Shown piece after piece: positions 1 to 64,000 of a stretch of DNA of 64,000 nucleotides (the first letter of the stretch is position 1; each line of letters opens with the position of its first letter). The notes under the pieces were generated by a model that saw only the letters and a program-made list of their open reading frames with translations, was not told the DNA's origin and did no database searches. The stretch comes from Blepharisma stoltei ATCC 30299 (Eukaryota; Protista; Ciliophora): contig CBFDEM010000033.1 of NCBI GenBank assembly GCA_965603825.1, positions 434,001 through 498,000 on the forward strand, written 5' to 3'. A program made the position numbers and the translations under genes.

Positions 1-282
1 AGAAGAAATCTCTATGCGAAGCATGTAAATACAGCAAATGCTAATAGTCTGCCCCCTGCAAAACCAAAAAAAGTTGTAGAAAAAGAGAAAAGTTCTCGAG
101 AAAAAGCTATTGAATTTGCAAAAAACGTTCCGAAGCCTATTCCCAAACCTAAGGTAGTTGCTAAGGAGGAAACAAAAGAATATTCACCTATAAAGCCATC
201 AAGCTTGCTGATAGAACAATTGGAAAAACATGAGCTCTACAAAGCGAAAATTCAGGAAATCAAAGCTCAATTCTATATGTAA
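1..282 (+). CDS. 3' end of JHY-like ciliary protein (partial, runs off window)
   Basis: Frame 1 is open to TAA 280-282: ...SSREKAIEFAKNVPKP...LIEQLEKHELYKAKIQEIK. This resembles the conserved JHY C-terminal motif (KALEYAKxIPKP...LxxRH). Confidence 0.55.
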   Translation, partial: RRNLYAKHVNTANANSLPPAKPKKVVEKEKSSREKAIEFAKNVPKPIPKPKVVAKEETKEYSPIKPSSLLIEQLEKHELYKAKIQEIKAQFYM

Positions 283-637
283 ATGCATATAAGCTGATAG
301 TAAACCTTATGTAAATTATTCAATAAAATTTATAATTGAAAAGCCTTATTTATTAAGATGGGGCATTCAAATTAAATTAAATCAAACCAAATTTTAATTA
401 TTCACATAAAAGAAGACTTAAATAGAAAATATGATCCTGCATTTTAGGTAAAAGCTATTTAAAAATATAGATCAATTAATGAAATAACAAAAATATTTCA
501 CATTTACAATTTTCATAATAATTTTAATGACAGTAAAATGAAGAAAATGAATCACAGCACTGCTAAATTTGTTATATAAACCAATATTTCGTAAATTCAT
601 TAGCTAATTCGTAAAACAGCTACTTAATTAATAAAAA

Positions 638-982
638 ATGGTTTTTGTCTGTCCATATTCTGAATGCAAAAAGCGCTTGAGTTCAAAGTATAATTTAAAG
701 CGACATGTAGAGTGTTGCCATAGGAAAATTCGAAGGTTCGAATGCGATATTTGTTACAAAAAGTTTTCTTCATCGCAAAACCTAAAAGAGCATCTATTTT
801 TGCATGAAAACTCAACTCAAGAGGTGCTAAATCTACCCGAAAATTTCGTGCCTGAGCGAGAAATCAACATTCCAGCGTTAACTAATTTGATTTTATGGTC
901 TTATGATCCTGACTTAAGACCATTCATCAAGGTTACCCGTGTATATCCTTATCCTCCTTCAGCGACTGATGTAAAAGTTTAA
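638..982 (+). CDS. Small C2H2 zinc-finger protein (2 fingers)
   Basis: CPYSECKKRLSSKYNLKRHVECCH and CDICYKKFSSSQNLKEHLFLH; aaaATG start, TAA stop. Confidence 0.85.
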   Translation: MVFVCPYSECKKRLSSKYNLKRHVECCHRKIRRFECDICYKKFSSSQNLKEHLFLHENSTQEVLNLPENFVPEREINIPALTNLILWSYDPDLRPFIKVTRVYPYPPSATDVKV

Positions 983-1349
983 ATGCATAAATAATGAAAG
1001 AATAAGCTAATATTAAGCTTTAAATAAATTGCATCTTACATTCTATTTTAAGCTAGTTAAGTTACTAAAAATCTTTGTTCTAATGCAGGGTTCAATTTGA
1101 AGAAAAAACCAAAGAAATAATAGAAAAAATAATCCCATAGTGAAAATTTAATAAACCCATTTTGAAACTCTTTGCAACAAATTATGACAAAATTGAAATT
1201 ATTTAATTTTATAATAAAGCCTGCTAAGAATTATTTCATATCTTAATTTAATTTCTACTTTATTATATTTTTGCTAAATCCATATTTATATTATGTATAA
1301 ATTATAAAATATAAGCAATATAATTAAAATTTTATTTTTTTAATTAGGC

Positions 1350-2111
1350 TTACCACATATACGAAAAATACAGTTCTTCACCAAGCACATGGCAAAGAAT
1401 AAAATCCGACAGCTGAACCAGATTATCTAAGTCAAACCCAAAATATCCTACAAGTAGCTCACACTGAGGAAAAAGCCCAGACAGTTTTGTCAAAACTGAT
1501 AGTGTAGCTTGTATAACAGCTGCACTTAAGAGTCCAACTGGATAATCTACCAAAATAGTTTCATCCTCATGCAAAAGATCAATAATTAGTAAGGATACAT
1601 ATCTAATCATGTTTTTCACATCTTTTTCTAGTCTTTTAGTGCACAATTCAACCTGCAAGCTCACTCAGTCATGCAGTGTAGGAATTAGAGTTCTGAAATT
1701 AATTAAAGATAAGATATAAAGCTCATATTTCAAAATTTCATTTGTAAATCGAATTGATGGGGAGATTTCCAGCACAGCTTGGGGAGAGATAGGGCTTTGC
1801 TCATGGAATTTGGTTGATAAAAGAATAGAGATTGATAAAGCGATTGCAGGATCAATTGTGGGCTCGATTTGCAAGATTTTTTGGAAGATCATGTAAGATA
1901 GATATCGAGTATTTGTGCCTAATTTTAGCTTGTTGCAGTAGGCGAAAACAATTTCTGCATGATATTTTGAAATATTTGCTGAGTATTGAATTAATGGTAA
2001 GTAGCTGGGACAATATCTTTCAGTTTCATTAATAAAGTCTCTTATATCAATTTTGCTTGATTTCGTTTTATATTATTGTTTAGGCATATTGCAATTTTCG
2101 ATTAATCTCAT
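1350..2111 (-). CDS. Cyclin-like protein (5' end uncertain; in-frame TAA at 2073-2075)
   Basis: ORFs 1665-1892 and 1350-1664 join through TGA(Trp). The cyclin-box-like text YCNKLKLGTNTRYLSYMIF...ILLSTKFHE...ILKYELYILSLINFRTLIPT extends upstream of the annotated ATG. Confidence 0.6.
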
Positions 2112-2418
2112 TTACACTAAAAATTATTTATATAATTATAAATGTAGAAATTTATATAGAATAAGCTGCGACTTATTTATAAGAGAAAATATCATAATAA
2201 TCCTTTCCTTGCTCTTCCAATTATTAATTAATGATTTTTGGCTCTTTCTAATTGGGCATGATTTTTAAGAAAAATTTACAGCTCTTAGCCTATTGATTTT
2301 GATTTTTTATAAAATAATTTTTATTCTCTTATATTTATCCATTAATTATGGAGTACGCTTCTTTATTAATTTAAATTTAAATTATCAATCCTCCCTCCAC
2401 ATTTTATTTCTAAAAATA

Positions 2419-3414
2419 ATGGACAGATCTCATTACTTCCACAACTCTTATCGCCATCCAGTTTGCCGTTCATGGCATTCTTCCTCATCTTTAAAAGACA
2501 CTAACCTGATTTTGCCAATTTTTGTCACAAACACTCCTGACCAGAAATCAGAAATTGCATCAATGCCTGGAAATTTTCACTATGGCTATGATCGTGTAGT
2601 TGAAGAACTTCGTCCATTAATTGAAAGAACAGGCCCACGACTGCGTGCTATAATGCTATTTGGTGTTCTCCAGCCTCATGAAAAAGAAATCAAAGGAAAT
2701 AGCTTTAAAAATTCCCCTGTGATACCAGCCCTTGAAAGACTAAAATCTGCATATGGGCAAAAATTGCTGCTATGTGTTGACATCTGTTTATGTGGTTACA
2801 CAACGCATGGCCACTGTGGGGTTTTACTTGAAGATGGGACTATAAACTTAGCTGAATCTCAAAGCCAGCTTGCTGAAATGAGCGTTTTATTTGCTCAGCA
2901 TGGAGCTGACGTTATTGCGCCATCTGATATGATGGATGGAAGGGTTTTTTACATAAAAGAAGCATTATTACAAAAACAAATTTTTATCCCAATTTTAAGC
3001 TATTCAAGCAAATTCAAATCAAGCTTTTATGGGCCCTTTAGAGACGCTGCTAATAGTGCACCTGCCTTCGGAGACAGAGCTGCTTATCAGTTACCTTCTG
3101 CTTCAAGAGAACTAGCTATTAGAGCTGCTCTTAGAGACATAGAAGAAGGTGCTGATTTTGTTATGGTGAAGCCAGCTATGCCTTATTTAGACATTATTAG
3201 AGACCTCAAAAATACAGTCCAAGTCCCTATTTGTTGTTATCAGGTATCAGGAGAATTCGCCATGATTTATCATGCAGCTCAGGCTGGAGGAATTAATTTG
3301 AAAGAAGTAGTATTAGAAAGCATGCAAGGATTTTTAAGGGCTGGAGCACAGATCATTATTACTTATTTCACACCAAGTTTACTCGACTGGATAGCAGAAA
3401 GTTATAATTCTTAA
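2419..3414 (+). CDS. ALAD: Delta-aminolevulinic acid dehydratase (porphobilinogen synthase), Zn-type
   Basis: DICLCGYTTHGHCG Zn site, APSDMMDGR, SSFYGPFRDAA, GADFVMVKPA, YQVSGEFAM; likely start MDRSHYFH at 2419. Confidence 0.96.
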   Translation: MDRSHYFHNSYRHPVCRSWHSSSSLKDTNLILPIFVTNTPDQKSEIASMPGNFHYGYDRVVEELRPLIERTGPRLRAIMLFGVLQPHEKEIKGNSFKNSPVIPALERLKSAYGQKLLLCVDICLCGYTTHGHCGVLLEDGTINLAESQSQLAEMSVLFAQHGADVIAPSDMMDGRVFYIKEALLQKQIFIPILSYSSKFKSSFYGPFRDAANSAPAFGDRAAYQLPSASRELAIRAALRDIEEGADFVMVKPAMPYLDIIRDLKNTVQVPICCYQVSGEFAMIYHAAQAGGINLKEVVLESMQGFLRAGAQIIITYFTPSLLDWIAESYNS

Positions 3415-3439
3415 GATTAGTTTATTGCTAAGATTTAAT

Positions 3440-4240
3440 ATGGGAGAAGTTGTAGGGAATGAACAATTAAGAGTGTTTTGAAATCAACTGCTCCCATGAT
3501 ATCTAGAAAATGTAGAAGTGCCTACTGCAATTTATTCAACTATGATTCCTATGTTGAAGCTAAAATCAGCAAGAAAAGTAGCAGAAACAGGGTGTGGCTC
3601 TGGAAATGGAATTGAAGTTTTGAGACTTTATCTTCCACAAGATGCAGAAATTTTTGCAAATGATCTTGCAGAAGAGATGGTTAATGTTGTTCAAAGTAGA
3701 AATTTCCTGAACACTCATTGTATTGCATGCAGTAATGATGAGCTGCCATATGAAGATAATAGTTTTGATCGATATGTCTCAAATGTGTCATTGCAGATTG
3801 TCCCAGACCCAGAAAAAATGTTATCAGAAGCTTATAGAATTTTAGCACCCGGAGGAATTGCTGCATTTTCTGTGTGGGGAAGACAAGAGAATAGCTCTTT
3901 TCACACAGTTTTAAGCGATGCTATTGAAGAAGCCATGGGGCCTAGTCAAGACCATAAAAGATCAAATTTTCATTTAAACGACCCTTTAAGGTTGAAAGCT
4001 TTAATAAAAGCTGCAGGATTTAGTAAGGTATTAACATATTTTACCCTAGCACCTTGTGGATATAGAACAGTTGAAGAAGCCATGGAATCATACTTAAGTC
4101 GACCTTCTGTCAATAAAATGAGAAGCGGTGAACATTTCGAATTATTTTCACAGTGTTTGAGAAGAAAAATTCATGAAATTCTTGTAGTAAAAGAAGAGAC
4201 TATTAGTTTTGAGTGCTTAGTGGCTGTTTCTTATAAGTAA
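3440..4240 (+). CDS. Class I SAM-dependent methyltransferase (Methyltransf_11/UbiE-like)
   Basis: ATG 3440 reads through two TGA(Trp) into the ORF; motif I ETGCGSG, LPYEDNSFD, EAYRILAPGG. Confidence 0.88.
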
Positions 4241-4302
4241 GGCTATTTTGAATTTTTAATAATCTAATATTAGATATAAAATTTATTAATTTTTTATCAC
4301 GT

Positions 4303-5055
4303 TTAAGAGATAAAATTTTCATTTCAGCACCACTGGCAATTGAAATCTGTGCTTGATAGTTTGCCCATTGGCCTCGAGCAATGACGACACTCTATAATCG
4401 TCATTGGGACTCCGTTAAATAAAGGTAGAAAAGCAGTCATCACTTGAATAACAAAATCTTTTTCTTCATAATAGCTCGTCCTCTCTGTTCTGCTCAATAA
4501 ATCAATAAAATATTCAGCAGGAATTGACTGGTATGACTTTTTACATTTATCATCAATACATCCTAAGCAGTAAGGGGAAGTAATTTGGTTGGAGTGGTGA
4601 TAAATTTTGTAGCATGCTTCAAGAATAGAAGGATAAATTAAATATACATAACAATCCATGCAGATTGAATGATTGCATTTAAAATCAGAATTTTTTACTT
4701 TGCATCTATCGCATTTATTTTGTTTGTAATTTTCTACTAAAGTGTCTTCACCTGGCTGAGAAATAGGTTCTTCATGATTTATGGGATATCTAATCGATGA
4801 AAGTTGAAGAGTAAGATTTTCTTGATGGTTACTATTATATATAGCTGATCTATCTGAATTATCAAAAAGCATTTCTGTGAATCCTTTAGTGCATTCTTCA
4901 CAAGCTGAGAGGCATTTACTCTCAGCATCACTCTTTTCAAGCAAATAAAAAAAACAGTCTGTACAGTAGCAATGCAAGCAAGCGTTTGAAAAAATTTGCC
5001 ACTCCTCAACGTGATTCGAACACCTTGAGCATTGCATTGTGAGAAAATTTTGCAT
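4303..5055 (-). CDS. Cys-rich protein with two RING-like Zn-binding clusters
   Basis: CSRC..CLHCYCTDC..C..C and CDRC..CNHSICMDC..CIDDKC, plus C-terminal CRHC..CQWC; TGA 4324-4326 is read through to TAA 4303-4305. Confidence 0.65.
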
Positions 5056-5127
5056 TTTAATAGATTATAAAAAGTAAATACATAATAGAAATTATAGAAA
5101 GATTACACGTAATAAAAATGCTAATAA

Positions 5128-8100
5128 ATGATTTTACTGTTCATTTTATTTTCTGCTGTCCTAGCTAAATACTCTGATAACGATATCAATGCACTAGAAG
5201 ATTTCATCTGATCTCAAAATAAATCAGAATCTCTTCAAAGCTTTGCTCCAAATTCAGAAGTCAAGCTTTATTTAGAAGGAAATTTGCTTCTTCAGGAGAA
5301 CAAGGGTAGTTCCAACAGATTCAAAAATATTTTAGATAAATTAAAAAACGATTCCATAGAGTTATATTGGAGGCTTTACTATAGATCTATGGTAAATAAA
5401 TTGGAAATTGGCGATGCAAAGACGAAGAAAAAGATGATGGAAAATTTTAAGGAAAATTTGTATCCAAATATTGATTTAAATGAGCAGCCTTATCAAAGCT
5501 CGAAAGCATTAGAAACAATTAATGGAAGATCTGTTGTAAGTGATAGTGATTTATTTGTTGACATGAGTAATATTGATACAAATTTAGATAGCTATAGAAT
5601 CGTTCGAAATGCTGGAAAGTGGAATTTAAATGTAGAGAAAATGAGCTTTGAAGTGTTTCAGGAGTTTTTATATGACCCGGAAGCTTTTGAATTTGATGGA
5701 GTTGAGAAAAAAATAGGAGAGTATTTCTCGTCTGGGTTGATAAGCCAAACTTGGATATTTCCTCAAATGACAGTAGACCAGTTAGAATATTTATTCAAAA
5801 ATTATCCGGTCATCGCAAATAATTTTGATTTTCTTATATTTTATTTCCCAAAAAAATATAAATTTGGAGATATAGGAGATGAAAACTTACTTTATAAAGC
5901 TTTTGCTGAAGCTTGAACTGAAATAAAAGATCTCCCAGAAAATTATTATATAAAAAGCATTATGCTCTATAATTTATTGTGCGCTGGAATCTCTATAAAA
6001 GAATACGATGAAGCAATGCTGTTAGAGTATATGAATTATCATCGTTATTCAGATATATATAAAGATAATAATAAAGGATACTCAAGGTGGGTGAGCCCTA
6101 ATGAAAATTTATCCTTCTATAATATCTCAGAAAATGAATTATTGCAAGCATATTTTAATCAATTATTCAAAGATAGAGACTCAACTTTTCCCTATGAAAA
6201 GTTTATAACAAAAGATTCTCTTAATGAGTTTTTCGCCCTTGCTAAAATTTTTAATGGAAACGATCCTTTAAATTATGAAAAAAATATCAGTAAACAAACA
6301 ATGAAAAATTTACTAGAATCATCAGAACTTGAACTCTGTAAAGTCAATCCTAAGAAATTTAACGCAAATGATGAAGTGAAGTTATGCTTATCCATGAGAA
6401 ATATCCAAAATCTCATTGTGAGCATATATGAAATTAATACTAAAGCTTACTATGCCAAGAAGGAAGCTGAATTGACAGCTGATATTGAGATAGAAGGATT
6501 TATAGCGAGTGAAGAATATAGCTATACATATAAGGCTTTTCCATTTCTTAAAAGAGAAGAAGAATTTTCATTTCCAACACTTACAGCAAAAAGAGGAACT
6601 TTTATTATTGATTTTATTGGAAATGGGAGACAAAGTCGAGCTATGATAACAAAAGGAAATTTAAAATATATTATCAAGCCATCTGAACCCGGCCAGCAAC
6701 TCTTTATTTTTGATGAAGACAACAAGGTTTGTACAAAGCAAACTTGTGGAATTATTTTAGATGGAAAATTTTACCAGGTAAGTAGCAATGGGGTTTGCCA
6801 AATTCCTTTTGCTGAAGAAGATTCAAATAAAAATCTTATTATAACAGATGGAGAAATTTCACTACTTGTAAAGGATTTCCAGCATCTGTCAAGACATTAT
6901 GAGCTTAAATCAGTATTTTTATTATATGAAGAACAATTCTTGTACAGTCAGAATGCAACAATCCAGATTAAACCATCCTTATACATGAATAGCTTTGAAC
7001 TGCCTTTATCTTTACTAGCAGAATTTGAAATTACTTTGCAAATCACTAGCATTGACCAAAAGATAAATTCAAAAATATTTAAAGCTTCGCCTTCAAATGG
7101 TCTTATATCAATTAATTTTCAAGTTCCCTATAAAGTAACTCGCATAAACATTTCAGCAAAAAGCTCAATAGGATCTGATTCAAATGTTCAACTAGAAAAT
7201 AATTATTCTATCAGCTTAAATTCATATCAATATCTTTTATCAAGACCTTATTTAAGGAAAACAAAGGGTCAAGGCTTTGCTATGGAGCTGAGAGGAAGAA
7301 ATGGGGAGCTATATAAGGGCCAAAAAGTGACTATTGATTTTCACATTTTTGAAACGAGCAACTCTGCTACTTATTTTTCAGACAATGATGGGAAGATTTA
7401 TCTTGGAGAATTAGATGGAGTTCATTTGATTTCAGTTAACTACAATGATGGCTATTTTGAATGGTCATTAGAAGATTTTAAAGAAAAAATTGCTTATCCT
7501 GAAAAAATAAATATTAAGGAAGGAGAAAATATTGAGTTAGACTTCTACCAAGCCCCTTTAATTACTATCAGATCATATAAGAAAAACACTTTATTCAAAA
7601 TGTATAGGAATCAACTTGAAAAAGATTTTACTGATTACATAAAGTATGGAAATGGAAAATTAAAAATTCTAGGGCTTTCAAAAGGAATATATGTGCTGAA
7701 GCTAAGAACGATGAATGCGGCAATCAGAATTGAAGTTTCAGAAGGTTTTGCCTTAAAAGAATTTAACTATTTAATGTTAGACTCTAAATCATTGCCCCAC
7801 AAGAGTCAAGAGTCAAGCATTTCAATAGAAAATATTAAAAGAGAAAATGGCAAGCTAATTATAGATTTTTCAGATAATTCAGAAAACGGATCAGCCTATA
7901 TACTGCTTTGCAATTACTTATCAGGCACAGTAATGAGCATTTTTAATGCCTTAAACTCAAATTCCCAAAAACAATCTGAATTTATTTATGAGGAAAATAA
8001 AATTTCTTACCTGAAAAGCAGAAGAATTAATGAAGAATTTAGATATGCTATCGATAGGAAAAAACAACCAAAGTACCAAAGTATTAATTTGCCAAAACCG

Positions 8101-11100
8101 CAATTAGCATTGAAGCGGCAAAAAATAAAAGATACAGATACTGAAGTTCAAGAAGTTGATATAGGAGAAGGATTTATTATGCGTATGGTTGAGGAAGACA
8201 ACCCAGAAATCTTACTTCTTGGCGATGATAGATTAGATCAGGCCTATTTGTTATCTGGCAGTGGCGGCTTAGAACTTTATAGTTCAGCATATTTTTTAGA
8301 TTTTTTAGAGGCACCTTCAATATGAAGCCATTTAACTATTCCAGTTAATCATCAATTGAGTATTGGTTTAGAAGAAGGCTATTCTCAAGTCATTATCTTT
8401 GCATATAAAAACGGGATTTCTACTATGAAAATATATCCCATAGATTTAGAAATGGTAAAAATTAAACCAATTATTTTAGATCCAGAAATTAATGACAATG
8501 ATTTGCGCTCTGAGCAGATAAAAAATTCTTCTGTATCTTCTGGAGAAACCCTTATTTTACAGTCTCAAGATATTACGTCGATAGAGATTTTGGATTCAAT
8601 TGAAAGCTTGCAAAATATGCAAATCAAATTATTAGATGATAGTAATGAATATAAGGAATGGTTATTTTTAAGCACTTGGTCAAAAATTAGCAATGATAAA
8701 AAGAATTATTATTTCGATCGATATTTCAGCCATGAGCTGAATTTGTTTTTATATTTCAAGGATCAGGCATATTTTAACGCAGTAGTTAAGCCTTTCATTT
8801 CAAATAAAATGGAAAAAGATATAATTGATAAATATTTACTCGGCGAATCTCTAAGCGAATATATTAAAAGTTACTGAAAATTAAATTGCTTAGAAAAAAT
8901 TTTATTGATTGATTGGGGGATAAAGCAAGGAGACAAGACTATTATCAAAGAAGCTAAAGATATAGCTCAAGATTTGATAAACAAGGTTGAACCTATGAGT
9001 ATCGACGAGGAAAAAGATTACGAATTGCTATTAAAAATCTTCCAACTGCCCCAAGAAGAACAAAATATGATTGATTTTCAAAATATAGTAGATGCTGTGA
9101 ATTTAAAATTTTTAAATTATAAAACGAGAGGAGGACTTGCTGATTTTACAATGAATGATGATTTTACATCAGGAAGCCTTAGAATCTCAAATATATATAA
9201 ACCAATCAAGAAAAACACGATAGAAAGAACGAAAGAATACAAAGAAACTTATTATTTTTCAGAAAAAGAATCAAAGGAATCTCTTCAGCCAAATCGTTTT
9301 TGGAAAGAATTAGCCCAATCTATTCTTCTTCAAAAGAAAATTCTTACCCCAAATGCTATTTTTTCACTATCAGGCCTTACAGAATTAATATCAGTTTTAG
9401 CATTTATGGATCTTCCAATTTTATCATCTCCTCTTAGCTATTTTTCTAATGGTTCTACAATTTCGATAGCATCAGACCATAACTTTTTAGCCTTTTATAA
9501 AGACCTTTCCAAAACTCCGATCAACCTTGACCCAGAAATTTTAGTTTCACAAAAATTTATAAACCCTAAAAATCCTAATTCTCAAGTTAAGCAATTCCTT
9601 ACAAAAACCCGTTATGAAAGTAAAATAATAGTTACAAATGCATCTGATATGAACAAATTCGTATATGTTTTACTGCAAGTACCTGGTGGAAGTATTCCTA
9701 TATCAGACTCATTTTACATTAAAACTGAATGCAAAACAATTGGGTCTTATCAAACAGAAATTTTTTCATATCAGTTTTATTTCCCTGAAGAAGGAAATTT
9801 TACAATACACCCAGTTGTTGTTACAAGAAATCAAAAATTGATTGGAAATACAGAAGTGAAGAAGGCAGAAGTATTGGGAAGCATCAAAAATATATCAGCA
9901 GATAATATTGAAGACTTTGCGATAAATGGGAATGAGGATGATATAATGAAATACCTTCGAGAAAATAATTTATATTCTTCAGAGAGATTAGCAAGAAATA
10001 TTTATCATAGGATGAAAAATTGCAGCTTTTATACAAAAGCAATTGCGATATTTAAAGAAAAGAAATATTTTGATGAGCATTTATACTTGTATTCGATGCT
10101 TCATGAAGATTATCCAACATTTTATGAGCTTTTAAGAAGAAATGAAGATTTTGTTCAGAAAATCGGATATAATTTTGAATCCTCTATAATAAAAACTGGC
10201 AAAGAGGATTTTACTCATTATGAGTATTTTCCATTGATAAATGCAAGAGCACATAATTTAGGAGCCAGAAAAGCTATCACGAATCTCCAATTTAAAGAAA
10301 CTTATTACAACTTCTTGATGTTCATTGCTGAAAAAAATAAACTGGACATCATTGATTATATTTGTTTATGCCAATATTATATTCTTCAAGATAGATATAC
10401 AGAAGCATTGAATTTCTATGATAAACTAAAAGAATTAGGTATGAAAGTATCAGAAATATCGCCAAGCCATGGACTATTGCAAATTCAATTTGATTATTTG
10501 TCAGCTTTTCTTTACTCATCTATTGCTAAAGAACTAAGCTCACTATATGCTAATTATCCTGTAGAAACTTGGAGAAATAACTTTATGGAAATTTATCAAT
10601 CCTTATCAGATTCCAAAATTGAAGATGAGAGTCAAGAAGAAATCTCAAGGGAGCCCGCTTTAAGCTTTACAATTGAGAACAATAATCTTAGCTTGACCTA
10701 CCAAAATGTGAAAAAGTGTGAAGTGAAAATTTATTATATTGACCTTGAAATCTTATTTTCAAAAAATCCATTTTTCATTCAGGATCCATCAAATTTTGTA
10801 TTTTTAGCTCCAAATTTACAATTCTCATATGACTTACCTGAAGTTTCCACAACGATTCAGCTGCCAAATGATGTCAAAAGAAAAAGTTTTGTAGTGGAAA
10901 TTGACTATGGAGAATACTCGTCTATAAAAACTGCTTTTAATGCAGCTTTAAAGACAATGATAATTGAAAGATATGGTCATATTAAGGTAATGAGTGAAGA
11001 TAATAATCCAAGATCAACTACTTATGTCAAAGTTTTTGCAAAATTAGCAAGCGGAGAAATAGAATTTTATAAGGATGGGTATACAGATAAGAGAGGGGCT

Positions 11101-11232
11101 TTTGACTTTATCTCAATGAATTATGATAAGTTGTCAAGTGTCGATAAGTTCGCGATCTTAGTAGTTGATGAAGAATTGGGATCTTTAATAGTAGAAGCAA
11201 GCCCACCAAAGACTTTTACTAAGGATTTATAA
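5128..11232 (+). CDS. Giant (2034 aa) secreted protein with macroglobulin-like beta-domain features
   Basis: Four ORF-track fragments share one frame and are joined only by TGA codons (5914, 8323, 8875). N-terminal signal peptide MILLFILFSAVLA-KY; C-terminal YVKVFAK...FYKDGYTDKRGAFDF. Confidence 0.85.
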
Positions 11233-11401
11233 TCAATTTGATGATTTAATAGCTGTTGTTTAGTTACATAACTTTTATAACTCGAAATTGATTTAGATAA
11301 GTATATCTTTATTTTTTAATTTATTCAATTAACTTACAATTAATATCTCTATTTTTCTTCCAAAGCTATGTGCTCTGTTTAAGAATAACAGTTGTATAAA
11401 A

Positions 11402-11974
11402 ATGAAAAAGCAAGGAGGTTTTGGCAAATTTGCCAAAAAGTTCAGAATCATGGCCGCAATCGAAAAAGAAGATATTTTACTCCTAACTCGCTTAATGACT
11501 ATTTTACATCACACCCCTGAGATGCCTGTAGATAAACTTGGTAATAACATGTTCCATATGGCATGCTATATGGGAAAAATCAAAATGATGAAATTTGCAT
11601 TTGAAAATTATCATCTAGATATTGAGCAATATAATGCAGATGGTTTAGCTCCAATTCATCTAGCTGTAAAAGGTGTTAGCATTGAAGCTGTAAAATGGCT
11701 TTGGGAGCATGGAGCTGATTGCCATATAGTTACACAAGTCTGAGAAAAAAGTCCAATTAAGTTATGTCAAGAAATGCTTAAGGATCCAGAGCATACTAAA
11801 AATTATGGGAAAATAAGGAAAATTTTGGATTATTTGAGAGAATTATATTTTATTGATAAAAGAGGATATGAAAGAAGAAAATTTATTTGGGCTTATCAAA
11901 AATTCAAAGATAAAAACAAGTGGATAGGGAAATTTCCTTTAGGCATGGCAAGAGAAATTGCTGAATTTTTATAA
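11402..11974 (+). CDS. Ankyrin-repeat protein
   Basis: GNNMFHMACYMG and GLAPIHLAVKGVSIEAVKWLWEHGAD; TGA 11741-11743 is read through in frame. Confidence 0.85.
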
Positions 11975-12045
11975 TGATAATTTAGAGTTCCTAAATCGCA
12001 CTAAAATAATTTTTAATTATGAAATATTTAAAATCATTAAATTAA

Positions 12046-13431
12046 ATGACAAATTTTTGGTTTTTGCTGATTTTCTCACTATTTTTTGAAATTTTCTGCT
12101 TTGCGATGACTCTTGATATTAATCAAACAATTAAAATCACTCAGCTAACAGAATGAAACGATTTTCCTATTCAACTCGTTACTTCAAATATCACCGACAC
12201 ATACATCGCTATTAAACTTGAAATAATCGAGAGGCAGTTTCAATCATTTCCTCTTTTATATTTAGGAATAAACTTTGAACCTGATTTTGATAGTCATATA
12301 AATCAACCGAAATTCAATTACTCGGATTATCAATCCTTTTTAAATCAAGAAGAAACACAATGAATTATATTGCAATATGATAGCAAGTTATCAAGCTCCA
12401 GTCTTTATATTGGGATTTGATATGAAAATTTTACCAATGGACCAATACAATATAGCTTATCATTCTTTCAGTCAAATAAACCAATATGCCCTTCAATGTG
12501 TTCTGGCAATGGGCAATGCAAAAACCTTGGGAAATGCTCTTGCTATAGCTCTTATGTAGGTAATGATTGTGAAACTACGACATTTTCTATTGGATTTAAT
12601 GAAAGTAGGTGGGTTGATGTTAAAAGTGATGATAAAACATATTTAAAATCTGATGCATTTCAATGTAACTTTTATTTAGGAGGGTCTGATGTTGTTTTAA
12701 AATGCTCTTTGTCATATGGGGAAGCAGTTTTATACATAGGGTTTCCAACTAATGAGTAAATTTTAGACAGTACTTCAAATCTTCCTAATAAAGAGTCTTG
12801 CGCTTATACTCTCTATTTGTCTCAAGACATAAGATTTATTCACAAAAGCATAAAAACATCAAATTCCTATGGATTTCTTATAATAGGAATTTTTAATACT
12901 TTAAAAGACTCAGGAAACACATTATCAGTAAAATGCTACTTGTCGCATGATAACTCATCCTCGTCCAAAAGCACAAACATGGTGATCGTATATGCATTGG
13001 TTGGAATATCAATATCTATTTTTGCCTTATGAGTTATTGGATTTATTATTAAATGTCGATGAAGAAGACATGCAGTAGACAATGAGCACTCCCCAATGGG
13101 CATAACAAAAGAATCAATTGAAAGTTTATTTCCAAGTTTCAATCTGAAGAATATTGATGACGCAGATATACCAATGTGTATGATTTGCTTAGAAGATTAC
13201 AACCCTAAGTCCAAGGTAAGAAAACTAGGCTGTGGGCATATTTTTCATATGAGCTGCATTGATGAATGATTTAGGCATCATAAAATCTGTTGCTTATGCA
13301 AAAGAGACTGTGAAAGTGTAAATAATAGTGTTTTACCTGAAAATATTGCAACATTTAATATTGAGCAATCAAGAAATTTAAGTGACTCTTTTACTGGGCT
13401 TATTGCTGATGAGCTAAATAACGAGGAATAA
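12046..13431 (+). CDS. EGF-TM-RING-H2 membrane E3 ligase, copy 1 (~451 aa)
   Basis: Signal peptide; EGF CPSMCSGNGQC..CSC..YVGNDC; TM MVIVYALVGISISIFALWVIGFII; RING-H2 CMICLEDY..CGHIFHMSCIDEWF..CCLC; 15-nt introns 12665-12679 and 12756-12770. Confidence 0.88.
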
Positions 13432-13463
13432 TGCGAAATTTATTTAAATATTAAATTAATATA

Positions 13464-14870
13464 ATGCAATCAATATGACCTGCTAATCAAATAAGAACAA
13501 TTTTCGTTATTTTTGCTTGGATATGAGCTGATGGCGTTTCTCTTGATATTGGCTTAACGATGAATATATCGCAAGCTTCGTTGTGAACTTATATTGAACT
13601 AAATACTTCTGGGATTCAATATTACTACACTTCTATAAAACTTGAAATAAAATCTAGAGATTTTCAATGCTTTCCTTTATTATCTTTAGGACTGATGGGG
13701 ATGCCGGAATTTTTGAAAATAAGTGATATTTATAGTGTTACAGGGGATTATACAGATTTTTATTCATATGAAAACCAATTGAACGAGCATCAAATAATCC
13801 TTGATTCCACAATTTTTAAAAACAATTCCAAAGCTTATCTTGGGATTGCTTATCCAAGTTACTGAAAAAATAGTTCACTTTTCTATTCAATCACCTTTTT
13901 TCAATCAAATAGTTTTATTTGTGCTTCGGGGTGCTCTTCACATGGCAGATGCTCAGGCATAGACCAATGCTTGTGCAACTTTGCTTATATAGGAAGAAAT
14001 TGTGGAATAAAATCTACATATCTCGTCTATAATAAACCCGGCCAACTTACTATAGAAAATGACAATATTGAATATTTCTTTATTGATTTGTCTAATTGTA
14101 ATTTAAATTCAGGGCATGAATCAAATTTGCTTCTTAATTGCAGCTGAATAGGTGAAACCAGCATTCTTTTTATAGGGAAGCCTTCTACTTTGTAATTAAT
14201 ATCCAGAGCAAATGACCTCCCTAATAAGAAAAATTATTATTCTTGGATTTCTCTGACTAAGGATGCATCATCACAAGACGCTATTATATCAGACTTATCA
14301 AATTTTAAAATAATTTTGTTAGCAATTTTTAACACCTATACAGATTCTGGACAAAATTTATCAATTTCTTGTACTTGATCTGAAGATTCTTCTAGTTCTT
14401 CAAATCTTAATGTAACCATTATATGAATATCAATTCCAGCCTTTATAGTAGCGCTATTAATGATATCATTGATATTATGGTTTTATCGTCGCGTCAATAG
14501 AGTTCATACTATTCATCACTCGCACGATTCTACACTTGTTGGGATTAATATTGATATAATTCAAAATTATTACCCTATTTATACATGGAGGGACTTAAAA
14601 AATGTCATTGAGGATACAGAGATATGTGTAGTTTGCATGGAAAATTTCGAGGAAGACTCAAAAGTAAGAAAATTGATATGTGACCATGTTTTTCATGCAG
14701 AGTGTATAGATGAGTGATTTAAACAGCATAAGTTTTGCTGTGTATGTAAAAAGGATTGTGAAGCAGTCGAAACTTTATTTTCGCAAGGATGCTCACAAGA
14801 TATACGTATGGAAAGGACTAGCTTATTTACTGATCGTTCAAATGACTTGAATGTTCAAAGTGTCGAATAA
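13464..14870 (+). CDS. EGF-TM-RING-H2 membrane E3 ligase, copy 2 (~458 aa)
   Basis: Same architecture; introns 14098-14112 and 14192-14206; RING CVVCMENF..CDHVFHAECIDE(TGA=W)F..CCVC. Confidence 0.88.
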
Positions 14871-15713
14871 TAAATTTATCGGAGCAGATATTTTCGAGTA
14901 ATTTATAATTATATGTTAATATTTAATTGCATTTGTTAATAATAAATTAAATATGATTAAGCCAAATAGAATGCAAATACTCTTAAATTAAAATTTGACT
15001 ATTAAAAGAAAGAAGGACTTACTTTCAGAATAATATATAAAAATATTGTATAAAATTCTTAATTAATTAATATTCATAATTCGATTAATTTGAAGTTATC
15101 TAGCATTTAAAATGAAGCTGGACCATCTTTGATAAGTCTGAATTTATGCTATGATGAAAATTATTATTTATCTTCAGATACAATTAATTTGTGATTCTTT
15201 TGCATAATTGTAGTGCTGTTTTTTTTGTGACAAGAGTATAAAAATTTTGATAATTATCAATTTATTTTTAATTTAAAATACATGCAAAAGTCTTTAAATA
15301 TGAAAAATCAATAGATTTTTTTATATATCTCCTATATTGATTTTTTGATTAAATTGTTTTGGTCGAGTTTCAATTTATAAGATCATAAGGCTTTATAAAT
15401 TTATATGGTATAAATGATGTTGAAATTTTATAACTCTTATTCAATATAAGGCAACCTTTGATTTTCTACAAATGATTAATTCTTATTAGAACTTTATACT
15501 TAAAAACATATAAATAATTAAAACATTTAAGATAAATATTTAAATATTGTTGAATATTTGGCCAAGTGTAAATAATAGTGTTTTACCTGAAAATATTGCA
15601 ACATTTAATATTAAGCCATCAAGAAATTTAAGTGACTCTTTTACTGGGCTTATTGCTGATGAGCTAAATAGCGTGGAATTAATGCGAAATTTATTTAAAT
15701 ATTGATATATATA

Positions 15714-17081
15714 ATGCAATCAATATGACCTGCTAATCAAATAAGAACAATTTTCTTTATTTTTGCTTGGATATGAGCTGATGGCGTTTCTCTTGATATT
15801 GGCTTAACGATGAATATATCGCAAGCTTCGTTGTGAACTTATATTGAGTTAAACACTTCTGGAATTCAATATTACTACACTTCTATAAAAGTTGAGATAA
15901 ATACTAGAGAGTTTCAATGCTTTCCTTTATTGTCTTTAGGACTTATAGGGATGCCGGAATTTTTGAATATAAGTGATATTTATAGTATCACAGGGGATTA
16001 CACAGATTTTTATTCATATGAAAACCAATTGAGCGAACATCAAATAATTCTTGATTCCACCATTTTTAAAAACAATTCCAAAGCTTATCTTGGGATTGCT
16101 TATCCAAGTTACTGAAAAAATAGCTCACTTTTCTATTCAATCACCTTTTTTCAATCAAATAGTTTTATTTGTGCTTCAGGATGCTGATCAAATGGTTGAT
16201 GCTCAGGCATAGACCAATGCGAATGCAACTTTGCTTATATAGGAAGAAATTGTGGAATAAAATCTACATATCTCGTCTATAATAAACCTGGCCACCTTAC
16301 TGTAGAAAATGACAATATTGAATATTTCTTTATTGCTGTACATGATTGTAATTTAAATTCAGGGGATGAATCCAATTTGCTTCTTAATTGCAAGTGAAGA
16401 GGTGAAACTAGCATTCTTTTTATAGGGGAGCCTTCTACCATGTAATCAATATCTAGAGCAAATAACCTCCCTAATAAGAAAAATTATTACTCTTGGATTT
16501 CTCTGACTAAGGATGCATCATCACAAGATGTGATTATATCAGGCTTATCAAATTATAAAAAAATTTTGTTAGCAATTTTTAACACCTATACAGATTCTGG
16601 ACAAAGTTTATCAATTTCTTGCACTTGATCTGATGATTCTTCTAGTTCTTCAAATCTTATTGCAATCATTATATCAACATTAATTTCTGTCTTTGTTATA
16701 ATATCTATGATATTATGTATATGATGGTGTTTTCGCAGCCGTAATAGTGTTGTTGGGATTAATATTGATATAATTCAAAGTTATTACCCTATTCATGCTT
16801 GGAGGGACTTAAAAAATGTCATCGAGGATACAGAGATATGTGTAGTTTGCCTGGAAAATTTCGAAGAAGAATCTAAAGTAAGAAAATTGATATGTGACCA
16901 TGTTTTTCATGCAGAGTGCATAGATGAGTGATTTAAACAGCATAAATTTTGCTGTGTGTGTAGAAAGGATTGTGAAGCAGTCGAAAATTTATTTTCAAAA
17001 ATCTCACAAGATATACGTATGGAAAGGACTAGCTTATTTACTAATCATTCAAATGACTTGAATGTTCAAAGTGTCGAATAA
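15714..17081 (+). CDS. EGF-TM-RING-H2 membrane E3 ligase, copy 3 (~445 aa; recent duplicate of copy 2)
   Basis: Near-identical to copy 2 except for the TM region; introns 16348-16362 and 16442-16456. Confidence 0.88.
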
Positions 17082-17808
17082 TAAAATTATTGGAGACTAA
17101 AAATTAATAATAAATTAAATATGATTAAGCCAAATAGAATACAAATACTCTTAAATTAAAATTTGACTATTAAAAGGAAAAAGGTCAGCTATTTTAAATT
17201 GGCAAGATTATAGATAGAGTTCGTAATTTTCTTTTCAGACTATATAAAATTCTTAATTAATTAATATTCATAATTCGATTAATTTGAAGTTATCTAGCAT
17301 TTGAAATGAAGCTGGACCATCTTTGATAAGTCTGAATTTATGCTATGCTGAAATTATTATTTATCTTCAGATCCAAATTAATTTGTGATTCTTTACATAA
17401 TTGTAGTGCTTTTTTGTGACAAGAGTATAAAAATTTTGATAATTATCAGTTTATTTTTAATTTAAAATACATGCAAAAGTCTTTAAATATGAAAAATCAA
17501 TAGGTTTTTTTATTTATCTATTTTGATTTTTTGATTAAATTGTTTTGGTCGAGCTTCAATTTATAAGATTATAGGGTATTATAAATTTAGTTTATCTGGT
17601 TCAAATGATTTTGAAATTTTATAAGATAATCAGTTATTATAAATAAAATGTAAAAAATACAATATCAGCTAAAAAAATATTAATACTATGCTTATAAAGA
17701 TCTTTAAATTTGCTGCTATATTAATTTCGATTTATGTTTTTTCAATTTTTCTAATGCTTACAATCCAATAGGATCTTTTACATTTTCTGATAGAAAATCA
17801 TAAAAATA

Positions 17809-19125
17809 ATGTCCAAATATATATACCAAATACTCGTGGCAATTAGTATTTATGCCAATACAATCACTTCAGCAATAGAAATGTATAGCATGGGCCAAGA
17901 AGTTGAGGTTTCACAGTCAACTTTATGAGTCCATGTACAGTTAAATTCTTCCAGCATCCAACAAAGGTATATATCAATATCGCTCTTTATTAAGTCTAAA
18001 AATTTCAGATCCCTTCCTTTACTGGTTTTGGGTTTTAACCAGCTTCCAAAATACTTAGACCAAAATGATACATCCAGCCTGAAATATGATTATGTTGATT
18101 ATTATTCATATGAAAACCATTTGAATGATCATTCAATAATAATGGACACAAACGATATTCCATCATACTCATTAATATTTGTTGGTATTTTTCATAGAAA
18201 TTTTGATCGTGAAACCATCACTTACTCTTTAAAATTCGAAGAATCAAATCAGCATCTTTGCCAGTCGGGCTGCTCAGGACATGGGCTATGCAAATCTATT
18301 AATAATTGCATTTGTAATGCTGGATTTATTGGGAGAAATTGCGGGCAAAGAGGCTCACTTGTGCATTTCGATAAAAATACTTCGATAGAAATTAGCAGGA
18401 ATGAAGTAGGATATTTAGTAGCTGATCTCAGCGATTGTAACTATTATTTAGATGAATATACAAAATTTATTCTTCAATGCAAATGGAGCGGAGAAGTTGG
18501 AGCACTTTATATAGGGAATCCTACAGTTGAGTAAATTTTATATAGTATATCAGATCTTCCAAATAGAAAAAATCATTTTTTATGGACTTATTTGGATCAC
18601 TCTACAGTTCCAACTCTTTATAAGCTTACTCTTAGAGATTTCACAAAAACTACAGTTATAGTATCAATTTTCAATACTTTTATTGGCTCAGAAAATAGTA
18701 TTTTTATTGAGTGCCAATTACTCGAAGACTTACCTGAAACATCTACCTTTTTAAATTGCCTATTTTTACTATGTTTTATATGGCCATTAATCTTGATAAA
18801 CTTATTGTTTTATTTGAAATATCGTGGTGATATTATTGGGGGAGGAAGTCCGGTTGAGATTAATGGAATTCCTAAAAAAATTATAAATTCCTTATATCCT
18901 TGCCAATTTTGAAGAGATATTAAGATGCAATGGGATACAAAAATATGCATCATTTGTATGGAGGAATTTAAAAGCCAGTCAAAAGTGAGGCAATTGATAT
19001 GCGGGCATGCTTTTCATAGAAACTGCATTGATGTGTGGTTTAAAAATAGTGTAAGCTGCTGTGTTTGCAAAAATAATTGCAACAAGGCTGAACAAAAAAA
19101 TTTGTCTCCGAGTGTTTTAGGATAA
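17809..19125 (+). CDS. EGF-TM-RING-H2 membrane E3 ligase, copy 4 (~428 aa)
   Basis: Signal peptide; EGF CQSGCSGHGLC..CICNAGFIGRNC; TM; RING CIICMEEF..CGHAFHRNCIDVWF..CCVC; introns 18437-18451 and 18531-18545. Confidence 0.88.
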
Positions 19126-20588
19126 ATAATTTAATCTGATTAAATTAATAAAAATCTAACTATTGAACTACTTTAAATTTGTGGAATTATTATAACTATT
19201 ATTTTAATCATTAAAAATAAAAAAAACGAATAAAATTTTTAATATTCTTATTCAATCTATGGAAAGAAAGATCTCTGAAAGCCTGCTACTTCATTGATAA
19301 TTTTTTATCTCGATCATGATCGATTAGCCAGTGATAAATCTGTTTATTTAATTCCAGTATTCTCCAGACCTGCTCTGGAGGACTTTCTGATCATATTTTA
19401 TAATTCTTCTTCCCACATCCTCTGAATTTCAAATTCGATCCAACCAAAGCTAATAATTTATTCGGACCAAATTGCAATTATTAGCGGTCATTTCTCCGGA
19501 TTATGAGACTCAAGCTCATCCATCAGCCTCAAGCAAGGAGAAATGCATATCTACCCATTTAGAGCAGGAGCTGGAAGACAAGGAGGATATATTCGAGCAA
19601 GCAGGTGCAAATCCAGGTTGTCAATAGCATCATAAGCCGAAAAATAGCAATTGGTATTCGAGCTAGCTCGCCAAGCAAATCATCCCAATTGTTTAATTTC
19701 GACTTGTTAAACAATATGTAAGCAGTCAAACCGTAATTAAAATTAAGATTCAATGTAACTCAACTTTAGATTGGTCGTTTTCTATAGACAGTTTAAATCA
19801 GAAGTCATAAACTATGATTTAAAAGTATTAAATCTAATGAAATTATGTGCCCCTCAGAATGATCTCAGCATGGAGCTTCCTTATAGTTTGGAAATACAGC
19901 TATGATGAATATCATATTGGGAGGGAGTTGCGAAATAGCATCTTGCCCATTTTATCCCAGTAAAATCATATGATTGATGTTATTTATCAATAGGCAGATA
20001 TAAACTTGAGTAATCATTATATTGTAAATATATAAATATAGAATTTAGCTCCTGAATAGGTGGAGGCTATAGAGAGCATGCATATTAGGAATCCAACTAA
20101 TAAAATTTTTATATATATTATTTAATCTTCCGAATGAAATAATTTTTTATACTCTTCAAATTTTAAAAATCTCCAGAAACGTGAATTTTTATATTAATTA
20201 TAGAACATCTACAGCATTTCTTTTTATAGCCATTTCTAATAAAAACTACATTCTATTCAAGCTATAACAACAACGTAAAAGCTTCAGAATGGAAATTCAG
20301 AGTTTGCTGAGTTTTTTGGCTAATGACTTTCTTTGTTCAATTAATTATGAATCCTGTTTGGGTTTTTACCGATTATTTTACCCTACAAAAGAAGAAGATA
20401 AAATTGGAATAAGTCGTATTTTCAAAAAATGCTTAAATTCTTTCTACACGGTTATATATTTATTCATATGGACCACGACTATAAATCCAATAAAAATAAT
20501 CTTATAATTTGGTAGCATAATAATGCTTTATTTAGAAAAATTTAATTTTCAGTCACTCTCAAAGAATTGGCGTATAATTAATAAATTA

Positions 20589-21999
20589 ATGAATCATTCA
20601 AGAATATATGGTGTCTTTATAATTCAAATTGCATGAAGCATGCTATCGCTTGATATTAATCAGTCACTTAACATTTCTCAAGACATATTGTTGAATGTTT
20701 TAGAATTTAAACCCTCAAACATACAGGAAAGGTACATTTCCATAGAACTTACTTTAAACAACTTTAATTATACAGCAATTCCTTTATTGACTCTAAGTCT
20801 TAATAATCAGCCCACGCTTTCCAAGCCTCCACAAATTTCTTCTCTAATTTCAAATTTCACTGATTTTTATGCTTACAATAATCAGCTCGCTCAGCATACA
20901 GTTATCTTTGATTACCAAGAAATGGCATTCAATACTTCATTTTTTATTGGAATTTTATATGAAAATTATAGTGATTCTGCAATAACTTATAATTTAAAAT
21001 CTCAAGAGTCTAGCGATTTGATGTGCCCTAATAAATGCTCAGGCATTGGACGAGGAAGGTGTGCCGCCCTTAATAATTGTGCTTGCTATTTTCCATATGT
21101 AGGAAGAGATTGTGGGAATAGAATTTCAGTAGCTAATTTAAATAAAAATGTGACTGTACCAATCGAGAGCTCCCAAAGAGGTTATTTAGAAATAAACAAC
21201 ACGCAACGTAATTGCTATTCAGTAAATAAGAGTAGTGTGATTTTAAAATGCACATGAATAGGAAATGCTGGGATGATTTATCTTGGCTGACCAACTTCAA
21301 AGTAATTGATAAAGTAGCGAAAAAGATTTACCGAATAGAAATAATTACATGCTAAGGCTCAATATAGGCCAAGATAAAAGCCCTCTTGAAAAGAAAATTG
21401 ATTTTTCTGAGTCTAATCCAATTTCATTAATGGCAATTTATAATACTCAGGAAGACAAAAAAATAACCATTGCTTGCCAAATATATGAAAGTTCATCATC
21501 ATCGTCATCATCATCATCATCATCTGCAAAAGTTTCTAAGCCAATTATAGTTCTCATCTGCATTCTCTGCATTTCATGCTCACTTTTAATCATGCTAGCA
21601 ATTGGCTGTGTCCTACGTTATCGCTATCTCAAATCAATGAATTCGCGAATTTCCGAAATAGAAAGCCCTTCAAAAATTCCTACAAACTCAATAAATACCT
21701 GATACCCTATCACTGACTTAAAAGATTTCAAACATATGGAGCTTCCCGCAATGTGTATGATTTGCATTGAAGACTATTCCCCTGATTCCAAAGTCAGAAA
21801 ATTAAAATGTGGGCACATTTTTCATGCTGCCTGCATTGATGAGTGGTTTAGGCACAACACTATTTGCTGCTTATGCAAAAGGGTTTGTGATACTGTTGAA
21901 GCATCACCTTTAGGTGATTGCTCACCTATAAGAGACGATAGTACAAGAATCTACAATGAATCTTTTAATGGGCTGACTATTGTAGAAATACAGCAATAA
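20589..21999 (+). CDS. EGF-TM-RING-H2 membrane E3 ligase, copy 5 (~459 aa)
   Basis: EGF CPNKCSGIGRGRC..CACYFPYVGRDC; poly-Ser stalk; TM; RING CMICIEDY..CGHIFHAACIDEWF..CCLC; introns 21208-21222 (15 nt) and 21302-21317 (16 nt, which explains the frame change). Confidence 0.88.
21493..21523 (+). repeat. (TCA)n microsatellite encoding a poly-Ser juxtamembrane stalk
   Basis: tcatcatcatcgtcatcatcatcatcatcat immediately before the TM segment of copy 5. Confidence 0.8.
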
Positions 22000-22028
22000 G
22001 TATCCAAATTGTTGATAAAATTAATTAA

Positions 22029-23129
22029 TTATTTAACCCGTTTACCTTCTTTCCACTCACCTTCTTTTCTCTCACCTTTTGGATTATAATAAACACCACT
22101 TCCATGCTGTTTTCCATTATACCAATATCCTTCATATTTTCTACCATCTGGCCAAGTAAAAACGCCATACCCTTGTTTCTTGTCATCGATATAGCCTCCT
22201 TTATAGCACCTTCCATCAGCCCATGTGAAATTTCCGTTTCCGTCCATTTTATTTTTCCTTCATTCTCCTACATACTTTCTTCCATCACTCCAACAATAAA
22301 CTCCCATTCCATGTATATTGTTATCAAAAAAATCACCCTCATATGTGCTTCCATCAGCCCAGTTAAATTTTCCTTTTCCATGCTTTTTTCCATGCTGGTA
22401 CTCCCCTTCATATTTAGCATGATCTGGCCATGTTTCGACGCCATATCCATGCTGTTTATCGTCTTGTCATTGTCCTGTATATTTGGCTCCATCTGTATGT
22501 GTATAAATTCCATATCCATGAGCTTTATCATCTTTTCATTCCCCTTCATATATATCTCCGTCGCCATGAATTAGCCTTCCTTTTCCATTGGCTCTATCAT
22601 GTTTCCAATACCCTTCATATTTGCTTCCGTCACATCATACTTGTGTCCCTTTACCATGCCTTTCTAGATTTTCGCTTCATTCTCCTATATAAACGGCTCC
22701 ATTTTCTAATTGGACTGGACCTCGCTGAATCTTTTGAATTCCGTCTGAATCGTCGACGTCGTATGTAAAAGGGCCAAGTTTTCGAGATGCAGCTATTGTG
22801 GAAGCGTTGGAGTAGTTTGGGATTTCTCCTTGAATTTCATGTACTGAAGTACGGGGTTGAGGAGAATAGCCTGACATCATGCGATTTTCAGTTGGGGAAG
22901 CTCGGAAATAGTCTTTTGTTAAGCGACGATCTATATAACCTCGAATAACTGATTGAATTTTTATTAAATTTTCAATATTTATGGATAACGGAGGTGGAGA
23001 TATTTGAGGTTTTAGCAAGAAGTCAGGGGCAGATTCTTGTTGAGGTTTGGAAAAAATGTTTTCTGATTTTACATTAAATTGAACATCTTCTGCTGTTGTG
23101 TCTCGTAAGCATGAACAATGTTGACCCAT
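22029..23129 (-). CDS. MORN-repeat protein with N-terminal acylation motif and IQ motif (366 aa)
   Basis: MGQHCSC N-terminus; [14 protein letters not shown]; tandem MORN repeats (YEGEW..DK.HGYG) in which the conserved W is often TGA. Confidence 0.92.
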
Positions 23130-23262
23130 ATTTTTATGTTAAATTTTTGAAATTTTGATAGGAATAGTCTTAAATTGTATTAGATATAAAACCCCTCAAA
23201 AAATTTTTTTCAAAGAAATCTTAAATTTTTGGTCATTAATTTATTTATATTTTAAGATTTTG

Positions 23263-24645
23263 CTATTCTATATCTCCAACTAGGATTTTATAAGTGTCAA
23301 TTGCACTAGGAATGCTGCGACTATTATTTGTATCAACTTCAAGCCTATCACATTGAGAAAACTCTTGGCAAGATTTTCTTCTTGAATCTACAGGTAATAA
23401 CTGTCTAAACGTTGCATCATTCTGCATTTCCTTCAGCCTTAACGCTATAGGTTTTCTATGAAACAGCTTAACATCATCTATTTCTTCTTTATTTTTTCCT
23501 TCATTTTCTGAGCGATTTTCTATATCTTTTTTCCTTTCGACCTTTAAATCTTGTAGGGACAAATTTTTACTCATTTTTTGATTTTTAGCATTAACTGAAT
23601 GCGGCCGAAAATGAACTTCACTATTTGCTTGCCCTCTTGGAGTATTTTGGGCTGTTTGGCTTGGTGTATAAAGTCTTGTTACAAGCTCACTTATTTGATC
23701 TGCTGATAACTTCGGAGACTCTGCTTGAAGCTCTTGCTTGGCTTCTTTGTGAGCATTCATAAGTCTTGTTCCAGATGCAATTGCATCTTTAAGAGAAAAT
23801 AACTTTTCATCGCTGCTGAGAATAGCTGGCTGTGGAGACTTTGGCTTAATTAGTCTTTCAAAAGTCTCAGGATCTGATTCTTTTTTGGTATTTATGCGAT
23901 TCTGCATTAGCATGAGCTCATCAATTTCTTTTTGCTCTTGAATTCTCTTAATGTAATTAATTTTTTCCCACTTTTTCTTTTCAAAATCTTGTAGCCTATC
24001 AACAAGATTGCTGACCTGATCTTTGGACAATTTTATACTCGAAACTTCTTTACTCGCTTCAATGTCTGACAATTCTTTTATTTTTTTACGCATTTCAAAG
24101 GTTTCTTGCCGACTGGATGCATCTGCAATGAGACGACTGAATGTGGCTTCCTTTTGAGTTTTAGGGATTTTCTTTTTGACTAGATGCTTTTCAAATTCTT
24201 CTTGTTCTTTTTGTTTAGAAAGCTGCAAAAGTTTTTCTTTAGTCACAACTCTTCGGTTGTTATCTTGCTCCATTCTCTTAAAAAATTCTGTTTCCTTAAA
24301 TTGAGGAGGGGATTTAGCCTTATAAATCCGATTTTTCTCTATAATGTTCCTTCTATTAATATCGAAAATCATTCGATCCAGGACATTCATGTTAGAAGTA
24401 TTGATCCCCTTGAGCCATGTATTGACTGATTCTTGAAAGGTTTGTTGTTGAAAAATAATAGGCTTAGGTGGGGTCCATGGGGCAGTATCCTCATAATCTT
24501 GAGGAGAAGCTAATTTTGTGAACACCCCTTTGGAGCCAGAAACACTCATAGTATGGAATGCTAAAGCATCAATTTGCTCAGAGTATGTAGGCTCTTCACA
24601 TCTATATTGCTCTTACACTGACATATCGTCACGGTTTAAATCCAT
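23263..24645 (-). CDS. Coiled-coil, charged hypothetical protein
   Basis: 428-aa ORF extended to ATG 24645 by removing the stop-containing 15-nt intron 24602-24616 (gtaagagcaatatag); recurring F.RL motifs. Confidence 0.75.
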
Positions 24646-25189
24646 TTTTTATTAAGTATACATCTTTAAATAGCAGAAAATGAAAAAATAATGGGAAAAG
24701 GGAAAAAGCATTTTGAGGAAAACGAGCACCTTTGCATAATAATTTTATGCGAAATTTTTTAAGATAAATTTAATTAAATAGAGAGTTGAAATTACTATGA
24801 GAATAAAAATTAGTATTCCAGCATTTTTGTATTGAAATGATAAGGTATGGAATGCTTATGAAATTATATAAAGTTTTATCGTTAGGATAGTCTTGGATTT
24901 TGAATTATAAAACAATACTCAAAAGATGGCTTATAATAAGACATAAAGGAATAGAAATTTCAAAATATCTTTGGAAACTAAAATCCTTTAAGAGTAAGAG
25001 ACTTGAAATGATCAAAAAGAAAATCATATATTAATGTAAGAGAATTGATATTTATTTATCAGATTTTTTTTATACTTATAAACACAGGATTAAGTTTTCC
25101 TACTTATATGTGAATTTAATTAATGTAAATGCTAATATCTCACAGTTTCTAACAAAAATTGATCATAATTTGTTGAAATAATTGATTTA

Positions 25190-25471
25190 ATGAATAGCCA
25201 GCATTATGAATCAGATCCGTCATCTTCTGAAAACACAGCTATTTTATCACTTGCTGATCCTAGATCAAGGAATAACTCAAGATTGCCTACTTTGGCACCG
25301 CAAAAGCAAACAATTGAAGAAAATGAGCAGCCTACGGGAGAGTTTGGAGACGTAAATATAATATCAAGTGTTTTGAAAGCAAGTTTGAAGAATAGCATTC
25401 ATTTTTCAAAGAAAGACGAGACGAAAAAAGATCAGACCTTAGAGGATAAAGCTTGCTGTATTTTAATATAG
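25190..25471 (+). CDS. Small protein with C-terminal CaaX-like prenylation signal
   Basis: 93-aa ORF ending KACCILI-stop(TAG). Confidence 0.6.
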   Translation: MNSQHYESDPSSSENTAILSLADPRSRNNSRLPTLAPQKQTIEENEQPTGEFGDVNIISSVLKASLKNSIHFSKKDETKKDQTLEDKACCILI

Positions 25472-26030
25472 ATAAATTAAAAATTGTATGCGAGTAATAA
25501 TTTTGAAGGTGGCAAATTATTGAGCAGCCATGAGAGTTTATTCGCCATGCAGAAAATATCATAAGATTATTTATTAAGCAAAAATTTAATTTTAGTTATG
25601 ACATAAGCGATATGTATTACTTTTAATTTATATAAATAGAAATACGATAGAAATGCTGAATTCAAAGACTTATTTTAAATTTTAAGTTGAACAATCATTG
25701 CAGCTGTAAAGCATTTCAAGTATTTCGCAAACTTATTGTGTTTAAGGTATCTAAAATTTGAATATTTGTAAAGCTATATTAAACTTATACCTTCCGTAAA
25801 GAACATTGTACAGCGTTAAGTATAGTAATTTTATAGTCATAAAATTAAAATTTCTAAGTATACTCTTAAAAATTGCAATTAAGTGCAATAGATTGGTAAA
25901 GATTAAAGAGCTAAATTTATTATTTGAATTTATAACATTAAAGATATTACAAACAAAAATAATTTGACAATCGCTCTAAAAATACATTCTCAAATTCATT
26001 AATTTTACTTTTATCTTATAATTAAATATC

Positions 26031-27209
26031 ATGATAAAGCTTATTCATGGTGATGGTGATCATTACTCAAAGATTCACAAAAGGACAAGAAAAGCAGCAA
26101 TAAAGCAGCTTTTCAAGATCAAATCTGATCTTAAAAGATATAAATCAAAAATTATTCAAGAAGATCTATCCTTAATTAAGCAGATCCAAAGCACAGCTCA
26201 AGAAACACTTAAATTACTACATTTTCAAGACAGAGAGCTAAGTGATATTATTTTAAAAGTTCAAAATTTAAAAAGAATCGACAACTCTAAGGAAGCCACC
26301 TTTATAGAATCAATGCTTAAGCTGTCTCCAGTAGATCTGTCAAAAATTCAATCAATCAAATCTCCAGAATTACATATAAGACATATTGATTCTAAGTATA
26401 TTCAACAACTATTCGAACTAGATGAACTTTCTGAGGAAAATATTTTAATCGATATGAATTATCAAAATGAAAGCCACATAATCAAATTTATCCAAACCAT
26501 CAGCAACTCGATAGTCATTTTTGACGCTGAAGCTTTAACTTATGATAAGTTAAAATTGCCAGGAGAACTATGCTTTGACCAGTATGGAGCAACTTGCTTG
26601 CTACCTGATGGAAAATTCTTTTATAGTAATCTTACTTCAACAGTTTTAATAGATGCAGATGATTCTGTAAAACATTTACCAGATTGCTTAACAAGGAATT
26701 TAAATGCCAGCGCAATTTACAAGGATGGTTATATATATGTATTTGGTGGGTCTTACAACACTTCTGCTAAATATAGTATTGCTAAAAATATATGGACTCC
26801 ACTGTCGAAATTACCAAGAAGTATTGGACAACATGCTTCATGTTTCATTTTCAAGAATTATATTTTGATAGGATCGACAAAAACAAGCCAAATATTTTAT
26901 TATGATATCATCATAGATAGTTTTAATGAAATTTCATTCTCAAATATTTCATCATGAATCCCTAAAATCTTCTTTGTTGTCAATGAGACCTTATATTTTG
27001 CTGATTTTTCAAATAAGCAGTATAAAATATCTGATAATTTGGTGACTTGGAAAGAGATAGAAGATAACTCATTTACGCTAAATAGCACTACGCCTATTAT
27101 CTCTACTCCAATTATTTATAACCAAAAATATTATTATACAAATTATCGCATTATTTTAACATTTGATTTAAAGAAAAAGAGAATAGAGGAATTAAAGAAT
27201 ATATTTTAA
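26031..27209 (+). CDS. Coiled-coil + Kelch-like propeller family member lacking most of the N-terminal Zn finger
   Basis: Homologous to 27885-29174 (DQYGATCLLPDG, YKDGYIYVFGG); TGA 26955 is read through to TAA 27207-27209. Confidence 0.8.
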
Positions 27210-27884
27210 AAATAATAGAAAATTTAAATTAGATTTCTGACCTTATTTTATATTTACTCCAGCACTGCTTTGGATAATTTTAACGAAAATATCGTCTAGC
27301 ATTGTTTAAATTAAATCTAAAAAGGCATTGGCCGGCACTTTTATATTCTTACAAATTCAAAGTTTTTTTTAAAATTATCACTATGTTATCATTGCAATTT
27401 AAGAAAGTATGAATAATCGTTAGTTTCTAAACCTACACTCTAAAGGATCAACTCTAGCTGTTCATTTGTGCATTTGTTTCACTTTAAAATGCATATAGAT
27501 TATGCTTAGTCTAAAAAGAAAAGCAAATACCAACAATCAAAGAATAAGAGAAAATTGCGCGACAATACTTAATATTATTATGGCCAGTACTTTCACGTTA
27601 CATCGATGATATTAGGCAGTGTATAAATTTAAAGATATAATTGATAAACTAAGGCGTATAATTGACTCTATTATCTACAGTTAAGGGAGTAAATGACTAT
27701 TCCTTTAATGACTCAAAACATTCCAGAATCACTAAATTTTGGTTTTATATTAATAATAAGAAGATATTTACTAGACTATTATAAAGAGACTATTGTTTAT
27801 TGAATAGATTTTATAATTTAAAATTCTTATGCTTTTTATTTAAACAAAATATAAATATGCTTTAATAACTATGAAATTATAAAA

Positions 27885-29174
27885 ATGTCTGAAAAGTCAA
27901 AAAATTGCTTTATTAAAGATTGCTCAGCTGAGCCAATCGTTTTTTGCAATTGCAGAAGTGAACAAGTTTTTATTTGCAAAAGTCATGGGATTCTTCATTG
28001 TGAGTTAGAAGGAAAGCATCATTTTAGCAAAATTCACATAGAAATCGATAAAGAAACAAGGAAAGCAACTTTAAAACAGCTTTACAAACTAAAATTTGAC
28101 CTACAAGGCTATAAATCAAAAATAATTCAAGAAGAATTATCCTTGATCAAAGAGATCCATAGTGTAGCTCAAAAAGCACTCAAAAGCTTAAAAGCTCAGA
28201 ATCAACAAATTAATGAACATATATCAAAAGTATGCAACCTAAAAGAAATAGACAACTCTAAGGAAACTACCTTTATTGAGGCTTTACTAAAATTGTCTCC
28301 AAAAGATTTGCATAAAATTCAAGTAATCAAATCTCCGGAACTGCACATAAACCATATTAGTTCTGATGATATCGGGCAACTATTTGATTTAGAAGAAATT
28401 ACTAACCAAAATCTTAAGCTTGATGAGTCTGAACACCTATTGAAATATATATGGCACTTCTCCAGCACTACTTTAAATGTTTTTGACATAAAAACCTTAA
28501 AAGAAGATAAGATTAGTTTGAAGATGCCAAATGGCGAGACGCTTGACCAATATGGAGCAAAGTGCTTAATTCCTGATGGAAGTTTATTTTACAGTAACGG
28601 CCCAATAACTATGATTATCAATCCTAAACATGCAACCAAATTGCTTCCAAATTATTCACAGGAAAATTTAAATGCCTGGGCAATTTATAAAGATGGAGAT
28701 GTTTATTTACTTGGAGGATCTAGCAATATTTCAGCAAAATTTAATTTGGCCAAGAATAGATGAACTACTCTTATAAATATGCCTATAAATCTAGCGAATT
28801 ATACTTTTGGTGCTATTTTTAAAAATAATATTCTATTAGGGTCTATGAGCTCAGACAAAATACTTTCATATGATTTAGAAATAGACTCTTATAGTCAAAT
28901 TTCTACTCCGGCATTATCCATCTCGACTTCCAAAGCGCTTTTTGTGGAAAATGAGAATGTTTACTTAATTGAGTTTTCTCAACATATTTTTAGAAGTAGA
29001 GATAATCTCGCAACTTGGGATAATATTGGAACTAGTTCAATTTTAGCAAGCAATGCTCCTATTATCTCTACTCCAATTACGTATAATCACAAAGTTTATT
29101 TTGTGAATTATTATGGAATTTATTCATTTGACTTAAAGAAAAAGAAGATTGATAATGTGATTAAATTAGCTTAA
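27885..29174 (+). CDS. B-box-like Zn finger-coiled-coil-Kelch-like protein (429 aa)
   Basis: N-terminal CFIKDC..FCNC..FICKSHGILHC...HH, a helical region, then a propeller (CLIPDGSLFY, YKDGDVYLLGG..NR(TGA=W)). Confidence 0.85.
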
Positions 29175-29590
29175 ATTATAATAAGCTTTAAATATAATGC
29201 TTAAAACAATAGCTTCATTTTGGGAATCTTCTATTTCTGCTTTTAAATTCACATAAGTAATATTAAACAATTATTATATTTTACGCGTCAATATAGATCT
29301 CTCAAGCTTAAACTTCACCAGCAATGTAGGATTAATTTATAATAAATTCCATTGGTCTAATATATTTAGCTTTCTTTTTTTTAGATTTTCAATTCTAAGT
29401 GCTCTTTTATGATACTTAAAAATAAATCAGGATTTAACTGTTTAGATACCGAGCCAAATTTTTGGGTGCACATGATCCCTTTTATAAAAAAAAAACTTAA
29501 CAGATTCATAGGAATAAAATAATGACAATCATGACTTTAAAATAAAATTAATTATAAAATTCTTTTAAAAGCAGTTTAAGATTAATTAAA

Positions 29591-30411
29591 ATGTCTGAAG
29601 AGAAGAATAGTCATCTAATGGAGAATAACTTATCTGAATTAGCAGATGCTTCCAATCTAGATAATTCTATGCACACAATGAAGTTCATATATCCCTCTGA
29701 ATACCCTGCATTGAGCATTTTTGATGCAAAAACGTCACAAGTAGAAAATATAAGTTTGCCAGCAGATCAGGTACTTGACAAATACGGAGCAAAATGCTTG
29801 CTTCCTAATGGTAGCCTATTTTATGATAATGGCCCTATGACTATTATAATCGATTCTGAATATCATATAAAATCCTTGCCATGCAGCCCAGAGCAAAGTT
29901 TAGATGCATGCGCAGTCTATAAAGACGGACACATCTATCTACTTGGAGAACTTATAATAATTCAGCTAAGTTTAATATTGCTGATAATCTATGAAGTTCA
30001 CTTACAGCTTTACCATTAAGTTTAGGAAGCTATACTTTTGGAGCAGCTTTTAGACAAAATATATTGCTCGGATCTATGTGCACAAATAAAATAGTTTATT
30101 ATGATACCATAATTGATTCTTATAATGAAATTTTATTATTGGGTTTAAAGAGGATAAGCCCCAAAGCATTTTTTGTGATAAATGAAATAGTTTACTTAAT
30201 TGATTTTTCTCAATATATTTATCAAAGTGCAGATCATCTTGCGACGTGAAGCAATATCGGAGAAAGCGTAATCCTGGCTAGTAATGCGCCTATTATTTCA
30301 ACTATACTTATTTATAATCAAAAAGTTTATTTTGCTAATTATTATGCAATTTATTCATTCAGCCTAATGAAAACGAAAATAAAAAAAATAATAAATCTGA
30401 CCGATTTCTAA
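29591..30411 (+). pseudogene. Propeller-only Kelch-like paralog with a 1-nt deletion frameshift (~29948)
   Basis: ggagaactt here vs ggaggaactt in paralog 32254; homology continues in the shifted frame to TAA 30409-30411. Confidence 0.75.
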
Positions 30412-30564
30412 GATTATATAATCCATTCTGAGCTATATAAGAAGATATTTACTAGGCTATTATAAGAGACTATTGTTTATTGAATAAATTTTATAATATA
30501 AAATACTTATGTTTTTTATTTAAACAAAATATAGTAATGCTAAAATAGCTATGAAATTATTAAA

Positions 30565-31866
30565 ATGTCTAAAAAGCCAAAAAATTGCTTTATTAAGAAT
30601 TGCTCAGCTGAGCCCATCGTTTTTTGCAATTGCAGTTTTTGCAATTGCAGAAGTGAACAAGTTTTTATTTGCAAAATTCATGAGATCCTTCATTGTGAGT
30701 TAAAAGAAAAGCATCATTTTAGCAAAATTCACATAGAAATCGATAAAGAAACAAGGAAAGCAGCTTTAAAACAGCTTTACAAACTAAAATTTGACCTAAA
30801 AGGCTATAAATCAAAAATAATTCAAGAAGAATTATCCTTGATCAAAGAGATCAATAGTGTGGCTCAAAAAGTACTCAAAAGCTTAAAAGTTCAGGATCAA
30901 AAAATTAATGAATATATATCAAAAGCATGCAACCTAAAAGAAATAGACAACTCTAAGGAAACTACCTTTATTGAGGCTTTACTAAAATTGTCTCCAAAAG
31001 ACTTACATAATTATGTAATAAAATCTCCGGAACTACTCATAAACCATATTAATTCTGATGATATCGGGCAACTATTTGATTTAGAAGAAATTACTAAGCA
31101 AAATCTTGAGCTAGATGAGTCTGAACACCTATTGAAATATACATGGAGCGGCTCCAGCACTACCTTAAGTATTTTTGACGCAAAAACCTTAAAACAAGAT
31201 AAGATTAGTTTGAAGATTCCAAATGGCCAGAAGCTTGACCAATATGGAGCAAAGTGCTTAATTCCTGATGGAAGTTTATTTTACAGTAACGGCACAATGA
31301 CTATGATTATCGATCCTAAATATACAATCAATTTGCTTCCAAATTATTCACAGGAAAATTTCGATGCCTGAGCAATTTATAAAGATGGAGATATTTATTT
31401 AATTGGAGGATCTAGCAATATTTCAGCAAAAATTAATTTGGCCAAGAATAGATGAACTCCTCTTATAAACATACCTCTAAAGCTAGGGAGATATACTTTT
31501 GGTGTTATTTTTAAAAATAATATTCTATTAGGGTCTATGAACTCAAACAAAATACTTTATTATGATATAAAAATAGACTCTTATGGTCAAATTTCTACTC
31601 CGAGATTATCCAACTCAACTTCCAAAACGTTATTTGTGGAAAATGAGGACGTTTACTTAATTGAGTTTTCTCAACATATTTTTAGAAGTAGAGATAATTT
31701 TGCAGCATGGGATAACATTGGAACTAGTTCAATTTTAGCAGGCAATGCCCCTTTAATCTCTACTCCAATTACGTATAATCACAAATTTTATTTTGTGAAT
31801 TATTATGGAATTTATTCATTTGACTTAAAGAAAAAGAAGATCGATAATGTGATTAGATTAGCTTAA
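30565..31866 (+). CDS. B-box-like Zn finger-coiled-coil-Kelch-like protein (duplicate of 27885)
   Basis: One frame through two TGA codons; 12-nt internal duplication giving FCNCSFCNCR. Confidence 0.85.
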
Positions 31867-32253
31867 ATTATAATAAGCTTTAAACGTAATGCTTAGAACA
31901 ATAGCTTCATTTTTGGAATCTTCTATTTCTACTTTTAAATTCGCATGAGTAATAGTAAACAATTATTATATCTTGTGCATCAATATAGATCTCTCAAGCT
32001 TAAATTTCACCAGCAATGTTGGAGTTGTTTTATAATAAATTCCATCTGACGAGCCAATCCGCAACTTGTCAGAATACTTAAAAATAAATCAGGATTTAAC
32101 TGTTTAGATACCGAGCCAAATTTTTTTGGGGTACATGATCCCTTTTATAAACAAAACTGATAACAGATTCATAGGAATAAAATAATGTCAATCATGAGTT
32201 TAAAATAGCATCAATTATAAAATGCTTCTAAAAGATGTTTAAAATTAATTAAA

Positions 32254-33073
32254 ATGTCTGAAGAGAAGAATAGTCATCTAATGGAGAATAACTTATCTGA
32301 ATTAGCAGATGCTTCCAATCTAGATAATTCTATACACACAATGAAGTTCATATGAGCCTCTAAATGCCCTACATTGAGCATTTTTGATGCAAAAACGTCA
32401 CAAGTAGAAAATATAAGTTTGCCAACAGATCAGGTACTTGACAAATACGGAGCAAAATGCTTGCTTCCTAATGGTAGTCTATTTTATGATAATGACCCTA
32501 TGACTATTATAATCTATTCTGAATATCATATAAAATTTTTGCCGTTCCGCCCAGAGCAAAGTTCAGATGCATGCGCAGTCTATAATGACAGACAAATCTA
32601 TCTATTTGGAGGAACTTATAATAATTCAGCTAAGTTTAATATTGCTGATAATATATGAAGTCCACTTACAGCTTTACCATTAAGTTTAGGAAGCTATACT
32701 TTTGGAGCAGCTTTTAGACAATGTATTTTGCTCGGATCTATGTGCACAAATAAAATACTTATTATGATACCATAATTGATTCTTATAATGAAATTTTATT
32801 ATTGGGTTTAAAGAGGATAAGCCCCAAAGCATTTTTTGTTGTAAATGAAACAGTTTACTTAATTGATTTTTCTCATATATTTATCAAAGTACAGATCATC
32901 TTGCAACTTGGAGCAATATCGGAGAATGCTCAACCCTGGCTAGTAATGCGCTTATTATTTCAACCATACTTATTTACAATCAAAAAGTTTATTTTGCTAA
33001 TTATTATGCAATTTATTCATTCAGCCTAATGAAAAAGAAAATAAAAAAAATAATAAATCTTCCCGGTTTCTAA
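32254..33073 (+). pseudogene. Propeller-only Kelch-like paralog with two 1-nt deletions (~32760, ~32876)
   Basis: Aligned by eye to 29591-30411: atacttattat vs atagtttattat, and tctcatatat vs tctcaatatat. Confidence 0.75.
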
Positions 33074-33101
33074 GATTATATAAAAAAGTTAATTAAAATA
33101 A

Positions 33102-36100
33102 CTAGTTAAAGAATAAGAGAAATCCAGTGACAGCTAATATTATCGCACCACTATCATCACTCACTGGAGTTGTTGTATTAATTGTCACTGATGCTAAAGG
33201 AGTTGTAGAAGTATAGTCAATACAGCTTGGCCATAGTGGATAGCTATTGCATGCAGTAAAATAGCAATAATAAACTGTTCCTTGAGTCAACCCAGAAACT
33301 GTTAATGTTGTATTCACAGTAGCCGTACTATTTTCACAGTCTGCATAGGCTTCCAAAGAGTTGCCATCTAATCCATCTACAACCTGCCAAGCATAAACAT
33401 TTTTATCTGAAATCACACTTTCTGTACAAGACACACAAACAATTCCATCTTGCGTAGAAGTCGCTGTAAATACAGCTGACGTTTCTCCTACAGTCCCATT
33501 GACTGGAGCTGCAACCCAGCTTGGAGTAGTCTGAGTAGTCACGCTACCTGAGGACAAAGTGGGGGAAACTCCTACAAGTTTATATAAATCTGAGGTCAGC
33601 TGAATTTCATCAATATTCGCTATAATTTTGCTTGGAGAATAATAGGGCTTACTTCGATCATAAAGAACGTTATAAGTAAAGGCTGATCTCCCGATTGAAT
33701 CAATCAGCATCCTGCTTGAGCTTGATATATAAACTTGCCCAGTAAGCCATGCAGGGTTAATTCCCATGTTTTTAGCAATTGTCGATTTAATGCTAAACCC
33801 ACTGCTTTGTGCCACACTCCCTGCAAATGTAACAGTATAGGTTGAAAGTGTAGGAAGAGGAGCTGTTGTAAAGTTATTCGTTGTAGGAGTTGTGCTATTA
33901 ACAACTTCATTAGCAGCATAAGCTGTAAATGTATAATCTGTAGCACCCATCAGCCAATTCAAATCAATAGTAGCAGCTTCTCCTGCATAAATAACCTGTG
34001 AAGAAGTCCATGGAGTTGCACAATGTTCTTTATGCTTCCTTCTGAAAAATGACTGGATATCAGTGTCTCCTTTATTATAATCAGGAGCAGTCTCTGTAGC
34101 CTCATAATCAATGTCTAATTGTTCTTGAAGATAATAAGTGTCTGAGGCTCTTGTCACAAGATCTGCAGTTGCTGCTACGATTTCAGAAAATGATGGAATT
34201 ACAGATCCTTTGCAGGAAAGACTTCAGTATAGCACAATGTTTTGAGAACAAGTCGCTGTTATGACTGCTTCAGTGCCACTTTTTACAGCTGATGACAATG
34301 TGACAGTTGCTGAAACAGTTGTGCTAGAGGTTGTGGAAACACTTAGAGATTTAGATGTAGGCTGAACAAAAGCTGCCACATCGGTGCCTGTGAGGGTAAA
34401 CGAAAGAGTTGGAGAAGTAGCTGTATATGAGCTGGAGACAGTCAGTTGGAAGTATAAGACGTTGATATCTGGTTTAAATGCAAGAGATGAGGGGGTTATC
34501 GCAATTAAAGAGGTAGATGATCCAAATGAAGGAGTTATAGTCAAATCTGACGCTGGAGAGTTTGTAAGCGTAACTGCGATTGGGATGCTTTGGGCCCCGA
34601 TAATTAAATTAGGGATATCTGCAATTATAATTGTTGCTGCTGAAAGGGTGCAGACTTCAACTATGATACTCAAAGGAGCGCTATATTGATTAGATAATCC
34701 AGTTTGTGGAGTTTCGTTTACCGCCCAATCAATATAATAAATCCCTACAGCCGCCCCTGTGAGTGCTGAAACTCTGAAATTCAGGCTTGAGCACATCTGA
34801 TAAATTATTCAATTATAATGCGCTGAAGTATATTTCAATTTCCCACTGTCTGGATAATTAGTATTTGTAGTAGGAGTCAGCTTAAGCGATCTAGACTTCA
34901 ATGGCCAGTTGTCATCCAAAGTAATTGTAATATCGCTAGTTTGAGTTCCAGGAGCTACTTGGATTTTCCCATTTTTAGTTGCAGGATCATAAGAACCAAT
35001 TATCGCTGAAATAGTATTTAAAGAGTACCCTAAATATGCTGAATTAAGAATTCCATAGCTTTTAGCAGAAATTGCAGTGCTGGTTGCACTGATGGCTGAA
35101 ACAACAAATCGGCTCGTCCAATAATCAAAATTCCCATAAGTCGCAGTATAAATATTATCCCAGCCTACATCCGACCTATCAATTCCCCATTGAGGGTTAT
35201 TAATTGACGTCAAAGAAATTTGAACTCTTGAAGTGCTGGCAAAAGCTTGACTAGTGCCACTAGGAATTGCAAGGGTCACCTGCTGTCCACTGACTGCACA
35301 AGACGTAGCAGAAATCCATGATAAAGCTTTTGTATAGTCAGTTCCTGCACTATTAGACTCATCATAATAAGAAGTAGAGCAAGCTGTAGAAGTTCCAATG
35401 TATAATTGCAAATTAAATTGTTCAGGAAAAGTAATCACGAATTTGATATCATTTGTATAAGTAGCTGAAGCAACGTAGAAATCAAAGGTGTATTTTGAAG
35501 AGGCCACAAGCTGACTGGAGCTTGATAACACATCTTTCAAAATTATTGAGCTTGGGGAAACTGAAGTTGTAGTAACACTGGTGGTCGAGGTAAAATACGC
35601 TTTAACAGTTCCTGCTGAGGCATAGTGGTATATATTGAAATAACCAGTGGTGCCAGCCGCTGGATTTCTTACGCTTTGAACTGTAAGATCAAGGATTGTA
35701 GAAGCTGTAGATGTCTTAGAAATTCCATTTATAAGGAGATACCAATGATCAGAAGCACAGGAAACACTTCCCAGAGCAGTGGAATTGCAGCTTAATAGCC
35801 AAGTATTCGGTAAGCAATCAGAATACGTATTAATCGCATCTCCAATATATGGATCGAAATTCCTAGGAAACTGTATCACAAAGTAATCTCCGCTAGCCAC
35901 ATCTGCGCCACTGGAAAATGAAAACACATAAGTGGCAGCTTCGGCTGCATTTTTTACATCACTAATTTTCACTGAAGAAATCGCAATAAGTGTGCTAACT
36001 CCTGCATTAATTGTAAACGAAGTTCCTGGGTTCGGATCGCTTGTAATGGTTGTGCTTTGCCAAGACGTACTTATTTGCCAGCCAGAACTTGTCGCTCCTA

Positions 36101-39100
36101 CTGTTGATGGCAAACTCAATACAGAGTCAAGGTAAATTTGGATGGTTGTCCCAGCTATCAAATCTTTAGTGGTAGTAATTTCTAGTTTTGTGGTAGAAAT
36201 TATCGTGCATGACTTATAATCAATACTTGCCCAACAGTAGTCTTTGATATCTCCAGTTGAACGAGACCATGTCGCAAATCCTGGATTAATGCCAATAAGA
36301 CTGCCAGCTGGAAGTGCCTTAGAGAGTGAAAAGGACAAATAAATATCAACTCCTGAGGCTCCAGCGAAGTTAGGATATGCGGTTGCAGTTATGCTTGTTG
36401 AAGTTCCAGCAGTCCCTGGAGAAGTTAAAACTACATTTTGAGTTAAACCTGTCCCTGTATCGATATAATTGCTTTTTGCGTCTTGGGTTAAAACTGTTGT
36501 AAAGCATTGGTAATTTCCTGCTGATAATGGAGGAAGGACTTGAGGGATTGAGATATTTATAGTTCCTGATGGAATTGCAGCAAATTTAGTTATTGTTAGC
36601 ATAGATGATGCAATGCTGCAGGTCACTTTGTTAGTTGAGTCCATGTCAGATAGTCCTGAAGCTGTACAAGTTGATGAATAATATGACCAAGATGAGCTCA
36701 ATATAAGAGTAATTTTTCCACCCGCGGGGATTGGATTCGCAGTTACCAACGAAAGGCTTATTGTAATACTTACAGAGTCTGGGCCTGCTGCATATGTAGC
36801 AGAAGGGGTACAAGTCACAGTTCCTATTGATCCCAAGTTGACAATACCAGATAGGTGAGTTGCATCAGATATAGAGCAAGATCCACCAACTCCTCCAGAA
36901 GTAACCGCAAATAAGTTGAAATAAACAGTGTTTGAAGAAGAAGATGACCCAGCATATCCAGGTGCAACAACCCCTGTAACAGACATCGCTACATTCGTGC
37001 CGCTTGTAAATGCAAAAGTTGAGCTTGTGCTTATCCCTACTATAAATCCACCTTTTGAATAAGCATTGCTATTAGAAGCATAATAACTTGACGTCGGCAT
37101 AGCACTTGCCACTGAAATTGCCGGTGAGGATAAAGTAAATCCTACAGGAAGCCCAATCCCAATATAAGTATTTGAAGTCGTCGATGATGCTGCTTTAGCT
37201 GTGATAGTTAAGCTAGATGAAATTGAGACTCCCCAGCTGCTTGTTTGTGATCCAGAAGTCAATGAGGTTGTTCCAGAAGTCATAGACGTTATTTGGGTAA
37301 TTTGGCTCATATATAATGCATTTTTGATACTGGGGTCTGAAGAAGTGGTATAGTAAAGATAAGAAGTGCTGTCAAAGGTTGTTGCTCCAGAAATCACTCC
37401 CATTGCCAAAAATGTGCTGACGGTAGTGGAGGTTGCTATACTCCCTAGACCTGTAATTCTGATTGTGGTTGGATTTGAAATTGAGTATAATGTTGCAGAT
37501 ACAGATGATCCAGCTGATGATTGTAGAGGAATAGAGTCTCCTGCGTTTAAGCCAGTCCCAAGATCTCCTCCATTCGCAATCTGTATCTCTAAAACATAGC
37601 TGGCAGACCCAAAATCAATAGTCATTATTTTAGCTGTAAAAACACTTAAAAGGGGAATGCCAGGTGCATTATTATCCTTGCATAGTGGCTTAGCGTAGAT
37701 TCCAGATCCTCCATAGTCTTTAGTGAGCACTGAATAAACTGAGCTTCCTATTTCTTTAGAACTGCCTGTAGTTGACGTTGCATAGCATTCGTAGAACGTC
37801 CCTAAATTGGAAGAAACGTAAGGTAGAGCTGTCATGCTACCTCCAAAAGCAAAAATGAAATAATAAGAAGAGGTTGGAGCTGTTGTAAAGCCAACAGTTA
37901 TGGTACTCCCAGAAACTGTATAAGTGCCTTTAAGTGAAGACCCAGATAAAGCTGTGGCACTGCCAGAAAGAGCACTGTTTAATTCATATGCAGTAAATCC
38001 TGAACCGATATAAGGCTGAGTTAATGATAGTGCTGATGTAGACATTTGAAGAGTAATTGTTAAAGCTGTCGAAGTAGTCCATGTAGCAGCTGGTTTAAAT
38101 GCCCAGAATAAGTCATGAGATGTATCGGCACCATATAGAAAGCCAGTTGAATATGTCCCAGAATTGGCCAAGGCTGGGTATTTTGTATTTGTTGTATCTG
38201 ACGCATCTCCCATTGCATGGAATTTGAAATAATTATAAGCTAAATTAGCGCTGCTCAGCGTCCAGGACGGCAAACTTGCAGAATAATCAATATTATATGA
38301 TCCATTACTAGTTATAATTGATGCAATTTTGGGGCCTGAGCTAAAAGTAACCAATAAAGCTATGGTTATTGCCCCACTTTTTTTACCACTCGTAAAAGTA
38401 AGAGTAACTTGGGTGCTGCTATTAACGGTGCAAGAAGCCCCAGATATAGCAGGTGTTATATAGCACTGGCTTGATCCTGAACTTCCTGAGTTATCAAGCT
38501 CTGCTCACCATTTTCCTGAGATATCCACATTTGAGAAAACAATAACAGCGGTTCCACCTGCAGGGATGTCATGAGATGTTGTAAAAGCCACTTTTGTAAA
38601 AATCGTCATTCCTGATACCACATCAGTTGCTGAAATCCCGCTCACAGGAGTTCATGTAGCTGTAATTGAGCCATATGTAGGGGTTGCTGGACCACCTGGG
38701 GCAATATAGCTTGCAATTAAGGTGGAAGTTCCCCATCTCCAAATTTTTAATTTCCAAGTATTTGAGCTCGATGGCTGCTGATAGCCAGGGTATGTAAAAG
38801 TAGATACACTAAGCTTAATTGATAAAATGCTTGATGATAAGTAAACATCTTGCGAAAGTCCATATATATAAACGCTGTTTGAGCTAGAAGATACAGTTTG
38901 AGGACCTGTTGTAGAACTGCTTTGAGCTGCTAAAGCACAAGGCAAATTATTGTTTTTTGCGGGTCCATATAGAAGATTAATTGTCCCAGTCACTGTCACA
39001 GAAGCACAAGAAACTGACAAAGAAGGTGTGAACGTTGAAGGAGGTACGATTTCAATGATATCGTATTTTCATAAGCTTTGGATAATACTAAATGCAAAAT

Positions 39101-39599
39101 ATAAGGTATCAGTTGTCCCAACAATTGGACTTGCCGCAGCATTCGTTACAATTAATGTTGATGAAGTAGGGACAGAACTTGTAGTGGCCAGACAGCCGAA
39201 AATGTAATTTGCATCATAAATTTGTCCGGTGGATGAAGATCGGGTTATAAGAACAAAAGGTCCGTAAACACCTGGAGATGATGGTAAAGTAATTGAAGTA
39301 GTGCTGAGAGATTGATCTTGGTTCTGCACGAAGTTTCCTGAAAGATAAAAAGGACCTCCAGATAAGCCAGATGGAAGATCTACTTCTAGAATGCCATTGG
39401 AAAGAGTGGTGCTAGGCCTGAAAGTAAAAGTTAATATAACACTTGATCCTGCATTAGTTTGAGAGACTTGAATTGGGCTGCTTACCCAGGTTTCTTTTGG
39501 TCATAAAATTCTGCCAGGGTCAAGAGTAGAATCTTTAACTCCAATTGAAAGGCAAGCAGCTAGTCAGATTTGAGCTATGAGAGCTATAAAGATTTTCAT
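33102..39599 (-). CDS. Giant (2165 aa) Ser/Thr-rich cell-surface protein, signal peptide and GPI-type C-terminus
   Basis: Five ORF-track fragments lie in one frame joined by TGA. N-terminus MKIFIALIAQIWLAACLS; repeated beta-sandwich-like units (..F....LPAG..I.I..P); C-terminus DDSGAIILAVTGFLLFFN-stop. Confidence 0.9.
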
Positions 39600-39926
39600 T
39601 TGGATTAAATAAAACAGAAATTAAAATAATTAAAATAAAAAGAATTATCTTAAACAAATTCAAAATTAATTAATAAATATAATTAATGAATCAAAGATTT
39701 AAAGATAAAAACAAATTATCAATAATTGAACAATTTATCATCAAACTAACAAACTTTTCTAAGTCTTTATAAGATATTCAAAAATGATTTGCAAAATAGT
39801 TGCTTTAAGCAATAAATTGCATTCAAATATCATCTGCTTATAGAACAAAAATATGAAATGAGGCTCCTTGAGCACAAGAAAAGCTATTATTATCTCTAAA
39901 AATATGGGGTTTTTCTATCTTAATTT

Positions 39927-41195
39927 TTAAATTGCCATTATTTTTTCAATTCTCCTTCTCCTGAAATTAAACGCATAAATTTCACTATTATACGCATAAT
40001 AAACCTTTTTATTCCATTTGATTGCGTAGCTATTAATTGGTAAGACTCCTCCTGTAGCTGGGCATGCTCCAATTTTATTTCATTTGTGCAAATCTTCACT
40101 TTCATATATACCTCTTGAAAATTCAAGTAAAAATATTTTTTTATTCCCTACAAACACTGGTTTAATGGTATTGCAAGCCAATTTTAACGATGAAATTTCA
40201 TTATATGTATCAATGTTAATATCGAAATACATAATTTCATCCATATTTTGAGCAGTTAGTATAATGCAATGATTTCATGTGCAGCAGTATGCAATTTTAT
40301 CTAAGTTTATTGGTAACTTGAGAAGCGAGCTCCATTGGTTTAAATCTATGTTAAATTTTGCAGAAATAGTTCTTGATCCGCCAAATACATAGATATTTCC
40401 ATCTAAATAAGCTGAGCATGATGGCGCACTCTGCTGATATTTTGGCAAATTTTGGACATGATTTTGAGGACTAATAATTATTGAGTCCCCCCAATCAGAG
40501 GCTAAAAATAAATTTCCACTTGGGAGCATACATTTAACTTTAAAACGGCTGAAATCTTTGGTTTTTGGTAAATTAGTTTTATATAATTTTAAATTCATTG
40601 CGTCAAAAGTTTTTAGCTCAGAATGTGAAGGATTTCATATATATTTTATAACATGCGATTTAGGTTTGTCATTAAAATTTTGCCCAGGAGGATCTATTTC
40701 AAATAAATTAATAATAAGTTTAGGATCAATAGATTTTATTTGCAAATTTGGCGATGATAATGGATTTCTTTTTTCAAGTTCTGCTGCAGGGAATTTTAGC
40801 AAAGATTCAATAAGAGTTAACTCGTTTAAATTATTTATTTGTGTCGTTCTTCAAATCTCTGATATAGTTTCGTTTAAAATTTTATCAAAAACTTTCAGTT
40901 GTTTTATTGCATTTTCTGATGCTTTTTGAATTTGTTTTATTAATGATAGTTCTTCATGGATTATCTTGTTTTTAAAATCATGAAGTTCTAATTTTAGCTT
41001 CGAAATGAATTTAAAGAGATACTTTTTTGAATCATCATAAACTTCTGAGTAAATTTTAGTACTTCTATGCTTTCCTATAAGCTTCTTATGATTTTGCAAG
41101 TGATGAGTGCACATAAAAACAGGAGGAGTTTTGCATTTGCAAAAGAATTGAGGCCTCTCTGAACAATTTGCAGAGAAGCAATACTTACTAGACAT
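39927..41195 (-). CDS. B-box-like Zn finger-coiled-coil-Kelch-like protein (422 aa)
   Basis: CFSANC..FFCKC..FMCTHHLQNH; single frame via TGA codons to TAA 39927-39929. Confidence 0.83.
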
Positions 41196-41402
41196 TTACA
41201 AATGGATAATTAAAATAATTTTAAATACTTCAAATTTTACTGCCATTATAAATTGATTCTATTATAATTATCTATCATTTTCACATATTGCTATTTTTGT
41301 GCATTAATTAAGCAAGCCGATTAAAAAATTTTGCTCGCATATTGATTTTTACTAGTAAATAGACTCGATTAATTATATCTTCTTAATAAAAATATTATAT
41401 TT

Positions 41403-42692
41403 TTAATCTTTATCAGGCAAACCCATTATTTTTTCTAACTTCTTTTTCTCTAAATCAAAAGAATAAATCGCACTAAAATTTACAAAATAAATCTTTTTCT
41501 TTCATTTAATTGCATAACTGATAATTGGTGCACGGCTTGCTAAAATTGTGCATCCTCCAATTTTCTTTCATGTGCATAGGTTATCGCTCTCATATATATA
41601 AGTTGAAAATTCAAATATAAAAACTTTTTTATCCCCAGTAATAACTGCCTTGGCAACAAGATTGGTTAATTTCAATGATGAAATTTCAGAATAAGAGTCA
41701 ATATTTATGTCATAATAAATAGCTTTATCAGAGCCCTGTGAAACTAAAATAATGTATTCGTTAAATAAGCAGCAAGTTGAGTATGCGCCTAAATTTATTG
41801 GCAGTTTTAGATGAGAACTTCATCTATTTTGGCTAATATTGTATTTTGCAGAAATATTTTTGGATCCGCCAATAAGGAAAATATATCCGTCTGCATAAGC
41901 AGAGCATACGTATGTACTCTCGATATAATTCTTTATGTATTTAACGCTGTTGTTTGGATCCAAAATTAATGAAAACCCTTCGGAGTAATAGAATAAACTT
42001 CCGTCTGGTAATAAACACTTCGCTTCATATTGATCAAGCACTTTATTTATTGATAAATTGTGTTTGTGCACTTTTCGGGTTAATATGTTGAATGTATTTA
42101 TCCCAGTACGAGAGCTATTTCATATATATTTTATAATAGGCGTTTTATGTTTTTCATAGTATTTTTCATTGAAACTTTGTAATGGGGACTCTATTTCAAA
42201 TATTTTATCAATTTTCTGAAAATCAGCTGATCTTATGTTCAATTTTGGTAATCAAATAGGATTTATTTTTTCAAGATCTGTCTCAGATAATTTTAATAAT
42301 GCCTTTATATTAGTTTTTTCCTTTGAATTGTCTATTTCAGTTAATATGTTGATTCGTGAAATTGCTTCATTTAAATTTTTATCAAAAGCTTTTATTTTTT
42401 CTAACGATTTTTGAGCTGCTTTTTGAATTTGCTTAATAATTAATAATTCTTCGAGAATTATTCTAGATTGAATTTCTTTAATCTCTAATTTTAACTTTCA
42501 AATGAGTTTAGTAGAAAGCGTTTTAGTGTTTAAAGGCACTTCTGAATAAATTTTATTATTGATATGCCTTCCTATAAGCTTTTTGTGATTCTGCTGATGA
42601 TTTTTGCACATAAAAATAGGCGGATTTTCGCATTTGCAAAAGAATTGAGGATTTTCTGAGCAGTTTGCTACGAAGCAGCACTTATCAGACAT
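41403..42692 (-). CDS. B-box-like Zn finger-coiled-coil-Kelch-like protein (429 aa)
   Basis: CFVANC..FFCKC..FMCKNHQQNH; LDQYEAKCLLPDGSLFYY; single frame via TGA codons to TAA 41403-41405. Confidence 0.83.
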
Positions 42693-42769
42693 TTATTAAA
42701 AAAGGATGAAAATAAAGTAATTAGATGATATTTGATTTGTTTCGTTATCACTAATAATTATTGCATGGA

Positions 42770-43163
42770 GTGATTAGATAGAAATCGATGAATTAAATTA
42801 ACTCCAATGCCAAAAGCTGACAAATGATGTCATAGCGTAGTATTTAATGGGAATATTTTGATTTCTGGATATGAAAAAGATATCTTTTAATTTATTCAGC
42901 TGATATTGACTTTTATTCGACAGTCCTTTATAATTTTGAATGTTCTAAACAAAAGATTGTGATTAATGCAGATGGGATACTGTATTTGATTAGCGGAAAA
43001 GTCTATAAAAGTACAGATGAGGATACATGAGAAATAATTTCCAACTGAGGAATTTGACTTGATTGCCGAAGTATGTATTATGCATATAATAAAGGAGGAA
43101 TCTACATGCTCATTGACTCTTATAGCGATGATTTAAATTATTTTTGAATATGCATAGTAAAAT
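42770..43163 (+). pseudogene. Degenerate fragment of a divergent Kelch-like family
   Basis: LDRNRWIKLTPMPKADKWCHSVVFNGNILISGY followed by stops and frameshifts; no start codon. Confidence 0.55.
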
Positions 43164-43679
43164 AATTTATTTATGAAATTTTTGGTAGGACTTTTTCTCT
43201 TTTGAAATCACTTCAATAAAAATAAAATCTTTTCTAAATAGAATCATTTAAGTTATTATTAATTATTTAAAATGTTCTTAACTATTATTCTTCACTTGAT
43301 AGAGATGAAACCTAAGATAGATATTAAAAGAATATTGAATAATAAGATTTTTTGAAATAATTGATATATGGTGCTTTCATATTTTTGCATAAGTACAACG
43401 GTAATAAACGCTATAGAGTGTGAAGCTCCTAGAATCTACCTTAATTCAGCCCCTCGCCCATCACATAATGGCTCCACATTGGCGCTTAGTGATATATTAA
43501 AATATCTTAAAAATATGATTTATAGATATAGATTTTTGCAACTTTGCTAGACAAAAAACTAAGAATCAAAATTATAGGAAAAAGTTGACTTGTACAAGCC
43601 TTAAAATTTCTTTGGTAATACTTCAATGAAACCAATGTAAATATATAGTATTATTAATTTTCTTTCTGGAAAGTAAAGA

Positions 43680-44520
43680 TCTAGGATCAATATAACTCCC
43701 ATAAGTATCATGAGTTGTAATGTTGCTATAAAACTTAATTACTGCTAGAAATAGGTGGCAGAATATTTAAAAATGTGACAGTAATTTTTCCTGCATAAAA
43801 ATGTGAGCTAACATTAATTGTAGAATGCCCCAACAATGCATGCTCAGTCAAATCCTGCAACATTTAAAACTGCATAAATAAATGATCAAGAACTATTCAT
43901 TACTAAAATTAGACTCTTTCAGGAGGATTATCATGATTGCTATAGTCTTAGATGAGCCAACAGAGTCTAGCCATGCTAAAGAATTTGCTAAGCTTTGCAC
44001 TCAGCATCTCCATTTCTAATAATTTCAACTTTAACTCATGATGCAATTTGTGAATTATCATCAAATTCTAAGAAAGAACCTGACTCAGTATTTGCTGTAA
44101 AAAGAGTGAATTTCAGATTGTTCTTCCCATTGGCTATATCTGCATAGCTTGGCGCTGCAGTGCCGACTACTCTCAACATAGACCCCAAAGAACTAATTTC
44201 AAAATTATTGTCACCTATATCCGTGATATTTTTTCTCTTATTTTGCTTTAAAAGATCAAATTATTAAAATAAGAAGTATCCTAAGTATGCACATAATAAT
44301 TCATCATTCGTAAATAAACTATATTCCATATGCTGGTATTTGATTATCAATTGAAATTATTGATCCTTGCAGTTGTCAGACTTATTCCAATAAAGTCACC
44401 ATTTTGTATGTTTGCAGATAGCTTGATGCCAGAAATTGTAAGAGAGCTGGTTGAAGAAATGTCTCAAGCTTGAGATGAAGAGTTTGTATTTGCAGGTTTA
44501 CAAGATTCTGTTGAGCATTT
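43680..44520 (-). pseudogene. Decayed fragment paralogous to the giant GPI surface protein
   Basis: Three collinear matches: SSSQAWDISSTSSLTISG..DFIGISL vs GSQTSSWGVSISSSLTIT..TYIGIGL; VVGTAAPSYA..LKFTLFTA vs VTGVVAPGYA..VYFNLFAV; ITVTFLNILPPISS..TTHDTYGSYID vs INISIPQVLPPLSA..TQDAKSNYID. Multiple stops and frameshifts. Confidence 0.65.
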
Positions 44521-44617
44521 TGATTGTTAGCTTTAATATAAGTAATTATAAATTAAAGGATCTTGTGCTGTTTTATCTAGATTTAATTTTAAGTGTTAAA
44601 GAAAGAGTTTAAATAAA

Positions 44618-46753
44618 TTATAGGTATTGTTTTATCAAGTTTATTATTTTTTCTGATGGTGAAGGCTTTGGTAAATAATCAACCATCCCACACTCGAAGC
44701 AGGCGTTTCTATCTTCATCCGAACTGTAAGCGGAATATCCAATAATATTAGGCAATCGATATAACTTTTTCATTAGATACAATTTAACTATTTCTCGAGT
44801 AGCCTCAAAACCATCCATTTCAGGCATATTACAATCCATAATCACAATAGAATACATACTGCCTTTATTATTGCATTCGATGATTTTATTTAAGGCATCT
44901 TTCCCATTTCAAGCTTCTGCATAGCTGATATTATTTTGACTTAAAATAGAAGCAAGTATCATCCTATTTAGCTCGTTATCATCTACAATAAGAACTTTTG
45001 AATTTAGGACATTATTGAAATTTCTGTCAAAATAAAAATCAGATTTGCTAGCAGCTTCATCAATATTTGCCAAAGATTCTTCATAACTTCGGATTTCAGG
45101 CGTATCTTCATAAATATCAATAGCAAAGAGAAAGCTTGAGCCTTTGCCGAGTTTGGACTTTGCTTTTATTCCTGATCCACCTAATGATTTTACTAAAAAA
45201 TTAGAGATTCATAGCCCAAGTCCGCTTCCCTGGGAATTAAGAACTGGGTTATAATTTGTGCTGAATTCTGTAAATAATTTTCTTTTGATTTCTTTATTTA
45301 TCCCTATTCCGGTGTCTTCTACTTTGCATTCAAGCTTGTTTTCTGAGTTAATTCAAACACAAATTTCTATGTAGCCTTTTATTGTGAATTTTAAGGCATT
45401 GCTTAATAGATTCAATAAAATTTGGCTGAATCTCACAATATCAGTAAAAACTAATTCAGGTATATTAGGATCAACTCTATAAATCAGGCTTATATTTTTC
45501 TTTTTAGCTTGCATACTTATCAAATCACATGCGTTATAAATAGCTTGCCTTATATCAGAGCTCGTTTTATTTATAGTAAAAGCTCCTGCCAGCATTTTTG
45601 AGTAGTCTAGTAAATCATTAATTAGAGAAAGCATGAGTTTTGACGAAATTAAGACTAGTTTTAATTTTTCTTTTTCACTATCTGGCATCTCAATTAGTGG
45701 CTTTTCTATCAACTCATCTGTAAAAAAAGCTATAGCATTGAGCGGAGTTTTTAGCTCATGAGAAACTGATCTTAAAAGAACTGTTTTCATATGGTCATTA
45801 GCTATAGATTTTTCTAACTCAATAATTTGATTGATATTCCTTATAGTCAAAAATATAGCTTGATTTCTTTCTCAAATAATATTTTTTGCTTTTCATTCCA
45901 GATTAATATTATTTATTTGAATCACCCCGAGAGTCACCTCCCCTACTTGAGCATTTTCGAAAATATAATTTAAATCATCAATAAGCATATCGGAATGATT
46001 AAATTGAGAAATTTTTTTTTCAGCACAATATTTGCATTTCATAAGCTCTGAAAAAATTTCATGATATCTGCAATTCAAAAATTCCAGAGCTGTAGAGTTA
46101 TAAAATTCTACTTTTTGGTTTACTGTTATGACTATGATACCATCCGTAAAAGCTTGCGTAATTATTTCAAATCGATTTTTAGAGGCCTCAACTTCTTTGG
46201 AAAATACAAATCTCTCATAAGAAATTTTGAGGCGGTAATAATTTCCTATATTACATACAATAATTACTGCGGCAGCAGCTACAACTGGAGTGATGTCATA
46301 TGATTTCTTTAGGACTTCAATGTCAACTGACAGATAATATCACATTAAAATATGCTTTATGAGGAGAAGATTAAAAATAACTTTGTTTTTCACCATTGGG
46401 AGCTGAAATTGAATTGTTGTTACTAAAGAGAAAATTCACCTCAAGCATATATGCTCTCTATTTTTCATTGAAGGAATATAGCAAGAAAGTGTATAAAATT
46501 CTAGAAATAGAACAGCAATTATACTTTTTGATAAGGCAGATTTGTTTTCAAAGTATTTTATCAAGCAAAAGCAAGCTAGATGAGTAGAAGTTAGAATAAG
46601 GGTATAAAAGGCTAAATCAGATGAGAGAATATAAGCCGAATATAAAATTCGAGGAAATACTGATACAGATGACAAAATATAGCTGTAAAAGATGATCAGT
46701 TTATACATGTCTTTAATCTCTTCATTCCACCATTGCTGCTCTATATTTGACAT
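44618..46753 (-). CDS. Membrane hybrid histidine kinase (TM-PAS-like-HisKA-HATPase-REC), copy A (711 aa)
   Basis: H-box SVSHELKTPLNAI, N-box QILLNLLSNALKFT, DTGIG, GSGLGLWIS, receiver LIVDD..IMDCNMPEMDGFEAT..PKP; one frame via TGA. Confidence 0.92.
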
Positions 46754-47151
46754 TAATAATTTTGTAATATTTTAAAAAATAAGCTAATTAAAAACTAAAT
46801 AATTGAAAAGCTAAACAGAAATAATAAATCGATTAAAGCTTGAGATATCAAGTTAAGGACTTAAAACTATATTAAAAATGAAACTAAAAAAATTATCTAG
46901 ATTATTATTGCTTGAGATGAAAATTTCCAAAGGTATGAAAAATTTTTATTATTTTACTTAAGTTTTTAAATCGATAATTTTCTTATATACGATTGTCATT
47001 TTTTAGAAGAAAACTGAACTAAAGCTTAAAGATTTTAAATTAAATTAGACATAATAAAAAATTTGATAAATTAGTTTAAGAATTTGTTTAGTTCAATAGG
47101 GATCTCGATAATATAAAATGCATTTTTAAACCAAAATTTGATATTAGTCAT

Positions 47152-49284
47152 CTATAGATACCGTTTAATCACTTTTATGATATTTTCTGATGGTGAAGGC
47201 TTAGTTAAATAATCTACCATTCCGCACTCAATGCAGGCATTCCTGTCATCATCTGAGCTGTATGCTGAATAGCCGATTATGCTTGGCATGTCATTTATTT
47301 TTTTCATTTGATACAATTTCGTTATTTCTCTTGTCGCCTCAAAACCATCCATTTCGGGCATATTACAATCCATAATCACTGCTGAGTACATATATCCTTT
47401 GTTACTGCACTCAATGATTTTATTTAAGGCTTCTTTTCCATTTCAAGCTTCTGCATAGCTGATGCCGCTTTGGCTTAAAATTGAGCCAACAATCATTCTA
47501 TTAAGTTCATTGTCGTCTACGATAAGAACTTTGGAGTTTAAAGATACATTAAAATCTTTGTTAAAGTAAAAATCCAACCAATCTACTTCTTCATCGGTTG
47601 TAAGAACTTCTTCAAAATCTCTTAATTCTTGTGGATTTTCAAAAGCATCTATAGAGAATTGAAATTGGGATCCTTTTCCTAGCTTTGATTTGACTCTTAT
47701 CCCTGAGCCACCTAATGATTTCACTAAGAAGTTTGATATTCATAGCCCTAAGCCATTTCCTTGAGAATTCAAAACAGGGTCATAATTTGTACTAAATTCT
47801 GTAAATAATTTCTTTTTTGCTTCTTTACTTATGCCAATCCCTGTGTCTTCTACTTTGCATTCGAGTTTATTGTTAGAATTAATTCAAATGCAAATTTCTA
47901 TGTATCCTTTAATAGTAAATTTTAGTGCATTGCTTAGCAGATTCAATAAAATTTGGCTGAATCTCACAATATCAGTAAAAACTAATTCAGGTATATTAGG
48001 ATCAATTCTATAAATCAGGCTTATATTTTTCTTTTTAGCTTGCATACTTATCAAATCACATGCGTTATAAACAGTTTGCCTTATATCAGAGTACGTTTTA
48101 TTTATAGTAAAAGCTCCTGCAAGCATTTTTGAGTAGTCTAGTAAATCATTAATTAGAGAAAGCATGAGTTTTGACGAAATTAAGACTAATTTTAATTTTT
48201 CTTTTTCACTATCTGGCAGCTCAATTAGTGGCTTTTCTATCAACTCATCTGTAAAAAAAGCTATAGCATTGAGCGGAGTTTTTAGCTCATGCGAAACTGA
48301 TCTTAAAAGAACTGTTTTCATATGGTCATTAGCTATAGATTTTTCTAACTCAATAATTTGATTGATGTTCCTAATAGTCAAAAATATAGCTTGATTACTT
48401 TCTCAAATAATATTTTTTGCTTTCCATTCCAGATTAATATTATTTATTTGAATCACCCCGAGAGTCACCTCCTCTACTTGAACATTTTCGAAAATATAAT
48501 TTATATCATCAATAAGCAAGCTAGATTGATTTAATTGAGAAATTTTTTTATCTGCACAATATTTACACTTTGAGAGCTCAGATAAAATTTCTTGAGGATT
48601 GCAGTTTAGAAATTCAAGAGTATTACCATTATAAAATTCAATTACTCGATTTAGAGTAATAACTAAGATTCCATCAGTAAGTGCTTGTGTAATTAACTCG
48701 AACCTTTTCTTGGAATCTTCTACTTCTTTAAAAAACACAAATCTTTCATATGAGATTTTTAGACGATAATAATTACCAATATTGCAAACCACAATGATTG
48801 CTGTTGCAGCAATCAGTGGAGTTAAATCATAAGTCTTTTTTATTATGCTAAAGTCAATTGATAAATAATACCACATTAAAATATGCTTGATAAGCAGTAA
48901 ATTGAAAATTACCTTATTTTTTACAATTGGAAGCTGAAATTGTGTTGTTAACACCAATGAGAAAATTCATCTCAAGCATAGATGCTCTTTATTTTTTATG
49001 CATGGCATATAACAGGTAAATGAATAAATTTCAGCAAAAATAATAGCGGCGATTGTTTTTGGTAATGAAGGTTTCTTTTCGAAATATTTAATAATCAAAA
49101 TGCACATCAAATGTGTAAAAAATAAAGCGCAAATAAATATTCCTAATTCAGATGAGAGGCTATATAAGAAATATAAAATTCTAGGAAAGAGGGAGACAGA
49201 AAATAGAATATAGCTGTAAAAAATGATGAGTTTGTACATGCATTTGACTTCTTCATCCCATCATTGTTGCTGAATATCTGACAT
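47152..49284 (-). CDS. Membrane hybrid histidine kinase, copy B (710 aa)
   Basis: Same motifs; ATG 49284 gives MSDIQQQ(TGA)W vs MSNIEQQWW in copy A. Confidence 0.92.
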
Positions 49285-50006
49285 TAATTATTAACTATTA
49301 AAATGTAATTACTATATTCTTTTATATTTAATAAAATAGGTATGATTTCAGCGAAAACTAAATGAGCTTATCAGCTATTTAGCCTTAATAAAAATTAATT
49401 TTAAATCTAAATATATCAGAATATGATTATATTGAAAGTTTTGGAACAAAAGAATAGTTGATGAATGTTAAAAATAATTATTTGTAATTTTTTATTTCTA
49501 TTTAAAGAGTTATAAATTAACAATATTTTAATCAATATAATTATTATTATGCTTTTATATATAGGGAAAGTATTTAAAAAAATCTTTCATTATATTTTTA
49601 TAATATTTAATTTTTTGAATTATTCATTTCAAAGCTATTTTGAAATCTATGAGTTTCGATTAGTATTTTTTGCTGGATATTTTTATTTATCGTCATTATT
49701 ACTAATTGAAAAATGTAAAGATCGATTAAATTCAAATATATAATGAATCCTGCATATATAAATATAATAGCAACTTTTAGTCCCAAGCTCCGCATTGTCT
49801 TTTTAAAGCCTAATGGAGGTTGAGAAACTTGCCAAAAATGAATCAGCTTTGTTCCTTGATGAAAGATACAATTCGACATACTGACAATCTCTGTTTTATT
49901 TTGGATAAGATAATTTAATTACAAATTTTAAGAGCTGAAGATTCAAACAAACAATCGAATTGTAAATTAAATATTTAGGTTGAACAATTTTAATTTCAAT
50001 TGATTT

Positions 50007-50908
50007 TTAAGCTTTATATTTAGTTTGAATCATTTTTATTTTATTTTTCTTCAAGTTAAATGCAAAAATCCCAACACAATTCAAAAAATAATATTTTTCT
50101 CTATAAATAATTGAAGAAATATTCATAGGATAATTTTTGCACTGATTTCTACAATTTCCGACAATTTCTCATTTAATTAGATTTCCATCACTCTCGTACA
50201 GATAGCTTGAAAAATTAACCATAAGCTAGCTTTTATTATTAGTCATAAATCCGATATATCCATCATCTTGAGATTTAAATTGTAGTTCAGAATAAGAATC
50301 TGCTATTATATCATAAATAATTACATTATTTGCAGAATGCGATCCAAAAAATGCAATGTTTCCATATAAAGTGCATACTTGGCTTTTAACGCTTTCATTA
50401 AAAGGACTTGCAATAGAGTATCACCTATTTTCCTTCATACCATATCGTCCAGAGTATTTCAGACGCTGCCCTATTAAGTATATATAACCATTGCAATAAA
50501 AAGAGCCTGCTCATATTTTCTCTCTTTTATAGCTAGGAAGAAATTTGATATTATTCAATGAATCTACAAGCACTAAATGGTTATCATCATAATAAAATAG
50601 GCTACCATCTGGAAGCAAACATTTGGTACCGTAATTTTTAAAATCATGGTTAAGTGGAAGATTTATTACAGTTTGTTTTTTGCATTCAACGTCGAAAATA
50701 TATAATCTTTTATTTGAATAACATCTTGTAAACCTAAGTGTTTTGGTTTCTATTTGAGAATATTCAGTATTTTTTGGCAATTTAATTTCAGGTATCATTA
50801 TTTCTGACTTGCCACTAATAATAAGGCTATTCTCTTCATGGCTTTGAGAACTACGAATAGTAATTACTTTTCATATAGTAGTTGTTTGTTAATTGTGCAA
50901 GTCGCCAT
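50007..50908 (-). pseudogene. Propeller-only Kelch-like paralog with a premature TAG (50226-50228)
   Basis: NYGTKCLLPDGSLFYY; homology continues past the in-frame TAG to TAA 50007. The 5' end needs a tentative 17-nt intron (50851-50867); otherwise it starts at 50798. Confidence 0.65.
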
Positions 50909-51011
50909 GATAGTTTTATAAGCTTTTACCTTTCAAATTAATACATTTTAGCTAAGACAGATAATATTTAATTGAATGGAAAATTTTAAAATATAATACC
51001 TAATAAATTAA

Positions 51012-52343
51012 TTAAGTCCAATTAGTAGATGATGAATCTGGTAATGTCTTCACCTGTTCCACATTTTTTTTGATCAAATCAAATGCATAAATCCCATAGT
51101 AGTTAACAAAATAAATTTTCTTTTTATGGTGTACTGAATATCCAATCACAGGTGCATTGCCATCAACATTTTCACAAGTTCCTATGCTAACCCAACTATT
51201 AAAATCTCCTTTGCACTCATAAATTTGTTTTGAAAACTCTAATAGAAAAATTGATTCTTTTCTTACTAAAAATGTTTTAGAAGTCATAGTCCCCAAGGTT
51301 AAAGGAATTTCACTATAAGAGTTATTTATAATATCATAATACACCGCTTTGGTTGAATCCCTGCCTCCAACGAATATAAAATCCTCATATAGAGCACAAG
51401 ACGAATAAATCCCATTTATAGGAAAAGTTGCAAGGTTAGTTCACTCAGATGTAGATAAATTATATTTTTGGGAGCATGGTGGGCTTCCAGCTAACGCATA
51501 CACGAAACCATCAAAATATACAGAACACCCATTTAGGCATTCAGAAAGCATTGTAATTTCTTTGATTTCATTTGAAGCAGTAATTATAAAATGGGCTCCA
51601 TTACCATAATAAAATAAACTTCCATCTGGGAGTAAACATTTTGATCCATATTGATCAAGATTTTGATCTACATTTGTAATATCGACTTGGTAAGCATTTT
51701 GGCTTTCAGCATCGAAATAGCTGATTTTTTTACCACTGCAGCTTCATACGAATTTTATGGTGTTAGTTTTCATTGGAAGACTATCTTTATAAACACCTGA
51801 ACGCTTTTGAGTAAAACCCTGGCATATTTTTTCCAAAGAATCCAGTCTAAACAGTCTCTCCACAGCATTCTGGCTTATTTTATTTAAATACAGCTTTGGC
51901 AGCTTTTTCTCTCTGACTTTGCACATTTCTTCAGGTTTTATTTTTAATAGCGATTCCGCGAAACCTAAAGGCTTTGAATTATTAATTTCATTCATTTGTG
52001 AAATTTGTGATATAATCTCTTTCAGCTGTTCATCACACATTTTAAGATTGTTTAATGCATTTTCAGTGACTTGCTGGATGTGAGTAATTAATGAAGATGA
52101 TTCTTGAAGAATTGTACTGCGAATCTTTTCAAGTTCGGCTTCTAAATAATAAACGGTTTCAATGGCAGAGTTTCTCGACTCTTCATTTATTTTTGTAAAG
52201 ATTTTGGAATAGTGGTGCAATCCTTCAGACTCACAGTGAGGAATAGCATGCTCTTCACATATAAAAGTAAAGGAGTCTGCACAGTCACAGTATATTATAG
52301 GGGCATTTGAGCAGCAGGGAGAAAAACAGTGAGCTTCAGACAT
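51012..52343 (-). CDS. B-box-like Zn finger-coiled-coil-Kelch-like protein (443 aa)
   Basis: CFSPCC..YCDC..FICEEHAIPHC..HH; LDQYGSKCLLPDGSLFYY; one frame via TGA. Confidence 0.85.
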
Positions 52344-52493
52344 CTTTTATTAGTTATCAGGTTGACTTTAATGAATTAATGCTATATATAGAGAAGAGAA
52401 GCAAAAATAAATTTAAAAGAAAAAATACAGTTTAAATTAAAGATATCGGTCCTAAACCATAATTTTGTATTGATATATTTATCATACAAAGAT

Positions 52494-53201
52494 TTATATA
52501 GACTTATCCATAAAATGTTTAATAGTCTCCAATACTTCTTCCTGGCATGGATTTGCATTTTGATCTACTCCTAACGAATGCCACTGTTTTTGGCTACTTC
52601 TACATGACTTATACAGCTCATTCGCACTTGGCATAATAGCACTATCGTCTTTATTCCCGTGAATTACCAGTATAGGGCATCTAATATTTTTCATTTTTTC
52701 AATACTAGGGAACATCTCCCTAGGAAACGTGAATTTATTATCAGAATTTCCTCTGAAATTATAGTTTAAAGGGCCTTGTAATATTAGGCCACCGACGTCT
52801 GGGTATTTTTCTGCTAGATGGCAGCTAGGAGCGACACCTATAGATCTTCCATATAGAAAAATCTTGGATCGAGAAGTCCTTAAGCATTCATAAACAAACC
52901 AAAACGCTGACTCACAGTCTGAGTAGCCAAATTCAGAAACCTGAGTTTCTCCATCATTAAAATACGAATATTCATATATGAAAATATTCGCTTTTAACGT
53001 CTGCAATAAATTATTTTTTACTCATTCTTCGATTTGGCTGAAATCTTCGTCGCATCCATGAGAAATAATTAAAGTCACATTATAGCCTTGGTTGAAATAT
53101 TGGGCTTGTATTGTGTTTCCGTCAGCTGTCTTTAAGCTTAGCTGGGAGCCGAGCATTTTGGCTTGAGAAGGAGGGATTAATCTAGATTTGGCGCAGCCCA
53201 T
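52494..53201 (-). CDS. ABHD17-like alpha/beta hydrolase (possibly catalytically dead)
   Basis: MGCAKS N-terminus, ISHGCDED, LYGRSIG nucleophile elbow, CPILVIHGNKDD; start 53201 via TGA read-through. Confidence 0.8.
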
Positions 53202-53210
53202 ATTTATCTA

Positions 53211-54575
53211 TTACCTATTTAAAGCTATTTCAAGCATTTTTTCAATATTTTTTACTTTTTCTCTAGGTTTTCCTGATAATTTTCCTTGTGAGATTTCATA
53301 GGCATCAATTTTAAGCCAGTCTTGAAAAGTCACAACAGGCTTATTTTCTAAAATTTTGTGTATTTTATCTTCTTTTGGTGTGAAAACTCCTTTATTGTAG
53401 TCTTTTATGATAGTTTCCGCAGTTTCCTATATATTTTTTACAAATGAGCTCCTCATAGTCGCATCAATTACTCCATATGGCCCAGTTTTAGCCCATCCTG
53501 AGACATAAGTGTTTTCTGAAATTTTTCCTTCTGTATTAATTAAAATTCCTTCTTTATTATCATAAGGTAGCTCTCCATCTATATGAATTCCTTTATATCC
53601 AATGCTACGGAACAAAAGGTCGCATGGAATTTCTATAGTCGAATCTAAAGGCCTTGCAATTTGTTTATAACTATTCCCTACCAATGCATTTTTCTGTAGT
53701 GTTAAAATGCCTTGCTCATACCTTATGGGAGACAATAAATACCTAAAATCAATCTTAACTCTTGAATTTGTTTTGTGCTCTCTTGGGAAAGAATTAATTA
53801 AATCAAATAATCTTTTTCTGGCCCTGGTATTGGCAAAATGTTCTTTATCATAATTCACATCAATTTCTTTTTGACTGCTTTCATTTAGACTGTCTCTGAT
53901 CTCATCCTCAAAAACTCTTATAGAAATTCCTGGGATATTTGAAAGCATCCTAAGCTCTTTTACAGTCATTGCACTTTGAATTGCTCCTCTTCTGCCTATA
54001 ACTTCAATATTTTCTATTTGACTGCTCCTTAACTCTTCAAGCGCTATATTAGAAATATCAGTTTTTTCTAAGCGGTCTATAGGGCTTCCCATAATTCTTA
54101 CTAAATCAATTGCAACATTGCCATTCCCGATAATTGCGACCTTTTTGATTCCTTTCAAACTGAAACTATCGCAGCCAGGCAACGCATTATACCATTCAAC
54201 AAAGGATCTTGCAGACTTTGATAAGTGTCCACCTATTATATCAAGTGCTTTATCAGAGCTGGATCCATGTGCATAAATTACAGCTGAATAGTTTTCTATT
54301 AATTGACTATGTGTGATATCAGTTCCCTATATAGTATATACAATTTTAATATTTCCAAAAAATCTTACTTGTTCTAATTGCCCTAATTGTGAAAACTCAG
54401 TAATAACATTTTTTATTTCAGGATGATCTGGAGCTACCCCATATCGAATTAATCCATAAGGTGTAGGGAATTTTTCAAAAATATCAATTTTACAGTTTGG
54501 GATGGATTTCAACAATGATTTTGCAGTAAAAAATGCAGCTGGTCCAGAGCCGACTAGTGAAAATCTCAGTGCCAT
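53211..54575 (-). CDS. FDXR: NADPH:adrenodoxin (ferredoxin) oxidoreductase
   Basis: VGSGPA, PYGLIRYGVAPDH, FVEWYN, IIGNGNVAIDLVR, IGRRG, SGWAKTGPYGVI, KPREKV; 15-nt introns 54327-54341 and 53427-53441. Confidence 0.93.
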
Positions 54576-54607
54576 TGGAAACTTATTACATATTTATTAA
54601 TAAAAAT
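54576..54607. promoter_or_regulatory. 32-nt spacer between divergent FDXR and GALE start codons (candidate bidirectional promoter)
   Basis: Head-to-head ATGs at 54575(-) and 54608(+), with an AT-rich spacer. Confidence 0.5.
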
Positions 54608-55606
54608 ATGAGCGTATTAGTGACAGGTGGACTTGGGTACATAGGCGCTCATATAGTTGTAGAACTTTCTGCTCATTTTGAGAAAATCCATATTATTGAC
54701 GACTTGTCAAATGCAAATTTATCAGTCTTGGAAAATCTCAGAAAATTGGTCCCTGAGGAAAAACTTATTTTTCACCAAGGAGATATAAGAAATCCAGAAT
54801 TCTTAGAAAATGTATTTGGGGAATCTATTGATTCAGTAGTGCATTTAGCAGCGAAAAAAGCAGTTGGAGAGAGTATGAGCAATCCTTTATTGTATTATGA
54901 CGTCAATGTCGCTGGCACTCTTAATTTAATAAAAGCTATGAGAAATCACAGAGTGAAAAAATTGATTTTTTCAAGCACAGCTTGCGTATATAAAGAAAAA
55001 ACTCTCCCACATACAGAAGATGATACCCTTGAGCCTGAAAATGTATATGGACAGACAAAGCTGATCTCAGAGACTATGATAGGTGACTACGCAAAAAGTG
55101 ATTCAGAGTTCCAAGCTATAATTTTGCGCTATTTTAATGCTGTAGGTGCTCATCCTTCAGGGCTGATTGGAGAAGACCCTAGAGGAATCCCAAATAACCT
55201 ACTTCCTTATATACAGCGTGTAGCATTAGGAAGTCTGCCTCAATTAAATATATTCGGTGACGATTATAATACCCCAGATGGCACTGCGATTAGAGATTAT
55301 ATTCACGTCGTTGATTTGGCTCATGGCCATATTTCTGCTTTATTAAATTTGACACCAGGTGTAAAAATTTATAATTTAGGTACAGGAAAAGGCTCCAGTG
55401 TCAAAGAAGTAGTTGAGGCTTATGAAAAAGCGATAAATAGAGAAATCAATAAAAGAGTTGCTGAAAGAAGACCTGGAGATGTCGATGTTTTGTTAGCAGA
55501 TCCTAGCAAGGCTAATAGAGAATTAAACTGGAGATCAGAAAAAACTCTGAGTGACATATGTGAAGATGACTGGAGATTTGCTAGAAACTCAAAGATAGTT
55601 ATTTAA
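54608..55606 (+). CDS. GALE: UDP-glucose 4-epimerase
   Basis: VLVTGGLGYIGAH, HLAAKKAVGES, YGQTK, LRYFNAVGAHPSGLIGEDPRGIPNNLLPY, DGTAIRDYIHV. Confidence 0.96.
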   Translation: MSVLVTGGLGYIGAHIVVELSAHFEKIHIIDDLSNANLSVLENLRKLVPEEKLIFHQGDIRNPEFLENVFGESIDSVVHLAAKKAVGESMSNPLLYYDVNVAGTLNLIKAMRNHRVKKLIFSSTACVYKEKTLPHTEDDTLEPENVYGQTKLISETMIGDYAKSDSEFQAIILRYFNAVGAHPSGLIGEDPRGIPNNLLPYIQRVALGSLPQLNIFGDDYNTPDGTAIRDYIHVVDLAHGHISALLNLTPGVKIYNLGTGKGSSVKEVVEAYEKAINREINKRVAERRPGDVDVLLADPSKANRELNWRSEKTLSDICEDDWRFARNSKIVI

Positions 55607-55617
55607 TTATATATAAA

Positions 55618-57087
55618 TTATCGTTTCATTAGCGCCAAATCGAACATTCGAAGCTCTTTAATAACTCCTTTAATATGAGTGTTGCTTGGTCTTCGCATTT
55701 CAGTCAGCTTTTTTAATGGCTCATTTTTCGATAATTTTTTCATGTCATAAATGCTTAAAATTTTGTCATTCCCAGACTGTCAGTCAGGGTCTCTAGTTTG
55801 TGGAGAAACAACTGGGATTTCTAATGGAATAAAAGTTTTTTCTGCTTCATTGAATTTTTGTTTTTTGTGATTCATTTGAAGCCATTTGTCATTTAATGCC
55901 TCAACTGCTGAGTATCGGGAAAGTGGCGATATATCAGTCAGCTTTGATACAAAAGCTGCAGCTTCTGGGCTGATGTTTCTCCAATATTTATTATAAAATA
56001 CTATGTGGCATTTTTTATTTTTTTTCAGAATTTCTGCTGCTTTAATTCCTGAAAAAGGAGCTCTTCCACTCAATCTATGTTAAACTTACAATATATACAA
56101 TATAATCCCAAGGCTGAAAACATCAGCTTTAAAATAATATTTTTGTTGGTTTAATATTTCAGGGGCTACATATCCTGGCGACCCACACACTAAATCAAGC
56201 CCTTCGTCGCTGGCTTCTTCTGCGAAGCCAAAATCACACAATTTGAAATTGGTGATTCTATTTTTATTCACTAAAAGAATATTTTCTGGCTTTAAATCTC
56301 TATGTACAATATTTTTTTCTTGCATAAAAACCATCAGCTGTAAAAATTTATTCGCAAATTTTGCAACTTTTCTTTCACTGAATTTACTTTTGTGAAGGAT
56401 TGTTTGGTAGAGTTCTCCACCTTCAACGTAGTCTAAGACTAGGTGAACGCAATCTTCACTTTCATAAACGCGCAAAATATTTACAATATATGGATGCCTG
56501 ATTTTTCGAAGAATTTCGATTTCTTTAACTATTCGTTCGAGATAGCTTCGCTTGACCATAGATTTTGTAATGGATTTTATAGCAACTTTTGATCTGTTTT
56601 CAATGCACTCACCTTCGAATACGTATCCAAAGTTTCCTTTTCCGACTTCTTTGATGAAAATATAGTCGTCTTCTATGTCGATATTGATCATTTGTTGCTG
56701 GAGGCTTGGCAATCACTTTGCTAATGAATCTTCATTATCAACGTAAAAATCCATGCTACCTCGGCTTCCTACTATTTTGAAGCCAAATTTTTCGAGTTTT
56801 TCTTGAGTTTCTGTAAAAACTTCAAGCCTTTTCCATGATATATTTGTGTATTTTATTATCCTAAGATCTTTGTATGACTAAATATTTTTTACCTTGCAGT
56901 AATATAAAAAAGAGTCTTTTAATATAAAATATCTTCTTTTTTGATTACCCTTATGTAAAAAAGTAAGATATCCATGATGGCAAGAGCTATTTAAAGTAAT
57001 TTTCTGTCTATCTGAAGCCTTTCTCGAGATATATGCCCAAAAAGTTTCGCAGAAATCATCATCTGGCTGATCAAAAATGCATGGCAT
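55618..57087 (-). CDS. PH-domain + CAMK-family Ser/Thr kinase (~479 aa)
   Basis: PH-like N-terminus (KRRYFILKDSFLYY...KW), GKGNFG, VAIK, HRDLKPEN, DFG, GSPGYVAPE; 15-nt introns 56878-56892 and 56075-56089. Confidence 0.9.
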
Positions 57088-57768
57088 GTTTTATAAATGT
57101 CTGCACTGACAAGTAAAATACAGAAAGTTATGAAGAATAAACCTGAAAATCTATTATTTTTAATTATAAATTTCAATTTGGAGGCTCATTCACTATAAAC
57201 CGAAAATTCAGTGGAATTGAAAATCGGTTTTATACTGACTGTTTATTTTTTTTTGAATCTTAAATAAAATATAATTGATGAAGATATTAATTATTTTAAC
57301 ATCAGAATTCTCAGAAATCCCTATTGGTGTATATACTTTAAACGATAATTAGAAATTTTTGCAATTTGGAATTGGAAGATGGTATGATAGATACTCTTTA
57401 AGATTTTGGACTTAATAAGATAAGCTATAAGAGCGTACTTATTCATGCAACTGACTTTAATTATTGAAGATTTGTGAGAAATTGATTATTATCTTTAATA
57501 ATTGTTAAAAGCTTTTTTCAAATCTCTTAAATTAATTTGAAAATAACTTTATAAATTTATTATTAAGTTTGTTTGCCATAAATAAAAGTAGATATAGGAC
57601 ATATATAATTTCAAAAATAATGGGATTATTAAAATTCTAATATTTATATAAATAACTAAATCACTATGAGTCTAAGGTACATCTGATTATCAAGAGTTAT
57701 TTTATCGGTATTAAAAGCTCAAATTTCGAGAAATTCATGTTTTCCAATAAATTAATTTTATTTATTTA

Positions 57769-58359
57769 TTAAGCTACTTGCGGTTCATATGACTTGAACG
57801 TCCCGTTCTGAATTGCCTGCACTATTTCCCTCATCCTATTATTTGGAACTAATGAATGTACATACTGTTTAGGTGTTTGGCATTTAGGACATTTATAATC
57901 AGGTGGCACTAGTTGTGGGGAAATACATTCAAAACAAAAGGTTAAATTGCAGCATCTGGTCATAACTGCAACTCTAGGTGGATTAAAGCATAAATTACAA
58001 GAAAGTTCCTCAGGCAGCTTTTTTATTGATTTTTTCATGGCTTCTTTGAAATCTCCATGATCTTCTACACGCCTTGCGTATTGTCCAGTAGAAAGCTCGA
58101 GCAACGACTCTTTTTCTTGATCGTTTACACTATGAACGACTTGTAAAAATGTGGTCGGGATGCCTGAGGGCCTTTTCAGCCTTTTTGGATTCAGGTCATA
58201 AGCTGTGTTTCCATTTGTAGGGCAAAATTTGATAAAATGGCCTTTTTCTCCACAACGATGGCAAATATAGTTTGGGCCGGGTCGAGGCTGCATGATAACA
58301 CCATTAGTGAGAAGAGGCTGCATCATGATTTGTTTAATCCTGTCTTCTTCTGTAGCCAT
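57769..58359 (-). CDS. Zn-knuckle + RING protein (RBBP6/Mpe1-like, no DWNN domain)
   Basis: PNYICHRCGEKGHFIKFCPTN, RPSGIPTTFL, LPEELSCNLC..AVMTRCCNLTFCFECI..CPKC. Confidence 0.8.
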   Translation of the reverse strand: MATEEDRIKQIMMQPLLTNGVIMQPRPGPNYICHRCGEKGHFIKFCPTNGNTAYDLNPKRLKRPSGIPTTFLQVVHSVNDQEKESLLELSTGQYARRVEDHGDFKEAMKKSIKKLPEELSCNLCFNPPRVAVMTRCCNLTFCFECISPQLVPPDYKCPKCQTPKQYVHSLVPNNRMREIVQAIQNGTFKSYEPQVA

Positions 58360-58460
58360 TTTCTTATTATAATAAATCTAATTCTCAATTCTTTCATTTC
58401 TTCAGCTAAATTATCAAATTCTTATTTGCAATAAAAAAAACTTTTCTGTATTATACTAAA

Positions 58461-59684
58461 ATAGGGTGCTCAGCGACAACAAGAAAACCTAAAACTCGTG
58501 AAATAATCTACTCGAGTTCTCAGGAAAGAAAAATTTTTACAAAACTTGAATACTTATCCAGGCAACATCAAATTCCCTCCACAACTGCTGAGGTCGATCT
58601 TATCAAGACAACTTTCATGAACTTGCAGCGTGTCGACCCATCATTGAGAAACCGCTGAATGGAAACCATCCATAACGATATTCTTACACCTTTATATTTC
58701 GCGAATGTCGAAGAGTTTGCATATTCAAACGAAAATCCTTTTGTTCCAAATGAAGAGAAGCTTAATTTACTAAGGCTGAAGGATTTTGCAGCTTTTAATT
58801 ATGAAAAAGGTGAGCTCAGAGATTTTATGTTACATATTTTCAGTGATTTTATTGGGCTTTTTCATTTAGATATCAAAAAACTCCAGAGATTTATATTTGC
58901 AGTGTCAGAAAATTATCAAAATAACCCCTTCCACAACTATTTTCATGCAACATCTGTAACCCAAATGGTTTTTGCAATTGGTGAAAAAGCCGAGAAATAT
59001 GAACGGTTCCTGACTCCTCTGGACCGCCTTTCTTTACTTTTGTCTTCTTATGGCCACGATTTAAATCACCCAGGAGTAACCAATGCGCTTATGGTAAATT
59101 CTCGTCATCCTTTAGCAATTACATACAATGACGCATCAGTGTTAGAAAATCACCATGCAGCAACCCTTATAAATTTTCTTGAGCTCAGTGGATGTGATAT
59201 ATTTTCAGATTTTTCGCTGCAGGATAAAAATTACTTGAGGAGGATTATCATTCCTACTATATTAGGGACTGATATGGCTAAACATAAAACTGTAATGAGT
59301 GATTATACCAATATTTTTACTATAGGCTATGATAAAAATAACCAAGACCACAGACAATCAGTTATGTCTATGGTTTTGCATTCGGCTGATGTTGGAAATC
59401 CATGCTATAAATTTGAACTAGCTACTGTATGGTCACTGAGGATTATCCAGGAATTCAATCAACAGGTGATGCAAGAAGAAACCAGAGGGCTGCCTGTAAG
59501 CGAATTTTTGAGAATTGGAAATGATATTAGAAAAATTAAGCAAAATCAAATGGGATTTATTGATGGCTTTATTTACCCATTGTGGAAATTACTAGCATTA
59601 CATATGCAGGAAGCTCAGGAGTATGTAGAAGCTATTGAGCTTAACAGAAAACTGTGGGAAGAATTAGAGAATTTAGATAGTTAA
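58461..59684 (+). CDS. Class I cyclic-nucleotide phosphodiesterase (start uncertain: ATA 58461 or ATG 58617)
   Basis: NPFHNYFHA, HDLNHPGVTN, LENHH, GTDM, HSADVGNP, QMGFI; the frame is open upstream of 58659 through TGA 58656. Confidence 0.9.
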
Positions 59685-59754
59685 AATTTTATATATAATC
59701 AATAATATTGTGGGTTATTAAATATCGAAACAATTATTTCTGATTCAAATAATA

Positions 59755-60859
59755 ATGTTCATAAATAATCAGTTATACCCAAAACCATGGGAAGAGCCAA
59801 AAAAAGCAATCCGAGTCAAAACTAATGGTTATTTCCACGAGCGCAATGAAATGTGAAACTCTATCCACCATTCATCACCTAAAATCTCAAAACTTTACCT
59901 CTGCTCTCAAGAGCAGCCATATAAACCTTTGTCAACTCGTCCGTCTACAGCGTCAGCAGTCCCTTATACAACAGCTCGAAAAGAAGTCTATAATGAATTA
60001 CTTAACCATCGAAAAAGAGAACGAGAAGCTGTAATTTTCAAATTAGAGACAAATTAAAAGTGGCCAAATTTCGATTCTAGAATCTGATATAGAAACAACT
60101 AATGCAAGATTTGTCACATTTAAAAACCCTTCTGCCAACACTTTGCATCACAAATTTTCGATTTTTGATAAATATAATGACTTGCCAGCTGAAAAATTGG
60201 ATTTATTGATTGATCCTAGAATTATAAAAGTTGATGAGGAAGCTGTTGAAAATATACAAATAAAAATTGAGGAACAAAAATTCGCTGAAGAAATGAAGAA
60301 ACAATGACATGTCGAAAACCGCATGAAAATCATGAACGATTTTAAAACACTCAGCAAAAAAAACAAAGAAAAAGAAGAAAAAGCTGGTGTTGTTCATATA
60401 AAATCAGAACCATCTCGACCCTCTTCAAAATGCAGTGAAAGATTGAATCAATTATCAGCACCAACTGAAAGAAAAATTCCCAAAGTAGACGAGCTACCTG
60501 AATCCCGAGGGCTATTAAATGTGGATTTTCCAGAGGCTATAGCTATCTATATGAATAAAGGCGGATATATTCCCCTAACCACAAGAAGAGCAGATGCTTT
60601 CCCTTTGACAGATTTTCAAAAAAAAACTTTAAGTAAGCCAGATTTACAAGAGACAGACTGACGACCAACCACATCAAGAATGCCTACTAGAGTTCAATCG
60701 GCAAGGCCTTCTATCGGATATACAGAGAGAGAGTTTAACGAAATTCAAGAAGGAATGCAAGCGCTTAATGAATTTGATAGAAAATTCGGGAGCATGAAAG
60801 GGAGGGTCGGTTTTCCGCAAATTTATTTGGAAAAGTTTAAGAAAAAAGACGAAAATTAA
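59755..60859 (+). CDS. Hypothetical protein
   Basis: Continuous frame after removing the 16-nt intron 60031-60046 (gtaattttcaaattag) and reading TGA as Trp; TAA 60857-60859. Confidence 0.72.
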
Positions 60860-60886
60860 TTAAAAAATAAAATTTATTAATATAAG

Positions 60887-61588
60887 ATGGGTGAAGAAAG
60901 TCAAGTCGATATCATGTTTAAAAAACTTATTGAAAATGATAGTGGAAAGCATGTTTATGTTCCCTCACTTGATCCGGTGGGATTATATAATCATGCTATC
61001 AAACAATTCAACGCAAAAATCAATAAAACAGCTGAGGGTAGTTATGAGAGACTTGACGAAAATTGTTTTTATGCTTTGTGAATGAAAAGGTGGTGAAATC
61101 GCTTAAGAGCTGATGAGAGCATATTTTTTTTAATTTTTTCACTCCTTATTAATGTGGTTGTGTCACTTGTACCTGTTCTCAATATAATTGTTTGTGCTAT
61201 ATGGATTATCGTCTGGTTGATTTATGAAAGAATAGCAAAAAGACATAAAGAAAATTCAAAATTATGCGAAAATCCGTTTAAATACATGATTTATGCTCCA
61301 GAAGTATGCAGAAGGGCTAAGCTTATAAATCTTTATTTAGATTTGCCATCAAGAAATTTGGGATCTTTTGGGCTAAAAGAGTCACAAATATCTGTATTGC
61401 AGAGCCGATCTTTTAGTGGAACAGTAAAGTTTATGGTTTTTAACAATACTTTTAAGTTTGCCTTCACAAAATTCGGGTTTTTGAGAATATTTCATGTTTT
61501 ACAAATTCTAGCTTCAGGAGGTGCAATCACAATTGCAAATTTAGTAATATATCCAATGCTAGGGATCTCTGAATTGATATTAATTTAA
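60887..61588 (+). CDS. Hypothetical membrane protein (233 aa)
   Basis: ORFs 60887 and 61154 join through TGA; two hydrophobic segments. Confidence 0.72.
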
Positions 61589-61615
61589 TACTAAATTTAC
61601 CAAAATATGCAATTA

Positions 61616-62809
61616 CTAATCTTTTATTACAGGCCAGGTTTTATGCAAATATAGTGTCAAAGTGGAAATGTCGAATTTCCATAAGGCTTTGGAACCCCAT
61701 ATAATGATTTTTCCTTCTTCTTCAAAATAGCTCCAAGAGTTTAAAGGAAAATAGTCTTCACAGCTAAGAGAGTCTACCACTACTCCTTCTCCTTCTGTGA
61801 TAATTGAAATTGAGCGTGCTGGATTATTTTCTATCATACCGCCTAAAATTACCAATTTATGCTCTGGTGTAAAAAAGCAAGCATGCCCATATAAATTATT
61901 AGGAATTTTTACATCCAAAATAGATCATATTTTTCCAGATAGAACTTCGATTGATGCATAATTTTCTATTTCACATATTCCACCGGTCACGTATAACTTC
62001 CCTTGCATAGATGCAGCTGACGAGTGCATCCTTGGATTATTAAGTGGGGCAATTTCTTCCCAACAGTCATTTGGGTTAAGTTTTTCTACCTCTCTCCTTA
62101 GTTTTCCTTGAAAAGTTCCTCCAATTACATATACAGTCCCTTTATGAAAAACCATAAAATGGCCACTCCTTGCATGAATTAACTCTCCTATATAATTTCA
62201 GCCATTAGAAGCTTGATACCTAAATGATGGTAAACTTCCTTTGCAAGTGGCTATAATTTGTCCATCAGGTAAAACACAAACTGCGTCAAGCTCTATGTTT
62301 TCTGGAAAATTTATATTGTTTTCTCTGTCATTTACCATATCATGCAAAAACAATTCATTATCGCCAAGTGTAATTAATGTGAATGGCTGCTCAAAATAAA
62401 CTTCCTCACGAAGTGTTTCTATGTAATTTTTCTTTTTATTATTTGAAAAAGTATCATTGAAGCTACAAGAATTGTTGTTGTCGTCTATTGTTGGATATTT
62501 TCAGCTTTGAGAGTTTAAGTCAGCAAGAAATGATGCTGGGTCTTCTCTGGAATTTTCACTAAATGACTTCTCTAATAAAGATTCCAAGGTTTCATCAATT
62601 ATCATGACATCTTGATTAAAAGTCCGAATAAGCCTTTCTGATACATCTTCGCTAGAGCTTTCTTCAAAAAAAGAACGTCCTCTAGGTACGCGAATGATTA
62701 TAGGCATTTGTGTCGCATCTAATGATGTTGCAATGTTATTAATTATAAGAAGGTCTTCAGTGCTTGCATTTCCGCTATCAGAAGCATTAAGTCTCTCAAT
62801 TGATTGCAT
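61616..62809 (-). CDS. Kelch-repeat protein
   Basis: VYVIGG..WEEIAPLNNPRMHSSA..LYVTGG; three fragments in one frame via TGA. Confidence 0.85.
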
Positions 62810-63058
62810 ATTATTTATGATTAAAGTTTAAGGATTAGATAGAATCTCCACTAATATGGGGGCTATAAGAATGAACTTGGAAATTTAAATTTCCAGGATA
62901 ATTCCTAGTCTAGGTCGAGAAAAGTATGGAAAGGAAAACATCAAAATTTATATTAATGCATAAAAATAATTTATTATAATTAAATTAATTAAAGACTATG
63001 AGTCTATCTATACTAGACTCGTAATAATTTTAGTTGCAATATGATTTAAATTCATAAA

Positions 63059-64000
63059 ATGGCTTCTTCTTTTACCTATCATCAATCAGCCTCCAAAAAA
63101 GAATTTTCACAAAAAAAGACTCTCAGCCAAGCTTTATCTTCTATCCCAAATTTCAATGGAGACTATCTAAATGCAAGCTCTCATCAATTAGACGAAATTA
63201 CCACAATCCCTCTGAATTACACAAAAATTACGAAAATTAATTTATCACACAACAATTTACAAACTTTAGACGGAATTAACCAATTCAAAAATCTCACTCA
63301 TATAAATGTTTCTCATAATTATATACAAAGCTTTACAGAATTTCTTAAAATAAAAAATCCTGATAACTTACTTGTTTTAAATATTCAAGAAAACCCTATA
63401 TCTCTGCATCCAAATATTTTGCCGCTACTCTTAAGTATTTTTCCACATCTAATTGAGCTAAATAATATAAAAATTCATGATTTTATTAAGCAAGATATAT
63501 TAGACTCAATTTTATTATCGAAAACACTTATGAAATACTTATATAGGAATGAAAAATTAATTATGAGTTTAGATATTGACATAAAAAGATTAAAAATCAA
63601 ATATGAGCTATTTAATGCCTTGAAAAATAAAATTAATCCAATTACTGGCCCATATTGGGAAGATATAAACGCAGCACATAATAAAGAGCTAAAAAAACTT
63701 GAAGGCTTCCCTAAACTTCCAAAATATAATTACAACAAAATTATCAGACCATATATGATTATAAATTATATAGAAACTGCTAGTAAGGCATTACAGAAAA
63801 ATGATGATAGCAATTCTTTTGACCAGGATGAATTATTTAGAATCTATAAATGATTGTTTTGCGAAATCTTGATTTTAATGGAAAATTCAGGAAAAAATGA
63901 TTTGCAAACTTTTCTTGAAAAGAGTGCAAAAGAAACTAATATAAATATAGATGATCAAGAAAGGTTGTTTGAGACTGAACTACTACAATTTTATCAATTA
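63059..64000 (+). CDS. Leucine-rich-repeat protein (partial, runs off window)
   Basis: ITKINLSHNNLQTLDGI, LTHINVSHNYI, LLVLNIQENPI; the frame continues past TGA 63851-63853 to the window end. Confidence 0.85.

Follow-up and report, generated by a model that had tools for sequence, protein, structure and literature searches.

Five tandem genes of Blepharisma stoltei predicted to encode single-pass membrane RING-H2 ubiquitin ligases with an EGF-bridged jelly-roll ectodomain

Introduction

What do five neighbouring plus-strand genes of the ciliate Blepharisma stoltei encode, and how could their products work? The genes lie at positions 12046-21999 of the 64,000-nucleotide stretch of macronuclear DNA analysed here (the window), in which UGA codes for Trp and introns are 15 or 16 nt long. 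Single-pass membrane RING ligases with an outward binding domain, such as RNF43/ZNRF3, GRAIL and RNF13, are key regulators of how much surface receptor is present in animals and now serve as handles in targeted membrane-protein degradation. In the following we ask how far the proteins of the array resemble them.

Results and Discussion

According to the initial annotation, the five genes are masked by UGA codons and micro-introns. When two GTA...AG micro-introns per gene were spliced out and TGA was translated as Trp, five clean frames of 428-459 aa were indeed obtained. Copy 1 (12046..13431, 451 aa) consists of exons 12046-12664, 12680-12755 and 12771-13431, with introns of 15 nt each at 12665-12679 and 12756-12770. 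Copy 2 (13464..14870, 458 aa) has exons 13464-14097, 14113-14191 and 14207-14870 and introns 14098-14112 and 14192-14206; copy 3 (15714..17081, 445 aa) has exons 15714-16347, 16363-16441 and 16457-17081 and introns 16348-16362 and 16442-16456. In copy 4 (17809..19125, 428 aa) exons 17809-18436, 18452-18530 and 18546-19125 are separated by introns 18437-18451 and 18531-18545, and in copy 5 (20589..21999, 459 aa) exons 20589-21207, 21223-21301 and 21318-21999 by introns 21208-21222 (15 nt) and 21302-21317 (16 nt). As had been noticed before, the two introns sit at the same positions in every copy, but intron 2 of copy 5 deviates in length by one nucleotide.

Intron 1 is free of stop codons in every copy; its support therefore comes from the conservation of its boundaries and from the public models of copies 1 and 4. 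The spliced models of these two copies are identical, letter for letter, to the public B. stoltei proteins P0005 and P0002, respectively, and the published gene models were built with Intronarrator (PMC9942806). The public model of copy 3 (P0004, 243 aa) is truncated, as it retains intron 1 and terminates inside intron 2. A library protein search with exon 1 of copy 5 returned no match above 39% identity, and this copy seems to be missing from the public protein sets. The apparent absence of copy 5 from these sets, its dependence on a 16-nt intron and the truncated model of copy 3 could be taken as signs that part or all of the array consists of decaying duplicates or of gene-prediction artefacts without function. 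We regard this as extremely unlikely: all five spliced frames are intact and retain all zinc ligands and EGF cysteines, the models of copies 1 and 4 equal the published ones, dN/dS between copies 2 and 3 is below one (see below), and 16-bp introns are normal in the B. stoltei genome (PMC9942806).

The five genes are paralogous, as proposed initially, with ectodomain matches of E 1e-26 to 1e-38 between copies. Pairwise identity within the array is 31-36%, with the exception of copies 2 and 3, which are 86% identical. These two are the products of a recent 2.25-kb tandem duplication, seen as direct repeats (D2-D5 and D7-D10) of 80-98% identity that are 2168-2250 nt apart. The first unit (13314..15563, + strand) comprises the end of copy 1 (~118 nt) and copy 2 together with the spacer behind it; the second (15564..17790, + strand, right end approximate) comprises a relic of the copy 1 3' end, copy 3 and the downstream spacer. 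The relic (~15564-15681) is non-coding, and its translation is approximately a copy of the C-terminal tail of copy 1. For the pair dS is 0.16 and overall dN/dS 0.42, with regional values of 0.14 for the N-terminal sandwich described below and 0.34 for the cytosolic part. Judged from these substitution rates, the N-terminal sandwich of this young pair appears to be under purifying selection and not in an arms race.

The proteins of the array are most likely type-I single-pass membrane proteins. Hydropathy gave a hydrophobic leader at the N-terminus and a single hydrophobic segment at about residue 300-335 (~12979-13053 in copy 1), and the full-length AlphaFold (AF2) model of copy 1 has a leader helix at residues 2-16, a lone long helix at 298-333 and a juxtamembrane helix at 345-351; the leader and the single transmembrane segment (TM) proposed earlier are thus borne out. 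The sequence before the TM is acidic or Ser-rich, and clusters of R and K follow immediately after it (KCRWRR, YRRVNR, FRSR, RYRYLK). N-x-S/T sequons number 3-9 outside and 0-2 inside, and 8-9 Cys are located outside. From hydropathy, flanking charges and the AF2 helices, a signal peptide, one TM and a cytosolic RING-H2 domain are predicted. A Ser-rich stalk is present in copies 1, 2, 3 and 5 as annotated, whereas in copy 4 it is absent rather than weak.

The C3H2C3 pattern C-x2-C ... C-x-H-x2-H-x2-C ... C-x2-C was found in all five copies, at ~13177-13299 in copy 1 and within 14620-14767, 16834-16981, 18941-19088 and 21749-21896 in copies 2 to 5. The scanned pieces of copies 1, 2, 4 and 5 scored 34-50 bits with Pfam zf-RING_2 (PF13639; gathering cut-off 27.3 bits), full-length P0005 and P0002 were above the cut-off as well (copy 1: 46 bits), and the RING of copy 3 has the same ligand pattern and is 93% identical to that of copy 2. 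None of the 19 paralogs has lost any of the eight zinc ligands. Throughout an alignment of 12 sequences Cys1 is followed by a hydrophobic residue and Cys6 by Trp, a K or R directly follows the last Cys in the five window copies, and in the full-length AF2 model the RING has a pLDDT of 85-92.

Among solved active RING-H2 ligases, the cytosolic part of copy 1 matched RLIM/RNF12 (E 6e-14), RNF38 (3.7e-12) and RNF13 (2.9e-9); further matches of its RING were Arabidopsis RMR1 (At5g66160, 4.3e-9), ZNRF3 (5e-7), RNF24 and rice EL5. RLIM and RNF38, which have solved E2~Ub complexes, come closest in sequence to the cytosolic module with its pre-RING helix, where the RLIM segment GLTKEQIDNL aligns with GITKESIESL of the family; unlike the array proteins, they are soluble, reside in the nucleus or cytosol and lack a membrane anchor and an ectodomain. 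All members of the family have the motif G[IL]xxxxI (in extended form G[IL]xxxxIxxx[YF]P) on a short helix between TM and RING.

HRD1/synoviolin and AMFR were also matched (E 1e-7 to 1e-6), though more weakly than RLIM, RNF38 and RNF13. Together with the fact that jelly-roll sandwiches such as those described below often bind carbohydrate, this would suit quality-control ligases of the ER or Golgi, whose luminal sandwiches would recognise misfolded or glycosylated proteins so that the RING could tag them for degradation. Yet ERAD ligases typically cross the membrane several times and have a single gene copy, a pattern to which a Ser-rich stalk and 19 or more family genes are ill-suited, and we consider such a role very unlikely.

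The RING ends in C-C-[LV]-C in all five copies instead of the usual C-P-x-C, in line with the initial annotation. In other RINGs, the Pro of this motif contacts the E2. The residue before the third Cys is G, I, I, I and K in copies 1 to 5 and N, H, Y, S, L or M in other members, whereas the RINGs of the plant ATL, BTL and CTL proteins conserve a Pro adjacent to this third zinc ligand (PMC5764321). Because both prolines are absent, the choice of E2 or the activity could differ. For plant ATLs the order TM, GLD-type motif and RING-H2 is described (PMC5764321). The array may share it, in which case G[IL]xxxxI would take the place of the GLD-type motif, and the EL5 and RMR1 RINGs are among the matches. 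Most ATLs, however, have no ectodomain.

The ectodomain of the array proteins comprises ~280 aa including one EGF (~12487-12570 in copy 1). Each copy has the six-Cys EGF pattern. In a short piece of copy 1 the Pfam profiles EGF_2 (24.4, cut-off 22.1) and EGF_Teneurin (26.2, cut-off 24.3) exceeded their cut-offs; in the scanned pieces of the other copies they remained below. The family profile matched the EGFs of teneurin (E 1.8e-18), WIF1 (4.6e-9) and reelin (2.1e-8) in the PDB, which confirms the one EGF-like module per protein noted before. In the AF2 model of the copy 1 ectodomain (pLDDT 87.5, pTM 0.82), the EGF is a bridge of 30 aa and two jelly rolls form the bulk. The ectodomain is thus predicted to consist of two PPC/collagen-binding-like beta-jelly rolls with the EGF between them. 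Hence the earlier description as an "EGF receptor + RING" family is right with respect to the layout with one EGF, but model and structure search assign the EGF a minor part and the dominant one to the jelly rolls. These are not covered by any Pfam family in the scanned pieces and full-length members.

Structurally, the best single-domain match is the collagen-binding domain (CBD, a PPC domain) of ColG/ColH, on which the C-terminal sandwich superposes with Z 10.6-10.8 and an rmsd of 2.3-2.7 A over 93-103 residues. Even so, membership in Pfam PPC (PF04151) was rejected, since the pieces and full-length members scanned gave no match. The N-terminal sandwich matched the PPC-type C-terminal domains of the proteases 1wmd and 2luw (Z 8.1-8.9). 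Among two-domain matches, the SIDT1 and SIDT2 ectodomains of the SID1/SIDT group rank first (Z 12.6-12.9 over 190-200 residues). With 7-13% identity, a two-domain rmsd of ~9 A and no EGF between the sandwiches of SIDT or ColG/ColH, these likenesses are, on the modelled structure, to be read as fold resemblance only. The module order is shared with the reelin repeat (subrepeat A - EGF - subrepeat B) and with CUB-EGF-CUB of MASP/C1r. Reelin repeats reached Foldseek E values of 1e-5 to 2e-7 but TM-scores of only ~0.3, reelin and MASP chains were absent from the top 50 structural matches by Z, and no sequence signal was found beyond the EGF, the profile match (E 2e-8) being confined to the reelin EGF and ~25 residues after it. 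Membership in the reelin repeats was therefore rejected.

The closest functional parallel is the PA-TM-RING family, which is defined by a PA domain, a TM and a RING-H2 (PMC4021871). Its members RNF13, RNF167/Godzilla, RNF128/GRAIL, RNF130 and ZNRF3/RNF43 have the layout predicted for the array, with a signal peptide, a binding domain in the lumen or outside the cell, one TM and a cytosolic RING-H2, and the RINGs are related in sequence (RNF13 and ZNRF3, see above). They differ in the end of the RING (C-P-x-C) and in the outer domain: PF02225 (PA) had no match in the ectodomain pieces at E <= 1 or in full-length members at E <= 0.01, and two all-beta jelly rolls plus EGF are modelled instead. 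The array proteins are thus not members, and the analogy would be a purely functional one. In the B. stoltei genome, none of the ten PA-domain loci that were found had a RING pattern within ~1.5-2 kb; thus the classical PA-TM-RING form was not detected there.

On this analogy, the products of the array genes are probably RING-H2 E3 ubiquitin ligases that span the membrane once in type-I orientation and work like PA-TM-RING ligases. The sequon-rich, disulfide-bearing ectodomain would be exposed at the cell exterior or inside a secretory or endolysosomal compartment and bind a partner there, either protein or glycan. The cytosolic RING would recruit an E2 of the UBE2D type and ubiquitinate cytosolic parts of the bound or a neighbouring membrane protein, or itself, and the ubiquitinated membrane protein would then be endocytosed or degraded in the lysosome, as in the scheme for RNF13, RNF167, GRAIL and ZNRF3/RNF43.

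For the C-terminal sandwich, GOLD domains as found in p24 cargo receptors fit no worse than PPC domains (Z 10.0-10.7, rmsd 2.4 A). Plant RMR (receptor-membrane-RING) proteins have been proposed to act as cargo receptors, and RMR1 is among the RING matches. The ectodomains could then carry soluble Golgi or endosome cargo to an organelle for storage or secretion, for instance pigment granules, extrusomes or food vacuoles, with the RING mainly steering the trafficking of the receptor itself, and a large, diversified family would suit many cargoes. We consider this rather unlikely, as the modelled fold is generic (Z ~10-11 to PPC, GOLD and CUB-like sandwiches) and would be uninformative on the ligand, and the conserved RING with its E2-contact residues suggests that catalysis is important. 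Such sorting receptors and the membrane-protein ligases preferred here would differ mostly in the type of target, not in the chemistry.

The array is part of a larger family. Across the B. stoltei genome it numbers at least 19 full-length genes, which fall into three subfamilies and several clusters, in agreement with the amplification in a ciliate that had been postulated, and the family expanded by tandem duplication. A pair of genes from contig 10 falls within the array, which is thus not a clade of its own. The outer domains are 23-42% identical and the RINGs 52-80%; this suggests that many partner specificities may be fed into one catalytic output. The survey of the architecture that had been recommended found relatives in metagenomes and MMETSP. 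Structure-based look-alike clusters that bear a RING occur in Ciliophora and Chlorophyta, none of them characterised; the architecture is therefore not specific to Blepharisma. As the initial annotation had presumed, literature searches found no characterised ciliate example, and public names read only "unnamed protein product" or "RING-type domain-containing protein".

The initial annotation also raised the idea of cell-surface sensors, in which a signal from outside, be it a mating pheromone, prey, a pathogen or another cell, binds the ectodomain and toggles the RING on or off. The predicted type-I topology with a mucin-like Ser-rich stalk is typical of surface proteins, the ectodomains are divergent, and the structural look-alikes include ATL21A-like clusters (GUB_WAK-ATL), that is plant ATLs with an outer domain of the wall-associated-kinase type, which is however unrelated to that of the array. 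On the other hand, the low dN/dS of the N-terminal sandwich does not resemble an arms race, and most known PA-TM-RING proteins are endosomal (PMC4021871), so that we think this quite unlikely. Equally doubtful, if not more so, is a bolder version, in which the sandwich-EGF-sandwich-TM-RING architecture is an old, independent solution of fusing a receptor to an E3, common to ciliates and green algae, and the Blepharisma members are ligand-controlled surface receptors for mating pheromones, prey or self cues that signal directly via ubiquitination. To our knowledge, mating pheromone receptors are still unknown.

Conclusions

The array family reveals no new principle. It combines a known ligase layout with a different, uncatalogued outer domain, in at least 19 genes of an early-branching ciliate, and further ciliates and green algae show signs of this layout too. 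The public annotation is corrected for the truncated copy 3 and the apparently missing copy 5, and the two sandwiches without a Pfam model are a candidate new domain family. The family also provides a defined and testable set of candidates for the control of membrane-protein turnover in ciliates.

Gene models and genomic setting

The macronuclear genome of B. stoltei ATCC 30299 (41 Mbp) has introns described as 'tiny, predominantly 15 and 16 bp' and uses UGA as a tryptophan codon (PMC9942806). Standard ORF calling therefore breaks up the genes of the array, which appear as long frames once TGA is read as Trp. Five genes, all on the + strand, occupy positions 12046-21999 of the window: c1 (12046-13431), c2 (13464-14870), c3 (15714-17081), c4 (17809-19125) and c5 (20589-21999). 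Each contains two GTA...AG micro-introns at positions identical across the copies, and with these removed and UGA translated as Trp, clean frames of 451, 458, 445, 428 and 459 aa (c1 to c5) were obtained. The public B. stoltei proteins P0005 and P0002 have exactly the sequences of spliced c1 and c4, respectively; at NCBI the c1 protein is entered as an 'unnamed protein product'. The initial annotation had proposed five paralogs masked in the ORF track by UGA codons and by micro-introns at two shared positions, and this holds for every copy.

Intron 2 contains an in-frame stop in 5/5 copies; in c5 it is 16 nt long and its excision also brings the frame back. Intron 1 is stop-free in all five copies, and its prediction rests on the conserved boundaries together with the public gene models, which were built with Intronarrator (PMC9942806). 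The public protein for c3 (P0004, 243 aa; 15714-17081) retains intron 1 and is cut short by the stop codon within intron 2. In a library search with exon 1 (20589-21207) of c5, the best protein identity was at most 39%. The c5 gene thus seems to be missing from the public annotation, perhaps on account of its 16-nt second intron. The spliced models were joined only for frame checks and for comparison of the copies. Database searches were done with exon pieces or with P0005 and P0002, so that the whole proteins searched were those of c1 and c4; the folded models are of c1.

The genes flanking the array look unrelated to it. Upstream on the + strand are an open frame of 2034 codons (5128-11232) and a small protein that by eye is ankyrin-repeat-like (11402-11974); downstream on the - strand is a protein that by eye has MORN repeats and an IQ-like segment (22029-23138). 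The spacer between c4 and c5 (19126-20588, 1.46 kb) is the longest of the array and holds only short open frames of up to 130 codons (19243-19635).

Predicted membrane topology and the RING

Every copy has a hydrophobic leader at the N-terminus, an EGF six-cysteine pattern near residues 146-180, and a single strongly hydrophobic segment near residues 300-335 that is directly followed by basic residues. N-glycosylation sequons number 3-9 in the outer part and 0-2 in the inner part, and the outer part has 8-9 cysteines. In the AlphaFold model of full-length c1 (pLDDT 79), the leader forms a helix at residues 2-16, beta structure extends up to residue 291, and a lone helix spans 298-333; a short one follows at 345-351, and then come the RING, which is well modelled, and a tail that is disordered. 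All these features concur in predicting a type I protein whose RING faces the cytosol, as the initial annotation had proposed with its signal peptide, single TM and cytosolic RING-H2. The Ser-rich stalk that it described as weak in copy 4 is present ahead of the membrane segment in c1, c2, c3 and c5, but in c4 the Ser run is missing altogether.

The RING is of the H2 type, scoring 34-50 bits with Pfam zf-RING_2 against a cut-off of 27.3 in the scanned pieces of c1, c2, c4 and c5. The cytosolic part of c1 (residues 335-451) is similar to RING-H2 ligases of solved structure, best to RLIM/RNF12 (6e-14) and further to RNF38, RNF126, RNF165/Arkadia, RNF13, Arabidopsis RMR1, RNF24, ZNRF3 and rice EL5. 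The alignment with RLIM extends over a segment preceding the RING (GLTKEQIDNL in RLIM, GITKESIESL in c1), which is kept across the family as G[IL]xxxxIxxx[YF]P. This segment is reminiscent of the plant ATLs, which are defined by the order TM-GLD-RING (PMC5764321); however, the ATL-type Pro beside the third zinc ligand is missing in the family RINGs. For the five copies, the initial annotation gave the last ligand pair as C-C-x-C rather than C-P-x-C. Of the 19 B. stoltei genes, 16 have this form (C-C-[LVI]-C); in the other three the pair reads C-P-M-C (one gene) or C-Y-I-C (two genes).

The ectodomain

In the ectodomain, Pfam recognised the EGF alone, and above cut-off solely in one c1 piece. 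A profile of 12 family sequences matched EGF modules of teneurin (1.8e-18), WIF1 and reelin, which together with the six-cysteine pattern confirms one EGF-like module. DUF7949 (PF25820) matches the EGF stretch alone, under its cut-off, and is uninformative.

The confident AlphaFold model of c1 residues 21-304 (pLDDT 87.5, pTM 0.82) shows the EGF between two beta-sandwiches. The C-terminal sandwich superimposes on the collagen-binding (PPC) domains of ColG and ColH with Z 10.6-10.8 and rmsd 2.3-2.7 A; the fit to the GOLD domains of p24 is about as good. The N-terminal sandwich resembles the C-terminal domains of PPC-type proteases (Z 8.1-8.9). When the two sandwiches were aligned by hhalign, the probability was only 48% (E 1.8e-4, 89 columns), which is no more than suggestive of an internal duplication. 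The top two-domain structural match is the extracellular region of SID1/SIDT, with Z ~12.7 at an rmsd of ~9 A.

Reelin repeats and the CUB-EGF-CUB of MASP have a module order like that of the ectodomain, and both are in the Foldseek list, yet both fall outside the best 50 by Z. Homology to reelin repeats, raised by this order and by Foldseek, was rejected: besides the low structural rank, the sequence match is confined to the EGF. In short, the outer domain is modelled as two jelly rolls of a generic, binding-type kind without family assignment.

Paralogs in B. stoltei

A search of the B. stoltei assembly (41.46 Mb, 64 contigs) with the c5 ectodomain found 19 loci, all of which (19/19) match the full-length family HMM through the RING. 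The family tree has three supported subfamilies. One of them (100/100) consists of the five window genes and a gene pair on contig 10, which the tree places inside the window array. Subfamily B (L008-L013 and L015; contigs 16, 62, 37, 29, 58 and 55) has intron 2 in common with the window genes, and in addition a third, in-frame micro-intron within the RING, just before the last C-C-L-C pair; because this intron interrupts the RING, a plain RING pattern search missed the subfamily.

The window copies are 31-36% identical to each other, except c2 and c3 with 86%. The RING is best conserved (52-80%); the C-terminal sandwich (23-28%), leader, stalk plus TM, juxtamembrane segment and tail are among the least conserved parts.

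The pair c2/c3 is the product of a tandem duplication, in which a 2.25-kb unit (13314-15563) was copied to 15564-about 17790. Since this unit starts within the 3' end of c1, the final ~118 nt of that gene persist as a non-coding relic (15564-15681) immediately upstream of c3. Between c2 and c3, dS is 0.16 and dN/dS 0.42 overall, with 0.14 for the N-terminal sandwich, 0.34 for the cytosolic part and 1.59, from small counts, for stalk plus TM. Therefore both copies are under constraint, which speaks against the rival reading of decaying copies. The stalk/TM/juxtamembrane stretch (14407-14540 versus 16657-16720) is the sole strongly diverged part of the pair, with 50% aa identity, and its stalk plus TM carries 3-nt and 33-nt indels, whereas the intergenic DNA flanking c2 and c3 is 92-98% identical.

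Distribution beyond Blepharisma

A HMMER scan with exon 1 of c5 against 1.84 billion representatives returned B. stoltei paralogs and a few relatives with the full architecture: P0019 and P0020 from metagenomes, P0024 from an MMETSP transcriptome, and others from further assemblies. Homologous-protein searches with the c1 ectodomain region, the ectodomain alignment and the full alignment found almost nothing beyond the query. The ectodomain model resembles ESM-Atlas zf-RING_2 clusters labelled Chlorophyta (TM 0.66-0.68 over 261-262 residues), and a feature search of the Atlas gave two more clusters, labelled Ciliophora, with 70 and 74 members; these matches are leads, not alignments. Judged by them, an origin in Blepharisma only is unlikely.

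The contig bearing P0020 (L020; ENA metagenome contig k141_927256, 78 kb, 51% GC) is gene-dense and eukaryotic. Nine genes called on it use only TAG and TAA as stops, with 0 in-frame TGA versus 49 TGG.

Possible function

The literature search found no described ciliate family of this architecture, in agreement with the initial annotation, which knew of no characterised example. The family is real, well-defined and so far uncharacterised.

Judged by its parts, it most likely represents a membrane-anchored RING-H2 E3. Less probable rival readings see in it a cargo receptor, a surface sensor, a quality-control ligase or a set of decaying copies. The PA-TM-RING group combines a PA domain, a TM and a RING-H2, with the binding domain luminal or extracellular (PMC4021871). 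Membership in this group is ruled out, as the family lacks a PA domain. In B. stoltei no classical PA-TM-RING gene was detected: of the ten PA (PF02225) loci found (L021-L030), none lies within about 1.5-2 kb of a RING-like pattern, a lower bound obtained with a simple pattern. For such a likely membrane-anchored E3, the PA-TM-RING mechanism is the best analogy. By this analogy, the outer domain would pick a partner, and the RING would ubiquitinate cytosolic parts of membrane proteins, which could then be sorted to the endolysosomal system.
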